Virus record (IMG/VR): IMGVR_UViG_3300037418_002332
Length of the DNA stretch: 64,000 nucleotides
Direction: 5' to 3' (one strand)
Source of the DNA: a virus
Taxonomy: Duplodnaviria; Caudoviricetes
The translations under genes and the position numbers were made by a program. The notes below the pieces were generated by a model. That model had not been told where the DNA came from and ran no database searches. It saw only the letters and a program-made list of their open reading frames with translations. How positions within the stretch are numbered: position 1 is the first letter of the stretch; each line of letters starts with the position of its first letter. This document shows positions 1 through 64,000 of the stretch, piece after piece.

Positions 1-560
1 AATGATACTGTATCATCAACTTCAACACTTGCTACTCATGCTGCTGCTTCAATAACAGAAGCAGATGACACTTCATCTTCTGCATCAACTATTACATTAA
101 AAGCGAATGCGTCAATTACGGAAGCAAATGATACTGTTTCGTCAACTTCTGCAATTGCTATCAAAGCAGCTTCAACAGTAACTGAAGCAAATGATACTGT
201 ATCTGCTATAGTACAGTTGACACCTATTGCTGGTGTTGCTTCAATAACAGAAGCTGATGACTCTGTTAGTTCAACTTCAACGAATTTGACTCATGGTAAT
301 GCTTCTATAACGGAAGCAGGTGATACGTCAACTTCAGCATCAACTCTCTCTTTGAAATCTGTTGCTACAATAACAGAAGCAGATGATACTGTTTCGTCAA
401 CTTCTGCAATTGCTATCAAAGCAGTTTCAACAGTAACTGAAGCAAATGACACTATCGTTTCCGCCTCTGCAATTGCTATCAAAGCCAATGCTTCCGTAAC
501 AGAAGCTAACGATACTATTTCGTCTACCAGCACACTTGTAATCAAAGCAACATCAGCGTC
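1..560 (+). repeat. Coding tandem repeat block, 63-nt/21-aa period (about 9 units)
   Basis: Recurring ACNGAAGCAAATGATACT-type units encoding TEA(N/D)DT. Confidence 0.85.
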
Positions 561-3500
561 AGTTATCTCTCAAACTGATGACTCTCAGAGTGTTGGTATA
601 GGTCGAGATACTTCAACTCAATCTATAAATCAAACAATAATTCCGCCAGCGAACATCAATCTTAACTCGATTACGCTTGAAATTTCTAAAATTGTTGCAC
701 CAACAGATGATTGGTTTGTTGAGGTTCGTAGTGGCGACGGTGCCACATTAATCGCAACATCAAATGCGTTTAATGCATCTAGTATAGTTTCAGGTTTCAA
801 CACATTTACATTTGCTTCACCAGTAGCGCTGACCGGTGGAACCACTTATATGCTTAGATTGAGAAGAACTACACTTAACTTCTCAAATTACTTGATTGTG
901 TGGTATTCATACCCGTCACTATATCCATATGGTGAAGCATACATCTATGATGGTTCAAATTATAATTTGCTAGATGGCGACTTGTATTTCAAGTTGAACA
1001 CAGTTGGTGTAATCATTGAATCGAATGATACTGTTTCGTCAACAACAACCATTGCGATCAAAGGTTCGGCCTCGAACACAGAAGCAGGAGACACGGTATC
1101 ATCAACCGCAAAACTGCTAATCTATGCCAATCTCAGCAAAGGTTACTATCAAACCAATTCTGGCGATTTAAATTTTAACTGGTCTGGTGGTTCGGCGGTA
1201 TCTGGTGACAAATCTATCATGCTTGCTGCGGCGTGGGAAGATACTGTTGGCTATCCATGGATTTCGACAGATCGTGGTAATTCGTGGACAGAATTGAATA
1301 GCAATGGTCTGCCTTCTGCTAATTATCAGCAGGGTAGTGTGGCGTCATCTTATGACGGCAACCTGCTTGTCGCAGTTGCCAATAACAGCGACGTTTATAT
1401 TTCCACTAATCGTGGCGTAACATGGACATTATCTGTTTCGTATACTTCTGTAACTGGTCTAGAGATATCCGCTGATGGCAGTACGATTTATGTCTCGCCT
1501 AATAGTGGTGTGTATGTCTCAACTAATAGTGGAGCAACATGGAACGCTGGAACAGGAATTTCCGGTGCCTTCCGTGGTGTTTCCTGCTCTAGCAATGGTG
1601 TAATCGCTTACGTTTATTCCGGCACTCAACTGTGGAAAACTATAGATTCGGGTGCGACATGGACACAAAATACTACGATTGACGCACTTGTTGATGCAAA
1701 CTCTCTTGTCTGCTCTGATGATGGCTTGTTTGTTGGGGTAATCGATGAACCTTCATGGCCAAATGCAAACTACAATCGTTCATTTGATGGTGGTGTAACG
1801 TGGACTACATCCTCTCCATTTTCTCATGGATTTAAGATTGGTGCGTCACAAGACGGCTCAATTCAGTATGCTCTTGGTGCTATTGGCGCTGATCCTGCTA
1901 CACTAATAACATCAATCGATTATGGTGTAACGTGGACTGGCGTTGGCACTCCTATTGGCAACATCACCAATTATCAAATGTCAGTTTCGGCCGATGGCCG
2001 TTTTATGTTCTTTTTGAATGATGATGATTGGACATTCTATGCTTATGATCTTGTCAGTCCAATTACAGAAGCCGACGATACCGTATCATCAACATCTGTA
2101 CTTGCAATCAAGGCAACAACAGATAGTGTAACTGGTGCTGTCAATGTATTGCTTGCTAATGATAACGGCTTTAGTTGGGTATATCCATTAGTTTCTGGTG
2201 ATGGATCAGTATTCATGGTGATGGCAAGTTCTGCACCATGGGCATCTTATGATCGAGGTGCAACTTGGGCTGCACTGACTGGCGCACCAAATCTACAATG
2301 GAATGTTGGTGGATCGTCATATGACGGTAATGTGATTATCGGTGGTGCATGGGCATCAACAACTCACCTGTACAAATCTACCGATAAAGGCGCTACGTGG
2401 ACAGGCATCCCAGCTACGCTGACCAATGCATCGCATGGTGGTACATGGTCTGCAATCGGAGTTTCAGGTGATGGCAATGTGATTGTTGCTGGTGAAGCTG
2501 GCACAACCAACATCATCTTGTCCAATAATGGCGGCACGTCTTGGACACAAAAGACTGGATTTGGCGGCGATTCTACTTGGAAGGGTAACGATTTTGCGCT
2601 GTCAAACGATGGTTCTATCATTTATGCAACTTTCCTAAAAGGTGATATCACCACTGGAAAGTTATATAAGTCTACAGACTCAGGAGCAACGTGGAGCGAA
2701 CTGACTTCTGCTGGAACACATGCGTGGGCGGAAGTTGCGTGTTCATCAAATGGATCTTACGTAACAGTTACAGCTTATGGTAGCCTAGCATACCGTTCAT
2801 CTGACGGCGGTTCTACTTGGACGCAAATTACTGATGCAGCAACAAATGTGTATGGTGTTGCTGTATCGTCAGATGGTTCAATTCAGTACATTTCTGCAAA
2901 TGACAGCGTAATTCGTTCTACAAATTTCGGTGCAACTTGGACACAGGAAACTGGTACTGATACACCATACAATGACTACATCGCTGCGACTGCAGATGGT
3001 AGTGCATCTTTGTGGATCAACTACGACACCTATTATCTTGAAGGTTTCCAACAAATATCCACTCATCTTGTCGAACAGGATGACACAATCAGCTCAACTG
3101 CTGTGTTGATCAATGGTGTTACAGCAAATGCTTCTATTACAGAAGCTAATGATACTATATCATCTGTTGCCCATAATCCAATTGTTGGTCTTGTTTCTAA
3201 TAGTGAAGCAAGTGACTCAGTTAGTTCAACTGCAACAATTCAAATCAAAGCTGTTGTAACTATCACAGAAGCAAATGACACTGCTGGTTCAGCATCTGTT
3301 CTACCAATCAAGGGCGCAGAATCAAACGCGGAAGCTGATGATACAATTTCATCAACTGCAATTCTGTTGCTTAAAGCTGCATCTACAGTAACTGAAGCGA
3401 ACGATACTTCTACATCAACCGCAGTCATCACCATAAAAGCAAATGCTTCAAATACAGAAGCAAATGATAGCATTTCTTCAACTTCTGTTCTTCCGAACAA

Positions 3501-4710
3501 GGCTGCGAGTGCTGTAACGGAAACTGATGATAGCATTTCTTCAACTTCTGTGTTGCCGATCAAAGCGGTTGCGATCGTTACAGAAGCTGATGATATAGAA
3601 TCATCAGTTGCTCATAATCCAATTGTTGGTACAGCTTCTGATACGGAAGCAGATGATGCTATATCATTTACTGGTGTTCTTCCGATTAAAGCTACTTCAG
3701 GAGTCACTGAGGCAAATGATACTGTAAGTTCAACAAGTACAATTTTGATTAAAGCAGCTGCTTCTATCACTGAAGCGAACGATAGTATTGCATCAACTGC
3801 AATCCTGCCAATTCTAGCTGTTTCAAACAATACTGAAGCAAACGATAGCATTTCTTCAACAAGTTCTGCTCCTGTATTAGCTGTATTGAATTCTGTTGAA
3901 GCGAACGATAGCGTCAACTTCGCTTCAGTGATTACTTTGAAGGCAAATGCTTCAATTACTGAAGAAGATGATAGTCTAAGTGCTTCCGCAGTTAAATTCA
4001 ATCCTGGTGAAGCAGTTGCAAATATAACTGAAGATGATGATACAGTCAATTCAACTTCATTTATTACTTTGAAAGGCGCATTGGCTGTCACTGAATTAAG
4101 TGATACGTCAAGTTCAACTGCAACTTTGAAGATTGTTGCTGCTTCCGCAAATTCAGAAGCAAGTGACACCATTTCATCCACTTCTGCTTTGTTGGTTAAA
4201 GCAAATGCATCAAATGCGGAAGCAAATGATTCAGTAGCATCTACCTCAATTGTTCAAATTAGAGCAGCGGCAAGTATTACTGAAGCAAGTGATATTGTTT
4301 CAAGTGATACTCAATCAAGTATATTTGCCACAGTCAACGTTATTGAAGATGACGATATTGCTTCAATTTCTTCAAGATTGTCAATCAATTCATCAGCTGA
4401 TCTATTTGAAGATGACGATATCGTAAGTTCTACTGCAAATGTTGATGTTGTAGCTGGTGAAACTACTGTTGAAGATGACGACATCATCTTGGCAATAGGT
4501 GAATTGGTCATTCAGGCTGTTTCCGAAAATGTTGATGATGACGATACAATCGCTTCAATTGGAAAACTTTTGATTCTAGCAACTTCTGATATCATTGAAG
4601 AAAATGATCATGTAGATGCGCAAAATCAAAGATTTGGAACTTGGATTACAGCAGAAACATCCAAAAATCCAAAGACTGTTAAAACACTATACTATGCTGA
4701 CATATTGTAA
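1..4710 (+). CDS. Large Ser/Thr/Ala-rich putative virion/surface protein (5' truncated): 21-aa repeats, one beta-sandwich domain and two BNR/Asp-box beta-propeller regions
   Basis: Frame is open from base 1 (NDTVSSTS...), so the start lies outside the window. About 35 repeats of (I/V)TEAxDTxSST; many SxDxGxTW Asp-box motifs; ends just before the prohead genes. Confidence 0.75.
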   Translation, partial: NDTVSSTSTLATHAAASITEADDTSSSASTITLKANASITEANDTVSSTSAIAIKAASTVTEANDTVSAIVQLTPIAGVASITEADDSVSSTSTNLTHGNASITEAGDTSTSASTLSLKSVATITEADDTVSSTSAIAIKAVSTVTEANDTIVSASAIAIKANASVTEANDTISSTSTLVIKATSASVISQTDDSQSVGIGRDTSTQSINQTIIPPANINLNSITLEISKIVAPTDDWFVEVRSGDGATLIATSNAFNASSIVSGFNTFTFASPVALTGGTTYMLRLRRTTLNFSNYLIVWYSYPSLYPYGEAYIYDGSNYNLLDGDLYFKLNTVGVIIESNDTVSSTTTIAIKGSASNTEAGDTVSSTAKLLIYANLSKGYYQTNSGDLNFNWSGGSAVSGDKSIMLAAAWEDTVGYPWISTDRGNSWTELNSNGLPSANYQQGSVASSYDGNLLVAVANNSDVYISTNRGVTWTLSVSYTSVTGLEISADGSTIYVSPNSGVYVSTNSGATWNAGTGISGAFRGVSCSSNGVIAYVYSGTQLWKTIDSGATWTQNTTIDALVDANSLVCSDDGLFVGVIDEPSWPNANYNRSFDGGVTWTTSSPFSHGFKIGASQDGSIQYALGAIGADPATLITSIDYGVTWTGVGTPIGNITNYQMSVSADGRFMFFLNDDDWTFYAYDLVSPITEADDTVSSTSVLAIKATTDSVTGAVNVLLANDNGFSWVYPLVSGDGSVFMVMASSAPWASYDRGATWAALTGAPNLQWNVGGSSYDGNVIIGGAWASTTHLYKSTDKGATWTGIPATLTNASHGGTWSAIGVSGDGNVIVAGEAGTTNIILSNNGGTSWTQKTGFGGDSTWKGNDFALSNDGSIIYATFLKGDITTGKLYKSTDSGATWSELTSAGTHAWAEVACSSNGSYVTVTAYGSLAYRSSDGGSTWTQITDAATNVYGVAVSSDGSIQYISANDSVIRSTNFGATWTQETGTDTPYNDYIAATADGSASLWINYDTYYLEGFQQISTHLVEQDDTISSTAVLINGVTANASITEANDTISSVAHNPIVGLVSNSEASDSVSSTATIQIKAVVTITEANDTAGSASVLPIKGAESNAEADDTISSTAILLLKAASTVTEANDTSTSTAVITIKANASNTEANDSISSTSVLPNKAASAVTETDDSISSTSVLPIKAVAIVTEADDIESSVAHNPIVGTASDTEADDAISFTGVLPIKATSGVTEANDTVSSTSTILIKAAASITEANDSIASTAILPILAVSNNTEANDSISSTSSAPVLAVLNSVEANDSVNFASVITLKANASITEEDDSLSASAVKFNPGEAVANITEDDDTVNSTSFITLKGALAVTELSDTSSSTATLKIVAASANSEASDTISSTSALLVKANASNAEANDSVASTSIVQIRAAASITEASDIVSSDTQSSIFATVNVIEDDDIASISSRLSINSSADLFEDDDIVSSTANVDVVAGETTVEDDDIILAIGELVIQAVSENVDDDDTIASIGKLLILATSDIIEENDHVDAQNQRFGTWITAETSKNPKTVKTLYYADIL
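3067..4620 (+). repeat. Coding tandem repeat block, 63-nt/21-aa period (about 25 units)
   Basis: Units from LVEQDDTISST to IIEENDHVD counted in the translation. Confidence 0.85.
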
Positions 4711-4712
4711 AA

Positions 4713-4720
4713 ACTAAATA
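4713..4720 (+). promoter_or_regulatory. Possible late promoter variant (ACTAAATA)
   Basis: Near-match to the T4 late consensus TATAAATA, upstream of the prohead core gene. Confidence 0.45.
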
Positions 4721-4753
4721 ATTCAAGAATAAGATTTAGGAGTCCAAATCAAC

Positions 4754-5572
4754 ATGAAGAAACTAATCGATTACATTGATAACGAAAAGTTGTCAAAATT
4801 CACTGAAAATGCAAAGTCTATCTTAACTAAAAAGATGGAAGCAGCAGTTGACAACGAACGTTTCGAAGTTGCTGCAAACTTCTTCGGTCCAATTACCGAA
4901 TCAGATGATTATGAAGAAGCTGAACCAAATATGGATGTTGACATCGATCCAGAAGACTGGGATGAAGACGAAATTGCTGAACTTGAAGCAATTGTTTGGG
5001 ACGAAGATGACGACGGCGACATCGATGAAGATGACGTCAGTGATTTGACTTACGAACAAGTTGTATATGCTGTAGAACGTGCAGAACAACTTGATGAAAT
5101 ATCAAAGAAGCTTCTTGGTTCATATGTTGATGCTGCTGCCGATGATTTGAAATTCACTGCTAGACAAGGTGGAAGAGAACATGCAAGAGGTGAAAATACC
5201 AAAAAATCTTATGATGCAGCAAATAAGCGTCTTAAAGGAATTCGTATGGCAACTAAGAAGTTGACCAAAGAACAAGTTGAACATCTCGTTGAACTTTCAA
5301 GAAAAACTCTTGCATCATACACCAGAAAAGCTGCTGATGACATGGCTTCAAAGCATGGTGAAAACCTTTCAAATAGAAAGGATCACGAAGCAAGACAAAA
5401 TAAATTGAACAATGCTGAACATAATGCTGATTGGGAAACTAAGCAACATTTGAGAAAAGCTGCTCAAGCAGACAGAGATGTTGGACATGAAAAAGAAAAC
5501 AAATTGAGAAGAGGCATTTTCAAAAGATCTATTGGCATCAAGAGAGCAACTGATAGATTGGCAAAGGACTAA
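4754..5572 (+). CDS. Prohead core protein, gp67-like N-terminus with acidic tract and basic C-terminal modules
   Basis: N-terminal helix ending in VAANFF followed by a D/E-rich tract as in T4 gp67; lies immediately before gp21. Confidence 0.65.
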   Translation: MKKLIDYIDNEKLSKFTENAKSILTKKMEAAVDNERFEVAANFFGPITESDDYEEAEPNMDVDIDPEDWDEDEIAELEAIVWDEDDDGDIDEDDVSDLTYEQVVYAVERAEQLDEISKKLLGSYVDAAADDLKFTARQGGREHARGENTKKSYDAANKRLKGIRMATKKLTKEQVEHLVELSRKTLASYTRKAADDMASKHGENLSNRKDHEARQNKLNNAEHNADWETKQHLRKAAQADRDVGHEKENKLRRGIFKRSIGIKRATDRLAKD

Positions 5573-5578
5573 TCATCA

Positions 5579-6232
5579 ATGAAACTACTTAGAGAAATCA
5601 ACGAACAAGTTGAATACCTTACAGAAGCTGATGCTAAAACTGGCAATAAGAAGTATATTCTGGAAGGAATTTTCCTTCAAGGTAATCTAAAAAACAAAAA
5701 TGGTAGAATTTATCCTGTTGACGTTCTTGAAAACGAAGTAAATCGATACAATGAACAATATGTCAACAAGAATAGAGCATATGGTGAATTGGATCACCCA
5801 TCTACACCATCTATCAATTTGTCAAATGCAAGTCACGTCATTACTGAACTTACAAAAGTTGGTGACAACTTCATTGGTAAAGCACGTGTTCTTACTGAAA
5901 CTACAAAAGGCAAAACTGTAAAAGCCATCATGGATGAAGGTTTGTCTCTTGGTGTTTCATCAAGAGGTATGGGTGCCTTGAAAGAAGACAAGTCAGGTTC
6001 AAAAGTTGTTGAACAATACTTCTTGACAACTGCTGCTGACATTGTTGCTGATCCTTCTGCTCCTGATGCATTTCCAGAAAATGTATTTGAAAATGTTGAA
6101 TGGATTTTGACTAATGAAGGTTGGATTAAGCAAGAAGCTGGATTCAAACTTGTTCAAGAAATGAAACAAAAGTCTAAAGTTGAACGTGAAGAACAGTTCT
6201 TCAGAGCGTTTAAAGCACTTTTGAACAGCTAA
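5579..6232 (+). CDS. gp21: Prohead protease
   Basis: EGIFLQ, NKNGRIYP, GELDHP, GVSSRGMG and DIVADPSAPDAF motifs. Confidence 0.97.
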   Translation: MKLLREINEQVEYLTEADAKTGNKKYILEGIFLQGNLKNKNGRIYPVDVLENEVNRYNEQYVNKNRAYGELDHPSTPSINLSNASHVITELTKVGDNFIGKARVLTETTKGKTVKAIMDEGLSLGVSSRGMGALKEDKSGSKVVEQYFLTTAADIVADPSAPDAFPENVFENVEWILTNEGWIKQEAGFKLVQEMKQKSKVEREEQFFRAFKALLNS

Positions 6233-6244
6233 GAACTACACTCT

Positions 6245-6252
6245 TATAAATA
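6245..6252 (+). promoter_or_regulatory. T4-type late promoter TATAAATA
   Basis: Exact consensus upstream of gp22. Confidence 0.85.
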
Positions 6253-6283
6253 AACCATAAGAAATACTTCTAAGGAGATTAAA

Positions 6284-7492
6284 ATGGCTAAAAAGCTTGA
6301 AGAACTTTTGAAAGAACAAGAAGATGAACTTCTTCAAGGTTCAGATGAAGCAACAGACGAATTGAACGAAGAAGCTGTTGATGACGAAGCATCTGATGAA
6401 GTTGATGCTCCAGAAGCTGAACTTGAAGACGAAGAAGACGCTGAAGAAGTCGAAGAAGCTGCATATCCTTCAATCGATTTCCAAAAGGAAAAAGTTAAGG
6501 GCGGAAAAGGCGGCAAGGCTGTTTATCCAACCGTTGACTTCAAGAAATCTGTAGCAAAAGGTGGTGCTCAACAACCTGGTAAAATGGCGAAAGTCGATTT
6601 CAAGGGTGATAGAGACGGCAACACCAATAAAAAGACTCCAGTTGATCCAGAATCATATCCAAAAGTTAGACCAAACTTCGAACCTGAAGTTGTTGCTAAC
6701 ATGACCAGAGAAGATATCTCTGACGAAACAAGAGCGCATCTTGCTAGCTTGTTCGCAGGTGAAGAACTTTCTGAAGAATTCATTGCGAAAGTACAAGAAA
6801 TTTTTGAAGCAGCTGTTATCGTAACTGCTCAAGAAGCTCTTAACGCAAAAGTAAAAGAAATTGTTGAAAAGTATGAAGCTTCATTCGAAACAGTTCTTGA
6901 AACTGCAGAAGCTGAAGTTGAAACTTACAAGCAAGAATTGAATGAAAAGTCAGACGCATACTTTGATTACGTTGTTGAACAATGGGTTGAAGAAAACAAA
7001 CCAGCTGTTCATGCAAATATCAAGTCTGATTTGACTGAATCATTCATCAAAGGTCTACAAAATCTATTCGTCGAACATTACATTGATATCCCTGACGACA
7101 AAGTAGAAGTTGTGGAAGAAATGGTTGAAGAACTTGAAGCACTTCGTGATCGTAACGAAGAAATTCTTCATGAAAATCTTCAATTGAAGACTGAAGCCAA
7201 GAACGTCGTTAAGTCATTCTTGATCAGAGAGCATACAAAGGACCTTTCAGAAAACGAAAGAGAAAAGTTCCAAGCTTTGGCTGAACATATTTCTTTCGAT
7301 GATGAAAAATCTTTCCAAGGCAAATTGAGTGAAATCAGTGACACATATTTCAATGAATCAGTTGTTGTTGAGTCATCCCTTGAAGATGATACACCATTGG
7401 AAACTATCGAAGAAGAAGTGAAACCAGTTGGTAAAGAACTAACTGAAGTTGAAAGTATGGCTGCAATGATGACTAAGTTCCTCAAAAAATAA
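6284..7492 (+). CDS. gp22: Prohead scaffolding core protein
   Basis: Acidic coiled-coil with YFDYVVEQWVEEN and LFVEHYIDIP motifs; between gp21 and gp23. Confidence 0.92.
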   Translation: MAKKLEELLKEQEDELLQGSDEATDELNEEAVDDEASDEVDAPEAELEDEEDAEEVEEAAYPSIDFQKEKVKGGKGGKAVYPTVDFKKSVAKGGAQQPGKMAKVDFKGDRDGNTNKKTPVDPESYPKVRPNFEPEVVANMTREDISDETRAHLASLFAGEELSEEFIAKVQEIFEAAVIVTAQEALNAKVKEIVEKYEASFETVLETAEAEVETYKQELNEKSDAYFDYVVEQWVEENKPAVHANIKSDLTESFIKGLQNLFVEHYIDIPDDKVEVVEEMVEELEALRDRNEEILHENLQLKTEAKNVVKSFLIREHTKDLSENEREKFQALAEHISFDDEKSFQGKLSEISDTYFNESVVVESSLEDDTPLETIEEEVKPVGKELTEVESMAAMMTKFLKK

Positions 7493-7497
7493 AAAAA

Positions 7498-7505
7498 TAT
7501 AAATA
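7498..7505 (+). promoter_or_regulatory. T4-type late promoter TATAAATA
   Basis: Exact consensus upstream of gp23. Confidence 0.85.
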
Positions 7506-7535
7506 ATCGGAATAAATTTAAAGGAGTTAAATTCT

Positions 7536-8891
7536 ATGAATAATGAACTTGAAAAGCTTTTGGAAAAGTGGAACCCAGTTCTCGACCTTGATGGTCTTCC
7601 AAAAATTGCTGATTACCATAAAAGAGCAACTACAGCAGTTCTGCTTGAAAACCAAGCAGTTGCTAACAAAGAAACAGTTCGTAGAGAACCATCCCTTTCT
7701 TTGACTTACTTGATGGAAGCTGCTCCAACAAACAGCATGGGTACTTCAGAAGCAGGTACTGGTAACATCGATTACCAAGACCCAATCTTGATCTCCCTTG
7801 TTCGTCGTTCAATGCCTAACTTGATGGCATATGACGTTTGCGGCGTTCAACCAATGACTGGCCCAACCGGCTTGATCTTTGCTCTTAGATCACGTTACTC
7901 AGCTCAAGATGGTATCGAAGCTTTGTTCAACGAAGCTAACACCACTTTCGCTGCATCTGCTGCAGGTAACACTGCTTCAGTAACTGCTGCTGGTTTGCAC
8001 ACCGGTGCTGATCCTTCCCTTCTTATCTCATCAGGTAATACTGCTTACTTGACTGGTAGAGGTATGTCAACTGCTGCTCTTGAAGCACTTGGCGATAAGT
8101 CAACCAACGCTTTCCAAGAAATGTCAATGAGTCTTGAAAAGATCGCCGTTACTGCGGAAGCAAGAGGCGTCAAGGCTGAATATACCCATGAACTTTCACA
8201 AGACTTGAAGGCAACTCACGGTCTTGATGCTGAAAGCGAATTGGCTAACATCCTTTCAAAGGAAATCTTGGCTGAAATCAACCGTCAAGTTATTCGTTCT
8301 ATCTATACAACTGCTACCATTGGTGCACAACAAGGCGGTCTTGCGCAAGCTGGTTACTTCGACCTTGATGTTGACTCAAACGGTCGTTGGATGGAAGAAA
8401 AGTTCAAAGGCTTGATGTATCAAATCGAAAGAGAATGTAACGCTATTGCGCAAGCAACTCGTCAAGGTCGTGGTAACTTCATTATCACTTCTTCAGACGT
8501 TGCATCCGCTCTTTCAATGATCGGTATCTTGAAGTCAACTGATGGTCCTGACCTTCAAGTTGATGACACTGGTAACGTTTTTGCAGGTACCATCCTTGGT
8601 AAGATTAAGGTCTTCATCGACCCTTACTTCACCTCAAACGCTGGTAACAACTTCATCGCCGTCGGTTACAAGGGTTCATCACCTTTCGACGCTGGTATGT
8701 TCTACTGCCCATACGTTCCTTTGACCATGTACAGAACTCAAGGTCAAGATAACTTCCAACCAAAGATTGGTTTCAAAACCAGATACGCTCTCGCAGCGCA
8801 TCCTTTTGCTACCACCGCTGCGGATGGTAAAGTTCATGTTAACAAGAAGAACAAGTACTACAGATTGTTCGCTGTTAAGAACCTTACATAA
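7536..8891 (+). CDS. gp23: Major capsid protein
   Basis: LVRRSMPNLMAYDVCGVQPMTGPTGLIFALR, LAEINRQVIR, FYCPYVPL and KIGFKTRY motifs. Confidence 0.99.
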   Translation: MNNELEKLLEKWNPVLDLDGLPKIADYHKRATTAVLLENQAVANKETVRREPSLSLTYLMEAAPTNSMGTSEAGTGNIDYQDPILISLVRRSMPNLMAYDVCGVQPMTGPTGLIFALRSRYSAQDGIEALFNEANTTFAASAAGNTASVTAAGLHTGADPSLLISSGNTAYLTGRGMSTAALEALGDKSTNAFQEMSMSLEKIAVTAEARGVKAEYTHELSQDLKATHGLDAESELANILSKEILAEINRQVIRSIYTTATIGAQQGGLAQAGYFDLDVDSNGRWMEEKFKGLMYQIERECNAIAQATRQGRGNFIITSSDVASALSMIGILKSTDGPDLQVDDTGNVFAGTILGKIKVFIDPYFTSNAGNNFIAVGYKGSSPFDAGMFYCPYVPLTMYRTQGQDNFQPKIGFKTRYALAAHPFATTAADGKVHVNKKNKYYRLFAVKNLT

Positions 8892-8915
8892 TAAAAAACT
8901 TGAATACCTCACTAG

Positions 8916-8942
8916 AGGGGAGCTTCGGCTCCCCTTTTTTTT
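8916..8942 (+). terminator. Rho-independent terminator
   Basis: AGGGGAGC-TTCG-GCTCCCCT followed by a T run. Confidence 0.93.
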
Positions 8943-8946
8943 GTGC

Positions 8947-8954
8947 AATAAATA
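8947..8954 (+). promoter_or_regulatory. Late promoter variant AATAAATA
   Basis: One mismatch from consensus, upstream of gp3. Confidence 0.6.
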
Positions 8955-8978
8955 TGCCTGAAACCAAGAGGAAAGTAA

Positions 8979-9515
8979 ATGCCTGAAACTCAACAAGTTA
9001 GCTTAAACAATGAACTTCACGCGGATAAATTCAAACTCACATTCCGTGAAATTCTCAATACTGAAATTCTATGTCAAGGTGTTTCAATTCCTGGTGTCAC
9101 TGGTGTTGGCCTTGAAATACCAAATTCAATTAATAAGCTTTTCGTGCAGGGTACAAAGTTGGACTATGAATTGTTTACTATACAATTCAAGGTTGATGAA
9201 AATTTGACTACTTGGAAGGAAATTTATCATTGGCTTTTGGCAATCTATGCTCCACAATCAAGAGAGCAATTTGTAAAGTTCCAAAAAGATTTGAAAATGC
9301 CAGTGGTGGGTAATGGTAACAAATTCGGATATGACTGCACTCTTCATAGTTTGAAGAACTCATTCAACCCAAATATGGAAATTCATTTTGTCAATTGCTT
9401 TCCTGTTTCTTTAAGTGCAATTGACTTCACACTTGAGTCTTCTGAAATTATCAAAGCCCAAGCAAGTTTCAGATATGATTACTTCTATTTCTCTGACATG
9501 CGAGTTCCCACTTAA
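8979..9515 (+). CDS. gp3: Tail completion/tube terminator protein
   Basis: CQGVSIPG, F(K)VDENLTTWKEIYHW motifs; follows gp23 as in marine T4-like phages. Confidence 0.88.
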   Translation: MPETQQVSLNNELHADKFKLTFREILNTEILCQGVSIPGVTGVGLEIPNSINKLFVQGTKLDYELFTIQFKVDENLTTWKEIYHWLLAIYAPQSREQFVKFQKDLKMPVVGNGNKFGYDCTLHSLKNSFNPNMEIHFVNCFPVSLSAIDFTLESSEIIKAQASFRYDYFYFSDMRVPT

Positions 9516-9534
9516 GAGCTCATACGAACGGAGG

Positions 9535-9641
9535 GTTAACAAGTCAGTTAACTCAATCACCGATATCAACAGGCTTTTAACATACTTCTTGCTTAACATT
9601 TTTCGGCATTTCATGCCTCAAAAGTTAACGCGAGCGCGAGG
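9535..9641. repeat. Dispersed non-coding element, copy 1
   Basis: 18-nt box GTTAACAAGTCAGTTAAC plus a 44-nt box ending CGCGAGCGCGAGG, both shared with 42965-43053. Confidence 0.85.
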
Positions 9642-9670
9642 CTTGTAGATGTAGCGGATTTTTGACCCTG

Positions 9671-9678
9671 AATAAATA
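9671..9678 (+). promoter_or_regulatory. Possible late promoter AATAAATA
   Basis: One mismatch from consensus, upstream of uvsY/uvsW. Confidence 0.4.
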
Positions 9679-9771
9679 GGTCACGTAATTCTTTTTTCTA
9701 TGTATTTAATTTTACTATGTATTTTCTTCGACAACTGTTTAATCTATACTATGCCAAAATTGGAGATAACT

Positions 9772-10200
9772 ATGCATCTATCTGACTATCAAAATGAATG
9801 GAAAAACGATGCCAAAATCGTAAGTGATGCGCTTGATTCAGAATCATTGAACATCCCTGTACTTCATTCTAAATATTTGACATATCTGTCAAACGAACGC
9901 CGACTGTATAAAAAATTAGCGATAACCAAGGAATCAAAAATTGTCACCCTGACTGATTATTATTCAGGAGTGATTGATGGGAGAGACATTGGTCGTCAAC
10001 CATGGGCAATTCGTGAAGGAAGCAAAGCTTCGGTTCAAAAACGAGTTGAGGGTGACGCAGAAATTTTGAAAATTCAGAATGTGCTAGATGAAAAAGAAGA
10101 GATTGTTTTGTTCTTGAAAGAAGTGATTATCTCAATCAACCAAAGAAATTTCATAATCAAAAATGCAATTGACTACATGAGGTGGTCACAGGGAAATTAA
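9772..10200 (+). CDS. uvsY: Recombination mediator UvsY
   Basis: ESLNIPVLHSKYL and INQRNFIIKNAIDYMRW motifs; start chosen after a GGAG RBS. Confidence 0.9.
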   Translation: MHLSDYQNEWKNDAKIVSDALDSESLNIPVLHSKYLTYLSNERRLYKKLAITKESKIVTLTDYYSGVIDGRDIGRQPWAIREGSKASVQKRVEGDAEILKIQNVLDEKEEIVLFLKEVIISINQRNFIIKNAIDYMRWSQGN

Positions 10201-11675
10201 TATTGACTGAAATAATAAAAGTAACAAAAGTCAGTGAAGTATATCTAAAAATTGAATGTAGCCAAGGTTGTAAACAGGAATTGCAAGAATATTTCTCATT
10301 CTTTGCACCCAATTACAGATTTCATCCAAAGTACAAAAATAGAATGTGGGACGGCAAAATCAAACTGTTCAACATGAAGACATGTAAGTTGTATGTTGGA
10401 TTGATGCAAAAAGTTGCCATATTCTGTAAAGAACGTGGTTATGGTTTGGAATGTGATTTTCAACCAACTGACAAAAGCTTTTCAGTCAATGAATTTGAAG
10501 AGTTCATCAATGATTTGAGTCTTGGTAAGAAACCACGTGATTACCAACAAGAAGCAGTCATTAGAGCTATTAGAAAGAAACGAGTTACATTTCTCAGTCC
10601 TACCGCTTCTGGTAAATCATTCATCATCTATCTTATTTTGAGAATCCTTGGAGTCAAGTCACTCCTTATTGTTCCAACAACCGCACTGTGTCTTCAGATG
10701 AAATCCGACTTTGCGGAATATTCAGAAAACGATGATAATTGGTATGTTGAAGACAAAGTTTCAATTATCATGGGTGGTTATTCAAAAGATAACCTGAAAG
10801 ACATCACCGTATCAACCTGGCAATCACTCGATGAAATGCCAAAGGCTTGGTTTGACGAAAACGACTTCCAATGCGTTATACTTGATGAAGCTCATGGTGG
10901 TAAAGCGGCTTCTATCGGAAAAATTATGGAAGCAATCGAATGGGCTCCATATCGTATTGGTTTGACTGGTACACTGGATGATACCCAAATGTCTGAACTG
11001 ACTATCACTGGTCTATTCGGACCAATCTACGAAGTCACCGAAACTAAAACTCTGATTGAGAACAAAACTCTCAGTGATTTGAAAGTGAAGTGTATCCTGT
11101 TCAACTACAGTGACCAAACTAAAAAGACTATGCAACGAGATTATCAATCTGAAATCGACTTGTTGGTTGGACATAAGAAGCGCAATGACTTCCTAGTCAA
11201 TTTGGCATTATCATTGAAAGGCAATACTCTTTTACTTTTTGGAAGAGTTGACGCCCATGGTAAACCATTATATGAACAATTGAAAAATAACACCAAGGGC
11301 AAAAAGGTGTTCTTCGTGGCTGGTGAAATCAGTCCGAAGATTCGTGAAGAAATTCGTAAAACAGTTGAGGAAGAAAAGAAAGACTGTATCATTGTAGCTT
11401 CTACTGGTACATTCTCAACTGGTACAAACATTATCAATCTTCACAATATCATCCAAGCCCACCCAACTAAATCCAAAATCAAAATTCTCCAAAGCATTGG
11501 TAGAGGTTTGAGAAAAGGAGATGACAAAACTGAATGTACATATTTCGACATATCAGATGACTTGACATGGAAAAGCAAAAAGAATTACACTTACAACCAC
11601 TTCCTTGAACGTTTGAAAATCTACGTCAAAAGTGGGTTCAACTACAAACTGTACAAAGTCGATCTGGAGCAATAA
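10182..11675 (+). CDS. uvsW: DNA helicase UvsW
   Basis: WDGKIKLF, PRDYQ, SPTASGKS, DEAH and QSIGRGLR superfamily 2 motifs. Confidence 0.96.
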   Translation: MVTGKLILTEIIKVTKVSEVYLKIECSQGCKQELQEYFSFFAPNYRFHPKYKNRMWDGKIKLFNMKTCKLYVGLMQKVAIFCKERGYGLECDFQPTDKSFSVNEFEEFINDLSLGKKPRDYQQEAVIRAIRKKRVTFLSPTASGKSFIIYLILRILGVKSLLIVPTTALCLQMKSDFAEYSENDDNWYVEDKVSIIMGGYSKDNLKDITVSTWQSLDEMPKAWFDENDFQCVILDEAHGGKAASIGKIMEAIEWAPYRIGLTGTLDDTQMSELTITGLFGPIYEVTETKTLIENKTLSDLKVKCILFNYSDQTKKTMQRDYQSEIDLLVGHKKRNDFLVNLALSLKGNTLLLFGRVDAHGKPLYEQLKNNTKGKKVFFVAGEISPKIREEIRKTVEEEKKDCIIVASTGTFSTGTNIINLHNIIQAHPTKSKIKILQSIGRGLRKGDDKTECTYFDISDDLTWKSKKNYTYNHFLERLKIYVKSGFNYKLYKVDLEQ

Positions 11676-12172
11676 TGAGCAAATATATTGACAATAAGAA
11701 ATTTTTTGTCGAAATTACCAAATACGTTGAAGTCTATAATTTGAGAGAAAAGGAAGGCAAAGAATTGCCACGTCTAACAGAATATCTTGGGGATTGTTTT
11801 CTCAAGATAGCAACTAATTTAGCATTGAAATACAACTTCGCATCATATAAATTTAAAGACGAAATGATTTCGGATGGTTATTTCGATTGCATCCGCTATG
11901 CACATAAGTTTGACGAAACTAAAACAAAAAACCCATTCGCTTACTTTACGCAAATTTGTTGGTATGCATTCATCCGTAAAATCCAAAAGGAAAAGAAAGT
12001 TTTGTACACCAAATACAAAGCAATCAATAATTCCGAATTGTTCGGTCTTCTTCACACCCATGCTGATGCAGATGATCTAAGCATTATCAATGACATCGGA
12101 TATAGTGAAGGCGCACGTGAGAACATGGATAACTTCATTCGCGAATATGAGGCGAAACATCCAAAAGGATAA
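11675..12172 (+). CDS. gp55: Late transcription sigma factor
   Basis: NFASYKFKDEMISDG and NPFAYFTQICWYAFIRKIQKEKK motifs. Confidence 0.96.
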   Translation: MSKYIDNKKFFVEITKYVEVYNLREKEGKELPRLTEYLGDCFLKIATNLALKYNFASYKFKDEMISDGYFDCIRYAHKFDETKTKNPFAYFTQICWYAFIRKIQKEKKVLYTKYKAINNSELFGLLHTHADADDLSIINDIGYSEGARENMDNFIREYEAKHPKG

Positions 12173-12174
12173 TA

Positions 12175-13221
12175 ATGAACAAAAAAGTAGCTCTCATCAC
12201 TGATACACATATCGGTCTGAGAAACTCATCCCCATATTTTCTCAATAAGCAAAAGCAATTCTTCGAGGAAATATTTTTTCCAACAATTGATCAAGAAGAA
12301 ATCGACACCGTCATCCATTTGGGTGACGTTTTCGATAAACAGACGAACATCAAATTCACAGTGTTTGATGAAGCAACAAAGTTCTTCTTTGATGAAATTG
12401 CCAAACGCAAACTTGATTTTCATATCATCGTTGGAAATCATGATTGCCCATACCGCAACACCAACACTCCCAATGCACCTGAACTTCTATTGAAGCGTGG
12501 ATATGATTTCCACGTCTACGATGGACCAACTGAGGTGAATATCAAGGGAAACAATTTCTGTTTTATTCCATGGGTCAATGTTGAAAATACTGTTGCAACT
12601 AATCAACTGATTGAAAAAACAAATGCCAATTATCTATTTGGTCATTTGGAAATCATCGGTTTTACGATGGTCAAAGGTTCAGTGAGCGAAAAAGGTTTTG
12701 ATCGCAAATCACTTTCGAAATTCGAAAAAGTGTTCAGTGGTCATTTCCATCATCGTTCACAGGAAAACAACATTTGGTATTTGGGCAATCCATATGAAAC
12801 AACATGGGCTGATTTTGAAAATCAAAAAGGTTTTCATATCTTTGATTTGGACGATTATTCACTTCGTCGCATTGATAATCCATATCATAGTCATGTTTAC
12901 ATCACAAAGTTCGAACAAGTTATTGAAGATGATTTAGCAAATCAAATTGTCAAAATTGACTTGACTGATATGACCGATGAGGAAGTTGACAAAACATATA
13001 AGGCACTGGACAATTTCCAGAAAAAGCCTGAATCAGTGTTGTTCATCAACAAAGCTAATTTTACTGAGTTTGCAGATGCTGATACTGATGATTTGGCAAT
13101 TACAACGACTAAAGACATCATGGTTGATTATATCAAGTCTATGGAAGATGAAAATAGAAAAATGGATGAACTTGTTGAATATATGAAGGAATTGTATGAA
13201 AGGGCATTGGAAGTCGAATGA
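12175..13221 (+). CDS. gp47: Recombination nuclease subunit (Mre11-like)
   Basis: DTHIG, HLGDVFD, GNHD, FGHLE and SGHFH motifs. Confidence 0.95.
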   Translation: MNKKVALITDTHIGLRNSSPYFLNKQKQFFEEIFFPTIDQEEIDTVIHLGDVFDKQTNIKFTVFDEATKFFFDEIAKRKLDFHIIVGNHDCPYRNTNTPNAPELLLKRGYDFHVYDGPTEVNIKGNNFCFIPWVNVENTVATNQLIEKTNANYLFGHLEIIGFTMVKGSVSEKGFDRKSLSKFEKVFSGHFHHRSQENNIWYLGNPYETTWADFENQKGFHIFDLDDYSLRRIDNPYHSHVYITKFEQVIEDDLANQIVKIDLTDMTDEEVDKTYKALDNFQKKPESVLFINKANFTEFADADTDDLAITTTKDIMVDYIKSMEDENRKMDELVEYMKELYERALEVE

Positions 13222-14918
13222 TCAGATTTTTAAGAATTTCATACAAAAATTTCTTTTCAATTGGTAATTTTCCAATTGAAATTGATCTGACTGCAAACCA
13301 TTCCACCTTGATTATCGGTACGAATGGCGTGGGCAAATCCACGTTCGTTTCAGCTATCTGTTTCGCTCTTTATGGTAAGCCATACAAGGAAGTTTTGAAA
13401 GGATCAATCATCAACTCAATCAACAAAAAGGATTTGTTAGTTGAGATTGAGTTTGATATTGGTTCAGAACATTATAAAATCATCCGAGGTATGAAACCAA
13501 ACATCTTCGAAATATATTTGAACGATGTACTTTTGAATGTCGATAACAAAGCCATTGATTACCAGGAACATCTTGAGAAAAACATTATCAAGATGAGCTT
13601 CCATACATTCAAGCAAATTGTAGTCATCGGTAATAGCGGTTTCACTCCTTTCCTTCAGCTTCCGACCGGCCAACGTCGAGATATGATCGAAAACATCCTG
13701 GATATGACAATTTTCAGTATCATGAATGTTTTATGTAAAGATGATGTAAATCATCTGAATATCAAACGACAAGAATTGGAACGGGAAATATTCGAACTCG
13801 GAATCAAGATTGGTGCCGAAAATGATAAAATAAAGTTCATCGAAGAACAAAATAAAAGTACAAATGTAACTACAAAGAAAAATCTTCTACTTGAACAAAT
13901 CACTCCGAAGGAAAATTTGATTCTAAAAATTCCGACCGAGTTTCCAGATTTACAACCTGAGATCATCAAACTCAACGATACGCTTCGTGCCTTTGATAAG
14001 AAGGAAACGACTACGAACACTGAAATGACTTTTCTTCAAAAGGAAATTCATTTATTGAGTTGTGGTACGTGCCCGACCTGTAAGCAAGAGATCGCTGAAT
14101 CCTTCAAAGCGCAACGCATGGCTGCCATTGAGGTTGAAACTGCTTCTAAGCAAGAATTGCTAAAAAAGGTGGAAAAGGCAAAAAACTCGGTAAGTACCAC
14201 GCTGAGTGAAAAACAGGCTAAAAAAGATAAGCAAGATCAACTAGTTAGAATGCGAGAAAAGCTGGAAATCGAACTTTCAGCACTAAAAGCGGAAATCGAC
14301 CGTTTGGAAGAAAAATCAGAATTGACGAGCATACAAGCCAATTTAGATGAAATTAAGGAACTTAATGATTCCTTGAACGTTAAAAAAGATGGCCAATCTC
14401 AGGCCGTCAAAGATATTGAACTGCGTAAGATGGCTCTTCAGGTTCTGAAGGACAATGGAGTCAAATCAAAAATCATTCGGACATATATCCCTTTGATCAA
14501 CCAGTTCATTAATGAATATCTCGAACAGATGAATTTTTATGTCTCATTCGAGATCGATGAAAACTTTGACGAAACGATCAAATCCAGACATCGCGACGTT
14601 TTCACATACAACAATTTTTCCGATGGCGAAAAGGCTCGTATCGATCTGGCCTTCCTGTTCGCTTGGAGAAAAATTTCAAAACTGCGCAATGGCATCTCAA
14701 CAAACCTGTTGATTTTGGATGAGGTATTTTCAGGCAGTTTGGATTATTCCGGCATTGAGGATTTGAATCTGATCCTCAAAAATCTTGAAGATAGCAACGT
14801 CTTCGTCATCACTCACCGGCTTGAGGGTGCCATTGAGAAATTTGAATCCGTAATCGAATTCGAAAAAGAAAAAAATTTCACGCAAATTTCTAGGAACAGC
14901 AATGCAGTACAATCTTGA
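13218..14918 (+). CDS. gp46: Recombination ATPase subunit (Rad50-like)
   Basis: GTNGVGKS Walker A, CPTC hook, FSDGEKARIDL signature, LDEVF. Confidence 0.96.
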   Translation: MIRFLRISYKNFFSIGNFPIEIDLTANHSTLIIGTNGVGKSTFVSAICFALYGKPYKEVLKGSIINSINKKDLLVEIEFDIGSEHYKIIRGMKPNIFEIYLNDVLLNVDNKAIDYQEHLEKNIIKMSFHTFKQIVVIGNSGFTPFLQLPTGQRRDMIENILDMTIFSIMNVLCKDDVNHLNIKRQELEREIFELGIKIGAENDKIKFIEEQNKSTNVTTKKNLLLEQITPKENLILKIPTEFPDLQPEIIKLNDTLRAFDKKETTTNTEMTFLQKEIHLLSCGTCPTCKQEIAESFKAQRMAAIEVETASKQELLKKVEKAKNSVSTTLSEKQAKKDKQDQLVRMREKLEIELSALKAEIDRLEEKSELTSIQANLDEIKELNDSLNVKKDGQSQAVKDIELRKMALQVLKDNGVKSKIIRTYIPLINQFINEYLEQMNFYVSFEIDENFDETIKSRHRDVFTYNNFSDGEKARIDLAFLFAWRKISKLRNGISTNLLILDEVFSGSLDYSGIEDLNLILKNLEDSNVFVITHRLEGAIEKFESVIEFEKEKNFTQISRNSNAVQS

Positions 14919-15432
14919 TCCAAAATTTTTACATAAGAAAACCGAAACTTTTGACTTTACTAATCCCAAAATTCCCGCTAAAGAGTTATTCGATAATATG
15001 AAGGAAACAATGCTGGCCGTTGGCGGCGTTGGATTGGCGGCAAATCAAGTCGGCATCGATGCGTCAATGTTTGTGATGGGTGATCCAAAAAACCCATCCT
15101 CGATCATTGGTTGTTTCAATCCTAAAATCGTATTTATGTCTGGCAATAAAAAGATGGACAACGAAAGCTGTCTATCATTGCCAGGTATCTTGATGAAGAA
15201 GGAGCGTGACGTTGAAATCCGTGTTCGCTACCAAGATTATTTGGGAGCAGTAAACACCAAGGTTTTCACAAACTTCACAGCTCGAGTCTTCCAACACGAG
15301 TTCGATCATTTACAAGGCATCACTCTTTTGAGTGGTTTGTCAAAACTCAAACTCGATATGGCTATGAAGAAGGCCAAGAAACTTGGCGTCAAATATAGGA
15401 TGGAAGCATTACAAAATGAAAGATCTGAATAA
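14902..15432 (+). CDS. def: Peptide deformylase
   Basis: GVGLAANQVG, ESCLS and HEFDH motifs. Confidence 0.95.
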   Translation: MQYNLDPKFLHKKTETFDFTNPKIPAKELFDNMKETMLAVGGVGLAANQVGIDASMFVMGDPKNPSSIIGCFNPKIVFMSGNKKMDNESCLSLPGILMKKERDVEIRVRYQDYLGAVNTKVFTNFTARVFQHEFDHLQGITLLSGLSKLKLDMAMKKAKKLGVKYRMEALQNERSE

Positions 15433-17296
15433 GAATTCTATCGTTGTCAAAATTCTGGCTAATGAAAACATTTCACTAGTCGTTCAAGAAGGCTTGCCTA
15501 CTGCTTCCTTCGATCTCAAAAATCGTATCGTTCGTGTTCCAAATTATATGTTTGATGACGACGATTTCACAACCATGGTGCTAGCTCACGAAGTTGGTCA
15601 CTGTCTCTACACTCCATATAACGGTTGGTTCGACTTTTTGAAGCAAGTCGAAAAAGATACCAGCCTCACCGATCAACAAAAAAATGCAGCCAAATCTGCC
15701 TTGAACATTCTTGAAGACGTTCGTATTGACAAGTTCATGCAAAAACGTTATTCAGGCTTGGTGAAATATTACAAGCGTTCATGCCGTTGGATCGTTGATA
15801 ATGACTTCTTCAAGATCAAAGCGAAAAACAAGAATTTGACAGGTATGTCATTTTTGAATCGTCTTTGCGTTTGGGCAAAGTGCGATAGTCGTTCGTCACT
15901 TCATGCATATGGTGTGAAGTTCAGCGCTGAAGAGCAAAGTTATGTCGATGAAATTTTCGCAGCTGAAACTTTTGAAGAAGTTCAACGTTTGGCCTTGGAA
16001 GTTATCAAGCGGTTTCCGTTGAATGATGATGTCGATGGCCTTGACGAAGAAATGGAAGAAGAGGAAGGCGATAACCAAAAGGGCGAAGGCCAAGAAGGAG
16101 AAGGCTTGGCTCCTGGTCGTTACAATGTTCATGACGAAAATATGGACAAAGACGGTAAGGGTGACGGCAAAGATTATGATAATGTCACAGCCGGTGGCTT
16201 GAATGCTGTTAACCAAAGCTTGTATGATCTTTGGGAACAATCAGTTTCACCTAAAGCAAACGTCGCGGTATCAAATTCATATCAAAATAAGTCAGGAACC
16301 AAAATTCTGAATGAAATGAAAGAATTCGTCACGGCTGATTTTGCAACCGGTCGTCGCACTCCAGTTACACTTGATAAAGTCTCTGAACTTTCAAAAGAAT
16401 ACAACCAGTATGTGAACTTGTTTGCGACTAAGTTCAATCAACGTAAACGAGCTCGTCAGTTGGTTAACAATTTCGAACGTGATACAGGTCGCGTTGATCC
16501 TCTGAAACTTTTCAAGTACAAATATGATGATAACATCTTCACTAAGAATGTGATTGAGAATTATCAAAAGAACCATGGTTTTATGTTTCTGATCGATTGC
16601 TCATCTTCAATGTCTGATGTGTTTAAGTCATTGACGTTGCAGTTGTTTGCATTTTACAAAATTTGCGATCGCATTGATGTACCATTCGTTGCTTATGGTT
16701 ACACTGATGAATATTATTTCACACGTGATAGCATGAAGAAGCCGCAAGAAACCAATTTTGGATCACATTTGAAATATTACAAATTTTTCGAAAAGGGTGA
16801 TTCGAAAAAGGAAATCTTCATGAATATCGCGAAGATGATTGCTGGCGATGTTTCAATGGGTGGCACACCAACTTCCGATGCGTTGCTTGGTTTGGTTCCT
16901 GAAATAAAAAGATTTAAGAATACCTATCTTCCTGACATCACAAACGTTATCGTTGTGACTGATGGTTCAGATGGAACTTCTATGCAAAGTTCTTCGTTGT
17001 CATTCAATGGAGCACTATATATGAACAAGTTCTCTCCGAGAGGTGTCGTTGATAACAACGCAGCTATCTATGCTCTTCTCAGGGATTTCTATGATGTAAG
17101 AATCTTCCATATGGATATCACGGATCACGTTCCTGATTCGATGCTATCTATGGATGAAACCAAAGCCTTCCAACGCAATAACTTTTTGTCGAAGAAGGAT
17201 TTCGGCGGTGCGGATAATGTTCTCTGGTTGAGAGAATCGTTGATCCAATCCAAATCAACTAAGGTAATCGACAGTCTCGTTAACATTTTGGCATAA
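15416..17296 (+). CDS. CobT-like protein: HExxH metallopeptidase-like N-domain plus vWA domain
   Basis: LAHEVGH, NILEDVRI; DCSSSM MIDAS, GGTPT and TDG motifs. Confidence 0.8.
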   Translation: MKDLNKNSIVVKILANENISLVVQEGLPTASFDLKNRIVRVPNYMFDDDDFTTMVLAHEVGHCLYTPYNGWFDFLKQVEKDTSLTDQQKNAAKSALNILEDVRIDKFMQKRYSGLVKYYKRSCRWIVDNDFFKIKAKNKNLTGMSFLNRLCVWAKCDSRSSLHAYGVKFSAEEQSYVDEIFAAETFEEVQRLALEVIKRFPLNDDVDGLDEEMEEEEGDNQKGEGQEGEGLAPGRYNVHDENMDKDGKGDGKDYDNVTAGGLNAVNQSLYDLWEQSVSPKANVAVSNSYQNKSGTKILNEMKEFVTADFATGRRTPVTLDKVSELSKEYNQYVNLFATKFNQRKRARQLVNNFERDTGRVDPLKLFKYKYDDNIFTKNVIENYQKNHGFMFLIDCSSSMSDVFKSLTLQLFAFYKICDRIDVPFVAYGYTDEYYFTRDSMKKPQETNFGSHLKYYKFFEKGDSKKEIFMNIAKMIAGDVSMGGTPTSDALLGLVPEIKRFKNTYLPDITNVIVVTDGSDGTSMQSSSLSFNGALYMNKFSPRGVVDNNAAIYALLRDFYDVRIFHMDITDHVPDSMLSMDETKAFQRNNFLSKKDFGGADNVLWLRESLIQSKSTKVIDSLVNILA

Positions 17297-17310
17297 GGAA
17301 AAGATATATT

Positions 17311-18192
17311 ATGAACTTCATCAAAACTGACTCATACGAATTTATCAAGCGTTTCTTCAAGGACGATTTGTTTTTCAACGTCTTCGTATCCGGCCCAAAG
17401 GGTTGTGGTAAGACCAAGACAATTGAAAGCATTCACAAGGAATTGGGCAAGCAGCTTGTTCGTGTGAATATCAGCATTGAAACTGACGAAGATTCTTTGA
17501 TTGGTGGTTTCCGTCTGCGTGATGGCGCTACTGTCTTTGAACGTGGTCCAGTTCTCAAAGCAATGCAAGAAGGCGCAACCCTTCTTCTTGACGAACTTGA
17601 TCAGGGTCATCCTCAGCGTCTGATGTGCCTTCAATCAATTCTTGAAGGTTCACCATACCATATTAAGCGCACCAATGAGCTCGTAGAACCAAAGAAAGGT
17701 TTCAAAATCATCGCTACAGCCAACACCAAAGGCTCTGGCGACGAAACTGGGCAATATATAGGTGCACAACTTCTGAACTCAGCTATGAAAGACCGCTTTG
17801 CGGTTTTCTATGAATTCAATTACCCAGACCCAGAAATCGAAAAGAACATCCTCGGCGAAATCGTGGATGAACTTCACAGCACCACTTCCTTGGCTAATGA
17901 TGTTGCAAAGCCAACCAAGGGTCAACTGAATAAACTGGTCGTTTGGGCGAATGAAATTCGTAACAACGATAGCGAGTTTGAAATTGATGAATCAATTTCT
18001 TCCCGTAAATTGATTGATATCGTGAAGGGTTATTACTTCATGGGCGACATTGAAACTTCAATTCGCCATTGTATCGCTGGCTATCCATCAGAATATGTGG
18101 ACAGCTTTATGAAAATTTACGATCTTATTGATGATGAAGGTAACGTGGCGAAGGAAGAACCTGTAGCACAAAAACAATACAAAAAATTCTAA
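17311..18192 (+). CDS. CobS/MoxR-like AAA+ ATPase
   Basis: GPKGCGKT, DEDSLIGGFRL, LLLDE, ATANTKG and DRF motifs; paired with the vWA gene. Confidence 0.88.
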   Translation: MNFIKTDSYEFIKRFFKDDLFFNVFVSGPKGCGKTKTIESIHKELGKQLVRVNISIETDEDSLIGGFRLRDGATVFERGPVLKAMQEGATLLLDELDQGHPQRLMCLQSILEGSPYHIKRTNELVEPKKGFKIIATANTKGSGDETGQYIGAQLLNSAMKDRFAVFYEFNYPDPEIEKNILGEIVDELHSTTSLANDVAKPTKGQLNKLVVWANEIRNNDSEFEIDESISSRKLIDIVKGYYFMGDIETSIRHCIAGYPSEYVDSFMKIYDLIDDEGNVAKEEPVAQKQYKKF

Positions 18193-18201
18193 GGAGAAAC
18201 T

Positions 18202-19038
18202 TTGGACATAGAAATCTCTCTCGATCCTCTAAGAGAAAATTGTAGAGTATTTCTAGGCATACCAATGTACGGCGGAGGCGGTGCCGGCTTTTTCATGAAG
18301 TCATGTATGTCACTCATGACTTTTATGACAAAAGTCGGCATCAAATTCCAACCGTATTTCATTTTCAATGAGTCATTGGTTACTAGAGCAAGAAACTATA
18401 TTGCTGATGAATTTATGCGAAGTGATTGCACCCATCTACTATTCATTGATGCGGACATAGAATATGCACCTGAAGACGTAATTACGCTTCTTCATTTTGC
18501 AGAAACAAAAAATCTTGATGTTACTTGCGGACCATATGCTAAGAAAAACATCTCATGGGAAAAAATCGTTGCCGCTGTAAATGCAGGCAAAGCTGATGAA
18601 AACCCTAACATTCTTTCACAATATGCTGGTGACTATGTATTCAGTCCACTTCAAACTGAATTCACAATGGATCAACCACTTGAAGTAAGAGAATCAGGCA
18701 CAGGCTTTATGTTGATCAAACGTAAGGTCATGGAAGACTTTGCCTTAGCATACCCTGAACTTCACTATTATCCAGATCATAAACGTTCAAAGGATTTCGG
18801 TGGTGACCGAAAGATTGTTGGATTCTTTATGGATCCAATTGACGAAGAACGACATTTGTCTGAAGACTATTTCTTCTGCAAATGGGCCAGAAAAATTGGC
18901 AAGAGAATTTGGATTTTGCCATGGCTTAAACTTAATCATTTTGGCAACTATAATTTTGAAGGTAATCTTGAGGCAATCCTATCTTTGGGCCTGGCCCCAC
19001 AAATCAAGGAAGAAGATGTCAAAAAAGTCCAGCAGTAA
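18202..19038 (+). CDS. GT-A fold glycosyltransferase-like protein
   Basis: ESLVTRARN, LFIDADI, GTGFMLIKR and LSEDYFFC motifs. Confidence 0.75.
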   Translation: MDIEISLDPLRENCRVFLGIPMYGGGGAGFFMKSCMSLMTFMTKVGIKFQPYFIFNESLVTRARNYIADEFMRSDCTHLLFIDADIEYAPEDVITLLHFAETKNLDVTCGPYAKKNISWEKIVAAVNAGKADENPNILSQYAGDYVFSPLQTEFTMDQPLEVRESGTGFMLIKRKVMEDFALAYPELHYYPDHKRSKDFGGDRKIVGFFMDPIDEERHLSEDYFFCKWARKIGKRIWILPWLKLNHFGNYNFEGNLEAILSLGLAPQIKEEDVKKVQQ

Positions 19039-19060
19039 GCTATTCCAAGATATTTTGGAC

Positions 19061-19384
19061 GTGAAGAAATCATCAGGTCCTAATCTAAAATATAATGAGG
19101 AAGCTTTGATTAATGAGCTCCTTGAATACACCAAGTCTACATATGGACAACATTATGTTGGTGAAGATAATATTCAATATATGGACATGGTTATGTCCGA
19201 TATTGATAATGGTTTGGGATTTTTGAAGCATTCAGCCGGGAAGTACATCAATCGTCTCGGTAAGAAGGAAGGCTTCAATAGAAAAGATATTATGAAGAGT
19301 TTACACTTTTTGATTTTGCTTTTATACAAAGCTGATAAAGATATATTTAAGGAGACTGATAGTAATAATGAAACTGACCGATAA
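19061..19384 (+). CDS. Conserved T4-like phage protein (DUF3310-like)
   Basis: YTKSTYGQHY ... KYINRLGKKEG ... DIMKSLHF pattern; GTG start estimated. Confidence 0.6.
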   Translation: MKKSSGPNLKYNEEALINELLEYTKSTYGQHYVGEDNIQYMDMVMSDIDNGLGFLKHSAGKYINRLGKKEGFNRKDIMKSLHFLILLLYKADKDIFKETDSNNETDR

Positions 19385-20024
19385 GACAAAAACCATTTTG
19401 GAAAATTTCTCCAAGATTAGCAATTCCGTATACTTCTTCGCTGGTAAGACTCAAAAGGTAATGACTCCAGCAAAAACCATCGTAGCTGAAGCCGAATTCG
19501 ACGAAGAATTCCCAGCTGAGTTTGGTATCTATGACTTCGCTAAGTTCCTTTCAGTTCTATCATTGTTTGAAGAACCTGAACTTGAATTCACTGACAAATA
19601 TGTCACCATCAAGGATTCAACTACAACTGCAACATATTGGTTCACTTCAAAGGAACTGATCAGCAACGTTGTTGTTCCACAAAATAAGTCAATCAGCCTT
19701 TCAAATGTTGATTTGAGCTTTGAACTTTCCAAGGATGATTACAAATATTTGAAGTCATCATCTTCAGTCATGAACTTGACCAACTTCATCATCGAGGGTG
19801 ATGGCACTGCAATTAACCTTTTGGTTAAGGACGCAGACAATGATACTTCCAACAAGATGAGCAAAAAGGTTGGTGACACCACTGACACTTTCCAATATGT
19901 TGGTGACGTCTCAAATCTGAGAATGTTGGATGATGACTATGATGTTAAGGTTGCTAAGGCAGGCATCATTGAGTTTGCATCAAAGAACAACAAATTGAAG
20001 TACTGGGTAGCAATCAGAAAGTAA
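19368..20024 (+). CDS. gp45: Sliding clamp
   Basis: MKLTDKTKTILENFSKI and EFGIYDFAKFLSVL motifs. Confidence 0.95.
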   Translation: MKLTDKTKTILENFSKISNSVYFFAGKTQKVMTPAKTIVAEAEFDEEFPAEFGIYDFAKFLSVLSLFEEPELEFTDKYVTIKDSTTTATYWFTSKELISNVVVPQNKSISLSNVDLSFELSKDDYKYLKSSSSVMNLTNFIIEGDGTAINLLVKDADNDTSNKMSKKVGDTTDTFQYVGDVSNLRMLDDDYDVKVAKAGIIEFASKNNKLKYWVAIRK

Positions 20025-20203
20025 TGATGAATCCTGAAACGACAGTTCAATATCTCAAAGTCAGAGATTACTTTGCTGCTCATTGTCCATCCCAAATAAT
20101 TGAAGGATGGACAAACTTTGGAGATTATGAAGGTGCGGCGAAAGTAGCATACAAATATGCGGATGCTATGATGAAGGCAAGAGAAATAAAAGATGACAAT
20201 TGA
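20024..20203 (+). CDS. Small phage hypothetical protein (59 aa)
   Basis: Read by hand: MMNPETT...RDYFAAH...AYKYADAMMKAR, a motif common in phages; fills the gap between genes. Confidence 0.7.
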   Translation: MMNPETTVQYLKVRDYFAAHCPSQIIEGWTNFGDYEGAAKVAYKYADAMMKAREIKDDN

Positions 20204-20492
20204 TGAAGCAACACAACAAGCCTTTGCTCGATATGACAAAATGATCGGTGATAAAGGTATTGAACCGTTGAATTCATCAGATGGCGATTTTTCAAAAATG
20301 GGCAAGTCTCAACAGCTTGCCCATTGCCGTTGGATGGCTCAACACCAAATGAAACCTGAACAAGCACATCATTCGCTCGATAAAAAATCTCGATGGCTTG
20401 GATTTATTCAAGGTGTTTTGATAGTCAATGGATTGACTAATGTAGACACAGAACGTAATATTACAAGACCTTGGTTTACAGGAAAGGCGTAA
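20193..20492 (+). CDS. Hypothetical protein
   Basis: ORF in operon; KSRWLGFIQGVL motif seen in phage proteins. Confidence 0.7.
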   Translation: MTIDEATQQAFARYDKMIGDKGIEPLNSSDGDFSKMGKSQQLAHCRWMAQHQMKPEQAHHSLDKKSRWLGFIQGVLIVNGLTNVDTERNITRPWFTGKA

Positions 20493-20501
20493 ATATAAAT
20501 C

Positions 20502-21437
20502 ATGAGTAAAGATGATCTTGTCTGGGTGGAAAAATTCCGTCCCCAGAAAATTGATGATTGCATATTACCAATTGATATCAAAAAGAAACTGAAATCATTT
20601 GCTAGAAAATCAAAAGCAATGCCACATATTTTGATGGCAGGCACGGCTGGTGTTGGTAAGACTTCAGCTGCAAAAGCTTTGATGAATGAAATCGATGCAG
20701 ATTACATTATCATCAACGCATCAAAAGAACGTAACATCGACACACTTCGTGTCAAAATTCAAGAATACGCATCAACGGTTTCATTCGGTGAAGGGCGCAA
20801 GTTCGTCATTCTCGATGAGGCTGATGGTTTGACAAAACTGACTCAGGATGCGTTGAGAAATTTCATGGAAGAATTTGCTGCTAATTGCGGTTTCATTTTA
20901 ACATGTAATCATGAAAACAAAATTACCGAAGCTTTGAAATCCAGATGTACAGTTATTCACTTCACAGTGAAAAAGTCTGATACAAAGGAACTTGTACTTC
21001 AAGCATTGAAGCGTTTCGAAGAAATTCTGACCATTGAACAAGTGACTTTCGATAAGAAAGTTCTGCTTCATCATATCATGAACTTCTATCCTGATTTACG
21101 TAAAGCATTGAATGAGCTTCAAGCTTACAGTAATATCAATGAAACTATTGATACTGGCATCCTATCGATTTCTACAGGTAAGGAAATTGATGATCTTCTT
21201 GGCTTCTTGAAAACTAAGGATTTCTCTTCAATGAGAAAGTGGGTTGCTGAAAACGACGTCAATATGGAAAATCTGGTCGAATCATTGTTCCGAAAGGGTT
21301 CAAAGGAATTCGACAAGGAGAAAATTCCATATCTGGTTCTCATACTTTCTAAGTATGATTATCAAAATGCGTTTGTGAGCAACAAGGAAATCAATATTGT
21401 TGCGATGTTAACAGAGATCATGGGAGACGTGGCATGA
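20502..21437 (+). CDS. gp44: Clamp loader ATPase subunit
   Basis: WVEKFRP, GTAGVGKT, ILDEAD and LKSRC motifs. Confidence 0.96.
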   Translation: MSKDDLVWVEKFRPQKIDDCILPIDIKKKLKSFARKSKAMPHILMAGTAGVGKTSAAKALMNEIDADYIIINASKERNIDTLRVKIQEYASTVSFGEGRKFVILDEADGLTKLTQDALRNFMEEFAANCGFILTCNHENKITEALKSRCTVIHFTVKKSDTKELVLQALKRFEEILTIEQVTFDKKVLLHHIMNFYPDLRKALNELQAYSNINETIDTGILSISTGKEIDDLLGFLKTKDFSSMRKWVAENDVNMENLVESLFRKGSKEFDKEKIPYLVLILSKYDYQNAFVSNKEINIVAMLTEIMGDVA

Positions 21438-21670
21438 AGGTTAGAGATCTAATCAAGGAATTTGAATTGTTAGATCCTGATCTTGATGTTTATATCGCGG
21501 CTGATTCTGAAGGCAACATGTTTAACAAATTCTCTGATATTGGTGAAGGCTACATCGAAGTTCTTGAACATAACAAATATATGTCAAGAGTAGATTGCCT
21601 TTACAATGAAGAAGATTTGAAAGAATATGATATTGAAGATTTTCGAAAGGTTATCGTTTTATGGCCATGA
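21434..21670 (+). CDS. Hypothetical protein inserted between gp44 and gp62
   Basis: ATGA overlap with gp44; acidic 78-aa ORF. Confidence 0.7.
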   Translation: MKVRDLIKEFELLDPDLDVYIAADSEGNMFNKFSDIGEGYIEVLEHNKYMSRVDCLYNEEDLKEYDIEDFRKVIVLWP

Positions 21671-22032
21671 GCCCATTCGACTATATCAAATCTATCAATG
21701 AAAAGTCATATGTATATGATGAACAGAATGAGAAAGAATACACTTCTCATGTCATAAACATTGGACTTTCTTTCTTTTCTGATACCATCTTTTTGGTGAA
21801 CGAAGCGAATAAATACAATTTGAATGGCAAGATGCATTACGACTTCCTCTACTATTCGGTTGAACCCCGAAAACGTTGGAGCAAGTGGTTTAAGAAAGAA
21901 GCCAATCAAGAGGAATTGGATAATATCATTGAATATTTTGATGTTTCCATGACTAAGGCGAAGGAACTCCGCAAAGTTCTTACGACCGATCAACTTAGTG
22001 AAATAAAGAGTAAATTGAGTAAAGGCGGATAA
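21661..22032 (+). CDS. gp62: Clamp loader subunit
   Basis: SPFDYIKSIN, MHYDFLYYSVEPRKRWSKW motifs. Confidence 0.9.
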   Translation: MAMSPFDYIKSINEKSYVYDEQNEKEYTSHVINIGLSFFSDTIFLVNEANKYNLNGKMHYDFLYYSVEPRKRWSKWFKKEANQEELDNIIEYFDVSMTKAKELRKVLTTDQLSEIKSKLSKGG

Positions 22033-22036
22033 TTAC

Positions 22037-22441
22037 ATGACTGATATTATTGATACACTTGTAGAAGTGAAATTGAAAAATGACAATTTCCTTGTTGTAA
22101 AGGAAACCCTTTCAAGAATCGGTGTCGCCAACAAAGACAAGAAGCTGTTTCAATCTTGCTACATTCTACAGAAACGCGGCAAGTTCTACATTGTTCATTT
22201 CAAAGAACTTTTCATCCTAGACGGAAAAACATCAACCTATTCTGAAGAAGACAAAGGTCGTAGAAATACGATCGTGAAGCTTCTACAAGATTGGGATTTG
22301 ATTGATGTGGTCAACCCTGATCTGATCAAGGAACCACTGACTCCAATCCAAAAGATTAAGGTTATCAAGTCTTCTGAAAAGGATCAATGGGAATTGATCG
22401 AAAAGTACCAAATTGGTAAGACCAAAAAGAAGGAAGAATAA
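22037..22441 (+). CDS. regA: Translational repressor RegA
   Basis: FLVVKETLSRIGVA and KFYIVHFKELFILDGK motifs. Confidence 0.97.
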   Translation: MTDIIDTLVEVKLKNDNFLVVKETLSRIGVANKDKKLFQSCYILQKRGKFYIVHFKELFILDGKTSTYSEEDKGRRNTIVKLLQDWDLIDVVNPDLIKEPLTPIQKIKVIKSSEKDQWELIEKYQIGKTKKKEE

Positions 22442-22927
22442 ATGGAGTCAACTATTTTCGATGATGAGCCAGTCAGTTTGATTATTGATCGGCCAACGGT
22501 GGGACTTCAATTTGTTGGAAAACATATTTCTTCTTACATTCCACAATATGAAACACTAGGTTCGTCCGGTGTTGATTTACGTGCTGATATTCCTGAACCA
22601 ATCACTGTTGAACCAGGTGAAATCTATATGTTTGGTACAGGTATTCAGTTGAATATCCCAGTCGGGATGGAAGCGCAAGTGCGTTCACGTTCCGGGTTGG
22701 CAGTAAAGTATGGTGCATCAGTTCTACATGGAGTTGGCACTATTGATTCAGATTATACAGGTGAAATTGCGATGATCATGTCAACGATCAAACCTTTCAC
22801 TGTAAAACCTGGTGATCGTATTGCTCAGATGGTATTTGCTAAAGTTTCGCAAGTGTTGTTTGAAATGGAGGTCATAAATGACAAATCAAGCAGAGGTTCT
22901 GGAGGTTTCGGCAGCACAGGTGTCTGA
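22442..22927 (+). CDS. dut: Trimeric dUTPase
   Basis: SSGVDL, RSRSGLA, GTIDSDYTGEI, RIAQ and RGSGGFGSTG motifs. Confidence 0.95.
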   Translation: MESTIFDDEPVSLIIDRPTVGLQFVGKHISSYIPQYETLGSSGVDLRADIPEPITVEPGEIYMFGTGIQLNIPVGMEAQVRSRSGLAVKYGASVLHGVGTIDSDYTGEIAMIMSTIKPFTVKPGDRIAQMVFAKVSQVLFEMEVINDKSSRGSGGFGSTGV

Positions 22928-23102
22928 TGCCTTAACAAATATTACAGATCAAATCAATTATCTGTATGAAGAGTGTGCTAGAATCGACAGAAAATACAAA
23001 GGTCGCCGAATCAAACCGGGTGCTTTACAATACATTCAAGAATGTAAACATAAGGCTAAGTTATTGATCGCAAAGCGAAAAATGCTTAGAAATATTTACT
23101 GA
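22878..23102 (+). CDS. Hypothetical protein
   Basis: ORF filling the gap after dut; start uncertain. Confidence 0.5.
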   Translation: MTNQAEVLEVSAAQVSDALTNITDQINYLYEECARIDRKYKGRRIKPGALQYIQECKHKAKLLIAKRKMLRNIY

Positions 23103-23136
23103 AAAAGTATATTTCAAATTTTGACAAGTATAAATT

Positions 23137-23160
23137 AGAGGGGAAGCAATTCCCCTCTTT
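23137..23160 (+). terminator. GNRA hairpin upstream of gp43 (terminator and/or translational operator)
   Basis: AGAGGGGAA-GCAA-TTCCCCTCT then TT, 9 nt before the AGGAG RBS. Confidence 0.7.
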
Positions 23161-23178
23161 CTCATTTAGGAGCAATCA

Positions 23179-25710
23179 TTGTTCTATACAAATATTGAAC
23201 GTGCAGGTAATAACATCCTGACTCGTGGTTATGATGATCAAGGCAAACTGTTCTTTCACAAAGATGAAGACTTTAAGCCTAGAGTCTATATTCCCGCCAA
23301 TTCCGTTAATGCCAAATACAAAAGTCTGAAGGGGCAAGCTCTTGAGGCAGTTCAAGCTGGTTCACTTTCCGAAACAAAAGAATTCATTGATCGATACAAA
23401 AATGTAGATAATTTTGAAGTTTTTGGTCAAGAAAACTGGATTTCCAACTACATAGTTGACAAGTATCCAGGGAAAATTGATTACAACTATGATTTGATCA
23501 ATCTTGCATTTTTCGACATTGAAACCACGTGTGAAGAAGGCTTCCCAAATGTTGAGACAGCCAATGAAGAAATTTTGATCATTTCATTCTGGAACCGTGG
23601 TACATATTACATTTTCTCAACTGAACGTTATGGTAAATTCGTAACGGATAAACCAAATATTGTATCAGAAACTTTTCCAACTGAAGAACTCATGCTTCAT
23701 GCTGTTGTTGACTTTTGGTCAAAGATGGCATTCGACATCGTATCCGGTTGGTATTCTGACTTCTTTGATATTCCATATGTTGTAAACCGTATCAACCGAA
23801 TTCTTGGTAAAGACAAGACCAAGAAGCTTTCGCCATGGGGCATGATTCGTGATTTGACTATCCCAACTTTGAAAGGTGACCAAAAGTCATACACAATTGT
23901 TGGTGTTAATCATATCGACTACATGGCAGCTTACAAAAAGTTCTCTGGTGTTCAACTTGAAAATATGAAACTGGATACAGTTGGTAACCATGAACTTGGT
24001 TTGAAAAAGCTTGACTATTCAGAATTTGAATCAATGCGTGAGTTGTATCAAAAGGACTTTCAAAAGTTCTGCGAATACAACTTGAGAGACAACGAAATCC
24101 TAGTTGGTGTTGAAAAGAAACGTAACATCATCAAGATGATTGTCAGCCTTGCTTTGAACGCAAAGGTGAACATGGTTGACACTTTCAAGCAAACTGTGAT
24201 GTGGGATAATATCTTCTACAATCACTTGCTTGAGAAGAATATCATCGTCCCAAGAAAAGAAAAGCATGCAAACAGCGCTCCTATTCCTGGTGGTTTCGTT
24301 CGTGAAGTAAATCCAGGAATGTTCAAGTGGATCGTTTCACTTGACCTTGACTCACTGTATCCTCACTTGATCATGGGTACAAATATCAGTCCTGAAACTT
24401 ACAAAGGCATTTTCCAAGTTGATATTGAAGATTTGGCAAAAGGCAAAGATATCGACTTGCTTCGCTATTGTAAAAAAGAGAACTATGCGTTGGCCGGAAA
24501 CGGTGCAATGTTCGATAGATCAATTCGTGGGTTCATTCCTGAACTCATGGACGTCATGTATAAAGAACGTAAACAGTTCAAGTCTGAAATGTTGAAGACA
24601 CGTGATTATCTTGAAACTAATCGTGCAAATTTGTCAAAGGAAGAAATCAAGAAACTGGAAGATGAAATCTCCAGACTTGACATGTTCCAAAACGTTCGTA
24701 AGATTCAGCTGAACTCAGCCTATGGTTCATTGGCTCAGATCGGATTTAGGTTCTTTCAATATGAGTTGGCTTGTGCAATTACTTTGACAGGTCAAACAAC
24801 GTTGAAATGGGCAGTTCGTAAGTTGAATGAATTCATGAACAAAATCCTTTCAACTAAGGATGTTGATTATGTGTTGGCGGCTGATACCGACTCAATCCAC
24901 TTGAACTTTGAGCCTATTGTGAAACAGTATCAGTCTAAAAAGCCTGATGCTACACGTGAAGATATTACCAACTTCATCGACAAAATTGTTCAAAATAAGT
25001 TTCAACCATTCCTTGATGCAATTTATGAGGAACTGGCTGAATATTTGAATTCATATGAACAAAAGATGAAAATGAAACGCGAAAACATCGTTGATGTGGG
25101 AGTGTATTTGGCCAAAAAGAAATATATTTACAACGTGCTCGACTCAGAAGGCACTCGATATGCTGACCCAAAGTTGAAGGTCATGGGCCTTGAACTGGTT
25201 AAGTCAAACACTCCAGCTTTCTGTAGAAAGAAAATGAAGGAAGCTTGTAAAATCGTACTTGAAAAAAGTGAATCAGATTTAATCAAGTTCATTGAGGAAA
25301 CCAAAAAGGAATTCATGAAGTTGCCATTTGAGGATATCGCTTATCCTCAAGGTGTAAATCACATTTCCAAATACACTGATGCTTCTGGTGATTATGTCAA
25401 AGGAACTCAGATTTATGCGCGCGGCTCTATCATTTACAACAATTTGTTGAAAAAGAAGGGACTGACTAAGAAATATGAAACCATTGGTGATGGTGATAAA
25501 ATCAAGTATTGTTACTTGAAAATGCCAAATCCAATTTTTGAGAATATCATCAGCGTTCCATTTGCACTTCCGAAGGAACTTGGTCTTCATGAATATGTTG
25601 ACTATGAAACTCAATTTGAAAAAACTTTCATGAGTGCAATCGGACGTATTTGTGCAGCCGTGAACTGGCAATTGACAAAAGTTGATTCATTGGAGGATTT
25701 TTTCAATTGA
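23179..25710 (+). CDS. gp43: Family B DNA polymerase
   Basis: DIET exonuclease motif, DLDSLYP, KIQLNSAYG, ADTDS and AKKKY motifs. Confidence 0.99.
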   Translation: MFYTNIERAGNNILTRGYDDQGKLFFHKDEDFKPRVYIPANSVNAKYKSLKGQALEAVQAGSLSETKEFIDRYKNVDNFEVFGQENWISNYIVDKYPGKIDYNYDLINLAFFDIETTCEEGFPNVETANEEILIISFWNRGTYYIFSTERYGKFVTDKPNIVSETFPTEELMLHAVVDFWSKMAFDIVSGWYSDFFDIPYVVNRINRILGKDKTKKLSPWGMIRDLTIPTLKGDQKSYTIVGVNHIDYMAAYKKFSGVQLENMKLDTVGNHELGLKKLDYSEFESMRELYQKDFQKFCEYNLRDNEILVGVEKKRNIIKMIVSLALNAKVNMVDTFKQTVMWDNIFYNHLLEKNIIVPRKEKHANSAPIPGGFVREVNPGMFKWIVSLDLDSLYPHLIMGTNISPETYKGIFQVDIEDLAKGKDIDLLRYCKKENYALAGNGAMFDRSIRGFIPELMDVMYKERKQFKSEMLKTRDYLETNRANLSKEEIKKLEDEISRLDMFQNVRKIQLNSAYGSLAQIGFRFFQYELACAITLTGQTTLKWAVRKLNEFMNKILSTKDVDYVLAADTDSIHLNFEPIVKQYQSKKPDATREDITNFIDKIVQNKFQPFLDAIYEELAEYLNSYEQKMKMKRENIVDVGVYLAKKKYIYNVLDSEGTRYADPKLKVMGLELVKSNTPAFCRKKMKEACKIVLEKSESDLIKFIEETKKEFMKLPFEDIAYPQGVNHISKYTDASGDYVKGTQIYARGSIIYNNLLKKKGLTKKYETIGDGDKIKYCYLKMPNPIFENIISVPFALPKELGLHEYVDYETQFEKTFMSAIGRICAAVNWQLTKVDSLEDFFN

Positions 25711-26102
25711 CACCTTTCTCGATAGCCGATGAACATGATTTGTTTGAACAAATACAGGATGGAGTGATGGCATTTTGTCATTCAAATGTAGTTCCACCAC
25801 TCCATCCACATGAACAACGAGTTATACAGTTGGCCCATGAAATGTATCATAGATTATTGACTTTCATTGACTTGGGTATGTTGGTCAAATATGATTCAAA
25901 CATCGGACTTGCCGGATATAATTCAAATGTTACTCCACTTTGTTCATATGATAGTGAACGGGTGATGGATTTCATTCATACCGATGTATGGAGAATGCAA
26001 TACAAATGTGTAATATTTGTAGAAGACTTCGAATTTTTGATTGAACCGTCGAGAGACAAAATACAGATGAGATTGAACTATGGCTATGAGCTTATCGACT
26101 AA
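25707..26102 (+). CDS. Hypothetical protein
   Basis: ORF overlapping the gp43 stop. Confidence 0.6.
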   Translation: MTPFSIADEHDLFEQIQDGVMAFCHSNVVPPLHPHEQRVIQLAHEMYHRLLTFIDLGMLVKYDSNIGLAGYNSNVTPLCSYDSERVMDFIHTDVWRMQYKCVIFVEDFEFLIEPSRDKIQMRLNYGYELID

Positions 26103-26616
26103 CAACGGAACTACATGGTTAGACAATTGGGTGAATGGAATGCAATATGATGACGATGAAAAACGACGGGGAGATTTAGCAAATGACTATCCGTTGCTCA
26201 CTGAAGAACAAATCACCCCATATATGTCAAAATGTATGGAACCTTTGATGGAACTAAACAAAGGTTTGTTCGCAAACGTGCAAGACGTTATGATTGATGA
26301 ATTTAAATACATTCGAAGAATGGTTAATTTCATGGCAGATATGGGAAATGTCCATATAATTGCTGATCAAAAACGACAACATACTCCATCATCAGTTACT
26401 TGGTTTAAACAAAATGGTGATAAGATTTTTGTTAACTTCATTATTCAAAAAACTGAAGTTTTAGCAGATATTTACAATGCGGTGTATGACTCAATCCTTA
26501 ATCATGAATCTATAATTATAGCAAATATCAAGCCACACGTATCAGAATACAACGCCATTACTGCTAGGGCAACAAAGGTAGAGTATCTATTTGCGATGGC
26601 ATCGATACCAAAATAA
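26080..26616 (+). CDS. Hypothetical protein
   Basis: 178-aa ORF in operon. Confidence 0.65.
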   Translation: MAMSLSTNNGTTWLDNWVNGMQYDDDEKRRGDLANDYPLLTEEQITPYMSKCMEPLMELNKGLFANVQDVMIDEFKYIRRMVNFMADMGNVHIIADQKRQHTPSSVTWFKQNGDKIFVNFIIQKTEVLADIYNAVYDSILNHESIIIANIKPHVSEYNAITARATKVEYLFAMASIPK

Positions 26617-26630
26617 CAAAAAGGATAAAA

Positions 26631-27680
26631 ATGACAGACGACTTTTTCTTAGATCTACTAAACGACAATGACATCGAAGTTGTAGAAGACATTCCTGAAA
26701 CTGGATTTGTTGATACAGGTTCATATGCGTTGAACGGATTGATCTCTGCATCAATTTATGGCGGCATTCCAAATAATCGTGCAATCATGTGGGCTGGTGC
26801 GCCATCAGCAGGTAAAACATACTTCACACTTTCATGTATCAAAACATATTTGGACAAAGATCCAATGAACAATGTGATTTTCTTTGATACTGAATTCGCA
26901 CTTGAAAAAGAAATGATTGCGAAACGAGGCATCGATCCTAAGCGTTTCAAAATCGTTGACGCTGAATCTCTTCAAGACTTCAGAACAAAATCAGTCAAAT
27001 TCTTGGATGCTTTTGAAGCTGCAAAGAAAAAACCAAATGTCATGTTGGCATTGGATTCACTGAGCAACTTGGCAACCAATAAAGAAATCGCCGACGCTGC
27101 GGCTGGTAATGACGTTCGCGATATGACCAAAGCACAGGTCATTCGTGGTATTTTCAGAATCATCACCCGTAAACTCGGCAAAAATCAAATTCCACTTTTG
27201 ATGACAAACCATATCTACAGTTCAATGGATATGTATTCACCAGTTGTCATTTCAGGTGGTCAAGGCGCATTGTACGCAGCGTCAACGGTCGTAACTTTGA
27301 ACAAGTCTAAACTCAAAGAAGGTGCTGATGTCATCGGTAATATCATCAGGGCAACCACTTACAAGTCTAGATATTCAAAAGAAAACCAAAAGGTTGAATT
27401 GAAGTTGGACTATGACACCGGTCTAGATCGTTACTATGGTCTGTTACCACTTGCTGAAAAATACAATGTCATCAAGAAAGTTTCAACACGTTATGAACTT
27501 CCTGATGGCGCTAAAGTATGGGGCAAGGAAATCAATGAAAATCCTGAACAAGTTTTTACAAAGGATATTCTTGATAAGCTGGATAAGGTAGCAAAGTTGG
27601 AATTTGGACTTGGTGGTTCAACGGATGGTGAAGAATTCATCATCAATGAGGAAGTTGCCAAACAACAAGAGGCAGAATAA
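26631..27680 (+). CDS. uvsX: RecA-like recombinase UvsX
   Basis: FVDTGSYALNGLISASIYGG, AGKT and DMTKAQ motifs. Confidence 0.96.
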   Translation: MTDDFFLDLLNDNDIEVVEDIPETGFVDTGSYALNGLISASIYGGIPNNRAIMWAGAPSAGKTYFTLSCIKTYLDKDPMNNVIFFDTEFALEKEMIAKRGIDPKRFKIVDAESLQDFRTKSVKFLDAFEAAKKKPNVMLALDSLSNLATNKEIADAAAGNDVRDMTKAQVIRGIFRIITRKLGKNQIPLLMTNHIYSSMDMYSPVVISGGQGALYAASTVVTLNKSKLKEGADVIGNIIRATTYKSRYSKENQKVELKLDYDTGLDRYYGLLPLAEKYNVIKKVSTRYELPDGAKVWGKEINENPEQVFTKDILDKLDKVAKLEFGLGGSTDGEEFIINEEVAKQQEAE

Positions 27681-27683
27681 TAG

Positions 27684-29072
27684 TTGAAGACTACTTCACA
27701 AACTATCATATACAATCTAATCAATAATGAGGATTTCCATAAGAAAGTAATTCCGTTTTTAATGTCTGACTATTTCGAAAATGCTGGCGAACAAGTCATG
27801 TTCGATCACATTTACGCTTACAGTCAGAAATATGCCAAAGTTCCAACTTTGGAAGCTTTGTTCATTGAAATTGGTAACAATAAGAAAGTTACAGAAGGCC
27901 AGGCAGCGGAAGTTGATGGTCTTCTTAAAATCTTGAAGGAACCAAGTGAACCAGTGGACTTAACTTGGCTTGTTGAAAAGACGGAAGAATTTTGTAGAGA
28001 TAGAGCAATCAACAACGCGGTGATGGAGGCAATCTCCATCATCGACGGTGAAAACAAAAAGCTTGGAAAAGGTGCAATTCCTGATCTATTGAAACAAGCA
28101 CTTGCGGTTGGTTTCGATACAAGCCTTGGTCATGATATCTTTGAAAATGCTCCAGATCGTTGGGAATATTATCATCGAGTTCAAGAAAGAATTCCATTCA
28201 ATCTTGACTATTTCAACAAGATTACCAAGAACGGATTTGCTAAGAAAACGTTGAATCTTTTCCTGGCCGGAACGCACGTTGGTAAAACTGCAATAATGAT
28301 TCATCAGGCAGCTTCAAATCTGGCTGATGGCAAAACTATCGTCTATTTTACATTGGAAATGGCTGAAGAAGAAATTTCCAAAAGAATAGACGCAAACTTG
28401 ATGGGCTTGGATATCACAGATATCGAAACCATTTCCAAAGACCAATATTTGAAAAAGATTGGTCAATTGAAAGCCAAACATACTGGTCGTTTGATCGTTA
28501 AGGAATATCCAGTCGGTCAAGCGAATATCAATCACTTCAGACATTTTCTGAATGAGCTCAAACTCAAGAAGAATATCGTTCCTGATGTGGTGTATGTTGA
28601 CTATTTGAATTTGTGTAACTCATTCAGATTGGTAGGCAACAATTCAGCCAATTCATATACCATGATGAAGGCGGTGTCGGAAGAACTCCGTGGTTTAGCT
28701 ATGGAAATGAATCTTTGTATCGTATCCGCTTCTCAGTTCAATCGTGCAGGTGCGAATAACACTGACCCAGAAATGGGTGATATCTCTGAATCATTCGGTG
28801 TCGCGTTCACTGCCGATTTTATTGCGGCTTTGATCGTCACAGACGAATTTAAGGAGCAGGACAAGATGATGGTCAAACAGTTGAAAAATCGATACGATGA
28901 TATGAACAAAATCCCATCATTTTTCATAGGATACAAACGATCTAAGCAAAAATTCTACGATGCGGACTTGACTCAATCGGATGAATCACCTATAGTGACA
29001 AAGGAGACGCCAGTGTTTGATGCTGGCAAATTCAACACCAAAAAACCGAATTTAGGAGATTGGAAGCTGTAA
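27684..29072 (+). CDS. gp41: Replicative DNA helicase
   Basis: KTLNLFLAGTHVGKT, TLEMAEE, DYLNL, SESFG and QLKNRY motifs. Confidence 0.96.
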   Translation: MKTTSQTIIYNLINNEDFHKKVIPFLMSDYFENAGEQVMFDHIYAYSQKYAKVPTLEALFIEIGNNKKVTEGQAAEVDGLLKILKEPSEPVDLTWLVEKTEEFCRDRAINNAVMEAISIIDGENKKLGKGAIPDLLKQALAVGFDTSLGHDIFENAPDRWEYYHRVQERIPFNLDYFNKITKNGFAKKTLNLFLAGTHVGKTAIMIHQAASNLADGKTIVYFTLEMAEEEISKRIDANLMGLDITDIETISKDQYLKKIGQLKAKHTGRLIVKEYPVGQANINHFRHFLNELKLKKNIVPDVVYVDYLNLCNSFRLVGNNSANSYTMMKAVSEELRGLAMEMNLCIVSASQFNRAGANNTDPEMGDISESFGVAFTADFIAALIVTDEFKEQDKMMVKQLKNRYDDMNKIPSFFIGYKRSKQKFYDADLTQSDESPIVTKETPVFDAGKFNTKKPNLGDWKL

Positions 29073-29260
29073 TGTACAAGATCATCAAAAATTCTGCTGG
29101 AAAATTCGATTTGATTGAGCTCGCTACTGAGCAAGTGGTCGGAGTGTTTGATGACCATGGTGCTGCAAAAAAGCAGTACAATCGGTTCAAGGGTGGAGTG
29201 GCGTTCAATGGATGGACGCCATCTTTCTTTTTGATTAATGTAATGGAGTATACAAAATGA
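29072..29260 (+). CDS. Small hypothetical protein
   Basis: TAATG coupling to gp41; ends with FNGWTPSFF. Confidence 0.6.
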   Translation: MYKIIKNSAGKFDLIELATEQVVGVFDDHGAAKKQYNRFKGGVAFNGWTPSFFLINVMEYTK

Positions 29261-29802
29261 AAACATATGCTGGTATTGGGTCAAGGGAAACACCAGAGGA
29301 TGTTTGTTTGATCATGAAGAATTTGGCCACCAAGCTTGAAGCTTTTGGTTACACGCTTCGCAGTGGTGGTGCGGAAAAAGCTGATCAGGCATTCGCATCT
29401 GGCGTGACAAAGAAATCAAATATGCAAATCTTCCTCCCTTGGCGCGGCCATAATGCGATTGATTCGATTTACACCGAACCATCCGAGGAAGCTATGGAAT
29501 TGGCGGAAGCTTATCATCCTGCTTGGAACAAGATGGGTGAACGAGGCAAATTGCTTCAAGGTCGAAACAGCCATATCATCCTGGGTGAAAATCTCGATGA
29601 TCCTGTTGATTTCGTGATCTGCTGGACCCAAAATGGTGGAGTCATGGGCGGCACAGGCCAAGGGATGCGAATTGCCAATTCAAAGAAAATTCCAATTTAT
29701 AATCTGCGTAATGAAGCAGACATTCAAAAACTGAGCGCATTCCTAGCAACTCTTACTGAACAAGCAGTCAAGGAAAAGGACGCCAAGAAAATTTGGGAAT
29801 AA
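29257..29802 (+). CDS. SLOG-superfamily (DprA/YpsA-like) protein
   Basis: YAGIGSRETP, LRSGGAEKAD and GGTGQG motifs. Confidence 0.8.
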   Translation: MKTYAGIGSRETPEDVCLIMKNLATKLEAFGYTLRSGGAEKADQAFASGVTKKSNMQIFLPWRGHNAIDSIYTEPSEEAMELAEAYHPAWNKMGERGKLLQGRNSHIILGENLDDPVDFVICWTQNGGVMGGTGQGMRIANSKKIPIYNLRNEADIQKLSAFLATLTEQAVKEKDAKKIWE

Positions 29803-29807
29803 AGTAC

Positions 29808-30494
29808 ATGCCAGTTTTGGGATACATTTCAGACCTTCATCTTGAATTTAGGAAGGATATGGTCAAGGACGGAGTTTCATTTGATGATGTTGTAATTGAT
29901 TATTTCAACAGCTTCACTGGAAAAATCGACTTTTTGATCATTGCAGGTGATATTCATTCGGATCAGAAAAAGCGTGAGAAATTTCTTTCACGTCTGACTG
30001 TACCTGTGAAATATGTCATGGGCAATCACGACTTTTTCAAACTGGAAGTGTATGACGATTTCTTTGATGAGGACGGAATCACCGGAGCAGGTCTCTGGAC
30101 CAACTTCAATAACAATCCGTTGAATGAAATCATTGCACGTGAACAGATTTGGGATTATCGTTGGATACCAAAATGGACCACTGAAAAATGCAAGGCACTG
30201 CATTTTGAGCAAATGCGAAAGATTATGGCCAGTCCATCTGAAATCGTAGTGACTCACTTTCCACCTTCATTCGGTTCAATCACTGATCGTTTTAAAGGTG
30301 ATCCATTGAGCACCGCATATTTCTGTAACAATCTTGATTCTCAGATTTTAGGATCAAACAAAAAGTTGTGGATTCACGGTCACGTTCATTCGGATCACGA
30401 TTATATGATCGGTGATTGTCGAGTGGTTTGTAATGCGATGGGATATCCTAATGAGTTGCACAAAAGACAAGAGATAAAAATCATAGATATTTAA
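29808..30494 (+). CDS. Calcineurin-like metallophosphoesterase
   Basis: SDLHLEF, AGDI, GNHD, THFPP and WIHGHVH motifs. Confidence 0.9.
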   Translation: MPVLGYISDLHLEFRKDMVKDGVSFDDVVIDYFNSFTGKIDFLIIAGDIHSDQKKREKFLSRLTVPVKYVMGNHDFFKLEVYDDFFDEDGITGAGLWTNFNNNPLNEIIAREQIWDYRWIPKWTTEKCKALHFEQMRKIMASPSEIVVTHFPPSFGSITDRFKGDPLSTAYFCNNLDSQILGSNKKLWIHGHVHSDHDYMIGDCRVVCNAMGYPNELHKRQEIKIIDI

Positions 30495-30576
30495 AGATTT
30501 TACTTTTCTTTTTGAATCAATTCAGCTACAAGTGAATTGTAAGGTGAATTTTAACTCGAAAGCGGAGTTTTTGAAT

Positions 30577-30771
30577 ATGTCGGTTGTTAATGCTGCTAAG
30601 CGCGAAAATGCTGAAGTCCAGGACCTGGTTCGTGACTTCGTTATGAACGGTGGAAAGATTTCTGTCGGCAAGTCGAAGCGTAAGCTTCCCAAGTATCTCC
30701 GCTACAATGGTGCTACCGCCAACGGTAAGAATCATGCTCCGACTTTCAATCCTCTGAAGCACGCTGTCTGA
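30577..30771 (+). CDS. Small basic hypothetical protein
   Basis: ATG after GCGGAG; DFVMNGGKI motif; biased codon usage. Confidence 0.6.
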   Translation: MSVVNAAKRENAEVQDLVRDFVMNGGKISVGKSKRKLPKYLRYNGATANGKNHAPTFNPLKHAV

Positions 30772-30791
30772 GAATTGCGAACACTATATAA

Positions 30792-30817
30792 AGGGTGTCA
30801 GCTTCGGTTGACACCCT
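30792..30817 (+). terminator. Stable UUCG hairpin (terminator or stability element)
   Basis: AGGGTGTCAGC-TTCG-GTTGACACCCT; weak U tract. Confidence 0.65.
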
Positions 30818-30839
30818 AAATCTTTAGGGGAATCGCGTT

Positions 30840-31247
30840 GTGAGTAGACATCGTCGTCATATTGACGAACTTTTCATGATAGCTCAAGATGTTGCGCCGA
30901 TCTCTGGATCGAGAATCGCAGCAAAGATAACAATTAACAACAAAGAAGTTGGTTTCGGCGTCAACAGTTATAAGACCGATCCACTTCAGAAGAAATATGG
31001 CAAGAATGACGATGCAATTTGCATCCACGCTGAAATTCTTGCCATTAAGAACTCATTCCGTAGAATTGAAAGGGATGAATTCAAAAACGCAACTCTCTAT
31101 ATTGCGAGAGCCAAGCGTGATAGTGACAACAAGAATTATGTTTTTGGTATGGCTCGTCCCTGTAAGGGTTGTATGCGGGCAATAGCTGCCTTTGAGTTTT
31201 CAAGGGTTGTTTATACATGTGAAAATGGAGAGATCGATATATTTTGA
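30840..31247 (+). CDS. Zn-dependent cytidine/dCMP deaminase-family protein
   Basis: HAE ... PCKGC motifs. Confidence 0.88.
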   Translation: MSRHRRHIDELFMIAQDVAPISGSRIAAKITINNKEVGFGVNSYKTDPLQKKYGKNDDAICIHAEILAIKNSFRRIERDEFKNATLYIARAKRDSDNKNYVFGMARPCKGCMRAIAAFEFSRVVYTCENGEIDIF

Positions 31248-31296
31248 GTGCAGTGAAAAGTTTCTCTAAAACATAAAAACAAAGGGAGAAAACTTT

Positions 31297-32490
31297 TTGT
31301 CAACCGTAGAAGAATTACATGAAGCATTTGAAGCATACATTAGATATGGGTCCTACACAAAAGCTGCGAAAAAGCTTGGTATTGATTCAAGAACCGTAAA
31401 GCGTCGCGCTGTCAAATACGAAAACAGTCCTGAATATTCCACTTTCCGTCAAAACTGTCTCGACACTGGAACTGATCCAAACAAGGTTGCATATTATTGG
31501 TTAAAGACCGATGATGTGTCCTTGTTAATCAAGAACAACTCAATTCCAACATATGACGAAATCCGTGACGAAATGATTGCGGAATTCAAGAACCATGCTC
31601 CAGTTTACACACCAATCGTTCGCTCAAATGATGATGGTGAGCATTTGTTAGTTGTTGATCCTGCTGATATCCACATTGGTAAATATTCAAAGATTCATGA
31701 AACTGGTGCAGATTATAATATTGAAACAGCTGTGGAAAGAGTCCGCAAAGGCGTGACTTCATTGTTGACCAAGGCTGTTGGTTTTGGTGTAAAGAAAATT
31801 GTATTCGTCATTGGTAATGACGTTCTGCACATTGATTCACCTCATCGCAAAACGACAGCAGGAACTCCCCAAGACACTGATGGTCAATGGTGGGAAATGT
31901 TTCTCGAAGCCAAGAAATGCTACATTGCGGCCATTGAAGAAATGACCCAGGTTGCTGATGTCCATGTTGTGTTCTGCCCATCAAACCACGATTACACATC
32001 TGGTTGGATGTTGGCTGATACAATTTCATCATGGTTCAGAAACAATCGCAATGTTTCGTTCGGATTAAACAATCGCAATGTTTCAATCTCACATCGTAAG
32101 TATGTTGAGTATGGAAACAATATCATTGGCTTCACCCATGGTGATGGTGCCAAGGAAAAAGATCTTCCAACATTGATGCAATTCGAAGCACGTGAAGCTT
32201 GGGGACGTGCAAAACATGCTTATTGGTATGTCCATCACACCCATCACAAGAATCGTGCAACTTTAGGCTTGAATGCACAGAAGCTTGAAAAAGACCATAT
32301 TGGTATCACTGTTCTTGAAACTGGTAAATCAATTGATCCAGTCAATAACATTTACATTGAAACTGTTCGTTCGCCTTCACCAGCTGATGGATGGCATGAT
32401 CGCAATGGCTACAAAAATTCTCAAGCGATTGAAGCATTCCTGCATCATCCAACTGATGGTCAAGTTGCAAGATTCACGCATTTCTTCTAA
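31297..32490 (+). CDS. N-terminal HTH plus metallophosphoesterase (DNA repair exonuclease-like)
   Basis: YTKAAKKLGIDSRTVKR HTH; DIHIG, GND, SNHD, THGD and HHTHH motifs. Confidence 0.8.
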   Translation: MSTVEELHEAFEAYIRYGSYTKAAKKLGIDSRTVKRRAVKYENSPEYSTFRQNCLDTGTDPNKVAYYWLKTDDVSLLIKNNSIPTYDEIRDEMIAEFKNHAPVYTPIVRSNDDGEHLLVVDPADIHIGKYSKIHETGADYNIETAVERVRKGVTSLLTKAVGFGVKKIVFVIGNDVLHIDSPHRKTTAGTPQDTDGQWWEMFLEAKKCYIAAIEEMTQVADVHVVFCPSNHDYTSGWMLADTISSWFRNNRNVSFGLNNRNVSISHRKYVEYGNNIIGFTHGDGAKEKDLPTLMQFEAREAWGRAKHAYWYVHHTHHKNRATLGLNAQKLEKDHIGITVLETGKSIDPVNNIYIETVRSPSPADGWHDRNGYKNSQAIEAFLHHPTDGQVARFTHFF

Positions 32491-32495
32491 GGAAT

Positions 32496-32527
32496 GACTT
32501 TACTTAATGCGGCGGCCAATATAATGT
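32496..32527 (+). promoter_or_regulatory. Putative host sigma70-type (early) promoter
   Basis: GACTTTACTTA shared with 33675; TTTACT-N17-TAATGT, with TATAAT nearby. Confidence 0.55.
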
Positions 32528-32551
32528 ATCTTCGGTAAATGGAGACAAAAT

Positions 32552-33340
32552 ATGGCCGCCGCAATTTCCAATATCACAAAATATAATGAGCGCATGCGTC
32601 GAGGAATGCTCGACAAGACGTTCTTTCTCCATCAAGTCAACGCCACGTCATATTTTGATTATGGCTGTGCTGACGGCTCAACTCTCGAGTTCATTGCTCA
32701 CCTTTTCCCTGAACATCATTTCTTTGGTTACGATATCGATCCCAAGATGATCGAATTGGCCAATGCCAAAAACATTCGCAACGCATTTTTCTCAACTGAC
32801 TTCAATGAATTGCTAACAAAGAGCCGGGAAGTGGGCGGTGAATGCTGCCTCATTCTCAATTCGTTGATTCATGAGATTTATTCATATCTCGATCAAAATG
32901 GAATTGATGAATTTTGGGATCGTGTTTTGAACAGTGGTTTCCAATACATCTCAATTCGTGATATGTGCACCAGTCTGACGGTTGAACAAGAAGACCCAGC
33001 GGAAGTTAATAAAATTCGTGAACATGCTGATCGACATTTGCTTGCTGATTTCGAGGATAAATACGGAAGCATCAGCAAAGTGAAGAATTTGGTTCATTAT
33101 ATCCTGAAGTGTCGATATGGAGATAATTGGGAACGTGAACTCAATGAAGATTATCTGAAATGCGACGAAACTGAATTGATGAGCCGTATTGGCGTTTTCA
33201 ATCAGGACAAATACAAATTCATTCATAATGAACGATTCATCTTGCCGTTCATCAAACAATTCGCAAAGACCGAATTCAATTACGACTTGATTGACAGAAC
33301 TCACGTCAAAATCATATTGGGGAAGAAGCTTGGTAAATAA
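32552..33340 (+). CDS. Class I SAM-dependent methyltransferase
   Basis: FDYGCADGS, GYDID and NSLIHEIYSY motifs. Confidence 0.8.
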   Translation: MAAAISNITKYNERMRRGMLDKTFFLHQVNATSYFDYGCADGSTLEFIAHLFPEHHFFGYDIDPKMIELANAKNIRNAFFSTDFNELLTKSREVGGECCLILNSLIHEIYSYLDQNGIDEFWDRVLNSGFQYISIRDMCTSLTVEQEDPAEVNKIREHADRHLLADFEDKYGSISKVKNLVHYILKCRYGDNWERELNEDYLKCDETELMSRIGVFNQDKYKFIHNERFILPFIKQFAKTEFNYDLIDRTHVKIILGKKLGK

Positions 33341-33698
33341 GAACTCACCTTGGTACAAAGAAACCGAACCTGAAAAAGTTGAACCATTGCCGCAAGAACA
33401 GGAAGCAATTTTCACATTTGAGTTTAACAACATTGACGATCTCACAAAATTTCTCGACTTTTCAGGGGAATTGAGATCACTTGTTGAAAACGGTGAATTG
33501 TCAAAGCTTGAACAAGAGATCAAGGAAGCTGCCAATCGACCATTGGTGTATTGGTGTTTGAACTACGATCCAAAGTTTGACAAGGTTGAAATCATTTATG
33601 ATGATCTCATTGAAGATTGGGTCCGAGTTCATTCCTCAAAAAGACTCAATTTTTTGGAATTTTCTTTGAAAAGGGACTTTACTTATCCAACGGAATAG
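33330..33698 (+). CDS. Hypothetical protein
   Basis: ORF overlapping the methyltransferase stop; TTG start estimated. Confidence 0.55.
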   Translation: MVNKNSPWYKETEPEKVEPLPQEQEAIFTFEFNNIDDLTKFLDFSGELRSLVENGELSKLEQEIKEAANRPLVYWCLNYDPKFDKVEIIYDDLIEDWVRVHSSKRLNFLEFSLKRDFTYPTE

Positions 33699-33706
33699 GC
33701 TATACT
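33677..33706 (+). promoter_or_regulatory. Sigma70-type (early) promoter
   Basis: TTTACT-N17-TATACT, also readable as CTTTAC-N17-CTATAC. Confidence 0.75.
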
Positions 33707-33742
33707 GTTTGTATATGATGAGCTGAAAGAGAGAAACCTAAA

Positions 33743-35275
33743 ATGTCTTCCTCCTCTAATGCGCCTGTGAAGTCTACTCCTGAGCAAGAAGCCTACATGA
33801 ATTTCTTCCTCGATCCCACCGAGAAGCGTTCCGGTGTTGTGATCGCCGTTGCCGGTTCAGGCAAAACCACTACCATTCTTTCCCCTCTCGATGACAAGCG
33901 TCTCGCCGGCAAGACCGTTGCGATGATCGCATTCAACAAGTCAATCGCCGGTGAGATCAAGGAAAAGCTCGCGAAGCGCGGCATCCCTTCGAACCGTGTT
34001 GAAGCCGGTACTTGCCACTCCTTCGGTCTTCGTGCTTATTCTGACGGCAACGGTCGTCCTCAGGTTGAAGGCAACAAGGTCTTCAAAATCACCGAAGATT
34101 ACTTCGCGAATCATGGTGAGCTTCCTTTCGTGATGAAGCCGATGGTTCGTAAGTTGGTTTCGATGGGTAAGCAGAACCTTGCCGGAATCGCCTTTCAGTT
34201 CAATGATATCGCAAAGTGGTGCGATTTTATCTATCACTACGATATCAATACTTCCGATGCGATTATGGATGAGGAAATCGCCAAGGTTGCGATCGAAGTT
34301 CTCCGTATCTCGAACAATCAGCGGAAGGTCATCGACTTCGACGATATGATCTATCTTCCTATCCTCCAGAACCTGAAGTTTCAGAAATATGACTATGTCG
34401 TGATCGATGAAGCTCAAGATACCAATCCTGCCCGTCGTGAAATGGCGAAGCGTATGTTGGACCCTGAGACTGGTCGCTTGATGGCTGTTGGTGACGACAA
34501 GCAGGCGATCTACGGTTTCACTGGTGCTGGTGCTGATTCTCTGGAGCAGATCAAGAGGGATTTCGGCGCCACCGAAATGTCGCTGACCTACTGCTTCCGT
34601 TCCGGCAAGAAGATCGTTGAGTTCGCTAAGCAGTGGAATGAGAAGATTCAGCCTGCTCCGAACGCGATCGACGGCGAAGTGTCGAACCTTGAGATGGAGA
34701 AGTTCTACGCCGAGGAACTCACGGCCGAAAAGGTTATGCTTTGCCGTAACACCAAGCCTCTGATTGAGGTTGCCTTCACTCTGATCCGTAAGGGCATCCC
34801 GGCTTATGTTGAGGGACGCGATATCGGTGAGGGCCTGAAGAAGCTGGCCACCCGCTGGAAAATCAAGCGTATCGACCAGCTGATCGACAAGCTGGAGGCT
34901 TTCAAGGCTCGTGAGCTCAAGAAGGCTCGTGACAAGAATGATGATAGCAAGGTCCAGTTCGTTGAGGATCAGGTTGCTACGCTGATGGTTATCATCGACC
35001 GATGCCAGAATGCTAAGCGTCATCTTATCGATGATGTGGTCGCTGAGATCAATATCCTTTTCCGGGATACGGATGAAGGTCAGCGTCCCGCTTGCTTCAC
35101 CCTCTCGACGATCCATAAGTCGAAGGGTCGCGAGTGGAATACGGTTTACTGGCTGGACCGTCTTGGTACCCTTCCTTCGAAGTATGCTAAGCAGGCCTGG
35201 CAGCTTCAGCAGGAAAGCAACCTGTGCTACGTCGCGGCAACCCGCGCGAAGCAGAAGCTGATCGAGGTTGCGTAA
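33743..35275 (+). CDS. UvrD/Rep-family SF1 helicase
   Basis: AVAGSGKTT, IDEAQD, GDDKQAIYGF, TIHKSKGREW and YVAATRA motifs. Confidence 0.93.
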   Translation: MSSSSNAPVKSTPEQEAYMNFFLDPTEKRSGVVIAVAGSGKTTTILSPLDDKRLAGKTVAMIAFNKSIAGEIKEKLAKRGIPSNRVEAGTCHSFGLRAYSDGNGRPQVEGNKVFKITEDYFANHGELPFVMKPMVRKLVSMGKQNLAGIAFQFNDIAKWCDFIYHYDINTSDAIMDEEIAKVAIEVLRISNNQRKVIDFDDMIYLPILQNLKFQKYDYVVIDEAQDTNPARREMAKRMLDPETGRLMAVGDDKQAIYGFTGAGADSLEQIKRDFGATEMSLTYCFRSGKKIVEFAKQWNEKIQPAPNAIDGEVSNLEMEKFYAEELTAEKVMLCRNTKPLIEVAFTLIRKGIPAYVEGRDIGEGLKKLATRWKIKRIDQLIDKLEAFKARELKKARDKNDDSKVQFVEDQVATLMVIIDRCQNAKRHLIDDVVAEINILFRDTDEGQRPACFTLSTIHKSKGREWNTVYWLDRLGTLPSKYAKQAWQLQQESNLCYVAATRAKQKLIEVA

Positions 35276-35296
35276 TCTTTCAGCCGAACTAAGTAG

Positions 35297-35326
35297 TGGC
35301 GCTGGGGATGAAAGTTCCTGGCGCCA
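35297..35326 (+). terminator. Hairpin after the UvrD-like gene
   Basis: TGGCGCTGGGGAT-GAAA-GTTCCTGGCGCCA with G-U pairs. Confidence 0.65.
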
Positions 35327-35347
35327 TCATTTGTTGAAAGGTGTTTA

Positions 35348-35545
35348 ATGGATTTCTTCGTTTATTTTTCTATCTGGTATTTCACAACCGGCTTGATCTT
35401 CGCGGTCACTTGTCTAGTCCTAACAGAAGACATTGGTGATAGAAAGCGAGACGCTCGATATTGGATCACCCAATTCCCGTTGTTAGTGATTATCTGGCTT
35501 TATGTGTTTTTGACTCTTATCTCAGTATGGATGCGTTCTGAATGA
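35348..35545 (+). CDS. Small membrane protein
   Basis: Two hydrophobic segments. Confidence 0.6.
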   Translation: MDFFVYFSIWYFTTGLIFAVTCLVLTEDIGDRKRDARYWITQFPLLVIIWLYVFLTLISVWMRSE

Positions 35546-36195
35546 CCAACTTGCCTAATCCGATTGATGAATGCTTGATCATTCCGACTTCGTACAAAAC
35601 TCATATTCGCGCTTTGTATAATAATCCAAATCGAGTTTATCATAATACGGAACACATTTGTAAAATTTGGCATTATTATCTGAACAATAATCCAGGTCAT
35701 CACAGTTGGCATGAAAGAATTAAGATCACAACAATTTTCCATGATGTGATCTACAATGTTGGTTCATCAACCAATGAAATTGATTCAGCCAATTATATGC
35801 TCACCGTTCTTGGTTTGAATACAATGGCCGGAACTCCTCGGTATCAAGCACCAGCAGGTGTATTTGCTGAAATTTATGATACAATCATAGCAACCTGTGA
35901 TCATACATTGGCTGAAAATTCTGATTTGCCTGAATGGTCCAAAATGTTTCTGGATTTGGATTTGTTCGAACTTGGTTCCAGTCAAAACGTTTACGATGAA
36001 AACACTTTGAAAATCGCAGCTGAATATATGTCTAAATACTCTAAGGTGGAGATGCTTGCTGCTCGTAAACGTTGGGTCGTTAAAATGCTTGATGCTCCAA
36101 AAATATTTTGGCACTTTACTGACCGTGAAAACCAGGCTAGGTTAAATCTCGAGCATAGTTTGAAAGCTCTAGAATCAGTTGACTCAACACTTTGA
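35542..36195 (+). CDS. HD-superfamily metal-dependent phosphohydrolase
   Basis: RVYHNTEHI, FHDVIY, NEIDSA and LDLDL motifs. Confidence 0.8.
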   Translation: MTNLPNPIDECLIIPTSYKTHIRALYNNPNRVYHNTEHICKIWHYYLNNNPGHHSWHERIKITTIFHDVIYNVGSSTNEIDSANYMLTVLGLNTMAGTPRYQAPAGVFAEIYDTIIATCDHTLAENSDLPEWSKMFLDLDLFELGSSQNVYDENTLKIAAEYMSKYSKVEMLAARKRWVVKMLDAPKIFWHFTDRENQARLNLEHSLKALESVDSTL

Positions 36196-37268
36196 AGGAT
36201 TATTCAATGAAGCATGAATACAATTATGAGTTTTCGGCAAACTCAAGCACCAGTCATATGATGATAATGAGATTGACGAATGAGGTTTTGAACGGTGAAA
36301 AGCATATCGTTATGTCAGCAGGGTCCTGGGACCTTGAAAATAACGATTTGGTGGAGTACATTGTAGGTCTTGAACCAGACCTCAAGGTGAATTATGCTTC
36401 GAGTGCTGAGGCTGTTGTGTATGGTTCGAATGATTGGTTTGCATTAATTAGTTTCCGTATGTCTTCATATGCTGATCCTTATTACCAGCCAACGTCATGC
36501 GTAGCGAGTGTCGCATTCCACGCAAGGACTTACCAAAAAGCCTTCGATATGGCCCATGCCTTTGATATAAAATTTGAACCGGACAAGGTGGATGAAAATA
36601 CCAATACAAATTGGGCAAGTTTGAACCCAAAGGGTGAAATCTCTTATACGACTTTGAACCTTAAGAAGTTTGAAACGTTCTATCCTGAATTTTATCCATA
36701 CATTCGTGGTGGTGACGTTGACGGTTATATCGATGATTTTATCAAATCAAAGTCCAGTATCCTAATTTTGATTGGCGATCCTGGGTTGGGCAAATCAAGC
36801 CTTATCAATTATCTGCTTCAACGCGCCAAATGGTCCTCAGTGGTTGCGTACGATGAATATGTGATGTCAATGGATTCATTCTATATTGATTTCGTTTCAA
36901 GTCACCGTAAGGCTATGATTCTTGAGGACGCGGATATCTTGTTGGCTGGTCGTGCTGAGGCTGGTAACAAAACGATGTCCAAAATTCTGAATGTGTCTGA
37001 CGGCATTATTGATTCAGGTAAGAAATATATTTTCTCAGCAAACCTTCAAAACATTTCTGATATCGATGATGCGTTGCGTCGTCCCGGTCGGTGTTTTGAT
37101 ATTTTGAACTTCCGTCCTTTGAATAAGGATGAAGCACTAGTGGCTGCGAAAGCCATTGGAAAGGATTTGCCTTTCCAAAATACCAGATATACAATGGCAG
37201 AAATATTCAACAGCAAAAGCGACGATGATAACGTCGTATCAATAAGAAGAAAAGTAGGATTTACATGA
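36192..37268 (+). CDS. AAA ATPase with N-terminal domain
   Basis: GDPGLGKS, ILEDAD, ILNVSDG and DALRRPGRCFD motifs. Confidence 0.85.
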   Translation: MKDYSMKHEYNYEFSANSSTSHMMIMRLTNEVLNGEKHIVMSAGSWDLENNDLVEYIVGLEPDLKVNYASSAEAVVYGSNDWFALISFRMSSYADPYYQPTSCVASVAFHARTYQKAFDMAHAFDIKFEPDKVDENTNTNWASLNPKGEISYTTLNLKKFETFYPEFYPYIRGGDVDGYIDDFIKSKSSILILIGDPGLGKSSLINYLLQRAKWSSVVAYDEYVMSMDSFYIDFVSSHRKAMILEDADILLAGRAEAGNKTMSKILNVSDGIIDSGKKYIFSANLQNISDIDDALRRPGRCFDILNFRPLNKDEALVAAKAIGKDLPFQNTRYTMAEIFNSKSDDDNVVSIRRKVGFT

Positions 37269-37486
37269 AAAACGTTTATTGGGTTGCCGTTCTAGGCATC
37301 CTAATTCTAGCAGGAAGCATGAAAATTTTTGACCAAGGAAATCAGATCAAGGAGCTCACTAAGCAACCATCGCTTAGTGACCCTTGTGAAAAGAACAGAT
37401 GTAAGGATAAAGTCAAGATAACTTTTGAAGCTCCTTCATCTAAAATATTGAAGGATTACTTTAGGAGTTTGCAACATCATGATTAA
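37265..37486 (+). CDS. Possible inner-membrane spanin
   Basis: N-terminal TM helix; overlaps a lipoprotein gene. Confidence 0.4.
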   Translation: MKNVYWVAVLGILILAGSMKIFDQGNQIKELTKQPSLSDPCEKNRCKDKVKITFEAPSSKILKDYFRSLQHHD

Positions 37487-37925
37487 ATATGCAGCATTGG
37501 CGCTGTCTGTCGTATTGGCAGGCTGCGTTACAAACACATCAGACGATTATCAGACGGTTTATAGACAACCATCCACCAATATTGTTTTGCCAGCACCAAG
37601 AATTGTTGACAAGCAACATACGGCAACGAAAGTTGCAGAAAAACCAAAACCAAAGACAAGGGTCGTAGAGAAGATCGTAACCGTTCCAGTGCCTTCTGAA
37701 AAGCCTGTCAACCCTAATCCATTGGTAGTTGACCCAAAGCTTTTGGATTGTCCGTTGGTGGAAACTTTCCCTAATCCTGACACCTTGACTGATACGCAGG
37801 TCAAGGCAGTTTTGCAACAATTGATTGATCTAAACAAAACCTGTCATTACAATTCAATTCAGGTTAAGGCAAAGATTGACCAATATAACAAATATCTTGA
37901 AATGGGAGACAAATTTGATGGCTGA
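37479..37925 (+). CDS. Lipoprotein, possible outer-membrane spanin
   Basis: LAGC lipobox, Pro-rich linker, LLDCP ... TC C-terminal Cys pair. Confidence 0.55.
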   Translation: MIKYAALALSVVLAGCVTNTSDDYQTVYRQPSTNIVLPAPRIVDKQHTATKVAEKPKPKTRVVEKIVTVPVPSEKPVNPNPLVVDPKLLDCPLVETFPNPDTLTDTQVKAVLQQLIDLNKTCHYNSIQVKAKIDQYNKYLEMGDKFDG

Positions 37926-38094
37926 TTGGAAAGGAACAAGAGTCAGTATTCAAATTATGGATATGGATTTGAAATCAGTATATTCGGAAAAAGTGTTGCT
38001 TGATACTGATACGATGAATGATTTGTTTGATCGATTTAATCCTGGCGAACATATCTATTCTATCATTCGTTTACGCGAAAATTTGGACAAATAA
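37918..38094 (+). CDS. Small hypothetical protein
   Basis: ATG overlapping the lipoprotein stop. Confidence 0.55.
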   Translation: MADWKGTRVSIQIMDMDLKSVYSEKVLLDTDTMNDLFDRFNPGEHIYSIIRLRENLDK

Positions 38095-38120
38095 AAAGGG
38101 GAGCCATGGCTCCCCTTTTT
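38093..38120. terminator. Bidirectional terminator
   Basis: Perfect 28-nt palindrome AAAAAGGGGAGCCATGGCTCCCCTTTTT between convergent genes. Confidence 0.92.
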
Positions 38121-38122
38121 AG

Positions 38123-39028
38123 TTACTTTATTGGGCGACGCGCATATTTTCCTGAAGAACTGTAATTTGGGAAAGCATTAGGGAAGCTCTTTTTCTGATC
38201 CACAATAATGCCTCTCTTTTCCAATCCTTCCTTATCATCATAATAGATGCACAAAATATTATCCGGATTCTTATTGAAAGTGCTGTAATCAGTAACAACT
38301 GCTGATTCAGTTTCAGCGCCCCAACCTGTACCCAGATTGTTTTGTGGTGCAGGTGCGGCAGCAGCCATAGCAATTGGAGCGTTTGATCCAACAACAGCAG
38401 TTGAGGTATGTATAGCATTCAATTCAGATGATTGAATCGGAGCACTTGCATTGAAACTGGTTGTTTCAGTTGTCAACCAGTCACCAGTTGTTGCTACAAA
38501 TGTATTATCATACTCAGTTGCACTAACTCCTGGTGAAAGAAGTGAAGTGCCTCTACCAACTGAAGTTCCAACGCCATTAGTTGAATACCAAACACCTGCC
38601 GGAGAAGTTGTAGGTACGAATGTCAAATTGCTGTAATATGTTGGTTTCACTTCTTCAGCAAATACCATGATGCCGATAACACCAATGTTCTTATTATCTT
38701 CACCCATCTTCGCATTGTAGGACTTGCCTTTGCCTGAGAAGTAGAACTTGTTGACCGCAGTGTCAGAAACTCTCCAACCTTCAATTTCAATGGTTGAATA
38801 AGGATGGATGACGTAACCTTGGCTTTCTGCGCCGGCTGGTTTACCATCCATGACTGACAGGCCGTCAACGCTCATGACAACCTTTACTTTTTGCCAGCCG
38901 CGATTTCTGACTTCGATGGTGAAATCTGACTTCTTGCGTCCTTCAACGAAAAAATTGCCTTCATGGTAATATTCCTTCAGTGGTTTACCACCGACTTTTA
39001 CGATTAGATCTTGATTACCCAATTGCAT
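38123..39028 (-). CDS. Conserved hypothetical protein, partner of vWA gene
   Basis: VMSVDGLSVMDG, GYV, EGWR and IGVIG motifs; S/T/A-rich linker. Confidence 0.8.
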   Translation of the reverse strand: MQLGNQDLIVKVGGKPLKEYYHEGNFFVEGRKKSDFTIEVRNRGWQKVKVVMSVDGLSVMDGKPAGAESQGYVIHPYSTIEIEGWRVSDTAVNKFYFSGKGKSYNAKMGEDNKNIGVIGIMVFAEEVKPTYYSNLTFVPTTSPAGVWYSTNGVGTSVGRGTSLLSPGVSATEYDNTFVATTGDWLTTETTSFNASAPIQSSELNAIHTSTAVVGSNAPIAMAAAAPAPQNNLGTGWGAETESAVVTDYSTFNKNPDNILCIYYDDKEGLEKRGIIVDQKKSFPNAFPNYSSSGKYARRPIK

Positions 39029-39030
39029 GA

Positions 39031-39813
39031 TTATTCTCCCATTTCAGTCTTTTCAGCGTCAGTGTAAACTGCGTTTGATTCATAGATAGCTTGACCAGTG
39101 ATACCTGATGATCTCAATGATTTCATACGTGACAAACTTGAACTCATTGATTGATAAGTGCTTGCAGTTTTTGAAGTTGAATAGTTGCTTACAGCTGCGG
39201 TATTGATACCGATGCTATGTGCTTCACTGAATGAATCAACATTTGCCCCAACGTATGAAACAATCCAATCAGCCTTTTCACATGATTGAAGCATTTCCTT
39301 GATACGTTCACGATTGAACTTACGTGATTGATTTTCTTGACCATCGGTGATGATTTGGATAAAGATTGAAGGACGATCACGCTTTCTTGACTTGGTTGCC
39401 AAAAGTGCGTTTGCCTTTTCAATTGTATATCCAACAGCATCCAAAAGGTTGGTGCCGCCGCGTGGTGAGTAATCTCTGAATTCACCCAATGAAGTTGCTT
39501 GAACACCATCGATTGGAGTCAAGATATTTCCGCCTTCAAACTTGATGACAGTTATCTTAGTACCATCGTTGTCTTTTGCTTGACTTTTGATGAGAGTATT
39601 GACGCCACCAATTGTATCCTTTGTCAAATCGGACATGGAACCTGATTCATCCAAAAGTAGAAAGTAATGGAACCCATTGGTGCCGGCCTTCTTAGCTTTG
39701 AATGGTTTTGATGCAACCGGAGCAGGTGCTGCCGTTACAGGTTGTACAAAAGTAATTGATTGGTGAAAATTTGGGAATGCGTTTGGAAGTGTAGTTGTGA
39801 TATGTCTGACCAT
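39031..39813 (-). CDS. vWA-domain protein
   Basis: LLDESGSM, RGGTNLLDA and ITDGQEN MIDAS motifs. Confidence 0.88.
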   Translation of the reverse strand: MVRHITTTLPNAFPNFHQSITFVQPVTAAPAPVASKPFKAKKAGTNGFHYFLLLDESGSMSDLTKDTIGGVNTLIKSQAKDNDGTKITVIKFEGGNILTPIDGVQATSLGEFRDYSPRGGTNLLDAVGYTIEKANALLATKSRKRDRPSIFIQIITDGQENQSRKFNRERIKEMLQSCEKADWIVSYVGANVDSFSEAHSIGINTAAVSNYSTSKTASTYQSMSSSLSRMKSLRSSGITGQAIYESNAVYTDAEKTEMGE

Positions 39814-39918
39814 ATATGATCTCCTTTCGGTCTTAGACGGGCCAATCTTGCCCTAACTGCCATATGTAACCCAACTTGGTTACATTGTTATATAGTGCCT
39901 GACCAAGAACCTGAAACA

Positions 39919-39926
39919 AATAAATA
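39919..39926 (+). promoter_or_regulatory. Late promoter variant AATAAATA
   Basis: Upstream of a probable virion-internal gene block. Confidence 0.6.
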
Positions 39927-39952
39927 CTAAAAATCTTAGAAAAAGGTGTAGG

Positions 39953-40921
39953 ATGACGAACAAGACTGAAATCGATGAAGGTATGTTCACGCCATACTCA
40001 CAATTTTTTAAACAAACTAAGCCTGCTACTCATGAAGATCATACTCATGAATATCACTGCGAAGTTAGCTTGTGGCATTATCAACCACGTGGTGTAACCT
40101 GCACTATTTACAAAGGCAGCAAAGTTGTTTGGGAACACAAATCAAATAATCCAAATACATTGATGGCTGATGAAGCTAAAATGTATCAAATGATTCGTTC
40201 CTTGAATCTCAATACAAATACAATTACCATCTTGAAGAAAATCAATGGTCGTGTTGTAGATGAAGTCGGTGAAAGCGTTGTACATGAAGCGAGACGTCCT
40301 GGGAGATTCAACGCAGTTGCCCCTACAAAAAGAAAAGGATTGACTGTTGGGGATACCAACCAAGTTGGTCCAAATCAAATTGAAATAGTTTTGCCACGTG
40401 ATGATTTGGATAAGCGTAAGACTCTTCTAAAACCATTGATCGATTCAGGTCATAAAATTATTAATACAGTCAGAAACGGAAGGATGGACATTGTGACCTT
40501 GAAAACTCCGAACATCGTAAGTGAAGATGTTAAGCTTGATGAACGCGTCATTGATTACCAAGAAAGACGCAAGAGAGCTATGACTATTCGCAAATACAAA
40601 AATAAGCTAAAATTAGCAAGAGTTCGTTCAGAAAAAAGATTGGCAGATTCTAGCCATCTTGAAGCACGTGCTCGTAAAGCAGCTATCATGTTAATCCGTA
40701 GAAAGTTTGCTGGTAAGCAGGGTGCAGACTATGCCAATCTCTCACCAAGCGCGAAAATTGCGGTTGATAAAAAGATTGAACCAAAGAAGCGTTTGATCGC
40801 TAAAATTGCTGCTCGTATCTTGCCTAAGATTAGACAAAAAGAAATTGCTCGTTTCAGAGCTAGAAACAAGAGTGCGTCTGAACAATTGGCATCAGGTACA
40901 GTTCCTAATCCATTGTCATAA
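39953..40921 (+). CDS. Putative internal head protein with highly basic C-terminal domain
   Basis: EIDE, VHE and LDE potential processing sites; K/R-rich C-terminus; late promoter. Confidence 0.55.
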   Translation: MTNKTEIDEGMFTPYSQFFKQTKPATHEDHTHEYHCEVSLWHYQPRGVTCTIYKGSKVVWEHKSNNPNTLMADEAKMYQMIRSLNLNTNTITILKKINGRVVDEVGESVVHEARRPGRFNAVAPTKRKGLTVGDTNQVGPNQIEIVLPRDDLDKRKTLLKPLIDSGHKIINTVRNGRMDIVTLKTPNIVSEDVKLDERVIDYQERRKRAMTIRKYKNKLKLARVRSEKRLADSSHLEARARKAAIMLIRRKFAGKQGADYANLSPSAKIAVDKKIEPKKRLIAKIAARILPKIRQKEIARFRARNKSASEQLASGTVPNPLS

Positions 40922-40931
40922 AGGTTGAATT

Positions 40932-41411
40932 ATGCTGAAGTTTTCTGAATTTAACAATGCTCCATTAGCCAAAAAATTCGTTGGCTTATTTGTGGATAAA
41001 GAAAGTCAAACAAAGCTTGATTTTTGGGCTCGTTCCATGAACTTTGATTTGACTAAAGATCATGATGGTCAAGATATTGGAATGTTTCCATTTCATGCCA
41101 CTTTGTTCTATACTAATAACGAAGTGAGATACATCAATATGGATTTTGTTTTTCCAAAAATTGAAGCCCAATTCAAGGGCATCGAACTATTCGGTGAAAA
41201 CAATGATATTCCTGTTTTGACAGTACATAAATCAGACAAATTACTTGGATTGCGTGAATATTTTGAAGATCAAGGTTTTACTGATAGCAGACCATGGTCT
41301 CCTCATGTGACTTTGTCATATAACTGGAGCCCAATCAATCCAATTAGCAACATGGTGTTGCCAAACTTTTCAATTTATTTCAACCGTCTTGTAATAGAGG
41401 ATCAAGGATGA
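40932..41411 (+). CDS. 2H phosphodiesterase, Acb1/T4 57B-like
   Basis: HATLFY and PHVTLSYN compared with 57B HSTICYS and PHITLSYN; MLKFSEF start. Confidence 0.75.
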   Translation: MLKFSEFNNAPLAKKFVGLFVDKESQTKLDFWARSMNFDLTKDHDGQDIGMFPFHATLFYTNNEVRYINMDFVFPKIEAQFKGIELFGENNDIPVLTVHKSDKLLGLREYFEDQGFTDSRPWSPHVTLSYNWSPINPISNMVLPNFSIYFNRLVIEDQG

Positions 41412-42118
41412 AAAACATAGCAGTAATGAAAGACTCAAAAATGAGCGACATCTTCGATCCAGAAGATAAAGTTATCAATATCATGACACCAAATACATTT
41501 TCAGCTAGAAAATATGGGTTGCCTGAAAAAGGTGCGTTCTTGTACAAAGGTTATCCAATGTACTTGGATAGAACCGTCATTCACGCACGTAAGGAAGACA
41601 AAGCAAAGGTAGATGAATTGTTGAAAGAAGATATTCAACTAATTGAAATTTCAAACAAGTTGCTTAACAACTATATGAAAAAATCTGGTGATGACATGGT
41701 TTCAGCTATGCATAAGCAAAAGGCTGGCCGTCCTGTGGATTGGAAAAAAGTGAATAAAAGATCAGCTGGTTATAACAAAGCCCATAGCAAAGTTAACACA
41801 GGTCGGTATTCAGATAAGAATTCGAAATCAAAGCTTGAAGTTGAATCAGTCCAACCAATCGATGAAATTTCAGTGAAGAAGCTTAGCAATTATATGAAAA
41901 AGGCTGATGATGAAATGCATTTGGCAAAAGATCAAATGAAGCATGCTGGAAGTAAAGAAGAACACGACAGCGGCAAAAAGTGGTTCAACAAACGTTCCAA
42001 AGGTTACAGCAAGGCTCACCAAAAGCTTGATGCGAAAGTCAATGCTCGTAGAACTGATGAAAATTTGTCACTATTCGCAAGGCTAAATAATCTTAGAAAG
42101 ACGTTTGGAGACAAGTAA
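41408..42118 (+). CDS. Basic modular putative internal head protein
   Basis: Two (L/I)xEISxKxLxNYMKK modules. Confidence 0.6.
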   Translation: MKNIAVMKDSKMSDIFDPEDKVINIMTPNTFSARKYGLPEKGAFLYKGYPMYLDRTVIHARKEDKAKVDELLKEDIQLIEISNKLLNNYMKKSGDDMVSAMHKQKAGRPVDWKKVNKRSAGYNKAHSKVNTGRYSDKNSKSKLEVESVQPIDEISVKKLSNYMKKADDEMHLAKDQMKHAGSKEEHDSGKKWFNKRSKGYSKAHQKLDAKVNARRTDENLSLFARLNNLRKTFGDK

Positions 42119-42525
42119 TGAAGATTTCAGAATATCCTGCATATTCAAATCTACAACCTAATGATATTCTGCTGGTTGTAGCAAACACAGACACTGATCC
42201 TGCAACTAAGTCTGTCCGTTACAAGGACATTCTAGCTCATCTATCAGCAAACACTTCAATTACTGCAAATTTTACAGTTACTGGTGATGTAACTGTAAGT
42301 GGTAACAATTACAATGTGACTTCTACTCATGTGAATTACACAAACTTGTCCATCCAAAATCTTAAAGTTTCATCAAACGGTTTCATCGTTAGCACGAAAT
42401 ATACACCGGCAAACTCCTCAATCAGTGAGGCAGGAAGTGCGGGCAAGTTCTCATTTGACGACGATTATATTTATGTGAAAACTGCTAACAATGTGACCAA
42501 AAGAGTAGCATTGTCAACATTCTAA
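42118..42525 (+). CDS. Putative virion structural protein
   Basis: MKISEYP N-terminus; DDDYIYVKTANNVTKRVAL C-terminal motif of fibre/baseplate-associated proteins. Confidence 0.55.
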   Translation: MKISEYPAYSNLQPNDILLVVANTDTDPATKSVRYKDILAHLSANTSITANFTVTGDVTVSGNNYNVTSTHVNYTNLSIQNLKVSSNGFIVSTKYTPANSSISEAGSAGKFSFDDDYIYVKTANNVTKRVALSTF

Positions 42526-42929
42526 TGATTCTGACTGAAAGTAATTTTACCCTTTTCGCTGCAAAATACTATGAAAATCATAATTGTGAGTCGCTAGAAG
42601 AGTTTGAAAAAGATATTGCAATTTTCAAATATCTGAAAAAACTGTTCTTCGTGTATGAGAATAAAAGCGACCTCCGTGAGCGTTTGATATTGAACCATCT
42701 AATAGTTCTGTACAACGTGTTTGAAGCGAAAGCTTGTACTAAAATGTTAGTGATGAAAATGAAAGAGTATCACTCGTTCCTTTTCCCGTTTTTATTGTTC
42801 CTTGGCTATTTGCCTCAGGATAAAATTACCGGAATCTATAATGATCAATTTGTCATTAATGTGAGTGACATTCCTCTCAATGAGGAGATAATCAAAAAGC
42901 TTCGCGAAATTAAGGCCAATGTTAGATAG
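42525..42929 (+). CDS. Conserved T4-like phage protein
   Basis: FAAKYY ... EEFEKD ... LRERLILNHLIVLYNVF motif. Confidence 0.75.
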   Translation: MILTESNFTLFAAKYYENHNCESLEEFEKDIAIFKYLKKLFFVYENKSDLRERLILNHLIVLYNVFEAKACTKMLVMKMKEYHSFLFPFLLFLGYLPQDKITGIYNDQFVINVSDIPLNEEIIKKLREIKANVR

Positions 42930-42964
42930 AGCTTCGCTCTTCGGTTAACCGGCCAGTAACCTTT

Positions 42965-43053
42965 GTTAACGAGTCAGTTGACCAAGGGAAGTAACGACTT
43001 GTTGGGAAGATTTTTCGACATTTCATGTCTCAAAACTTCTCGCGAGCGCGAGG
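42965..43053. repeat. Dispersed non-coding element, copy 2
   Basis: GTTAACGAGTCAGTTGAC plus a 44-nt box matching copy 1 at 39/44 positions. Confidence 0.85.
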
Positions 43054-43130
43054 AATAATTTTATCGCTATTTTCTTGATGTTAATCAAGGGTCTATAAAA
43101 ATAAATCTAATGGTTTTCGAGAAGAATTTC

Positions 43131-43159
43131 TTGATGCGTAACCGAAACAACTCTAGAAT
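43131..43159 (+). promoter_or_regulatory. Sigma70-type promoter
   Basis: TTGATG-N17-TAGAAT, 8 nt before ATG. Confidence 0.55.
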
Positions 43160-43167
43160 GGACGAAA

Positions 43168-43776
43168 ATGGCTTCTTTCGGAATTTGGGATACATTTTTT
43201 GTATATCAATTCGTTAAAAGACTTGTCAAACCTTTTGACAAGTGGGAAGCTTACAAAACTGGCGTCATTGATAAATCAGGGAACATAGTTGTTCCCTATG
43301 ATGACAGAAATGAAGAACAACGTAAGTCATTCAGATACTTTGATTTGCTCGTATTGAATCTCAAAAAAGTTCTAGCCAAAATTCCAGGTGGTTCCACCAA
43401 AATTGCCACATACGCAGCTGCAATCTGGTTGCTCCGTGAAGACGTCAACAAATTCAATCTTGAAACCCTTGAAGAAGATTTCATAACTTTTCTTAAAGAA
43501 GACATTGCTAATACCGCAAATCCGGCGCATATTGCTGGATTGGATAATCCACCTAAGTTCATGAACCATAAGGTGTATAATGTTAAGATGAGTACATTGA
43601 TGAAGATTCGTCACGGTAAAAAGCCAAAAGACAGATATGCAAAATATCTGGATGAGGAAGAAAACGCCGAAGAAATTCGTCAATATTGCCGATCCAATCC
43701 AAATGAATCAGTGATCTTGCAACATCAACCGTCAGGACAAATGATGTTTCTAAGACGAAAGCCACAAAGGAATTAA
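43168..43776 (+). CDS. Conserved T4-like phage protein
   Basis: YQFVKRLVKPFDKWEAYKTGVIDKSGN and YAAAIWLLRE motifs. Confidence 0.75.
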   Translation: MASFGIWDTFFVYQFVKRLVKPFDKWEAYKTGVIDKSGNIVVPYDDRNEEQRKSFRYFDLLVLNLKKVLAKIPGGSTKIATYAAAIWLLREDVNKFNLETLEEDFITFLKEDIANTANPAHIAGLDNPPKFMNHKVYNVKMSTLMKIRHGKKPKDRYAKYLDEEENAEEIRQYCRSNPNESVILQHQPSGQMMFLRRKPQRN

Positions 43777-43779
43777 GAT

Positions 43780-44013
43780 ATGGGTGATAATGCATATGAA
43801 GAACGTGTTGATAATGTTGTTGAAACTTTGATGAATATGAATCCAGATGGAATACCAAATAAGGAAATTGAATCAAAACTTTTATTCGTATGCGAAGGAA
43901 TGTTGGAATTCAGACTTGGTGGTAAAGCATGGAAAGATTTTGCAGGTGATGTGAAAAAGAAACTTGTTCCGCTTTTAAAAGAAGCAAAAGCCGAAAAGAA
44001 GAAAGATGCCTAA
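43780..44013 (+). CDS. Hypothetical protein
   Basis: ORF in operon. Confidence 0.6.
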   Translation: MGDNAYEERVDNVVETLMNMNPDGIPNKEIESKLLFVCEGMLEFRLGGKAWKDFAGDVKKKLVPLLKEAKAEKKKDA

Positions 44014-44422
44014 ACATATGATGACCTTGTCCGAATACATCGAACAAATGCCGATTTCAGATGCTGACTTAAAAAAGGTCGAAGCATACCTTGATGCTGT
44101 GTTTGCGAAACTTGGAATTGACGTTGAGTTCGGAAAGCATTTCAAGGACCGTCTGAATGATGCTCGTAATGGAAAACAAATTTCCAAAACCGAGTTGATT
44201 AATCTTTTCACTAAGGAATACGAAAGATACGGAAAGGTCATTGCCCAAATGGGCCCTGATAAGGAAGCGTTGCTAACTGACCTTTCGTCTGATGTTAATA
44301 CACCAATTATTTTAAAATGGAATCGTGGTACTCAAAAGCTAGAAATGGCTGTTAAGACCATTATGAGAAAGAAAAATTTCAAACCTAACGACTCGAGAGA
44401 AAAACACTTTAAAGTGACCTGA
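44006..44422 (+). CDS. Conserved T4-like hypothetical protein
   Basis: DVEFGKHFKDRLND ... KTIMRKKNF motif. Confidence 0.7.
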   Translation: MPKHMMTLSEYIEQMPISDADLKKVEAYLDAVFAKLGIDVEFGKHFKDRLNDARNGKQISKTELINLFTKEYERYGKVIAQMGPDKEALLTDLSSDVNTPIILKWNRGTQKLEMAVKTIMRKKNFKPNDSREKHFKVT

Positions 44423-44429
44423 GGCTACT

Positions 44430-44915
44430 ATGTTTACAACCACGATCCTATCCACGCTCATTGGTATTTTCGGAAGTGCGATCCCTGATGTGATCAGCAT
44501 TTTCAAATCACGACAGGATACGATTAATGAAGTCAAACTCCTTGAAGCCAAAACAGAATACAACAAAATCGCCTCTCAGCTTAAGATCGATGAGCTCAAT
44601 ACTCAGGCTGATATTTCAGAGACCGAATCAATTCATGATTCTGATGCTGCTCTTGATGGTGGAAAGTTTGTTAACGCTTTTAGAGCAATTATCCGTCCCT
44701 TTATCACCGTGGTTTTCTTTATTACATTCATGGCAATAAAAGCATATGCTGTATATTATGGGACACATGTTCAAGGTTTGGATATAATTAATATGTTACC
44801 AATCATCTGGGATGACGAAACCTCCGCAATTTTTGGTGCCGTCATGGGCTTTTGGTTTGGTAATCGGAACATCGAAAAGTATTATGCTCGAAAAAATAAT
44901 AACAAGACGAGCTAA
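44430..44915 (+). CDS. Holin-like membrane protein (GTA 3TM holin family-like)
   Basis: IRPFIT and GFWFGNR motifs; hydrophobic segments. Confidence 0.65.
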   Translation: MFTTTILSTLIGIFGSAIPDVISIFKSRQDTINEVKLLEAKTEYNKIASQLKIDELNTQADISETESIHDSDAALDGGKFVNAFRAIIRPFITVVFFITFMAIKAYAVYYGTHVQGLDIINMLPIIWDDETSAIFGAVMGFWFGNRNIEKYYARKNNNKTS

Positions 44916-44924
44916 GGAACAGAA

Positions 44925-45251
44925 ATGCCCGATTCAAATCAACAACAAGTATCAAATAAGGAAATTTTACAAATCCTCAAATCAATGCAGGATAAAAGTG
45001 AATCCATCATTGTGTTGACTCCAACTGAAATTCAAACATTTAGAGATATCCTTAAGACGATAACTGTTGATGATCTTCGATACATCAAAGAATACTCAGA
45101 AGACCGTAAAGCTGTTACACGTGTTCTTGGTAAAGTGAAAAACTTCATTTTGGTTACAGCTGCAATTGTTGTAGCATACTTCGCTATTATTAGAAACGTT
45201 CTACCACCATTGCGTGAACTGCTTCTTAAATTTCTGCAAGGCGGAGGATAA
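44925..45251 (+). CDS. Membrane-anchored hypothetical protein
   Basis: One C-proximal TM segment. Confidence 0.6.
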   Translation: MPDSNQQQVSNKEILQILKSMQDKSESIIVLTPTEIQTFRDILKTITVDDLRYIKEYSEDRKAVTRVLGKVKNFILVTAAIVVAYFAIIRNVLPPLRELLLKFLQGGG

Positions 45252-45254
45252 TCA

Positions 45255-45758
45255 TTGATTAAGTTTGTTCGCACTCAAGTTCTATGGATTATAGCTGCTT
45301 GCATCACTGGCATGATGATTGCATCCGCCATAAATTTTTTCATTGATTCATCTAATCAGCTTGATACGATTGCCGACAAAGATAAGCCTGTGCTAATAAA
45401 CGTTTCAATCGTAGATTACGAAAAATCAAATGGCAAACTTTACGTCAATGTGGTTGGTGAAAAGGTCAGAGAGGATTGCGGTGCTCCTCTGAAAATTTCT
45501 GGATTTTATGGTTCTCCATTGATTCCCTTAGACTCAGTTGAAATTGTCAAAAGCATTGAAACTAAGGAAATTGTCCATGCTCCATATGTTCAACGTCCAT
45601 CAATTCCTGGTGTTCAACAAAATTTTGGATGGTGGGAAATTATTCCAATACCAAATGGGCCTTTCTATCTGTATGTAGATTACCTGTGCGGACAAAATAT
45701 CCAAGGTCAAGAACCTTACATCAAAAAGAGTATTCTAGGACCATATTCAATAGAATAA
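45255..45758 (+). CDS. Membrane-anchored periplasmic-type protein
   Basis: N-terminal TM segment, two Cys in the soluble domain. Confidence 0.6.
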   Translation: MIKFVRTQVLWIIAACITGMMIASAINFFIDSSNQLDTIADKDKPVLINVSIVDYEKSNGKLYVNVVGEKVREDCGAPLKISGFYGSPLIPLDSVEIVKSIETKEIVHAPYVQRPSIPGVQQNFGWWEIIPIPNGPFYLYVDYLCGQNIQGQEPYIKKSILGPYSIE

Positions 45759-45804
45759 TTTTTGTCAGTATTTTCTTTTTGGTGCCAACCTTTAGAATGA
45801 ACCT

Positions 45805-46773
45805 ATGAATTGGCTTGATACAAAATACGCTTCATTAATTACTCCATATGTACGCAATTTCAGAGTGAAAGGAACTTCACTCTGGAACTTCAGTTGTCCC
45901 ATTTGTGGTGATAGTCAATCGCGCAAGCATTTGGCACGTGGTTATCTTTACGAGGATGATCATGAACTCAAGTACAAATGCCATAATTGCGGATTCAATT
46001 CCAAATTTTGGTTTTTTCTCAAGACATTGAATGCTGGTTTGTATAAGCAATACAAACTTGAGAAAATGAAAACTGAAGGCAAAATGCCAAAAAAGGCTGA
46101 AGTCAAGTATGTCAAGCCTGAGATGCCTGTTAAATCGGACATTGAAAAACAATTTCTTCCTTTGAATGATGCAGCATTAGCATATCTGAAAAGCAGAGAA
46201 ATAACTAAGATTGATGATATCAAGTATACAGATGATTTGTTCAAACTTACTAAATTCTTTCCCGATAAATCCTTGCCTGAAGGTGAACGCATCATCTTCC
46301 CTATTCGCAATCGTCGGAAGGAACTGGTTGGGATAAGTGCTCGATCGATCAATCCAGCAAATAAGCTGCGATATGTTCTACTAAAAATATTGAATGAACC
46401 ATTGATATTTGGATTGGATAAAGTTGATATATCGAAGGATGTTTATGTTCTTGAAGGTGCAATTGATAGTCTTCATTTAGATAATGCAATTGCGGTGAAT
46501 GGTTCAGATTTGATCAAAGTGTCAGAAATAATTCCAAAAGATCGTCAAATATTAGTTTTCGATAATCAGCCTCGAAATCGAGAAATCGTCAACAAAATGT
46601 TAGCAGCTTGTGATAATGGTTATCGAATAGTCATATGGCCAAAAAATATTCCAGAAAAGGATGTTAATTTGATGGTTCGTACATATGGACTTGCTAAAGT
46701 AATTGAATGGTTGGGTAATACATACAAAGGAATGAGTTGCAAAGTCAAGATCAACGATTGGAAAAGAATATGA
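45805..46773 (+). CDS. gp61: DNA primase
   Basis: CPICGDS ... CHNCG zinc ribbon; VLEGAIDS TOPRIM; FDNQPRN. Confidence 0.96.
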   Translation: MNWLDTKYASLITPYVRNFRVKGTSLWNFSCPICGDSQSRKHLARGYLYEDDHELKYKCHNCGFNSKFWFFLKTLNAGLYKQYKLEKMKTEGKMPKKAEVKYVKPEMPVKSDIEKQFLPLNDAALAYLKSREITKIDDIKYTDDLFKLTKFFPDKSLPEGERIIFPIRNRRKELVGISARSINPANKLRYVLLKILNEPLIFGLDKVDISKDVYVLEGAIDSLHLDNAIAVNGSDLIKVSEIIPKDRQILVFDNQPRNREIVNKMLAACDNGYRIVIWPKNIPEKDVNLMVRTYGLAKVIEWLGNTYKGMSCKVKINDWKRI

Positions 46774-46991
46774 TGTTTCAAATGAATGAAAAACTACCAC
46801 CTGAAATGTGGTTGCAAATTTTAGTTGCATATGTTGAAGAGAACTATAAAGAACACTTTGATACATGGGAAATTTTCACCAGAAATTATGCCAACATGGA
46901 AATTTGGCAAGAAGCATACGACGCGGACATTGAGCCTGAAGATGCTTGGGAAGACGAAATGAGTTATTGGACAGTAGGAGAAAACAGTTGA
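46770..46991 (+). CDS. Small acidic hypothetical protein
   Basis: ATGA overlap with primase. Confidence 0.6.
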   Translation: MMFQMNEKLPPEMWLQILVAYVEENYKEHFDTWEIFTRNYANMEIWQEAYDADIEPEDAWEDEMSYWTVGENS

Positions 46992-47383
46992 GCGATACAG
47001 AAATTGTAGAAGGAAATTTGGAACAAGGTAATTTTGATGTGACAGAATTCAAATCAGCATTAGCTAATGGTTCGATAAATTCAGCTTTATTTCAATTCAA
47101 TTTTGATAATGAGTCAACAATGCCGAACATTCCATATTTGGCATTCAAGTATAAATTGTCCCAATCCAAGTTGAAAATTTGGTTTTATGAAACTGAAGAT
47201 GGTATTTGGATTGACGGTGAAAATACTAAACTGATTAAATTGAGTGTTTTCAAGGCTGATGGCACCAAAGCATATACAATTTCACTTGATGTTGAATTTG
47301 CGAAAGCTTCAACCAAAGGAAGTTGGGCAACTGGAAATAAGATTAAAGAATATAAGTTTACATACAGGGTATTGTCCAATTGA
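46988..47383 (+). CDS. Hypothetical protein
   Basis: ORF in operon; TTG start estimated. Confidence 0.55.
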   Translation: MSDTEIVEGNLEQGNFDVTEFKSALANGSINSALFQFNFDNESTMPNIPYLAFKYKLSQSKLKIWFYETEDGIWIDGENTKLIKLSVFKADGTKAYTISLDVEFAKASTKGSWATGNKIKEYKFTYRVLSN

Positions 47384-48237
47384 TTAGTGCTAAAATAATT
47401 CTCGGTTCTGAGTATAACGGAAAACGCATCACAACCTTTGAATTGACATATCCACGTTTCATTCATGCTGAATTCATGACACATCGTGTATTCAGCCGAA
47501 ATGCTGCCTCATCAAGAGCAATTCCGGTTCTTAAGATGTTGAAGATGATTTGGAATGATATGGCTATGCCTATCCATTGGGGTGCTAACCAATCAGGCAT
47601 GCAGGCAAAGCAAGAACTTTCTCCAATGAGAAAGTGGTTCGTTCGAAAAATTTGGCGCGGTGCAGGACGAACTGCTTTGGCTGCTGCTTGGTTAATGAAT
47701 AAGTTTGGTGCGCATAAGCAAATTGTTAATCGTATAGTTGAACCATGGTCACATATCACTGTTATCATGACTACAACTGAACTTGATAATTGGTTTGAAC
47801 TTCGTGATCATCCTGATGCCCAACCTGAAATTCATGAACTCGCAAAACAAATGCGCGAAGCAGTTCGAACATATTACTATGATAAGCTCAAGGCTGATGA
47901 ATGGCATTTGCCATATGTTAAAGACTATGAAAAAGCAAAGTATTCATTGTTAAAATGTATTCAAGTGTCGGTTGCGCGTTGTGCACGTGTGTCATATCTG
48001 ACTCATGATGGTCAATTGTCTTTGTTTGAAAAGGATGTTCAACTTTACGAACGTCTAGTTGGATCAGTTCCACTTCATGCATCACCAGCTGAACATCAAG
48101 CTGCTCCTGTGTTGAATGCAGGTGAGAAGAAATATCAAGGTAACTTTTTTGGCTGGAAACAGTTTAGAAAAATTCTTGAAGAAAAGATGGCAGGCGGTAA
48201 TTCAACCCTTGTTCAAACGACGTTCGCCTATAAATAG
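47380..48237 (+). CDS. thyX: FAD-dependent thymidylate synthase
   Basis: THRVFSRNAASSRAIP, AQPEI, CARVSY and HASPAEH motifs. Confidence 0.92.
   Translation: MISAKIILGSEYNGKRITTFELTYPRFIHAEFMTHRVFSRNAASSRAIPVLKMLKMIWNDMAMPIHWGANQSGMQAKQELSPMRKWFVRKIWRGAGRTALAAAWLMNKFGAHKQIVNRIVEPWSHITVIMTTTELDNWFELRDHPDAQPEIHELAKQMREAVRTYYYDKLKADEWHLPYVKDYEKAKYSLLKCIQVSVARCARVSYLTHDGQLSLFEKDVQLYERLVGSVPLHASPAEHQAAPVLNAGEKKYQGNFFGWKQFRKILEEKMAGGNSTLVQTTFAYK
48229..48236 (+). promoter_or_regulatory. Late promoter TATAAATA overlapping an NrdR-box-like sequence
   Basis: Exact late consensus inside CGCCTATAAATAGTGT, upstream of nrdA. Confidence 0.6.
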
Positions 48238-48247
48238 TGTTCCTTAC

Positions 48248-48272
48248 AATGAGCCTGTTCATGGCTCATTTT
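48248..48272 (+). terminator. Hairpin between thyX and nrdA
   Basis: AATGAGCC-TGTTCAT-GGCTCATT followed by TT. Confidence 0.55.
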
Positions 48273-48290
48273 CCATTTCCAGGAGTTTAA

Positions 48291-50588
48291 ATGTCCATAA
48301 CAATCAAGAAGCGCAGTGGCGCCGACGAAATTCTACAAATTGACAAAATCCATAAACAACTTGAATTTGCCTGCGAAGGCATTCACAATGTTTCCGTTTC
48401 AGAAATCGAGTTGAGATCGGAACTACAGTTCTACAACAACATGACGACTGAAGAAATTCAAGAAACGTTGATTAAGACAGCTGCGGATTTGATCACTGAA
48501 GAAACACCAAATTATCAATATGTTGCTTCACGTTTGATCAACTTCGATTTGAGGAAGAAAGTTTTCGGTGATACTGAACCAAAATCAATCTACGAAATCG
48601 TAAAAGCTGGTGTTGCAGCAGGGTTCTATGAACCTGGATTGCTAGACTGGTACACTGAATCCGAATGGGATTCTATGAATCGTATGTTGAGACATGAACG
48701 TGACTTCAACATTGTTTACGCTGGAATGGAACAATTCAGACGAAAGTATCTCGTCAAAAATAAAATCACCGACCAATACTATGAAACACCTCAAATGGTT
48801 TACATGTTGATCGCAGCAACAGCTTTCAATATGGAAGAAAAATCAAAAAGACTAAAGCTGATCAAGGAGTTTTATAATGCAGTTAGTAATTTCGACATTG
48901 GCTTGCCTACTGCTATTTTGGCTGGAGTTAGAACTCCTATTCGCCAGTTCTCCAATTGTACTCTTATTGACGTGGGCGATAGTCTTGATTCCATTAATGC
49001 AGCTGCATCATCTATCGTCAAATACGCTAGCAAGAGAGCTGGTATTGGTTTCAACGTTGGTCGTCTTCGTGCTATTGGGTCTCCTATTCGTAATGGAGAA
49101 GTCACCCACACCGGTGTTCTTCCCTTCATTAAGTATCTCACTGCTGCATTAAAATCATGTAATCAAGGTGGCATTCGTAATGCTTCCGCAACATGTAATT
49201 TCCCAATGTGGCACTATGAATATGAAGACTTGGTTGTTTTGAAGAATAACAAGGGTGTTGAAGAAGCACGTAATCGTTCAATTGACTATGTCATTCAAAT
49301 CAATCAAGTTCTACTACAAAGATTGATTGACGGCAAAGACATTACATTGTTCTCACCATCTGATGTTCCTGATTTGTATGAAGCATTTTTCAGATCAAAT
49401 GCTGAATTTGAATATCTTTACAACAAGTATGAAAAAGATAAATCAATTCGTCATCGTAAGATTTCCGCATTGGAAGCTTTCAGCCAATTGATCCTTGAGC
49501 GTAAGGAAACAGGTCGTATCTATATTCAATTTGTTGATAATACCAATGAACATGGTGCATATGATAGTTCAAAGCAAATCATTACCATGACTAACCTTTG
49601 TGTTGAAATCACTCCAATCACCAAGCCTCTTGATGATGTGAATGATCCAAATGGTATTGTTTCACTATGTACTTTGGCTTCATACAATTTGGGTAATGTA
49701 AAGACACCATCTGACTTTGAACGTATGTCTTCAATCTTGGTTCGCTTCCTTGATAACATTCTAACATATCAAGATTATTTGCTTCCAGCTGCGAAACATT
49801 CAACTGATCTTTACAGAAACATTGGTATTGGCTTGACCAACTTGGCATATTTCCTTGCTAAGCATAACCAAAAATATACTGATGAATCAACTACTGAGTT
49901 TCTTGCTCCGTTCTTTGAAGCATACTCATATTACACGATCAAAGCTTCAATGGAATTGGCTAAGGAACGCGGTGCTTGCTTGGGCATCGATGATACCAAA
50001 TGGAAGCAAGGGTTGACTCCGGTTGATACATACCGCAAAACTCTTGACGAATACACCAAAAACGATTTACTTCTTGATTGGAATCAGCTAAAAAGTGATT
50101 TGAAAGAGTTTGGTGTTCGTAATGCTAATCTCATGGCACAAATGCCTAATGAGACCAATTCTCAGGTCATTAACTCAACCAACGGCATTGAACCACCGCG
50201 TTCACTAGTTTCCGTTAAGAGTTCCAAGGATGGTGCTCTTAAGCAGGTCGTGCCTGAAATTTCAAGATTGAAGAAGCGATATGAACTTCTTTGGGATCAA
50301 AAGTCTCCCGAAGGATATCTGAAAATCTGCGGTCTTTTGACTAAGTTCATTGATCAAAGTATTTCAACAAACACTTCTTACAATCCTGAGTTCTATGAAG
50401 ACAAAATCATTCCTATGTCAGTGTTGATCAAGGATTTAATTACTGCCTATCGTATGGGTATCAAGACCTTGTACTATCACCAAGAAAATGACATGGCTGG
50501 TGAAATTGAAATCAAAGCTGAAGTTCCAATCTTTGTTGAATCAACTGATTCGTTGGAAGATGAGTTCTGCGAAAGTTGTGCCATTTAA
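48291..50588 (+). CDS. nrdA: Class Ia ribonucleotide reductase alpha subunit with ATP cone
   Basis: KKRSG ATP cone; RQFSNC, TNLCVEI, LCTL, KTLYY and C-terminal CESC. Confidence 0.97.
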   Translation: MSITIKKRSGADEILQIDKIHKQLEFACEGIHNVSVSEIELRSELQFYNNMTTEEIQETLIKTAADLITEETPNYQYVASRLINFDLRKKVFGDTEPKSIYEIVKAGVAAGFYEPGLLDWYTESEWDSMNRMLRHERDFNIVYAGMEQFRRKYLVKNKITDQYYETPQMVYMLIAATAFNMEEKSKRLKLIKEFYNAVSNFDIGLPTAILAGVRTPIRQFSNCTLIDVGDSLDSINAAASSIVKYASKRAGIGFNVGRLRAIGSPIRNGEVTHTGVLPFIKYLTAALKSCNQGGIRNASATCNFPMWHYEYEDLVVLKNNKGVEEARNRSIDYVIQINQVLLQRLIDGKDITLFSPSDVPDLYEAFFRSNAEFEYLYNKYEKDKSIRHRKISALEAFSQLILERKETGRIYIQFVDNTNEHGAYDSSKQIITMTNLCVEITPITKPLDDVNDPNGIVSLCTLASYNLGNVKTPSDFERMSSILVRFLDNILTYQDYLLPAAKHSTDLYRNIGIGLTNLAYFLAKHNQKYTDESTTEFLAPFFEAYSYYTIKASMELAKERGACLGIDDTKWKQGLTPVDTYRKTLDEYTKNDLLLDWNQLKSDLKEFGVRNANLMAQMPNETNSQVINSTNGIEPPRSLVSVKSSKDGALKQVVPEISRLKKRYELLWDQKSPEGYLKICGLLTKFIDQSISTNTSYNPEFYEDKIIPMSVLIKDLITAYRMGIKTLYYHQENDMAGEIEIKAEVPIFVESTDSLEDEFCESCAI

Positions 50589-50956
50589 TGAACAATTTCG
50601 ATAAAACCCAATTGACATTGCAAATGCTCGAAAAATTTGATCGGGCAATTGCTTTGGGTGGTAAACATGTTGCCACTGAATATTTGTATTCAGGATTGGG
50701 AACCCATAATCGTGATGGCACGTTAACTAAGGAATATGGTGGTCAAAGAACAGATGATGATCACCCTGTTCATTCTAAAAAGGTAGAACCACCTGCTGCG
50801 AAAATTTCAAATCCAATTTTCACTGTTGAAATAGAACTTGAATTGGTTCAAGATTTGAAAGCAATAAGCCATCTAAATTGGAAAGATGAATTAGCAAAGG
50901 TTCTTGGTACTGAACTGGTGGTACAATACGAAGAATGGGAAAGAAACAATCCTTAA
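50588..50956 (+). CDS. Hypothetical protein
   Basis: TAATG coupling to nrdA. Confidence 0.6.
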   Translation: MNNFDKTQLTLQMLEKFDRAIALGGKHVATEYLYSGLGTHNRDGTLTKEYGGQRTDDDHPVHSKKVEPPAAKISNPIFTVEIELELVQDLKAISHLNWKDELAKVLGTELVVQYEEWERNNP

Positions 50957-50967
50957 GAGGTACAATT

Positions 50968-51123
50968 ATGCCTACAATCTATTTGGGTGTTTTTGGACTG
51001 GCAATCTCAATTTTTCTCGCAGTGATGAGAAATACTGATGTGAATGAGGAAAATAAAGATGGACAAAAAAGCGACGGCGATAACGCTGAGAGCGATCGCA
51101 GCGATGGCGGAAAAGCTGGCTGA
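50968..51123 (+). CDS. Possible small membrane protein
   Basis: GAGG RBS and one TM segment; overlaps the next ORF. Confidence 0.35.
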   Translation: MPTIYLGVFGLAISIFLAVMRNTDVNEENKDGQKSDGDNAESDRSDGGKAG

Positions 51124-51226
51124 CGATCTTACTGGCAATCGTTTGTGGGAAGGCGAATTCAATGAGGCTGCATCACAAATCAAAAAGTATGCAGCCTCAT
51201 TGCCAGATGAAAAAGGAAGATGGTAA
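51059..51226 (+). CDS. Small hypothetical protein
   Basis: Amphipathic 55-aa ORF coupled to the next gene. Confidence 0.45.
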   Translation: MDKKATAITLRAIAAMAEKLADDLTGNRLWEGEFNEAASQIKKYAASLPDEKGRW

Positions 51227-51774
51227 TGAAACTTTATACAGCACCCGATGACATTTCGGAAACAAGAAAAATCAAGGGAAACTATGATTTCAAAGTTTTT
51301 CTTGGTGGCTCGATTGAAATGGGAAAGGCTGTTGATTGGCAAAATGAAGTGGTTGATTACTTCAAGCACCAAGACCGCTTAGTGCTCTTCAATCCTCGTC
51401 GTCCTGATTGGGACTCAACTTGGAAGCAAGACCCAACTCCCGGAACTCCATTTCATGAACAGGTGAATTGGGAACTTGATGCTCTCAATGATTCAGATTA
51501 TGTTTTGTTCTATTTTGATCCAAACACCGTCAGTCCTATCACTTTGTTGGAATTGGGCATCTATTCACAACACAAAGATAAAGTTATCGTGGTCGTTTGT
51601 CCTCCCGATTATTTCAGGTATGGAAATGTTAAGATCGTTTGTAATCGTGAACGACTCATCCACTTTACGTCATTGAAGCCTGCCTTGGAATGGCTTGGCA
51701 CCGATATTCATGACGTTATCGCTTTGTCTGATCCAGACTATGAAGAAAAACAATTGAAGCCTTTGGAGAAATAA
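51220..51774 (+). CDS. Nucleoside 2-deoxyribosyltransferase-like protein
   Basis: VFLGGSIE, DWQ, FNPRR, QVNWEL and SPITLLELG motifs. Confidence 0.85.
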   Translation: MVMKLYTAPDDISETRKIKGNYDFKVFLGGSIEMGKAVDWQNEVVDYFKHQDRLVLFNPRRPDWDSTWKQDPTPGTPFHEQVNWELDALNDSDYVLFYFDPNTVSPITLLELGIYSQHKDKVIVVVCPPDYFRYGNVKIVCNRERLIHFTSLKPALEWLGTDIHDVIALSDPDYEEKQLKPLEK

Positions 51775-52889
51775 TGGAAATCAATGTTGACTACACCAAG
51801 AGAAAAATGTTTCTCAATGGTGACGTTTCAATCGCTCGTTATGATCAATTGAAATATCCAATGCTTGACACATTGGTCAAGCGTCAAAGAAGCTTCTTCT
51901 GGCAACCTGAAGAAATTCAAGATATTGGTCGTGATAAATCCGACTTCAATCTTCTTCAACCTCATGAAAAGCACATTTTCGTTTCAAACCTTTTGAGACA
52001 AACGCTTTTGGATTCAATCCAAGGTCGAGCTCCTTCTGAAGTTTTCACTCCAATCACCTCAGTTCCTGAGGCTGAAATTTGGACGCAAACTTGGGCTTTC
52101 TCTGAAACAATCCATTCATATTCATACACTTACATTGTCAGAAATATTTTTGCCAATCCAAGTGAAGTGTTTGACAAAATGCCGTCCATTCAAGAAGTTG
52201 TAGATTGCGGTGTTGATATTTCCAAATTTTATGATGAATTAGCAATTTACAATAAATTGGTTGATATTTATGGCTATGATGCAGATGTTGGCCATCACGA
52301 AATAACTCTCGATCCATTGAATGAGTATGAGCATAAGAAACGTCTTTGGAAGTGTTTGATGTCAGTTAACATTCTTGAAGGCATCCGTTTCTATGTTTCA
52401 TTTGCTTGCTCATGGGCTTTTGCCGAACGTAAGACTATGGAAGGCAATGCAAAAATCATTAAGTTGATTGCGCGTGATGAAAATCTTCATCTGGCTTCAA
52501 CACAATACATGCTTCGTGAATTGAAGAAAGAAGATGCTGACTTTGCACAAATTGCAGAAGAAACTGAATCTGAATGTATTCAAATGTTCAATGAAGCTAT
52601 TCGACAAGAAAAGGAATGGGCTGATTATCTGTTCAAAGATGGATCGATGATCGGGTTGAATGCAAACATTCTCAAGCAATACGTGGACTATATAGCAAAA
52701 CAAAGAATGAAGGCTGTTGACCTACCTTGTGAACTAGAAGTGAAAACCAACCCACTTCCATGGACAAATAAATGGATCGGTGGTAAGGAAGTACAAAATG
52801 CACCACAGGAAGTTAATATCACCAGTTATCAAGTTGGTGCTATTAAATCAGATCTTGATTCTGATTCCTTGAAAGGTTTCAAACTTTAA
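51774..52889 (+). CDS. nrdB: Class Ia ribonucleotide reductase beta subunit
   Basis: FFWQPEEI, LLDSIQGR, ETIHSYSY, LEGIRFYVSF, IARDENLH and APQE motifs. Confidence 0.97.
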   Translation: MEINVDYTKRKMFLNGDVSIARYDQLKYPMLDTLVKRQRSFFWQPEEIQDIGRDKSDFNLLQPHEKHIFVSNLLRQTLLDSIQGRAPSEVFTPITSVPEAEIWTQTWAFSETIHSYSYTYIVRNIFANPSEVFDKMPSIQEVVDCGVDISKFYDELAIYNKLVDIYGYDADVGHHEITLDPLNEYEHKKRLWKCLMSVNILEGIRFYVSFACSWAFAERKTMEGNAKIIKLIARDENLHLASTQYMLRELKKEDADFAQIAEETESECIQMFNEAIRQEKEWADYLFKDGSMIGLNANILKQYVDYIAKQRMKAVDLPCELEVKTNPLPWTNKWIGGKEVQNAPQEVNITSYQVGAIKSDLDSDSLKGFKL

Positions 52890-53116
52890 TGCCAACTGCA
52901 AATACAGTTTTAAATATCAAGCAATATTTTGATGTAGAAAATTATGAACCAACTGTTATCTATGACAACAAAATCCATGTGGTCGGTAGATTAAAAAGAA
53001 CTTACAATGATGTTGCATTTATCTATGCGCCATACATTCCATTGCAAATGGTTGGAGCACCAGCAAATACTGCAATAAAAACGGTTGGATTTAAAACGAG
53101 ATACGGCATTGTCTGA
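52889..53116 (+). CDS. Mini-protein containing a gp23 C-terminal fragment
   Basis: IYAPYIPLQM...VGFKTRY versus gp23 FYCPYVPLTM...IGFKTRY. Confidence 0.8.
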   Translation: MPTANTVLNIKQYFDVENYEPTVIYDNKIHVVGRLKRTYNDVAFIYAPYIPLQMVGAPANTAIKTVGFKTRYGIV

Positions 53117-53363
53117 GTGGCCAAAAGATACTATCTATGATCCACAAATACATGTTATCGGACGAATTGAACAAAATCAATATGATCCAGTTTTGCTTGG
53201 CATAGTCAGAAGAACGTGGCCAACGTTGCTTGCTAATTCAATTATTGGATCGCAAAATATGATGAATCCTTCAGGACAAGTATTTTCACTGAGATCAAAA
53301 TACAGTGGAGCAACTTCAAATACCCAAACAGTTATAATAAAGGACGAAATAGATGGCGAGTGA
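53109..53363 (+). CDS. Mini-protein containing a gp23 N-proximal (Gol-region) fragment
   Basis: DPVLLGIVRRTWPTLLANSIIGSQNMMNPSGQVFSLRSKYS is 20/41 identical to gp23; TTG start estimated. Confidence 0.8.
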   Translation: MSEWPKDTIYDPQIHVIGRIEQNQYDPVLLGIVRRTWPTLLANSIIGSQNMMNPSGQVFSLRSKYSGATSNTQTVIIKDEIDGE

Positions 53364-53529
53364 TTATTACAGCAGAGAACTTAGACAAAGAGCAATTGAA
53401 CTTGCAGTTATGGTAACACGAGATTCAACAACTGATATTAAAATTGTGTTGAGCGCTGCAAAAGAAATTGAAAAATACATCATGGATGGTGATGAAGAAA
53501 AAGCAAAGCTAGACCTACTAGAAGAGTAA
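53353..53529 (+). CDS. Small hypothetical protein (58 aa)
   Basis: Read by hand: MASDYYSRELRQRAIELAV...; fills the gap before the topoisomerase gene. Confidence 0.65.
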   Translation: MASDYYSRELRQRAIELAVMVTRDSTTDIKIVLSAAKEIEKYIMDGDEEKAKLDLLEE

Positions 53530-53531
53530 GC

Positions 53532-55394
53532 ATGACAGACGGAATTAAAAAACTTTCAGACTATGAGCACGTGAGATTGAGAACTGAGATGTATCTTGGT
53601 TCTCGTTCACCGCATACTCAAGAAATCATTTCCTACAATGAAGGTGTTCCAGTTCTAAAAGAATACACTTGGACACCAGCAGCATTCACAGCTTTCCGTG
53701 AAGTGTTGGACAACTCATTGGATGAAATAATCGGTCATGGTTTCGGCTCAAGAATCGATGTAGAGTACGATGAAGCTAATAAGATTTTTTCAGTGAAAGA
53801 TAATGGTCGTGGCATTCCAATCACATGGGATGACAAGGAAGAAATGCACAAGGCAACTTTGGTGTTGACTCATACTCGTGCAGGTCGTAACTTCGGTGAA
53901 CGGCAAGAAGTTGCTGGTACAAATGGTATTGGCGCGTCGGCTGTGAATTTTTGTTCAGAATTTTTTGAAGTCACAATCAATCGTGATAACACCAAGTTCG
54001 AACAAAAATTCGTTGAAGGTGAACATGAGTTGAAAATTGATCCGCCTAAGATGCGTGAAGTGAAAAGTGATGCATCAGGCACCGCAATTCGCTTTAAACT
54101 TTCATCAAAGGTGTTCAGTTCAATTCTACTTCCACTGGAATTCATACGTGATCGCCTTTATGAAGTTGCTGTATTCAATCCTCAGTTGACTGTTTACTTC
54201 AACAAGGAAAAGATCAAGGTTGGTGCGACGATTGAACGTTCCCTTTTCAACAAGGAAAAGGTGATCAAATTTGATATCAACGAAGATGGTTTCCGTTCAA
54301 CTTTCTTTGTCAAACCAAATTTCCAATTGAATTCATCTGAATATATGTTCTCGTTCGTGAACAACGTTCCAGCTTTCAATGGTGGAACTCATATGGATAC
54401 ATTTCGTCGTCAATTCATTTCAGGTGTTTTGGATGCTTTGACTCGCGAAGGCAAGAAACGTAAATTGACTCCAAATCGATCTGATGTCAATGAAGGTTTG
54501 TTGATTCTAAATCACACAAAGATGAGAGCGCCGAACTTCGACAGTCAGTCCAAAACTCGTTTGATTAACGAAGAACCTGCAAAGATCATCACAGCTGCAA
54601 TTGATGCTAAGGAAATCGCTAAGATGCTCCGTAAGCATGAAGATTGGGTTGAACAAATCTTTGAACGTTGCGCATTCCGTACAAACAAGCAAGACCAAAA
54701 GGATTTGGAAAAGGAATCAAAGAAGCTTTCACGTCGAAAAATTCCAAAACTTCGTGACGCAACCTCAAGTAATCGTCAAGATTGTATCTTGTTGCTAGCT
54801 GAGGGAGATTCAGCTATCTCCGGTTCAGCTGCGGTTCGCGATCCAAAAATCCATGCTGGATTGCCATTGCGCGGTAAAGTTCTAAACGTCAATGGTGAGT
54901 CACCAAAAACCGTCATTGACAATAAAGAACTGGCTGATATCATGTCTGCAATAGGCTTGGCCATCGGCAAAAAAGCAGTGAGAGATGATTTGCGATATGG
55001 TAGAATTTATTTGGCCCATGACGCTGATCCTGACGGTGCAAACATCGGTGCTTTATTGGTGAATTTTTTCCATACATTTTGGCCTGAACTATTTACCGAT
55101 GAAAAGAATCCATTTATAAGTGTATTCATGACTCCGTTCATCATTGCTCAAAAAGGCAAGGAACGTCGTTATTGGTATTCAGATAATTATGCTGAATTCA
55201 AGCCTGAAGATTATAAAGGCTGGTCAATCACCAGAGCCAAGGGTCTTGGTACTCTTGAAGAACCCGATTGGGAACATTCTCTGAAGTCACCAAAACTTTT
55301 CCATATAGTTGATGACGGTAAGATGAAAGAAGCTTTGGATTTGATTTTCAATGGTTCAAAGGCTGACGATCGGAAATTGTGGATGGGAATTTAG
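53532..55394 (+). CDS. gp39: Type II topoisomerase large subunit (gp39 plus gp60 fused)
   Basis: EVLDNSLDE, KDNGRGIP, GTNGIGAS; TOPRIM AEGDSA, PLRGKVLN and DADPDG. Confidence 0.96.
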   Translation: MTDGIKKLSDYEHVRLRTEMYLGSRSPHTQEIISYNEGVPVLKEYTWTPAAFTAFREVLDNSLDEIIGHGFGSRIDVEYDEANKIFSVKDNGRGIPITWDDKEEMHKATLVLTHTRAGRNFGERQEVAGTNGIGASAVNFCSEFFEVTINRDNTKFEQKFVEGEHELKIDPPKMREVKSDASGTAIRFKLSSKVFSSILLPLEFIRDRLYEVAVFNPQLTVYFNKEKIKVGATIERSLFNKEKVIKFDINEDGFRSTFFVKPNFQLNSSEYMFSFVNNVPAFNGGTHMDTFRRQFISGVLDALTREGKKRKLTPNRSDVNEGLLILNHTKMRAPNFDSQSKTRLINEEPAKIITAAIDAKEIAKMLRKHEDWVEQIFERCAFRTNKQDQKDLEKESKKLSRRKIPKLRDATSSNRQDCILLLAEGDSAISGSAAVRDPKIHAGLPLRGKVLNVNGESPKTVIDNKELADIMSAIGLAIGKKAVRDDLRYGRIYLAHDADPDGANIGALLVNFFHTFWPELFTDEKNPFISVFMTPFIIAQKGKERRYWYSDNYAEFKPEDYKGWSITRAKGLGTLEEPDWEHSLKSPKLFHIVDDGKMKEALDLIFNGSKADDRKLWMGI

Positions 55395-55523
55395 TGTGAC
55401 ATGGCGAATTGGTAGATTATGGATTGTTTGGATTGGTTTACGCATGCCCATAATTTGGTGGGCATGCAAGGACTATAAACTTAGACGCATACCATCGGCA
55501 TTTCGCCGATATTTTTCAATGAA

Positions 55524-55715
55524 ATGGAATGTAATATGCAGGGAATTCTCACTTTTCAGGTTTCGATTGATATTGGCAATGATGAATTCTGGGAAGATGT
55601 CACTCGTGCCGAAACGATTGATCTTAACATGGTATCCGAGGAAATTCAAGATGCACTTGAAAATCGAGGATTTGAAGTAAAGGTCAAGTTCTCGGAGGCA
55701 AATCTGAGGAACTAA
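55524..55715 (+). CDS. Small acidic hypothetical protein
   Basis: Compact ORF before the next gene. Confidence 0.5.
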   Translation: MECNMQGILTFQVSIDIGNDEFWEDVTRAETIDLNMVSEEIQDALENRGFEVKVKFSEANLRN

Positions 55716-55718
55716 GTA

Positions 55719-55967
55719 ATGAAGAAGATCATTCACGTTAACAGACAATTCATCGCCAACAATGCTAAAGATGGTGGTAAGCGGCCAGTTTACACAATTA
55801 AGGCATCTGGCAAAACTCGATACGGTCGTGAAGTCATTATCAATGGTCCATCAAAACTTGTATATGATGGAACTCAATTGAAGTGCGGTGCACGTGCTTG
55901 GATTGAAACGGATAGTGATATTGAAATCGTTGATGAAATGTCATTTTCAGAAGCAAAGGTAGCATGA
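55719..55967 (+). CDS. Conserved phage hypothetical protein
   Basis: IIHVNRQ ... GPSKLVY ... CGARAWIET motif. Confidence 0.7.
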   Translation: MKKIIHVNRQFIANNAKDGGKRPVYTIKASGKTRYGREVIINGPSKLVYDGTQLKCGARAWIETDSDIEIVDEMSFSEAKVA

Positions 55968-56242
55968 TACAACATCTAAAATCCTGGCCAAGATACTTTG
56001 ATGCTATTTTGGCAGGAACCAAAAAACATGATATCCGTAAAATGGATCGTCGATTTGAAATTGGCGATATTATCATGTTGGAAGAATTCGATCCAAAAAC
56101 ATCAAATTATACAGGCCGAAAGCTGAAAGCAAAAATTACATGGATTTCATCAAGTGATGAACCTTGTTCTATTGCTGAAGATGCTTTGAGTTCTGATTTC
56201 TGCGTGTTGAGTTTGGAAGTTCAATATCAAGGGATTGTATGA
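55964..56242 (+). CDS. ASCH/PUA-like (DUF3850) protein
   Basis: LKSWPRYFDAILAGTKKHDIRKMDRRFEIGD motif. Confidence 0.8.
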   Translation: MIQHLKSWPRYFDAILAGTKKHDIRKMDRRFEIGDIIMLEEFDPKTSNYTGRKLKAKITWISSSDEPCSIAEDALSSDFCVLSLEVQYQGIV

Positions 56243-56463
56243 AGGCATACATAATTTCTAATAAAGAATGGTCTGAAAAAATTTTACTTGAAATGGGATT
56301 GAAAACTCTTTCAACCACAATTGGTGAAGCTTGGCGTCGTCATGTTGGAAATAATCATAATCCAATAGATTATCCAATCATTGTTCAACGTTGGAGTGAC
56401 AAAGGTTACAAACCATTTGAAGTTGAAGTCAATTTGGTAAAGGAAAAAAATGACAAAAGATGA
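56239..56463 (+). CDS. Hypothetical protein
   Basis: ATGA overlap. Confidence 0.55.
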   Translation: MKAYIISNKEWSEKILLEMGLKTLSTTIGEAWRRHVGNNHNPIDYPIIVQRWSDKGYKPFEVEVNLVKEKNDKR

Positions 56464-56707
56464 TATTATAGCAACGCTTGACGCAAAGTGGCATAATAAA
56501 GAAAGACCAAAAACTCCATATGCTACACGTGACGGCATTGAAGATCAATATAAAGCTGGATTGATGACAAATAAAAAATTCATGATCTTTTATCTGGTTC
56601 CGAGAGATATTCCCCATGATAATGAACTTGGATTTTCTATTTACAAAGCTTGCTTTAACGATTTGGGCATTCCTATAACAAACAGTGAATATAACAATAA
56701 TGTTTGA
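56450..56707 (+). CDS. Hypothetical protein
   Basis: ORF in operon. Confidence 0.5.
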   Translation: MTKDDIIATLDAKWHNKERPKTPYATRDGIEDQYKAGLMTNKKFMIFYLVPRDIPHDNELGFSIYKACFNDLGIPITNSEYNNNV

Positions 56708-57083
56708 CGGTAAAAAAGAATTAGAGCAAGACAAACTTGCTTCTCAATGGGATGAACGAAAAACATTCGATTGGGATAGAAGTGGACTTGATTACGAAGA
56801 TAAATGGACAACCCTTGAAGCTGGTCAACGTTTGAAACGAGCAGGTGTTGATGTCAATTATGTTTATTATCCCTGCAATCTAGTATTCAACGATCATGAT
56901 CAAAAGGTTGCTAAAACTGTAGCATCAAGGCCAGTTCAAGATCTCGATGAAGTTGTTTCTTTTATGTTGAGAACACCATTGTTTGGTACTTCAATATTTT
57001 TGATGGCATTTCTTGATCAACGAAAACATTATGGTTGTTACAAAATCCGTTATTTCACATTTGATCCGAAAGTAAAACTTTGA
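56685..57083 (+). CDS. Hypothetical protein
   Basis: ORF in operon; start may be 56700. Confidence 0.55.
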   Translation: MNITIMFDGKKELEQDKLASQWDERKTFDWDRSGLDYEDKWTTLEAGQRLKRAGVDVNYVYYPCNLVFNDHDQKVAKTVASRPVQDLDEVVSFMLRTPLFGTSIFLMAFLDQRKHYGCYKIRYFTFDPKVKL

Positions 57084-58417
57084 CACAAAAAGCATCTGAA
57101 TATATCCTAGATACATCAAAAGACTATTCCATTTATGTGGCTCAAAATAGAGCAATTCCATCTGTAACTGATGGATTGAAAGATGGTCAGCGTAAAGCAA
57201 TGTGGCTTTTGCGCAATAAATCAAGTAAAATCAAAACAGTTTCCCTCGCCGGTGAATTGATCAGTTCAAACCTATATCTTCACGGTGATGCATCAGCATC
57301 GGGAACGATTTCCCTATTGGCTGCGCCTTTCGTCAACAATGTTCCATTGGTTCATGGTATTGGATCATTTGGAACACGTGTTGCTCCTCAATCTGGTATT
57401 GGTGCACCACGTTACACCTATGTGGAAAAATCCAAGGCAGCTGATTCAATTCTGTACAAGGACATGAATCTGCTTCCAATGAAAGAAAATTATGATGGTT
57501 CAACTCAAGAACCTGTCACTTTCCTTCCATTGATTCCATTGGTGCTTTTGAACGGTGTATCAGGCATCGCGGTTGGTTGGTCAACAGATATTTTGCCAAG
57601 AAGCTTGACTGATTTGAAACAGGCTGTCATCGATGTTCTGGATGGTAAGGAACCAAAGGAAATCAAACCAACTTATTCCTATCTGAACGTGACTACCAAA
57701 AAGCTTGAAGAAAATTCTTGGGAGTTCACAGGTAAGATTGAATACATCGATACATCAACTTTGAGAATTGTTGAACTTCCTCCTGAAGTGGATTTTGAAA
57801 AGTTTAAAGATAAGCTTGATAAAATGCAGGATGCAGGTACAATTGTTGATTACGAAGATAATTCAACCAAGACAATTGATATCACTATCAAGTTCAAACG
57901 TGGTTCATTGAAAGACTATGTTGAAGATGATTATTTGAATCTGTTGAAGTTGAAAACCAAAAAGACAGAACGTATCGTTGTTCTGGATTGGAATGGTAAG
58001 TCAATTCGTCAATATGATTCAGCAACAAAGTTGATCAAAGATTTCGTAGCTTGGCGTTTCAACTATTATGTTGAACGTTACAAAGTTCAGTTGCAAGAAC
58101 GTGAAGCTGATTTGCAATATGTCTTGGCATTGAAAGACTGTTACGAGCAAGGTCTTCCAAATGAAGCTTTGAAGTTGAAAGACAAAAAGGCAATTGATCA
58201 AAAGGTTCGTGATTTCACTAAAACAAGAACTATCACTGATAGTGATGTTGATCGAATTGTATCTCTTCCAATTTATCGTTGGACTGTTGAATATTACAAC
58301 AAGCTAAAGGAAGAAGAAAAAGATTTGATCAAGGAAATCGCATACATCAAGTCTCTATTGGCAAAGCCTGCTCTGATCAAAAATATTTACAAAGATGAGG
58401 TGAAAGCTATTGGCTGA
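57080..58417 (+). CDS. gp52: Type II topoisomerase medium subunit
   Basis: RAIPSVTDGLKDGQRK, YLHGDAS and APRYT (catalytic Tyr) motifs. Confidence 0.96.
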   Translation: MTQKASEYILDTSKDYSIYVAQNRAIPSVTDGLKDGQRKAMWLLRNKSSKIKTVSLAGELISSNLYLHGDASASGTISLLAAPFVNNVPLVHGIGSFGTRVAPQSGIGAPRYTYVEKSKAADSILYKDMNLLPMKENYDGSTQEPVTFLPLIPLVLLNGVSGIAVGWSTDILPRSLTDLKQAVIDVLDGKEPKEIKPTYSYLNVTTKKLEENSWEFTGKIEYIDTSTLRIVELPPEVDFEKFKDKLDKMQDAGTIVDYEDNSTKTIDITIKFKRGSLKDYVEDDYLNLLKLKTKKTERIVVLDWNGKSIRQYDSATKLIKDFVAWRFNYYVERYKVQLQEREADLQYVLALKDCYEQGLPNEALKLKDKKAIDQKVRDFTKTRTITDSDVDRIVSLPIYRWTVEYYNKLKEEEKDLIKEIAYIKSLLAKPALIKNIYKDEVKAIG

Positions 58418-59084
58418 GCATTTGGGTGGTCATAATTGGGTAACTCATGTTGACCATGGTGCAATGGAATTCATTTTCAAACAAGGTTATAAGACCATGA
58501 TTGATGTTGGTTGCGGTCCTGGCGGGGCTGTAACCGATGCTAGAGGAATTGGTTTCAAAGCAATTGGTATTGATGGTGATATAAAACTCGATCACATCAA
58601 CCAAGAGAAATTCAATAAATCACCCGAATCATTACCTTTCATTCTATTCCATGATTATACTCAAGGTGTATTGCCCGATCATTTAAGTTGGGGAAATTTG
58701 ACAAATACAGATTTGACTGAGTTTGATGTTGGATGGTGTGTTGAATTTCTTGAACATGTTGAAGAAAAATATATTCCAAATATCATGGATACGTTTAGAC
58801 GTTGTAAAATTGTAGTCGCAACGCATGCACTTCCTGGTGATACAGGTGGTTGGCATCATGTCAATTTACAGTCACCTGAATATTGGATAAAAAAGTTTGA
58901 AGATGAAGGTTTCATCTATGATGAATTGAAAACCTTAAGACTCAAAAAACATTCAACCATGGGCCGTGATTTTCTCAGAAAAACTGGCAAAGTGTTTGTT
59001 CGATTTGACGAAAAATTCAAGTGGTATGAAAGCGTTGATTCTCAAAATGACCTTGATAGAGTTCGTCGAGATAATTGGACATGA
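58410..59084 (+). CDS. Class I SAM-dependent methyltransferase
   Basis: IDVGCGPG, CVEFLEHV and HHVNLQ..EYW motifs. Confidence 0.85.
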   Translation: MAEHLGGHNWVTHVDHGAMEFIFKQGYKTMIDVGCGPGGAVTDARGIGFKAIGIDGDIKLDHINQEKFNKSPESLPFILFHDYTQGVLPDHLSWGNLTNTDLTEFDVGWCVEFLEHVEEKYIPNIMDTFRRCKIVVATHALPGDTGGWHHVNLQSPEYWIKKFEDEGFIYDELKTLRLKKHSTMGRDFLRKTGKVFVRFDEKFKWYESVDSQNDLDRVRRDNWT

Positions 59085-59773
59085 AAGCATACTTCATCAC
59101 TAATATAGAGAATGATGAAGCTGCCGCAGTTGGTCACAGACATGTTAATCTGGTGAACTCAAAAGGATCGTTCGAAGCTGAAATATATGAAGCTGTCAAA
59201 GGCAAAGAAGCTTATGACATTTTCAAAACTTACAACATCAAGTTTTTGGATGAAAAATATCAAACTGGTGAATTTGTTGAACGTAATCGTCAAATGACAT
59301 ATGATAAGAAGGAAGGCGTGGCCGGTTGCTTCGCTTCTCATTATATGCTTTGGCAACGTTGCGTGGCTGCTGATGAATCAATTGGTATTTTTGAATACGA
59401 TGCAAAACAGATTGCTGATATGCCAGCAGTTGAATTTGACAATGTTTTGTATTTGAGTGCATGGCGAAATTGGGATGGAACTGATTCGGACAAATATTTC
59501 GAAAAACGAACTGAACAAGGTATTCATGATTACATTGGATACAATCGTTGGGGATATAACAATTGTATGTCAGGCACTCATGCATATTTGATTAAGCCGC
59601 ATGCAGCACAAAAATTGATTGATGTTGCACATAAGAAAGGTTGGTTTCCGGTTGATAGATTTTTCTCAACTGATTTAACCAATATGTCAAAACAAACATT
59701 GAATCCTGCGGTTTTTAAGGTGGCATGTAGTTTGAATTTATCATATCAATACAGAGTGGTGAAAATAACATGA
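59075..59773 (+). CDS. Glycosyltransferase family 25-like protein
   Basis: GCFASHYMLW, FEYDA, GTHAYLIKP.AA and PVD motifs. Confidence 0.8.
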   Translation: MDMKAYFITNIENDEAAAVGHRHVNLVNSKGSFEAEIYEAVKGKEAYDIFKTYNIKFLDEKYQTGEFVERNRQMTYDKKEGVAGCFASHYMLWQRCVAADESIGIFEYDAKQIADMPAVEFDNVLYLSAWRNWDGTDSDKYFEKRTEQGIHDYIGYNRWGYNNCMSGTHAYLIKPHAAQKLIDVAHKKGWFPVDRFFSTDLTNMSKQTLNPAVFKVACSLNLSYQYRVVKIT

Positions 59774-59982
59774 GAGAACGCAAAGCAATACCAGCAACTC
59801 ATTGCGATTATTTGATTCGAATGCATATGAAATCAATTGAAGCAATCAGTAAATATATGGCAGGTGGTTGTGGAACTGGCGCATTGAATGGACCTATGAT
59901 GGTTTGTGTTGAATTGATCAGAATGCGTGATATGATACAGAAATCATTGGAGGAATATAGTGACAAGCCGAAAGAAAGTTAA
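59770..59982 (+). CDS. Hypothetical protein
   Basis: ATGA overlap. Confidence 0.5.
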   Translation: MRERKAIPATHCDYLIRMHMKSIEAISKYMAGGCGTGALNGPMMVCVELIRMRDMIQKSLEEYSDKPKES

Positions 59983-60397
59983 TCGACAAAAGGTCGAAGA
60001 ATCATTGGAAAAGGCCAGTGTTGAAACTCACGCTTTCCAAGATAGTGGTCATACTGACGAATTTTTGGAACAACAATATGGTATAAAGCCGAAAGATAAT
60101 ACTGAGTTTCTAAATGAACTTGAAAATTATTTGAAATCACCACCATTGTATGAGTTTCAAAATAGAATCAAAGATACACCAACTAAAACTTGGTTAGAAC
60201 TCAATAAAACTGTAGTGGATGTGCTACATCCAAAACCAAAAGAAGAAGTTACCGCTGATCCAGCGAAACAACGCATTATTCTGACTGTTGATTTGACTGA
60301 TTTTAGGGACCTGTTAATAAATATTCGTGCTAAAATCCAAGATAGCATTGTAAAACTTAACCAAATTTGGAACGAAAAAAATGAAAGAAAAGATTAA
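59960..60397 (+). CDS. Hypothetical protein
   Basis: ORF in operon. Confidence 0.55.
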   Translation: MTSRKKVNRQKVEESLEKASVETHAFQDSGHTDEFLEQQYGIKPKDNTEFLNELENYLKSPPLYEFQNRIKDTPTKTWLELNKTVVDVLHPKPKEEVTADPAKQRIILTVDLTDFRDLLINIRAKIQDSIVKLNQIWNEKNERKD

Positions 60398-60563
60398 CCA
60401 AATCCTCCGTGAACACGCAGGTGATCCAGCAAAAGCAACCGCTGAAATCAGAAAAATCACTTCACAAAATTTCAGCCTTTACAATGAAGGCGGTTCACTG
60501 TATGTTGAATTTGATGATCCAACTGACTCTACTGACTTCGGAATTTCCCTCCTAGAGGAGTAA
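60381..60563 (+). CDS. Small hypothetical protein
   Basis: ORF in operon. Confidence 0.5.
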   Translation: MKEKINQILREHAGDPAKATAEIRKITSQNFSLYNEGGSLYVEFDDPTDSTDFGISLLEE

Positions 60564-60597
60564 TACACTCCTCACTTCTTCTTAGCTAGTCAAAGAT

Positions 60598-60605
60598 AAT
60601 AAATA
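60598..60605 (+). promoter_or_regulatory. Late promoter variant AATAAATA
   Basis: Upstream of the ATPase/internal-protein block. Confidence 0.6.
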
Positions 60606-60646
60606 CCAAATATAAGAAATCTTAAACACTAGCTAAGAAGAAGAGC

Positions 60647-62308
60647 ATGACAATCAATTTCACACAATTCCTTACTGAAGCTTCCTTCTCACCGCAAGCT
60701 GTTGAAAAGGTGTTGACCATTCTTGTTCGTTTGATCGAAAAGAAAATCGGTCAACGTCTATACAGATATGCAGGTGCGAATGGTTTCCAAGAAGTTGAAA
60801 TCAAGAACCATCCAGGCAAGGGCAAAGGTTTCTTATATTTCACCACCAAGCAAGTCGCTATCCGTTTCAATTTCGTCAAAGGTGATTTCGTATCAATGAA
60901 CTTTTGGCAACATTGGGAAATTGGTAAAGCATCAGATATGTACATCGATTTCGGTGGTGCAAATATCGTTCGAATTGCAAATATCATCGTTGACAAACTG
61001 ACTTCAGCCGTTCATGGCCAGATCAAAAAAGAAGTCATTCCAGCCTATCTTCCAGAACAAGCTATTCCTGAAGGTGCTGAACTCATCACTGAACAAGCAG
61101 CGAAAAGAGTTACTCCTGAAGAATTCTTTCAAATCATGCAAAGCACTTATCCAAATGCTGACTATTCAGAAATGCATTGGAGAGATATTGCAAATGCAGG
61201 TGCTGCTGCTGGTGTAGCTGGTATTCCTGGTTTCGTTAAAGCACAAGCTGTTCCTAACAAGAAGGGTTATTACTCAGTCATCCCTCCTTCTGCTGGCTCT
61301 CCTGGTGCTACGGCAGCTGTTTCTGCAAAGCCTGATCCAATCCTTTACATCAAAGTTACTGCCCAAGACCCAGTTTCAAAGAAGTTCCTTTCAGCTGGTG
61401 AATCAAAGCAAGCACAAGACATGTATAACCAAATTCAAAATGCTTTGAGTGACAACAGTGCTAACATGGCTAAGAAAGAAATTGAAAACCCAGATACTTT
61501 GTTCGGTGCTTTGTCCAACCTTGTTAAGTTGGTCATCAAAGGAACTAACAAAGCTTTGATGATTTACGGTGGTCCTGGTACAGGTAAATCATTCACAGTC
61601 ACCAGTGCTATTGAGCAAGCTGGTTTGGTTAAGAATCGTGATTGGTATCACGTCAAAGGCAAAATCACCACCCAAGCATTGTATGAACTTCTATTCATCC
61701 ACCGTGATGATAAGATCATTGTATTCGACGATGCTGACTCAGTTTTCAATAACGAAGATTCAGGTAACATCTTGAAGGCAGCACTTGATTCATACGATGA
61801 AAGAATTATCTCATGGCTTTCACCAAGAACTCAAAACATCGCTAGATTGAACGATGCGCAACGTGAAGCGTTCAATAAGGAAGTTGATAAGAGACTTGCT
61901 GAAGACCCATTGGGTGAAGATGAAGTTGAATACGATGAAGATACAGGTAAGAGCAAGGTTGTCAAGAAAAAACCTTTGAAGTATCCTTCTGAATTCAGAT
62001 ATGACGGTAGAATTATCTTCATCTCAAACCTTGGTTTGAAAGATATCGATAGTGCTGTTTTGACTCGTTCATTCAAGATTAACATGGACTTGACTGATGA
62101 ACAAATGTTCATGCGTATGGAATCAATTATTGAGCATCTTGGTAATCCAAATTTGACCAAGGAAGAAAAGCTTGACACTTTGAGAGTTTTGAAAGAACGT
62201 CATTTGTTGGGTCAACTGAAAAATCCACAAATGAGAACGTTCGTTGCGGCTTCTAACATCCGTGCTTCCGGTGTACCAAACTGGATTGAACTTTTGAAAT
62301 ATTCATAA
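60647..62308 (+). CDS. AAA+ ATPase with capsid-targeting-like leader
   Basis: MTINFTQFLTE leader; GGPGTGKS, VFDDAD, NILKAALD, FISN and VLTRS motifs. Confidence 0.8.
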   Translation: MTINFTQFLTEASFSPQAVEKVLTILVRLIEKKIGQRLYRYAGANGFQEVEIKNHPGKGKGFLYFTTKQVAIRFNFVKGDFVSMNFWQHWEIGKASDMYIDFGGANIVRIANIIVDKLTSAVHGQIKKEVIPAYLPEQAIPEGAELITEQAAKRVTPEEFFQIMQSTYPNADYSEMHWRDIANAGAAAGVAGIPGFVKAQAVPNKKGYYSVIPPSAGSPGATAAVSAKPDPILYIKVTAQDPVSKKFLSAGESKQAQDMYNQIQNALSDNSANMAKKEIENPDTLFGALSNLVKLVIKGTNKALMIYGGPGTGKSFTVTSAIEQAGLVKNRDWYHVKGKITTQALYELLFIHRDDKIIVFDDADSVFNNEDSGNILKAALDSYDERIISWLSPRTQNIARLNDAQREAFNKEVDKRLAEDPLGEDEVEYDEDTGKSKVVKKKPLKYPSEFRYDGRIIFISNLGLKDIDSAVLTRSFKINMDLTDEQMFMRMESIIEHLGNPNLTKEEKLDTLRVLKERHLLGQLKNPQMRTFVAASNIRASGVPNWIELLKYS

Positions 62309-62335
62309 TATAATAGGTCTGAAAGGAAAACTCGT

Positions 62336-62827
62336 ATGAGCATCAGAAAGCGTATCGTCGATGGGGTCATGGAAACTTTTTCCGAAGGCACTCATTATGC
62401 CGTTCATCATGCTACCATGGGATATTACGGTCAAAAGCATCCAAGTCATGAAGCAGCTGTTTCAAAAACTTTGAATCCAAAGTTGATTCGACCAGAAGAT
62501 TACACTGTTGTGAAAATCGAAAATGGTCGTAAGAAAGAAGCAACTGATTTGCATGGCAACAAGCGTGAAATTCCTAAGGGAAGACACGATAAATTGAGTG
62601 AATCAACCAATCATGAAGGACATGTGATTCAACTTCACAGTAAGCATTACACAAAACCACACTACAAGGGTGAAAACAATATTGTGAATCACCCAAAAAG
62701 TGCAAAGAAATATGCAACACCTGAGGAAGCTGAAAAGGCGGCCAGCAAAACTCATTTCATGGGTGATTGGACGCATAAAGTTGTTTCAACCAAAGATGCA
62801 TATGATGCACATAAGAGGTCATATTAA
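62336..62827 (+). CDS. His/Lys-rich putative internal head protein
   Basis: MSIRKRIV leader, FSE and LSE sites. Confidence 0.6.
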   Translation: MSIRKRIVDGVMETFSEGTHYAVHHATMGYYGQKHPSHEAAVSKTLNPKLIRPEDYTVVKIENGRKKEATDLHGNKREIPKGRHDKLSESTNHEGHVIQLHSKHYTKPHYKGENNIVNHPKSAKKYATPEEAEKAASKTHFMGDWTHKVVSTKDAYDAHKRSY

Positions 62828-63177
62828 TGTCAATTAGAGAAAAAATTATTGAAAGTGTGAAGGAAAAATTTGTCATGACTGAATCAGTGAATTTGAAAGA
62901 CTTGTCAAAAGAGCATCAACACGCTTATAAAAATTTGAAGGCCCATCTAAATAAAATTGGATCAAAACATTCAATCAAATATGATGAACACGGCAAATCT
63001 TTGGAAGTTGCTTGGGGATATGATCATCGTAAAGACAAAAAGCTTTTGAAGAAAGAAGAAGACCTGACACAAAAGGCTTTTTATGATAAAGATTTCAAAG
63101 AAAAGAAACTGAAGAATGCCAAAGTTGGATTTCAAGCGGATATTTCCGGTCATGGAATTCATGACATAAGGGAATAA
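62827..63177 (+). CDS. Lys-rich putative internal head protein
   Basis: MSIREKII leader, MTE site. Confidence 0.6.
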   Translation: MSIREKIIESVKEKFVMTESVNLKDLSKEHQHAYKNLKAHLNKIGSKHSIKYDEHGKSLEVAWGYDHRKDKKLLKKEEDLTQKAFYDKDFKEKKLKNAKVGFQADISGHGIHDIRE

Positions 63178-63554
63178 TGATGATTAGAGATCGTATCCTT
63201 AAAAAGCTTGAGGAAACCCATGTAGCTATCGCCCAAATGGAAAAGGCGATGACTCGTGGACCTGAAAAATCCAAGAAAAAGCTTGATGCGATCAAGCTCA
63301 ATTGGAAGCCATTGAGCGATAAGGAATATCAAACGCTTTCAAGATTCCACGACAAAAAGGCTGAAGGTTTCACCAACGAAAAGACTCAAAAAGTCACTTA
63401 CACGACAACTGATGGACATCATGTAGAAAAGACGTCCAATAGTCTTTTGCCAACTCTCCATAAGGTTACAACCAAAGATGGTAAAGTTGAGCACTACATT
63501 GACTCAAAAGCTTACAGTGAAAAGAAAGCAAAAAATAGAAAGAATCAACAATGA
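63177..63554 (+). CDS. Lys-rich putative internal head protein
   Basis: MMIRDRIL leader, LEE site. Confidence 0.6.
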   Translation: MMIRDRILKKLEETHVAIAQMEKAMTRGPEKSKKKLDAIKLNWKPLSDKEYQTLSRFHDKKAEGFTNEKTQKVTYTTTDGHHVEKTSNSLLPTLHKVTTKDGKVEHYIDSKAYSEKKAKNRKNQQ

Positions 63555-63757
63555 AAAAATTCACAGAGTTCGTAACTGAAGGTAAAAATATGACAGTCAA
63601 ACATACTGTTGTATACACTGACACCAATGGTCAAAAACGTGAAGTTGTCAAATATGGTATGTCAGATCAAAAGGCAATGGCTCATGTTCAGAAATTGCCT
63701 GATTTCAAAAGCCATCATCATGTTCGCACCACAATGGTGCCTAAGCTTTCTAAGTGA
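63551..63757 (+). CDS. Putative internal head protein with T4-type capsid-targeting sequence
   Basis: MKKFTEFVTE compared with T4 MKTYQEFIAE. Confidence 0.7.
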   Translation: MKKFTEFVTEGKNMTVKHTVVYTDTNGQKREVVKYGMSDQKAMAHVQKLPDFKSHHHVRTTMVPKLSK

Positions 63758-64000
63758 AGTGTTCACGTATTTCGGAAAGACTGGTGTAACGTTTTACATT
63801 GGTCTTTTTCCATTTATTGATTGATTCATTCAACCAATCTTCGGATTCAAGAACTCCCACCAAAACTTGTGCTAGAACTTCACCAAAGTTCACTTCTCCT
63901 CTGGTCTTTCCCAAACAAACAATTTCTCGTTTGAAATTTTCTCGTCCATGGACTTCAACAAGCTTGTTGACTGTCTCTGAAGAACCATAATAATCCTTCC
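63750..64000 (-). CDS. GIY-YIG-like conserved T4-type protein, C-terminal part (5' truncated)
   Basis: Read by hand on the minus strand: KDYYGSS...GRENFKREIVCLGKTRGEVNFGE...VLES...N; TAG at 63750-63752. Confidence 0.65.
   Translation of the reverse strand, partial: KDYYGSSETVNKLVEVHGRENFKREIVCLGKTRGEVNFGEVLAQVLVGVLESEDWLNESINKWKKTNVKRYTSLSEIREHFT

Follow-up and report, generated by a model that had tools for sequence, protein, structure and literature searches.

The window analysed here, a stretch of 64,000 nucleotides from an uncultured soil T4-like phage, opens inside a giant gene on the plus strand, where all the window features described below also lie. Positions 1-4710 form a single open frame of 1569 codons with its stop at 4708-4710, which constitutes the 3' part of a putative fibre or adhesin gene whose full-length product (P0002) has 2616 residues and a size of roughly 270 kDa. 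The window part is 100% identical to P0002, beginning at residue 1048 of the latter, and the 5' 3141 nt of the gene (1047 codons) fall beyond the window edge. The full-length protein opens with a conserved 7-bladed propeller and further comprises three propellers of the Asp-box type and three beta-sandwiches, of which two Asp-box propellers and a single sandwich lie in the window.

Downstream of the giant gene lies an ORF (P0099, 4754..5572) for a helical protein of 272 residues with acidic and basic parts, which matches PHROG 5709 weakly and belongs to the same family as two ORFs located between the portal gene and gene 21 in another genome (G001). P0099 contains a basic module twice, in both cases directly after an L-x-E motif (L-D-E and L-V-E), and is probably a prohead core protein; its comparison with the sequences of solved structures gave nothing meaningful, and an assignment of this ORF as a gp14 homologue was rejected on comparison. 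It is followed by the gp21-type prohead protease (5579..6232; PHROG 207, E 4e-68; Pfam Peptidase_S77), the gp22 scaffold (6284-7492) and the gp23 major capsid protein (7536-8891), which carries L-M-E|A at residues 59-62. Late promoters of the form TATAAATA precede the scaffold gene (at 6245) and the capsid gene (at 7498), and no T4-type late promoter was found between the giant gene and the core-like gene and gp21.

The window protein contains 35 motif cores of the form [TVAISF]-E-x-x-D (TEAxD type), which are spaced by exactly 21 residues in 27 of the 34 intervals; 1000 shuffles of the protein gave a mean of 0.79 and a maximum of 4. Eight tandem 21-residue repeats come first (1..570; residues about 11-190, cores at residues 19-167), the initial unit prolonging an array that starts upstream of the window. 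They are followed by the sandwich, two linker repeats (991..1140; cores at residues 339 and 360), propeller 1, a single linker repeat (2041..2103; core at residue 689), propeller 2 and a C-terminal array with 24 cores at residues 1024-1532 (3046..4608), in whose final units both acidity and hydrophobicity are raised. The protein ends in a tail of 33 residues (4609..4707), which differs from the longer tail common to the relatives P0003, P0004 and the 677-aa ORF of locus L004.

Identity between the repeat units averages 40% at the amino acid level and 52% at the nucleotide level, and Tandem Repeats Finder (TRF) recognised only one array in the DNA, of 2.3 copies; the repeats are old and diverged and have not recently expanded. 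Among 38 units only the Glu and the Asp of the motif are invariant (38/38 each), whereas the residue at what would be the P3 position of a protease site varies (I in 16, V in 9, N in 7). An alternating hydrophobic pattern runs through the units, and its conservation together with the strict 21-residue period, at only 40% identity, points to a folded regular structure instead of a loose linker. In an AlphaFold2 (AF2) model of window residues 1-1040, each unit is drawn at low confidence (pLDDT 48-72, below 50 for the linker repeats) as one long strand and a loop. A three-copy complex prediction for the last 329 residues gave a score of 0.00 (mark 0.42) and an uncertain fold, and carries no weight on trimerisation in either direction.

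The globular domains were modelled with more confidence. The beta-sandwich (568..1005; residues 190-335; pLDDT 77-95) is paralogous by BLAST to two copies upstream, at P0002 residues 746-884 and 890-1012, and is also related to an insert in the N-terminal propeller of the relatives P0003 and P0005. Of the 11 strict Asp-box motifs (S-x-[DN]-x-G-x-x-W) in the window protein, five fall in propeller 1 (1153..2055; residues about 385-685; pLDDT 66-92) and six in propeller 2 (2113..3045; residues about 705-1015; pLDDT 50-81). The top Foldseek matches in the PDB were GH74 tandem propellers (E 1.6e-17, 15-18% identity), and the Pfam matches to BNR and BNR_6 were sub-threshold; the repeated motifs and the propeller fold, seen both in the model and in the likeness to GH74, place the two domains among the BNR/Asp-box propellers. 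The model of residues 1-1040 contains no helix of four or more residues, no Ig-type Pfam family was matched at E<=0.1, and Pfam recognised no capsid- or collar-binding domain. An earlier note on this DNA had described a giant repeat/propeller frame with a sandwich, two Asp-box propellers and single repeats as linkers, and both the frame and this domain order are borne out by the open frame, the motif counts and periodicity, the AF2 model and Foldseek.

Outside the window, the N-terminal 370 residues of P0002 define a family present at 22 IMG/VR loci, whose products range from 375 to 2147 aa and freely swap their distal modules. Fibre or receptor-binding proteins of phages typically show this combination of a conserved N-terminal domain with exchanged distal modules. 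These relatives came from an alignment-based search, and a query with the whole of P0002 found none; tblastn of the N-terminal region gave no match in a cultured phage, and no relative came from bacterial genome contigs searched with one pattern, NDNGTLKY, a result that leaves room for prophage copies. The N-domain was modelled as a sandwich and a 7-bladed propeller (pLDDT 74.5, pTM 0.73), and its structural neighbours include the CylK propeller (Z 27.9), CBM-bearing sialidases and the lectins PLL/PHL of Photorhabdus and BP39L of Burkholderia (Z 27.3-27.4, rmsd 3.0-3.3 Å over 311-326 residues), although identity to these lectins is only 8-12% and almost the same scores are reached by generic 7-bladed propellers whose functions are unrelated. 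In BFVD the domain matches propeller domains from phage fibre-type proteins. For a GH33 sialidase, a six-bladed propeller whose hallmarks are an Arg triad and a nucleophile pair of Tyr and Glu, the signs are mixed: the profile reached only E 0.03 against PDB sequences, through the Asp-box, and the model aligns best with 7-bladed propellers, but the family alignment does have columns in which Arg, Tyr, Glu or Asp is invariant. These columns, along with an invariant His, could mark an active site and hence a depolymerase instead of a pure adhesin. On inspection of the sequence, P0002 has no signal peptide-like N-terminus. Nor does it begin with a T4-type targeting peptide open to cleavage: its first residues (MALPVTITGI...) are nearly invariant among phages whose heads are of other types, and the model makes them part of the propeller strands.

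The repeat extends far beyond this phage. A profile search retrieved 2912 protein clusters at E<=1e-3, 287 of them at E<=1e-30, and PHROG 38872, of unknown function, was matched by both P0001 (E 1.5e-34) and P0002 (E 4.8e-33); of 50 profile-matched proteins scanned against PHROGs, 43 belong to it. The best 150 profile matches have a median of 13 repeats, running from near residue 281 to 69 residues before the C-terminus. Among 70 profile-matched proteins scanned with Pfam, 14 have an N-terminal ConA-like Laminin_G_3 domain, one an F5/8C domain and 55 no family. No Pfam family matches the repeat itself, its profile gave no match at E<=1 against the sequences of solved structures, a search of the ESM Atlas returned only unnamed viral clusters, and a full-text literature search found no account of the protein or its repeat. 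We are thus dealing with a large repeat family, restricted to phages, that has neither a name nor a structure and that probably provides many accessory fibres with their shaft. Two cultured phages carry short PHROG 38872 proteins with the invariant E-x-x-D, each preceded by a gene of PHROG 3758: Curvibacter phage P26059A, in its gene 0007 (394 aa), and Vibrio phage 367.14, in an ORF of 542 aa. Passages of the paper on P26059A (PMC5964084) ascribe to it a siphovirus morphology and contain nothing on gene 0007.

The positions of these genes differ from lineage to lineage. In T4-like relatives the homologous giant gene lies between genes 13 and 14 (L002/3/5, L004) or just upstream of gene 13 (L007), and in all three T4-like relatives compared the portal gene occupies its usual place before the core genes, with the giant gene elsewhere. 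At seven other loci (L008, L013, L016, L019, L020, L022 and L023) the gene adjoins the portal, TerL, scaffold or MCP gene, and in P26059A the repeat gene sits between portal and protease. Head, packaging or connector genes were found within about 4.5 kb at 13 of the 14 distinct loci examined, and fibre or spike genes lie alongside the homologue in L007 and L009. A small partner gene of PHROG 3758, whose annotation is virion structural protein, precedes the fibre gene in L002, L004, L019 and L023 as well as in the two cultured phages, of which Vibrio phage 367.14 carries the pair within its baseplate operon. In Caulobacter phage Seuss a PHROG 3758 gene follows the central tail fibre gene J, and in Pan4 one lies at the end of the tail module. 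Against solved structures the PHROG 3758 protein gave only a chance-level match to the MS2 coat protein (per-stretch E about 6). Related cassettes are thus found in head, neck, tail-end and baseplate operons. The earlier note had placed the giant gene where the portal gene normally precedes the prohead core genes: it does abut the core-like gene and gp21, but the claim owes something to where the window happens to begin, as 1047 codons and the whole upstream region lie outside, and the T4-like relatives with their conventionally placed portal do not bear it out.

Taken together, we consider it reasonable to suppose, with a probability of about 0.6, that the giant protein is an external multi-lectin accessory fibre, an adhesin of the virion. 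Globular glycan-recognition modules would be strung along the 21-residue repeat, which would serve as shaft and spacer, and the likely role would be reversible binding, and possibly cleavage, of host or environmental polysaccharide. Glycan binding by the propellers had already been put forward in the earlier note, and the types of propeller and sandwich module continue to suggest it; the virion-surface location would follow from the fibre reading, and a rigid shaft would fit the regularity of the sequence. The gene may travel as a mobile late-gene fibre cassette that is installed in head, neck, tail-end or baseplate operons, and if so its position beside gp21 in this phage would say little about its function. 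Given a fibre, we would place its attachment at the neck or head with about 45%, at the tail or baseplate with 40% and elsewhere with 15%.

That the protein is specifically anchored to the head or neck, as a Hoc-like or fibritin-like decoration on the capsid or on the gp13/gp14 collar, is a somewhat unlikely alternative, even though much of the gene order agrees with it: the homologues flanking gene 13 in T4-like relatives recall T4 wac, which is located close to the gp13/gp14 region, other lineages and P26059A have the gene among portal, packaging and capsid genes, and in the present phage it abuts the core-like gene and gp21 with no T4-type late promoter between. Against it stand the baseplate cassette of Vibrio phage 367.14, the tail-module positions of PHROG 3758 in Seuss and Pan4, the fibre and spike genes beside the homologues in L007 and L009, and the failure to recognise a capsid- or collar-binding domain. 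The head-attached fibre of the earlier note is possible in this respect, but the related cassettes in neck, tail-end and baseplate operons make it one placement among several. It is also improbable that the product is a soluble polysaccharide-binding or -degrading protein, made late and freed at lysis as a depolymerase or biofilm-active factor. In L009 a gene of 375 aa consists of nothing but the N-propeller, and such a product could equally be a virion part or a free enzyme or lectin; the charged and aromatic residues at invariant columns suggest a pocket for catalysis or binding, and polysaccharide lyases and glycoside hydrolases (PL25, GH74) are among the structural neighbours. Nevertheless, long regular arrays and a PHROG 3758 partner are typical of assembled fibres, and the gene always lies within late structural operons.

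Very unlikely, and the least probable of these alternatives, is the second proposal of the earlier note, that the protein is packed inside the prohead as cargo and cut by gp21 at I-T-E|A sites so that the folded domains are released. The window part does have 19 [IL]-x-E and 10 ITEA sites, the gene adjoins core and protease genes, and comparable motifs occur in gp23 and before the basic modules of P0099. However, the repeat with its invariant Glu and Asp is also present in phages with other head proteases, namely XkdF-type (P26059A) or MCP-fused (L022, L023), and because of this the I-T-E|A sites are no evidence for cutting by gp21; the variable P3 position likewise speaks against it. T4-type prohead cargo bears an N-terminal capsid targeting peptide that gp21 removes, whereas here the nearly invariant N-terminus folds as a propeller strand; in addition, lectin-type propellers and sandwiches face outward in known relatives, and the gene lies outside the core cluster in all three T4-like relatives. 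The resemblance to T4 internal and core proteins is confined to (I/L)-x-E motifs and a gene beside gp21, and before such motifs in a structural repeat beside gp21 are taken for protease sites, a comparison across phages is called for.

Large phages commonly carry giant fibre or adhesin genes, and in that light the protein itself is no surprise. That the repeat and its small partner recur together in late operons of very different kinds suggests that the fibre cassette is portable, which offers a way into the question of how phages acquire new adhesins, and in the cultured phages with the short form both location and structure are open to direct test. More tentatively, and on balance doubtfully, we postulate that the E-x-x-D unit is an undescribed, possibly metal-stabilised beta shaft that forms a plug-in cassette with PHROG 3758 and is used here in a 270-kDa head or neck multi-lectin fibre, a soil counterpart of Hoc-type adherence.

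T4 Hoc, the head outer capsid protein, is an Ig-like adhesin with a capsid-binding C-terminal domain; if the giant protein is a fibre, both would be dispensable bead-on-string surface adhesins, although the latter is far larger and has no Ig-like domain and no recognised capsid-binding domain. With T4 fibritin (wac) it shares the neck-gene location, as seen in the T4-like relatives, and a long segmented build, but fibritin consists of trimeric coiled-coil segments and a C-terminal foldon, whereas the model of residues 1-1040 is all-beta with no coiled coil, and the end showed nothing resembling a foldon. The two window propellers share the fold, the tandem layout and the motifs with GH74 xyloglucanases and other Asp-box propellers (BNR, Sortilin-Vps10 and Ycf48-type). 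GH74 enzymes have a catalytic Asp pair in the cleft between two propellers, and the likeness to them seen here is one of fold; in the giant protein the two propellers have a repeat unit between them and form part of a putative fibre. The short proteins of PHROG 38872, in turn, consist nearly entirely of repeats, or of repeats and one end domain, and unlike the giant protein they carry no propellers.

The giant gene is read from the first base of the window on the plus strand and stops at 4708-4710 (window 1-4710, 1569 aa). A database protein that is 100% identical (P0002) gives the full product, which has 2616 aa and is two-thirds longer than its window part, the window starting at residue 1048. 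Upstream of the window, P0002 comprises a conserved N-terminal propeller (residues 1-368), a third Asp-box propeller (about 390-700), two further sandwiches (746-884 and 890-1012) and the beginning of the first repeat block. In the AF2 model of window residues 1-1040 (mean pLDDT 66.7), there are a confident beta-sandwich at residues 190-335 (pLDDT 77-95), propeller 1 at about 390-685 (66-92) and propeller 2 at about 770-990 (50-81), with five and six strict Asp-box motifs, respectively. Each repeat unit was modelled as a single long strand and a loop, at low pLDDT (48-72), and the linker repeats fell under 50. The best PDB matches were GH74 enzymes (E 1.6e-17), whose tandem propellers resemble those of the window in fold at 15-18% identity. 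The domains described in the earlier note, namely repeats, a sandwich and two Asp-box propellers, are thus present, while its length applies to the window part. Taken as a whole, the giant protein is predicted to be a very large modular phage fibre or adhesin, of a kind already known.

The pattern [TVAISF]-E-x-x-D occurs 35 times in the window part, 27 of the 34 spacings being exactly 21 residues; 1000 shuffles of the protein gave a mean of 0.79 and a maximum of 4. Over the whole protein, E and D alone are invariant (38 of 38 units), within a consensus close to x-I-K-A-x-A-S-I-T-E-A-N-D-T-V-S-S-T-S-x-L, in which hydrophobic positions alternate. Average identity between units is 40% for residues and 52% for bases, and TRF detected a single DNA-level tandem array, of 2.3 copies; the repeat array is thus old and maintained at the protein level. 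The repeat matches PHROG 38872, a family of unknown function (E 1.5e-34), with neither a Pfam family match nor a counterpart among solved structures, and its neighbours in the ESM Atlas are viral clusters without names. A profile built from the last 329 residues of the giant protein and its relatives retrieved 2912 cluster representatives at E<=1e-3, of which 1523 reach E<=1e-10 and 287 reach E<=1e-30, and PHROG 38872 was found in 43 of 50 matches scanned. The best 150 of the 2912 matches have a median of 13 repeats, the first beginning around residue 281 and the last core lying 69 residues before the C-terminus; several tails finish with a few hydrophobic residues, for example ...LLAA. Among 70 of these 150 scanned against Pfam, 14 begin with Laminin_G_3, one has F5/8C and 55 match no family. 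The repeat underlying the giant protein is widespread yet unnamed. After the last repeats, the relatives P0003 and P0004 and the ORF at L004 14605-16638 (locus of the T4-like relative G002) have a C-terminal tail in common, in which the motif [ST]-Y-D-x-Y-L-x-x-F is doubled; P0004 combines repeats and this tail without the N-terminal propeller, and the tail of the window protein is shorter and unlike it.

An alignment-based scan found the N-terminal domain encoded at 22 IMG/VR loci, in products from 375 aa (L009, the domain alone) up to 2147 aa, only seven of which carry E-x-x-D repeats (L002/3/5, L004, L019, L022 and L023). The family had no match in cultured phages, nor in bacterial genomes when these were scanned with one pattern. 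In most members a sandwich is inserted after the first 20 residues, and the 537-aa model of the homologue from the T4-like relative G001 (AF2, 17-row alignment; pLDDT 74.5, pTM 0.73) consists of a sandwich plus a seven-bladed propeller. This model resembles the CylK propeller (Z 27.9) and the lectins BP39L and PLL (Z 27.3-27.4), although polysaccharide lyases, glycosidases and many unrelated seven-bladed propellers score nearly as high. CBM-bearing sialidases ranked first in Foldseek (E 1e-9), and the BFVD matches were propeller domains of phage proteins. The family has 22 invariant columns, among them Q, H, Y, E, R, Y, R and a terminal N-D-N-G-T-L-K-Y-x-E, which, judged from the alignment, suggests a conserved pocket.

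Downstream of the giant gene there are P0099 (a 272-aa ORF), the gp21 protease, gp22 scaffold, gp23 capsid protein, a gp3-like protein, UvsY and UvsW, followed by gp55, gp47, gp46, peptide deformylase, a peptidase and CobS, the order of T4-like cyanomyoviruses such as Syn1. Identity of gp23 is 69% to G001, 68% to G002, 54% to Syn1 and 47% to G003, a third T4-like relative; G001, G002 and G003 are uncultured phages from IMG/VR. Exact matches to the T4-type late promoter box TATAAATA stand 32 nt before the gp22 start (6245-6252) and 31 nt before the gp23 start (7498-7505), and none was detected between the giant gene, P0099 and gp21; the three matches to TATAAATA across the window are overall not above chance. 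P0099 (4754-5572) is acidic in its N-half and carries two basic helical modules, each of which immediately follows L-x-E (LDE|ISKK... and LVE|LSRK...). The basic module recurs in both G001 ORFs that separate portal from gp21 (weak PHROG 5709), and P0099 is probably a prohead core protein processed by gp21.

In all three relatives the portal gene (PHROG 213, E 1e-172 or better) is followed by one or two core-like ORFs and then gp21. The homologue of the giant gene stands elsewhere: in G001 and G002 the order is gp13, PHROG 3758 (a small partner gene, 134 aa), a 192-aa methyltransferase-like ORF, the giant gene, gp14 and gp15, with the G001 gene 14.7 kb upstream of gp21, and in G003 it has fibre-type genes around it and gp13 and gp14 shortly downstream. 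Therefore, the place of the giant gene next to the core-like gene and gp21 in the window is a lineage-specific relocation. In G002 the homologue (L004 9461-16638) is spread over three ORFs: the first, of 1327 aa, stops within a propeller, the second has 374 aa, and the third, of 677 aa, carries 19 repeats and the conserved C-terminal tail. Either the gene is split, or the breaks stem from a frameshift or an error in assembly.

The earlier note had also proposed that the protein is a prohead cargo cut by gp21 at many ITE|A sites. The phage's own gp23 does carry L-M-E|A (residues 59-62), and 19 [IL]-x-E sites occur in the giant protein's window part, but the P3 residue varies (16 I, 9 V and 7 N among the 38 units), the repeat keeps the same invariant E and D in phages with other protease types, and the N-terminus is a conserved propeller strand instead of a targeting peptide. 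Together with the location of the gene outside the core cluster in the three relatives, these features make cleavage as cargo very improbable. The other proposal, a head-attached fibre with glycan-binding propellers, agrees in kind with the modular fibre predicted here, for which attachment to the head is one possible arrangement.

At 13 of the 14 distinct N-domain loci whose gene context was read, head, packaging or connector genes lie no more than about 4.5 kb away, and fibre or spike genes adjoin the N-domain gene in L002, L007 and L009. The giant gene is followed by HNH, TerL and MCP genes in L008, and by Hc1, a head morphogenesis gene and Neck1 in L011. In L013 and L020 the order is TerL, two small ORFs, giant gene and portal (L013 ending at the giant gene), and L021 has the same arrangement by ORF layout alone. 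It lies between portal plus one ORF and an ORF, scaffold and MCP in L016; after MCP, portal, an ORF and a PHROG 3758-like ORF (BLAST) and before an adaptor gene in L019; and between TerL plus an ORF (and PHROG 3758, in L023) and MCP in L022 and L023. An adaptor gene is upstream in L006, a tail-spike-like and a methyltransferase-like ORF lie 5' and TerL 3' in L009, and endolysin and integrase flank the gene in L012.

The repeat also occurs in cultured phages. In Curvibacter siphovirus P26059A the 394-aa product of gene 0007 is nearly all repeats, and the gene order is TerL, portal, 0004, 0005 (PHROG 3758), 0006 and 0007, with an XkdF-type protease, decoration protein and MCP later. In Vibrio phage 367.14 two hub genes, a gpV-like 179-aa ORF and PHROG 3758 precede a 542-aa repeat protein and the wedge genes. 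In Caulobacter phage Seuss PHROG 3758 alone follows the central fibre J, and in Pan4 it stands at the end of the tail module. On our reading of the sequence, the next Pan4 genes are a homologue of gene 0006 of P26059A and one for a protein of 630 aa, whose 21-residue repeat is a different one and whose FDxAIFD start resembles that of the P26059A fibre. The fibre cassette is thus portable among late operons, and its position in the genome does not reveal the place of the fibre on the virion.

The same three genes (PHROG 3758, a roughly 300-aa protein and a fibre with an FDxAIFD-type start) are found at L033 9001-12229 (Pan4) and L030 4980-7480 (P26059A), the Pan4 fibre having a Gly/Ser/Thr repeat of 21 residues without the E-x-x-D pair. 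In Vibrio phage 367.14 the PHROG 3758 and repeat-protein genes are inserted between the gpV-like ORF and a gpW-like wedge gene, and the former (L034 7767-8306) reads as similar to a P2 gpV/Mu gp45-type spike with an H-x-H apex. A galactose-3-O-sulfotransferase-like ORF lies at L002 6468-7121, in the fibre/neck region of G001. Directly 5' of the fibre gene, four lineages encode a SAM-methyltransferase-like ORF of roughly 190-220 aa (L002 9423-10001, L004 8886-9461, L007 9445-9999 and L009 5390-6049) with a GxGxG motif and a weak match to Pfam Methyltransf_11. In these relatives it abuts the fibre-gene start or overlaps it with its stop, and either the fibre or the ligand of the fibre may be its substrate.

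What the first reader, a model, noticed from the sequence alone, without database searches (positions are those of the whole stretch)
9535..9641. Dispersed structured non-coding element in two copies with a compensatory base pair
Seen: 9598-9641 ATTTTTCGGCATTTCATGCCTCAAAAGTTAACGCGAGCGCGAGG and 43010-43053 ATTTTTCGACATTTCATGTCTCAAAACTTCTCGCGAGCGCGAGG match at 39/44. Two of the five differences are a compensatory pair in the stem GGCAT-TTC-ATGCC versus GACAT-TTC-ATGTC, which extends through TTTT/AAAA. An upstream 18-nt box (GTTAAC-AAGTCA-GTTAAC versus GTTAAC-GAGTCA-GTTGAC) is also shared, 45 versus 27 nt away. The copies occupy two of the largest intergenic gaps in the window. Inference: a selected hairpin or dyad site, such as an origin, packaging or anchoring signal, regulator site or ncRNA.
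Basis: seen in the sequence. Interest (0 to 1): 0.72.

Follow-up and report, generated by a model that had tools for sequence, protein, structure and literature searches.

The report
Dispersed two-hairpin RNA cassette in phage
An uncultured soil T4-like phage carries at least three copies of a roughly 120-nt non-coding cassette, inserted between genes that abut in related phages; its long hairpin keeps pairing through matched base changes, so it is a real, selected RNA-level element, but its job is not established.

Summary
The two copies (A 9533-9666, B 42961-43085) share a 24-nt core found nowhere else in the window (0 expected by chance).

- **Structure.** All 18 aligned pairs form in both copies. 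Three pairs changed on both sides and one on one side (random-substitution p about 2e-4 to 6e-4).
- **Strand.** G-U pairs and fold z-scores favour the + (sense) strand, hence RNA.
- **Cassette.** An upstream 6-bp hairpin (P1) and an invariant CGCGAGCGCGAGG box complete it.
- **Ortholog.** A relative with 54% UvsY identity keeps a diverged version at the same gp3/uvsY junction: CAUUUCAU, the CGCGAGCGCG box and a 10-bp helix.
- **Further copy.** Assembly-graph evidence shows at least one more copy, identical to A over 44 nt. An earlier agent of this scan reported a four-copy family in the same genome.
- **Insertion.** Both sites are tight gene junctions in relatives, so the cassettes look inserted.

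It matches no Rfam family. It is not this phage's canonical terminator type, not coding, and not a CRISPR-repeat mimic. It fails the defining features of PeSLs while behaving somewhat like them. The most likely reading is a cis-acting RNA module at transcript boundaries. The function is untested.

The parts
8979..9515 (+). Upstream gene of copy A: gp3-like tail tube/terminator protein
   Evidence: PHROG tail tube, E 2.5e-29. It follows the gp23 major head gene at 7536-8891.
9533..9554 (+). Copy A, hairpin P1: GUUAAC-AAGUCA-GUUAAC, extended by GG/UC
   Evidence: Sequence; formed in the + strand MFE fold; aligned with copy B.
9588..9634 (+). Copy A, hairpin P2: CUUGC-UUAAC-A-UUUU-UC-GGCAU-UUC-AUGCC-UC-AAAA-GUUAA-C-GCGAG
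   Evidence: MFE fold with + strand z -4.5 against - strand z -0.6. 18/18 pairs form. Covariance model score 85 bits.
9629..9641 (+). Copy A, invariant GC box CGCGAGCGCGAGG; its first half forms the 3' base of P2
   Evidence: Only two occurrences in the window. CGCGAG is otherwise nearly absent from the window.
9653..9679 (+). Copy A, 3' flank: weakly conserved GCnnAUUUU..GA patch, then a T4-type late-promoter-like GAATAAATA (9671-9679)
   Evidence: Alignment. ATAAATA lies about 30 nt upstream of late genes at 6245, 7498, 8948, 39920, 48229 and 60599. Inference only.
9772..10200 (+). Downstream gene of copy A: uvsY
   Evidence: PHROG UvsY, E 3.3e-29; Pfam PF11056.
42525..42929 (+). Upstream gene of copy B: DUF7207 protein
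   Evidence: Pfam PF23837, E 5.9e-33.
42961..42988 (+). Copy B, hairpin P1: GUUAAC-GAGUCA-GUUGAC, with a U-G wobble, extended by CCUU/AAGG
42998..43046 (+). Copy B, hairpin P2: CUUGU-U-GGGAAG-A-UUUU-UC-GACAU-UUC-AUGUC-UC-AAAA-CUUCUC-GCGAG
   Evidence: MFE fold z -2.6; pair counts; covariance model score 88.9 bits.
43037..43064 (+). Copy B, GC box (43041-43053), which can alternatively fold as hairpin P3 (UUCUCGC-GAGC-GCGAGGA) followed by AUAAUUUUAU. This is terminator-like and mutually exclusive with the base of P2.
   Evidence: Terminator scan; short-window folds.
43071..43136 (+). Copy B, 3' flank with two TTTCTTGATG repeats; the second gives TTGATG-17-TAGAAT
   Evidence: A similar TTTCTTTGATG lies upstream of the orthologous gene in L229.
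43168..43776 (+). Downstream gene of copy B: conserved 202-aa protein of unknown function
   Evidence: PHROG 18642; 69 homologues.

Best explanation
The two copies belong to a small family (at least three copies in this roughly 247-kb genome) of a roughly 120-130-nt non-coding cassette. The cassette has been inserted at gene junctions that are tight in related phages.

It is read on the sense (+) strand as RNA inside polycistronic transcripts. It folds into three parts:
- a short hairpin P1 (GUUAAC / rAGUCA loop);
- a long AU-rich interrupted hairpin P2 with an invariant tip (UUUUUCGrCAUUUCAUGyCUCAAAA);
- a GC box (CGCGAGCGCGAGG) that either closes P2 or, in some copies, forms its own small GC hairpin before a U-rich stretch.

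The most likely role is a cis-acting transcript-boundary module. A phage or host RNA-binding factor, or RNA polymerase itself, would recognise the structure together with its conserved tip and GC box. The outcome would be set by processing, 3'-end protection, or modulation of termination and read-through between the flanking genes.

Shown: the copies, the structure, the covariation, the strand preference, the insertion state, and retention in a relative. Inferred: that it is transcribed, that a factor binds it, and which outcome follows.
For: - **Not chance.** The core occurs twice against 0 expected.
- **Pairing.** All 18 pairs of P2 form in both copies. Three pairs changed on both sides (UA/GC, CG/GC, GC/AU) and one on one side (CG/UG). 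Pairing is 100%, against at most 58% when partners are slid.
- **Simulation.** Seven random differences in 36 paired positions keep all pairs in 1.6e-4 to 6.4e-4 of trials.
- **Strand.** Fold z is -4.5 and -2.6 on the + strand against -0.6 and -1.5 on the - strand. Several G-U pairs, including the only P1 stem difference, would be A-C mismatches on the other strand.
- **Relative.** L082 (UvsY 54% identical) has, at the same gp3/uvsY junction, CAUUUCAU inside a perfect 10-bp helix, followed by CGCGAGCGCG folded as a GC hairpin.
- **Further copy.** Logan unitigs break at 9589-9632, and that 44-mer has about 2-2.7x depth. New flanks are seen (GCGAGAATCAGTTAACGGGACTTGTTAAGG on the 5' side; a B-like AATTATTTTATTGCTG on the 3' side).
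- **Insertion state.** The DUF7207 gene and the 202-aa gene abut in L228 and in 15/15 IMG/VR relatives. The gap before uvsY has a median of 26 nt in 63 relatives, against 256 nt here.
- **Not a plain terminator.** The phage uses canonical GC-hairpin plus U-run terminators elsewhere (23139-23170, 38094-38122).
Against: - No transcript data exist, so transcription and RNA-level action are inferred.
- The covariation rests on two paralogues plus one diverged orthologue, and the structure was derived from the same sequences.
- P3 plus the U-run is convincing only in copy B and the B-like flank, not in A.
- Close relatives at the B site do without the cassette, so it is dispensable for the flanking genes.
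Confidence: 0.45

Rival explanations
1. A selfish or residual mobile cassette. On this reading it is a non-autonomous element, or the leftover regulatory end of a free-standing homing-endonuclease insertion. It has copied itself into intergenic junctions by the phage's recombination machinery. The hairpins serve its own mobility or are simply tolerated, and it has no role for the phage.
For: - Both sites are tight junctions in relatives.
- Copies A and C are identical over at least 44 nt, which suggests recent duplication or gene conversion.
- Relatives carry homing endonuclease genes in the same neighbourhood: NUMOD3 between gp23 and gp3 in L224, and GIY-YIG in Ochrobactrum phage OC.
Against: - A relative as distant as 54% UvsY identity keeps the tip and the GC box at the same junction. 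This argues for long-term purifying selection.
- No terminal inverted repeats or target duplications beyond chance level.
- No transposase or endonuclease lies next to any copy in the window.
- P1 and P2 are unlike each other, unlike the two ends of IS200/IS605-type elements.
Confidence: 0.2
2. A PeSL-type promoter-terminator cassette in the strict sense. The hairpin would terminate upstream transcription, a promoter in the cassette would restart it, and the repeats would mainly serve as recombination linkers for gene shuffling.
For: - It is an intergenic, indel-associated cassette in a T4-like phage.
- B has a terminator-like P3 and a TTGATG-17-TAGAAT site downstream.
- A has a late-promoter-like GAATAAATA 30 nt downstream.
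- L082 has repeated GGGTCTTGAT boxes that resemble the degraded multiple -35 copies described for PeSLs (PMC4122927).
Against: - No sigma70-like promoter in A, and none inside the conserved part of B.
- The conserved part is the hairpin and GC box, not a promoter.
- P2 has no U-run.
- Only 2 copies in 64 kb, next to core genes. PeSLs number about 50 per genome and concentrate in hyperplastic regions upstream of ORFans (PMC2839356).
Confidence: 0.15
3. A DNA-level site, such as a replication origin (as at T4 ori(uvsY)), a packaging site, or another protein-bound dyad, with the hairpin extruded as DNA.
For: - Copy A sits directly upstream of uvsY, where T4 has oriF (established knowledge).
- L082 has six phased GGGTCTTGAT repeats upstream of the hairpin, and an AT-rich stretch plus a perfect TTGACA-17-TATAAT promoter downstream.
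- Earlier notes report iteron-like repeats next to the gp6/gp7 copy. This was not checked here.
Against: - A and B have no iterons.
- A TGCTT Mot-box-like string occurs only in A.
- Three both-sided changes in one dyad do not fit protein half-sites.
- G-U pairs and strand-asymmetric fold scores favour RNA.
- The earlier follow-up on the same family found nothing supporting an origin.
Confidence: 0.1
4. A gene for a small trans-acting RNA, possibly derived from a 3' UTR, present in several paralogous copies.
For: - A compact two- to three-hairpin unit lies just after stop codons.
- In B it ends in a GC hairpin plus a U-rich tail.
- The loop sequences are conserved.
Against: - No promoter upstream of P1.
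- Copy A lacks a terminator.
- No Rfam match even at E up to 10.
- No obvious target complementarity was examined or found.
Confidence: 0.08

Closest known systems
PeSLs / PmSLs (promoter-early or -middle stem-loop cassettes) of T4-type phages (Arbiol et al. 2010, PMC2839356; Comeau et al. 2014, PMC4122927)
   Same: Short conserved intergenic cassettes with a stem-loop in T4-like genomes. They are dispersed within one genome, oriented with transcription, and associated with insertion/deletion differences between related phages.
   Different: - No sigma70 or Mot-type promoter in the conserved core.
- The hairpin is long, AU-rich and interrupted, with a conserved tip. PeSL hairpins are G-run/C-run terminator stems.
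- About 3-4 copies per genome rather than about 50.
- The copies lie beside core genes (gp3/uvsY, reportedly gp6/gp7), not in front of ORFans in hyperplastic regions.
putL/putR antiterminator RNAs of phage HK022 and nut sites of lambda (from established knowledge; not compared by sequence here)
   Same: Few dispersed copies per genome of a cis-acting RNA with one or two hairpins. Differences between the copies preserve pairing. These elements act on the polymerase that transcribes them, upstream of terminators.
   Different: No sequence relation is known. The position relative to promoters and terminators is not established here. T4-like phages are not known to use such RNAs.
RNase III processing hairpins between genes of T7-group phages (from established knowledge)
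   Same: Several similar intergenic hairpins of about 20 bp with internal loops, inside polycistronic mRNAs. They leave protective 3' hairpins after cleavage.
   Different: The L082 version has only a 10-bp helix. No cleavage data exist. The conserved GC box and P1 have no counterpart.
REP/BIME extragenic palindromes of bacteria (from established knowledge)
   Same: Dispersed imperfect palindromes in 3' untranslated regions. They stabilise upstream mRNA and spread within a genome.
   Different: REPs are host-chromosome elements in hundreds of copies, mobilised by RAYT transposases and marked by a GTAG motif. None of this is seen here.

Membership tests
PeSL | Strong sigma70-like promoter (-35, about 17 nt, -10, AT-rich upstream) inside the conserved cassette | tested here: not met
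   The promoter scan finds none in 9300-9900. In B the only + strand candidates lie outside the part shared with A.
PeSL | Stable stem-loop that works as a terminator or attenuator (typically G-run/C-run) | tested here: inconclusive
   P2 is AU-rich and has no U-run. Only B's alternative P3 hairpin meets a terminator consensus. Activity is not testable here.
PeSL | Dozens of copies concentrated in hyperplastic regions, mostly upstream of ORFans | tested here: not met
   Two copies in 64 kb by pattern and covariance model. At least one more exists elsewhere in the genome. The sites flank gp3/uvsY and DUF7207.
PeSL | Association with indels between related phages | tested here: met
   The B site is empty in L228 and in 15/15 IMG/VR relatives. 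The uvsY upstream gap has a median of 26 nt in relatives.
Intrinsic (rho-independent) terminator | GC-rich hairpin immediately followed by a U-run | tested here: not met
   None in copy A, and P2 lacks a U-run in both copies. The phage's own terminators at 23139 and 38094 are canonical. Only P3 of copy B qualifies.
Any Rfam family (riboswitches, ribozymes, sRNAs, phage RNAs) | Covariance-model match at or near the gathering score | tested here: not met
   No match at gathering threshold over the window. At E up to 10, nothing was found for A, and only 11-15-bit noise for B.
T4-type origin (ori(uvsY)/ori(34)) or iteron origin | Shared middle-type promoter plus a DNA unwinding element, or arrays of iterons next to the site | tested here: not met
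   No iterons in the A or B gaps. The TGCTT-like box occurs only in A. Iteron-like repeats are seen only in L082.
Solitary CRISPR-repeat mimic (Racr) | Core matches a repeat that occurs in arrays in prokaryote genomes | tested here: not met
   The scan of GTDB genomes gave two isolated matches inside coding-like sequence and no arrays. This covers only exact matches to one 20-nt pattern.
Small protein-coding gene | Conserved open frame with substitutions biased to synonymous sites | tested here: not met
   + strand micro-ORF: 4 of 5 differences change the residue, and L082 has ATT in place of ATG. - strand ORF: only MKCRK is shared, and L082 reads ATGAAATGA.
HK022 put-like antiterminator RNA | Two adjacent stem-loops downstream of a promoter that make RNA polymerase read through terminators | not testable with these tools
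   Two hairpins and pair-preserving differences are present. Promoter position and read-through need experiments.

The most novel reading that the evidence does not exclude
The cassette is a new class of factor-recruiting or polymerase-modifying RNA in T4-like phages. It would be a put/nut-like module whose conserved tip (CAUUUCAU) and GC box switch between a long antiterminator-type hairpin (P2) and a small GC terminator-type hairpin (P3). The switch would gate read-through between gene blocks, and the module itself can move to new junctions.
Probability: 0.1. Interest if true: 0.75.

Novelty: new variant of a known kind. Interest (0 to 1): 0.45.

Why it matters
T4-like phages of soil are almost unstudied at the level of gene regulation. 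This is a sequence- and structure-conserved RNA cassette that has been inserted at otherwise tight junctions between core genes, and that a distant relative retains. It gives a concrete, small and testable handle on how such phages partition long same-strand transcription units. It also bears on how non-coding modules spread within phage genomes. If it is only a tolerated mobile remnant, it is still a useful marker of recombination-driven genome plasticity beyond the enterobacterial PeSL examples.

Tried and rejected
- **Pattern scans.** Scans of IMG/VR and JGI metagenome contigs for CATTTCAT-N10-22-CGCGAGCGCG gave only chance hits in high-GC DNA. The exact core and the P1 box gave nothing meaningful in IMG/VR.
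- **BLAST.** blastn against isolated phages found nothing.
- **Related uvsY loci.** 80 IMG/VR uvsY loci, plus L084, L224, L226 and L227, lack the element.
- **Covariance model.** Model R1 finds no further copy in the window. It scores L082 only 9.2 bits because it was built from two near-identical sequences.
- **Own genome.** No whole genome is held. The 247-kb contigs could not be fetched, so the other copies were seen only indirectly.
- **RNA runs.** No RNA holder was listed.
- **ORF readings.** The micro-ORF and antisense-ORF readings were rejected.
- **CRISPR-repeat mimic.** This reading was rejected.
- **TCTTGAT as a general promoter box.** Not supported; it is not enriched at gene starts in the window.
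- **Possible cassette ends in B.** The 8-nt inverted repeat flanking B (42940/43139) is at chance level.
- **Late-to-early boundary marker.** My first idea, that the cassettes mark late-to-early operon boundaries, was dropped. B follows an Acb1/DUF7207 cluster, and another copy reportedly lies between gp6 and gp7.

Full report
**Context.** The window is part of an uncultured T4-like phage.
- Its gene order includes gp23 major head protein (7536-8891), a gp3-like tail tube/terminator protein (8979-9515), UvsY (9772-10200) and a UvsW helicase (10182-11675).
- No isolated phage matches it at the DNA level. The capsid protein is 62.6% identical to that of Ochrobactrum phage vB_OspM_OC and about 55% identical to cyanomyoviruses.
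- The same DNA occurs in six soil or rhizosphere metagenome runs, on contigs of up to about 247 kb.
- Almost all genes lie on the + strand.

**Observation.**
- The 24-nt core occurs exactly twice in the window even with three mismatches allowed; none was found in 100 shuffles.
- The GC box CGCGAGCGCGAGG occurs only at the two sites.
- CGCGAG is otherwise almost absent from this 38% GC sequence.
- The two gaps (256 and 238 nt) are the largest and third-largest real intergenic gaps.

**Anatomy.**
- In A it reads CUUGC-UUAAC-A-UUUU-UC-GGCAU-UUC-AUGCC-UC-AAAA-GUUAA-C-GCGAG (9588-9634).
- In B it reads CUUGU-U-GGGAAG-A-UUUU-UC-GACAU-UUC-AUGUC-UC-AAAA-CUUCUC-GCGAG (42998-43046).

On the MAFFT alignment of the two copies, all 18 pairs form in both.
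- Three pairs changed on both sides (U-A/G-C, C-G/G-C, G-C/A-U) and one on one side (C-G/U-G).
- Pairing is 100%, against 28-58% when partners are slid by 1-3 columns.
- In a simulation, seven random differences among the 36 paired positions left every pair intact in only 1.6e-4 to 6.4e-4 of trials.
- The caveat is that the structure was derived from these same two sequences.

The upstream 18-nt box is itself a hairpin, P1.
- It has a 6-bp GUUAAC stem and a 6-nt rAGUCA loop.
- Its only stem difference turns U-A into U-G.
- Its flanking extension pairs as G-C in A and U-A in B.

**Strand.**
- The + strand folds are much better than shuffled controls (z -4.5 and -2.6). The - strand folds are not (z -0.6 and -1.5).
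- Several G-U pairs would be A-C mismatches on the other strand.
- Both copies point the same way as the flanking genes.
- This favours an RNA-level structure on the sense strand over a symmetrical protein-binding DNA dyad. Three symmetrical half-site changes would also be odd for a dyad.

**The GC box and a competing hairpin.**
- In B the box can instead fold as UUCUCGC-GAGC-GCGAGGA, followed by AUAAUUUUAU. The terminator scan flags this. It excludes the base of P2.
- In A no such hairpin or terminator is predicted.
- The phage has textbook terminators elsewhere: GAGGGGAAGCAATTCCCCTC plus a T-run near 23139, and a bidirectional GGGGAGCCATGGCTCCCC near 38094.
- P2 is therefore not simply this phage's way of ending transcripts.

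**Relatives.** Protein searches gave few relatives.
- L082, whose UvsY is 54% identical, has a 548-nt gap at the same gp3/uvsY junction.
- That gap contains CUUAACAGUUUC...CAUUUCAU...GAAACUGUU, followed directly by CGCGAGCGCGCGAAG.
- The arms form a perfect 10-bp helix around the conserved CAUUUCAU. The GC box folds as UUCGCG-AGCG-CGCGAA.
- At this protein divergence, neutral DNA would be unrecognisable. The tip, the GC box and a helix (in a different register) have therefore been kept by selection, or the family is active in both lineages.
- Other relatives lack it: L084, L224 (33-nt gap), L226, L227, and 80 IMG/VR loci.

**Insertion state.**
- The gene pair flanking B (DUF7207 and the 202-aa gene) abuts within 0-3 nt in L228 and in all 15 IMG/VR relatives.
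- The gap before uvsY has a median of 26 nt in 63 relatives.
- Both cassettes thus occupy junctions that are ancestrally tight.

**Further copies.**
- Laying Logan contigs of four runs on 9400-9800 showed that the assembly graph breaks exactly around 9589-9632.
- That 44-mer forms its own unitig at about 2x (X1) to 2.7x (X5) the depth of its flanks.
- Other contigs enter the core from different flanks: GCGAGAATCAGTTAACGGGACTTGTTAAGG on the 5' side, which carries a P1-like CAGTTAAC, and a B-like AATTATTTTATTGCTGATTTTTAGATG on the 3' side.
- B differs from A inside the 44-mer, so this is at least a third copy.
- An earlier follow-up of this scan (e1-5404219) reported a four-copy family of hairpin cassettes in the same genome, including one in the gp6/gp7 gap, and named PeSLs as the closest known. 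My evidence agrees on an extra copy. I could not read those regions myself.
- Among strains, the only variation seen was a 1-nt insertion in the spacer between P1 and P2.

**What it is not.**
- No Rfam family matches, even at E up to 10.
- It is not coding. The + strand micro-ORF (MPQKLTRARGL / MSQNFSRARG...) has four of five differences non-synonymous, and L082 has no ATG. The - strand ORF shares only MKCRK, and L082 reads ATGAAATGA.
- It is not a CRISPR-repeat mimic as far as GTDB genomes show.
- Copies A and B have no iterons and no shared Mot-type promoter, so the origin reading has no direct support. L082 does have six phased GGGTCTTGAT repeats and an AT-rich stretch, and earlier notes mention repeats beside the gp6/gp7 copy.

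**Comparison with PeSLs.**
- The behaviour is similar: an intergenic, oriented, indel-associated cassette with a stem-loop in a T4-like genome.
- The defining features fail. There is no sigma70 promoter in the conserved part. The hairpin is of a different kind. The copy number is low. The sites lie beside core genes.
- I therefore do not file it as a PeSL.

**Mechanism.** The best-supported statement is that this is a cis-acting structured RNA module inside sense transcripts, maintained by selection and able to spread to new junctions.
- The outcome it controls is inference: processing or 3'-end protection, attenuation, or put/nut-like modification of read-through through the P2/P3 alternative.
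- I put 0.45 on the cis-RNA boundary-module reading.
- The rivals are a selfish or residual mobile cassette (0.2), a true promoter-terminator PeSL-type cassette (0.15), a DNA-level origin or binding site (0.1), and a trans-acting small RNA (0.08).

**Verdict.** This is a real, selected, structured non-coding family of modest copy number, already noticed elsewhere in this genome by the scan. It is a new variant of the known kind 'dispersed regulatory hairpin cassettes of T4-like phages'. Its function is untested.

Noticed in passing
L082:496-712: Six phased copies of GGGTCTTGAT (start-to-start spacing 46, 22, 95, 11 and 23 nt) lie directly upstream of the relative's version of the hairpin. They are followed by an AT-rich stretch and a perfect TTGACA-17-TATAAT promoter before uvsY. 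The layout looks origin-like or like a degraded multiple -35 array.
   Followed up: partly
window 23139-23170 and 38094-38122: Canonical intrinsic terminators: GAGGGGAA-GCAA-TTCCCCTC plus a T-run, and a bidirectional AAAAGGGGAGCCATGGCTCCCCTTTTT between convergent genes. They show which terminator type this phage uses.
   Followed up: partly
window 6245, 7498, 8948, 39920, 48229, 60599: T4-type late-promoter motif (T)ATAAATA about 30 nt upstream of start codons, including those of gp23 and gp3. One further copy at 9672 lies 100 nt upstream of uvsY.
   Followed up: partly
window 40932-41411: A 159-aa protein matching anti-CBASS Acb1 (PF23474, just above its cut-off) and the 2'-5' RNA ligase superfamily. 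It lies in the cluster upstream of copy B. The same cluster order is kept in L228.
   Followed up: no
L229:1-53 and L230:1-44: In two relatives (66-69% identical 202-aa protein) the Logan contigs start 44-53 nt upstream of the orthologous gene. The sequence there resembles B's 3' flank (TTTCTTTGATG..TTAACAAG). A contig break here would fit a repeated element just upstream, but this is only suggestive.
   Followed up: no
L224:4761-5507 and L231:5492-6430: Relatives carry free-standing homing endonuclease genes between the capsid gene and gp3: NUMOD3 in L224, and a GIY-YIG seg-like gene in Ochrobactrum phage OC. This neighbourhood is an insertion hot spot.
   Followed up: no
window 42928-42953: Right at the DUF7207 stop codon there is a small AGAGC-UUC-GCUCU hairpin, followed by the 10-nt palindrome CGGTTAACCG, which adds another GTTAAC. 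These are extra structured pieces upstream of copy B's P1 that copy A lacks.
   Followed up: no

What the first reader, a model, noticed from the sequence alone, without database searches (positions are those of the whole stretch)
53109..53363. Mini-gene carrying the Gol-peptide region of the phage's own major capsid protein
Seen: nt 53184-53306 encode DPVLLGIVRRTWPTLLANSIIGSQNMMNPSGQVFSLRSKYS, which aligns without gaps to gp23 nt 7779-7901 (DPILISLVRRSMPNLMAYDVCGVQPMTGPTGLIFALRSRYS) at 20/41 identity, with many conservative changes, 45 kb from gp23. Known: in T4 this segment is the Gol peptide (about residues 94-122) that binds EF-Tu and activates the Lit abortive-infection protease, and capsid proteins are triggers for defence sensors such as CapRel. 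Inference: an intact, conservatively diverged ORF in a replication-gene operon could be a capsid-epitope decoy or antagonist of a capsid-sensing defence, an EF-Tu binder, or a capsid assembly modulator or competitor-phage poison.
Basis: partly seen in the sequence, partly recalled or inferred. Interest (0 to 1): 0.85.

Follow-up and report, generated by a model that had tools for sequence, protein, structure and literature searches.

The report
Mini-genes built from capsid-protein pieces
An uncultured soil T4-like phage carries three tiny genes among its nucleotide-metabolism and replication genes, each keeping one conserved block of the major capsid protein (one is the "Gol" block that binds EF-Tu in T4); they look maintained rather than decayed, similar capsid-piece mini-genes recur in other phages, and their function is untested.

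Summary
ORF2 (53109-53363) matches the Gol region of the window's major capsid protein (MCP) at 20/42 identity, E 2e-13, and passes Pfam Gp23's cutoff.

It is not alone. ORF1 (52889-53116) keeps the MCP C-terminal P-domain strands. A third ORF (50588-50956) keeps the spine-helix block more weakly. ORF1 and ORF2 share an N-terminal "handle" (IYDxxIHVxGR). All three are translationally coupled in the nrdA-nrdB-gene 39 operon, far from the late-promoter head module.

Synonymous sites are saturated, yet the frames are open. The segments fit a gp23 family profile far better than neutral drift allows (0/2000 and 2/2000 simulations).

ORF2 is no closer to its own MCP than to other gp23s. Its best match is another stand-alone mini-protein. 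It is also atypical in the near-invariant GVQPMTGPTG core.

Stand-alone Gol mini-proteins occur elsewhere, some with Tat-type leaders, foreign tails, or beside a sheath fragment. I found no paper describing them. This scan noted similar designs in other genomes.

No full-length orthologues, population variation or RNA data exist, so function is inferred. Fragment mimicry of unassembled MCP is my best guess (0.35). An inert remnant remains possible (0.25).

The parts
53109..53363 (+). ORF2, 84 aa from TTG 53109 (92 aa from TTG 53085): N-terminal handle plus Gol-type MCP segment plus 17-aa tail
   Evidence: The TTG start overlaps the ORF1 stop (TTGTCTGA). Codon log-odds is 0.04, between the gene and off-frame ranges. 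AF2 predicts one confident helix at residues 27-46.
53184..53309 (+). Gol-type segment of ORF2 (aa 26-67), homologous to MCP aa 82-123 and T4 gp23 ~92-133
   Evidence: Scores 63.5-66.5 bits against a profile of 23 full-length gp23 proteins. Codon-position identity to the MCP is 0.48/0.69/0.31.
53124..53186 (+). Handle in ORF2 (aa 6-26, core IYDPQIHVIGR), ending in the YD junction to the Gol segment
52889..53116 (+). ORF1, 75 aa: handle plus MCP C-terminal P-domain strands (F.YAPY.PL ... GFKTRYG). Its ATG overlaps the nrdB stop (TAATG).
   Evidence: E 2e-6 to MCP aa 371-419; Pfam Gp23 30.3 bits, positions 301-349; codon log-odds 0.36
52949..53011 (+). Handle in ORF1 (aa 21-41, core IYDNKIHVVGR). 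It aligns to the MCP's own strand 'yvlvGYkGaseyD'.
   Evidence: (E 3e-5 ORF1 vs ORF2)
50588..50956 (+). Third mini-ORF, 122 aa. Its ATG overlaps the nrdA stop (TAATG). Its C-terminal part carries the MCP spine-helix block (EL.QDLKA...ELA..L..E) at nt 50840-50926.
   Evidence: Pfam Gp23 15.1 bits, below cutoff; own profile 15.4 bits; BLASTP E 7e-5, 13/29; codon log-odds 0.45. This is the weakest member.
53353..53529 (+). ORF3, 58 aa, acidic. Its ATG overlaps the ORF2 end and it has a good SD (AAGGA). It has no MCP similarity, so it is a coupled neighbour of uncertain membership.
   Evidence: (codon log-odds 0.51)
7536..8891 (+). Full-length major capsid protein (gp23 type, 451 aa), the family the blocks derive from. 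A late-promoter box TATAAATA lies at 7498-7505.
48291..55394 (+). Host operon: nrdA 48291-50588, nucleoside 2-deoxyribosyltransferase-like gene 51220-51774, nrdB 51774-52889, gene 39 topoisomerase subunit 53532-55394. No promoter- or terminator-like site lies between nrdB and gene 39.

Best explanation
Shown: ORF2, ORF1 and (more weakly) the ORF after nrdA are small same-strand ORFs, translationally coupled inside the nrdA-nrdB-gene 39 operon. Each keeps one conserved block of the gp23-type MCP. By the T4 structure papers all three blocks belong to the N-arm/P-domain part of the HK97 fold: the Gol/N-arm strand, the start of the spine helix, and the C-terminal beta-strands that include the site of the gp31-bypass mutation. 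ORF1 and ORF2 share a duplicated handle that itself derives from an MCP strand. Inferred: they are translated before the late MCP burst and act as fragment mimics. As mostly unfolded peptides with one amphipathic helix, they would occupy a partner that normally meets unassembled or nascent MCP. That partner would be a host factor already known to bind this part of gp23 (EF-Tu for Gol, GroEL for the N-terminal part) or a host sensor of conserved capsid blocks. Occupying it would pre-empt or damp that interaction. ORF2's altered GVQPMTGPTG core would fit a binder that no longer triggers what the true Gol triggers.
For: Homology of the blocks. Not neutral decay: third codon positions are saturated (0.31) while second positions keep 0.69, and 11 of 20 identical residues use other codons. 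Neutral drift of the MCP segment to the same identity gives a stop in 82% of runs and 13.7±7.3 profile bits (maximum 38.4) against 63.5 observed, 0/2000. For ORF1 the figures are 87% with stops and 2/2000. Gene-like packing: TAATG overlaps nrdA/mini and nrdB/ORF1, the ORF1 stop overlaps the ORF2 start, and the ORF2 end overlaps the ORF3 start. In-frame codon scores are 0.45 and 0.36, in the gene range. The blocks are not collinear with the MCP and are separated by nrdB and another enzyme gene. Recurrence of the design elsewhere: stand-alone Gol proteins with a Tat-type leader (P0007, TAT_signal 23.5 bits), with unrelated tails (P0009/10/21/38), or in a row with a sheath C-terminal fragment and an MCP C-terminal ORF beside dCMP deaminase (L008). 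Atlas clusters of short viral Gp23-domain proteins are a lead only. Known partners of this part of gp23 come from PMC3014915 (Gol-EF-Tu-Lit), PMC3012670 (N-terminus targets GroEL) and PMC9546572 (A455 in the P-domain sheet lies within the motif ORF1 keeps). Fragment-based inhibition is an established principle (PMC9245647). AF2 gives only one confident helix and no autonomous fold.
Against: There is no direct evidence of translation, binding or phenotype. No full-length orthologue exists in 5.8 billion (word-indexed) or 1.84 billion (exhaustive HMMER) proteins, so no dN/dS is possible. Contigs from 7 soil or rhizosphere runs are identical, so there is no population signal. ORF2 has only a TTG start with a weak SD and a borderline codon score of 0.04. 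It carries four residues seen in under 1% of the family in the most conserved core, which could equally be relaxed constraint. The drift simulation excludes old decay from the own MCP but not a younger fragment of a foreign gp23 with mild decay. The handle's codon-position pattern is not clearly purifying. The third member is below Pfam's cutoff. Free Gol peptide activates Lit in T4, so a mimic could be harmful unless it is non-activating.
Confidence: 0.35

Rival explanations
1. Inert remnants: pieces of a duplicated or imported gp23 gene that were scattered by rearrangement in the nrd region. They would survive only because the most conserved blocks stay recognisable longest and because short ORFs between coupled genes are tolerated.
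For: No full-length orthologues. ORF2 has a TTG start, a borderline codon score and four aberrant core residues. ORF1's N-terminal part is roughly collinear with MCP ~345-419. The mini-ORFs are absent next to gene 39 in 7 related jumbo-phage loci.
Against: All three frames are open with saturated synonymous sites. Profile fit is far above neutral drift. The stop/start overlaps are exact, twice TAATG. Two members have gene-range codon scores. The block order is not collinear with the MCP. The handle is duplicated and keeps a derived core (IYDxxIHVxGR) that is absent from MCPs. Independent analogues elsewhere are fused to non-MCP modules.
Confidence: 0.25
2. Exaptation without mimicry: these are real small proteins in which an MCP-derived helix or strand is merely reused as a structural element for an unrelated job, for example an accessory subunit or regulator of the neighbouring RNR or topoisomerase enzymes.
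For: Each RNR gene is followed by a TAATG-coupled mini-ORF, which suggests stoichiometric co-expression with those enzymes. ORF2's core has moved away from the MCP consensus.
Against: It is hard to see why three different MCP blocks would be recruited independently. The other phages' Gol minis sit beside different genes (dCMP deaminase, gp59/gp32), so the neighbour is not conserved while the block is.
Confidence: 0.2
3. The target is a capsid protein itself. The fragments would bind folding or assembly intermediates of gp23-type MCPs, either timing the phage's own head assembly or acting as dominant-negative poisons of co-infecting related phages.
For: The blocks are the family's most conserved P-domain elements, the region that makes inter-capsomer contacts and governs folding (PMC9546572). 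Fragments of a protein commonly inhibit the parent's interactions (PMC9245647). The fragments are diverged from the phage's own MCP, which could spare self.
Against: The own MCP keeps all the conserved features, so self-poisoning is a problem. There is no evidence of binding. The ORF1-ORF2 complex prediction gave no verdict and is not used as evidence.
Confidence: 0.15
4. ORF1 and ORF2 are one gene read through a +1 frameshift (programmed, or a mutation or sequencing error), giving a single permuted capsid-like protein.
For: Both frames are open over 53079-53113, and the ORF1 stop lies inside the ORF2 start region.
Against: A virtual read-through does not extend collinearity with the MCP beyond TRYGIV (profile position 405). 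The GTC TGA G site is not a recognisable slippery site. Independent contigs from several runs show the same sequence with no indel.
Confidence: 0.03

Closest known systems
Gol region of T4 gp23 and the e14 Lit protease / EF-Tu exclusion system (PMC3014915)
   Same: ORF2 residues 26-67 are homologous to the segment containing the 29-residue Gol peptide. In T4 that peptide is active in isolation (it binds EF-Tu domains II/III), so a stand-alone Gol-type peptide is biochemically plausible.
   Different: In T4, Gol is part of the late capsid protein, not a separate gene. Free Gol turns a defence on, not off. ORF2 has S, N, M and N at four near-invariant core positions and carries an extra handle. 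No Lit homologue or host is known for this phage.
gp24 vertex protein of T4 (full-length paralogue of gp23; PDB 1YUE)
   Same: It is an MCP-derived extra gene kept by a T4-like phage.
   Different: gp24 is a complete HK97-fold protein in the head module, made late and built into the capsid. The mini-ORFs hold 29-49-residue blocks, lie in the nrd/topoisomerase operon and cannot form the fold.
Dominant-negative or inhibitory protein fragments (engineered; PMC9245647, PMC11831152)
   Same: Short fragments of a protein that keep one interface can titrate the parent's partners. This is the working principle proposed here.
   Different: Those are laboratory constructs from E. coli proteins. Here the fragments are natural, diverged, phage-encoded genes.
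Capsid-sensing defences such as CapRel (PMC9712102)
   Same: They show that conserved MCP features are what host immunity reads, which gives a rationale for phage-encoded capsid mimics.
   Different: No phage-encoded capsid-fragment antagonist of such a sensor was found in the literature I searched, and no sensor is identified here.
Other capsid/portal/sheath-fragment mini-gene rows noted by this scan and seen here in L008, L010 and P0007-P0152 (unpublished)
   Same: They are small, coupled ORFs in non-structural regions. Each carries one conserved block of a virion protein, and some share an N-terminal module.
   Different: Here the handle is itself MCP-derived and unique to this phage. There is no Tat-type leader. 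Only two or three members fall in this window, and none has an orthologue.

Membership tests
Gp23 major capsid protein (Pfam PF07068, HK97 fold) | Sequence match above Pfam's gathering score | tested here: met
   ORF2 scores 45.9 bits and ORF1 30.3 bits against a cutoff of 24.4. The 50588 ORF scores only 15.1 bits.
Gp23 major capsid protein (Pfam PF07068, HK97 fold) | One chain of ~400-520 aa containing the A domain, spine helix and P domain | tested here: not met
   The ORFs are 75-122 aa. Matches cover only profile positions 3-48, 301-349 and 153-183 of 376. AF2 gives one helix and pTM 0.33.
Gp23 major capsid protein (Pfam PF07068, HK97 fold) | Located in the head module behind a T4-type late promoter | tested here: not met
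   TATAAATA boxes lie before genes 22 and 23 (6245, 7498), and none lies before the mini-ORFs. They sit between nrdA, nrdB and gene 39.
T4 Gol peptide (EF-Tu ligand, Lit activator) | Homology to the 29-residue Gol region of gp23 | tested here: met
   ORF2 aa 26-67 aligns to MCP aa 82-123, which aligns to T4 gp23 ~92-133.
T4 Gol peptide (EF-Tu ligand, Lit activator) | Conservation of the ~20-residue functional core (13 residues important by scanning mutagenesis, per PMC3014915) | tested here: inconclusive
   The residue list (Copeland & Kleanthous 2005) is not held. ORF2 reads GSQNMMNPSG where 140 family members have GVQPMTGPTG, with four residues seen in under 1% of them. The flanks are conserved.
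T4 Gol peptide (EF-Tu ligand, Lit activator) | Binds EF-Tu domains II/III and licenses Lit cleavage | not testable with these tools
   This needs biochemistry. The host and its EF-Tu are unknown (soil metagenome).
Handle-plus-conserved-block mini-protein arrays (this scan's unpublished class) | Adjacent small ORFs share an N-terminal module | tested here: met
   ORF1 aa 16-41 matches ORF2 aa 1-26, E 3e-5, core IYDxxIHVxGR. The motif occurs only in these two ORFs in six-frame translation of the window. The 50588 ORF lacks it.
Handle-plus-conserved-block mini-protein arrays (this scan's unpublished class) | Tails copy different conserved blocks of virion proteins | tested here: met
   The Gol block, the C-terminal strands and the spine-helix block are each copied.
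Handle-plus-conserved-block mini-protein arrays (this scan's unpublished class) | Design conserved in related phages under purifying selection | tested here: inconclusive
   There are no full-length orthologues and no variation. Only indirect evidence is available, from the drift simulations.
Tat-leader capsid-fragment mini-proteins (e.g. P0007) | Twin-arginine leader before the capsid block | tested here: not met
   Pfam gives no TAT_signal hit for ORF1 or ORF2, whereas P0007 scores 23.5 bits.

The most novel reading that the evidence does not exclude
Large T4-like phages encode, in their pre-late operons, a repertoire of natural 'fragment mimics' of the most conserved, unmutable blocks of their own virion proteins. 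In this window that would be three P-domain blocks of the capsid protein. These peptides would bind, without activating, host immune sensors or host factors that read those blocks (Lit/EF-Tu-type or CapRel-type capsid sensing), blinding capsid-triggered abortive infection before the capsid protein appears.
Probability: 0.15. Interest if true: 0.9.

Novelty: new variant of a known kind. Interest (0 to 1): 0.62.

Why it matters
Gol is the most conserved part of gp23 and is known to bind EF-Tu, yet why the phage keeps this interaction has been open since about 2000. Natural stand-alone genes for the Gol block, and for two other P-domain blocks, separate the block from the capsid fold. Anything that still constrains them must be an intermolecular partner, and that partner can be fished out directly. 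If they are antagonists of capsid-sensing immunity, they would be a new class of counter-defence based on self-fragment mimicry. If they tune gp23 folding or assembly, they reveal an unknown layer of head morphogenesis. If they prove to be inert, they are a well-documented example of how conserved blocks outlive gene decay.

Tried and rejected
(1) Complex prediction of ORF1+ORF2 gave no verdict (score 0.00, pLDDT ~30). I do not use it as evidence either way.
(2) RNA evidence: no RNA holder was listed.
(3) Read laying on four DNA runs: all phage contigs are identical to the window, with no SNPs or indels in the mini-ORFs. The few variant pieces are other organisms' nrdB. No pN/pS was possible.
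(4) Searches for orthologues found only the window's own proteins or nothing: the search for homologous proteins three times, the search for related loci in viral and metagenome contigs, the look-up of encoding contigs for P0004, and megablast against phages.
(5) tblastn against cultured phages finds only the MCP genes themselves, one place per record.
(6) My idea that ORF1+ORF2 is one frameshifted permuted gene is not supported by the profile alignment of a virtual read-through.
(7) P0006 (952 aa, 10 stretches) and P0133 are spurious repeat or low-complexity matches.
(9) The handle codon-position test (0.43/0.71/0.67) is inconclusive.
(10) Foldseek of the ORF2 model against PDB found no match.
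(11) The Atlas search for the 50588 ORF gave no usable hit.
(12) The Copeland & Kleanthous 2005 paper is not held, so the 13 critical Gol residues could not be checked.
(13) Seven related jumbo-phage loci (L001-L007) have no capsid-like ORF near gene 39.

Full report
OBSERVATION. Its frame is open from 53079, with TTG codons at 53085 and 53109 and a stop at 53361-53363. Residues 26-67 align without gaps to residues 82-123 of the 451-aa gp23-type major capsid protein (MCP) encoded at 7536-8891. The alignment has 20/42 identities and 30/42 positives, BLASTP E 2e-13. Pfam Gp23 (PF07068) scores 45.9 bits against a cutoff of 24.4, at profile positions 3-48. PHROG 138 "major head protein" gives E 1.8e-12. 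Through the MCP the segment maps to T4 gp23 ~92-133, which contains the 29-residue Gol region (PMC3014915).

WHAT ELSE IS THERE. The ORF immediately upstream is ORF1 (52889-53116, 75 aa). It matches the MCP C-terminal part, aa 371-419, with motifs F.YAPY.PL and GFKTRYG. BLASTP gives E 2e-6, and Pfam Gp23 gives 30.3 bits at positions 301-349.

ORF1 aa 16-41 and ORF2 aa 1-26 share a motif with core IYDxxIHVxGR (E 3e-5). In a six-frame scan of the window this motif occurs only in these two ORFs. A profile built from 23 full-length gp23 proteins aligns ORF1's copy of the motif to the MCP's own strand "yvlvGYkGaseyD". ORF2 therefore looks like that strand joined, at a YD dipeptide present before both MCP segments, directly to the Gol segment.

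Following a lead from an unchecked note on an overlapping window, I tested the ORF after nrdA (50588-50956, 122 aa). It carries the MCP spine-helix block. BLASTP gives 13/29 identities and E 7e-5. My profile gives 15.4 bits, and Pfam gives 15.1 bits, which is below its cutoff. This is the weakest member. The same note's "gp19-like" ORF at 46946 found no support.

CONTEXT. All three mini-ORFs lie on the + strand inside a tight run. The order is nrdA (48291-50588), the 50588 ORF, a nucleoside 2-deoxyribosyltransferase-like gene, nrdB (51774-52889), ORF1, ORF2, a 58-aa acidic ORF3, gene 39 (53532-55394), and later gene 52.

Both RNR genes end in TAATG, where the ATG starts a mini-ORF. The ORF1 stop overlaps ORF2's TTG start, and ORF2's end overlaps ORF3's ATG. 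No promoter-like or terminator-like site separates nrdB from gene 39. T4-type late boxes (TATAAATA) stand in front of genes 22 and 23. A third box stands 55 nt before nrdA. None lies before the mini-ORFs.

The phage is an uncultured soil or rhizosphere T4-like phage. The database records its mini-proteins on contigs up to 250,291 bp long. Its nearest MCP is Ochrobactrum phage vB_OspM_OC at 62.6%. Its nearest gene 39 products are those of Phosso and Atu_ph07, at about 57%.

DECAY OR SELECTION. Between ORF2's Gol segment and the MCP, nucleotide identity by codon position is 0.48/0.69/0.31. Third positions are therefore saturated while second positions are kept, and 11 of 20 identical residues use different codons.

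I simulated neutral drift of the MCP segment down to the same amino-acid identity. In 82% of runs a stop codon appears. The drifted segments score 13.7±7.3 bits against the family profile, with a maximum of 38.4. ORF2 scores 63.5 bits, and 0 of 2000 simulations reach that. For ORF1, 87% of runs contain a stop and 2 of 2000 reach the observed score.

In-frame codon log-odds are 0.45 for the 50588 ORF and 0.36 for ORF1. Both fall in the range of real genes (mean 0.53, sd 0.17). ORF2 scores 0.04, which is borderline and lies between the gene range and the off-frame range (mean -0.60).

These tests have limits. The simulations reject old neutral decay from the phage's own MCP. They do not reject a younger fragment of a foreign gp23 that has decayed only mildly. 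The codon-position pattern of the handle (0.43/0.71/0.67) is inconclusive.

ORF2 is also odd exactly where the family is invariant. It reads GSQNMMNPSG where 140 family members have GVQPMTGPTG, and four of its residues there are seen in under 1% of members. This could reflect relaxed constraint or a changed specificity.

ORIGIN. ORF2's Gol segment is not closer to its own MCP (20/42) than to gp23 proteins in general (mean 20.7, maximum 23). Its best match is a stand-alone mini-protein, P0009 (25/42). P0009 shares ORF2's W and S residues, which are absent from all 94 genuine MCP sequences examined. ORF1's block is likewise closer to the C-terminal block of a mini-ORF in another phage (46%) than to its own MCP (33%).

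RECURRENCE. I found no full-length orthologue of any of the three mini-ORFs, and no cultured phage shows a second Gp23 locus. However, the exhaustive HMMER search returned many complete stand-alone proteins built on the Gol block. They fall into several designs:
- Tat-type leader plus Gol. P0007 scores 23.5 bits for TAT_signal, above the cutoff, and lies in a gp59/gp32 region. P0100, P0115, P0124 and P0152 are similar.
- Gol followed by an unrelated "RLNNRRKTQ..AGY" tail: P0009, P0010, P0021 and P0038.
- A short lead, Gol and a short tail: P0015, P0022, P0072, P0093, P0104 and P0113.

In locus L008/L009, beside dCMP deaminase, three overlapping small ORFs stand in a row. The first carries a tail-sheath C-terminal piece (phrog_10581, E 4e-4). 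The second carries the Gol block (P0113). The third is a 190-aa ORF equal to the C-terminal ~175 aa of jumbo-phage MCPs. That is the same two MCP parts as in this window. The Atlas lists clusters of short viral Gp23-domain proteins, which I treat as a lead only.

This scan has noted similar designs in at least eight other genomes. Those notes are unchecked AI notes. I used them as leads and tested what I could. My literature searches found no description of such genes.

STRUCTURE AND KNOWN BIOLOGY. In T4 gp23, aa 66-105 form the N-arm, which is disordered before expansion, and the I-domain linker starts at aa 132. [quoted passage not shown] By the alignment, A455 falls within the YAPYV(A/P)L motif that ORF1 keeps. 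The three blocks are therefore the conserved N-arm/P-domain elements.

The isolated Gol peptide binds EF-Tu domains II/III and licenses the Lit protease (PMC3014915). The gp23 N-terminus targets fusion proteins to GroEL (PMC3012670). AlphaFold2 with a 40-sequence alignment gives ORF2 one confident amphipathic helix (residues 27-46, pLDDT about 90), no fold for the handle, and pTM 0.33. That is what one expects of a fragment that needs a partner.

INTERPRETATION. I put the probability that these are real, maintained small genes at about 0.7. My best mechanistic guess (0.35) is fragment mimicry. Under this reading the peptides are made before the late MCP burst. They occupy a host factor or host sensor that normally meets unassembled gp23, such as EF-Tu, GroEL or a capsid-sensing defence. 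ORF2's altered core would fit a non-activating binder.

The rivals are inert remnants (0.25), exaptation for an unrelated function such as RNR or topoisomerase accessory roles (0.20), action on MCP assembly of self or of competing phages (0.15), and a single frameshifted gene (0.03).

NOVELTY AND SCORE. The blocks belong to a known family, and the Gol peptide's activity in isolation is known. Natural stand-alone, operon-embedded genes for these blocks were not described in anything I could search. I rate this a new variant of a known kind. Interest is 0.62. The anatomy is real and surprising and makes an old question testable. Function is unproven, this instance has no orthologues, and the scan has already met the design elsewhere.

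Noticed in passing
L008:3637-4709 (ENA ERZ28593774 scaffold_417; also L009): Beside a dCMP deaminase gene, three overlapping small ORFs stand in a row, each made of a piece of a structural protein: a tail-sheath C-terminal piece (100 aa, phrog_10581 E 4e-4), the MCP Gol block (81 aa, P0113), and an MCP C-terminal ~175-aa ORF (190 aa).
   Followed up: partly
L010:75-335 (P0007); also P0100, P0115, P0124, P0152: Mini-proteins that join a twin-arginine (Tat-type) leader (Pfam TAT_signal 23.5 bits for P0007) to the Gol block. P0007 lies in a gp59/gp32 replication region of a T4-like contig.
   Followed up: partly
P0009, P0010, P0021, P0038 (L013, L014): A family with the Gol block at the very N-terminus, followed by an unrelated tail with an 'RLNNRRKTQ...AGY' motif. 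P0009 is the closest known relative of ORF2's Gol segment (25/42) and lies in a row of tiny overlapping ORFs.
   Followed up: partly
window 48229-48236: A T4-type late-promoter box (TATAAATA) lies 55 nt upstream of nrdA. The only other two copies in the window stand before head genes 22 and 23. It could mean late as well as early transcription of the nrd operon, or it could be chance (about 2 copies are expected).
   Followed up: no
window 53353-53529: ORF3 is a 58-aa acidic helical ORF with a good SD and a gene-like codon score. It is translationally coupled to ORF2 and stands directly before gene 39. It matches no family.
   Followed up: partly
window 1-4710: A giant + strand ORF (over 1569 aa, running off the window start) lies upstream of the head genes and has internal repeats. 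Its antisense shadow ORFs are similar to one another.
   Followed up: no
window 51220-51774: A nucleoside 2-deoxyribosyltransferase-like gene (PF15891, 107 bits) lies between the nrdA-coupled mini-ORF and nrdB.
   Followed up: no
window 47380-48237: A ThyX-type (Thy1, PF02511) thymidylate synthase-like gene lies just upstream of nrdA.
   Followed up: no
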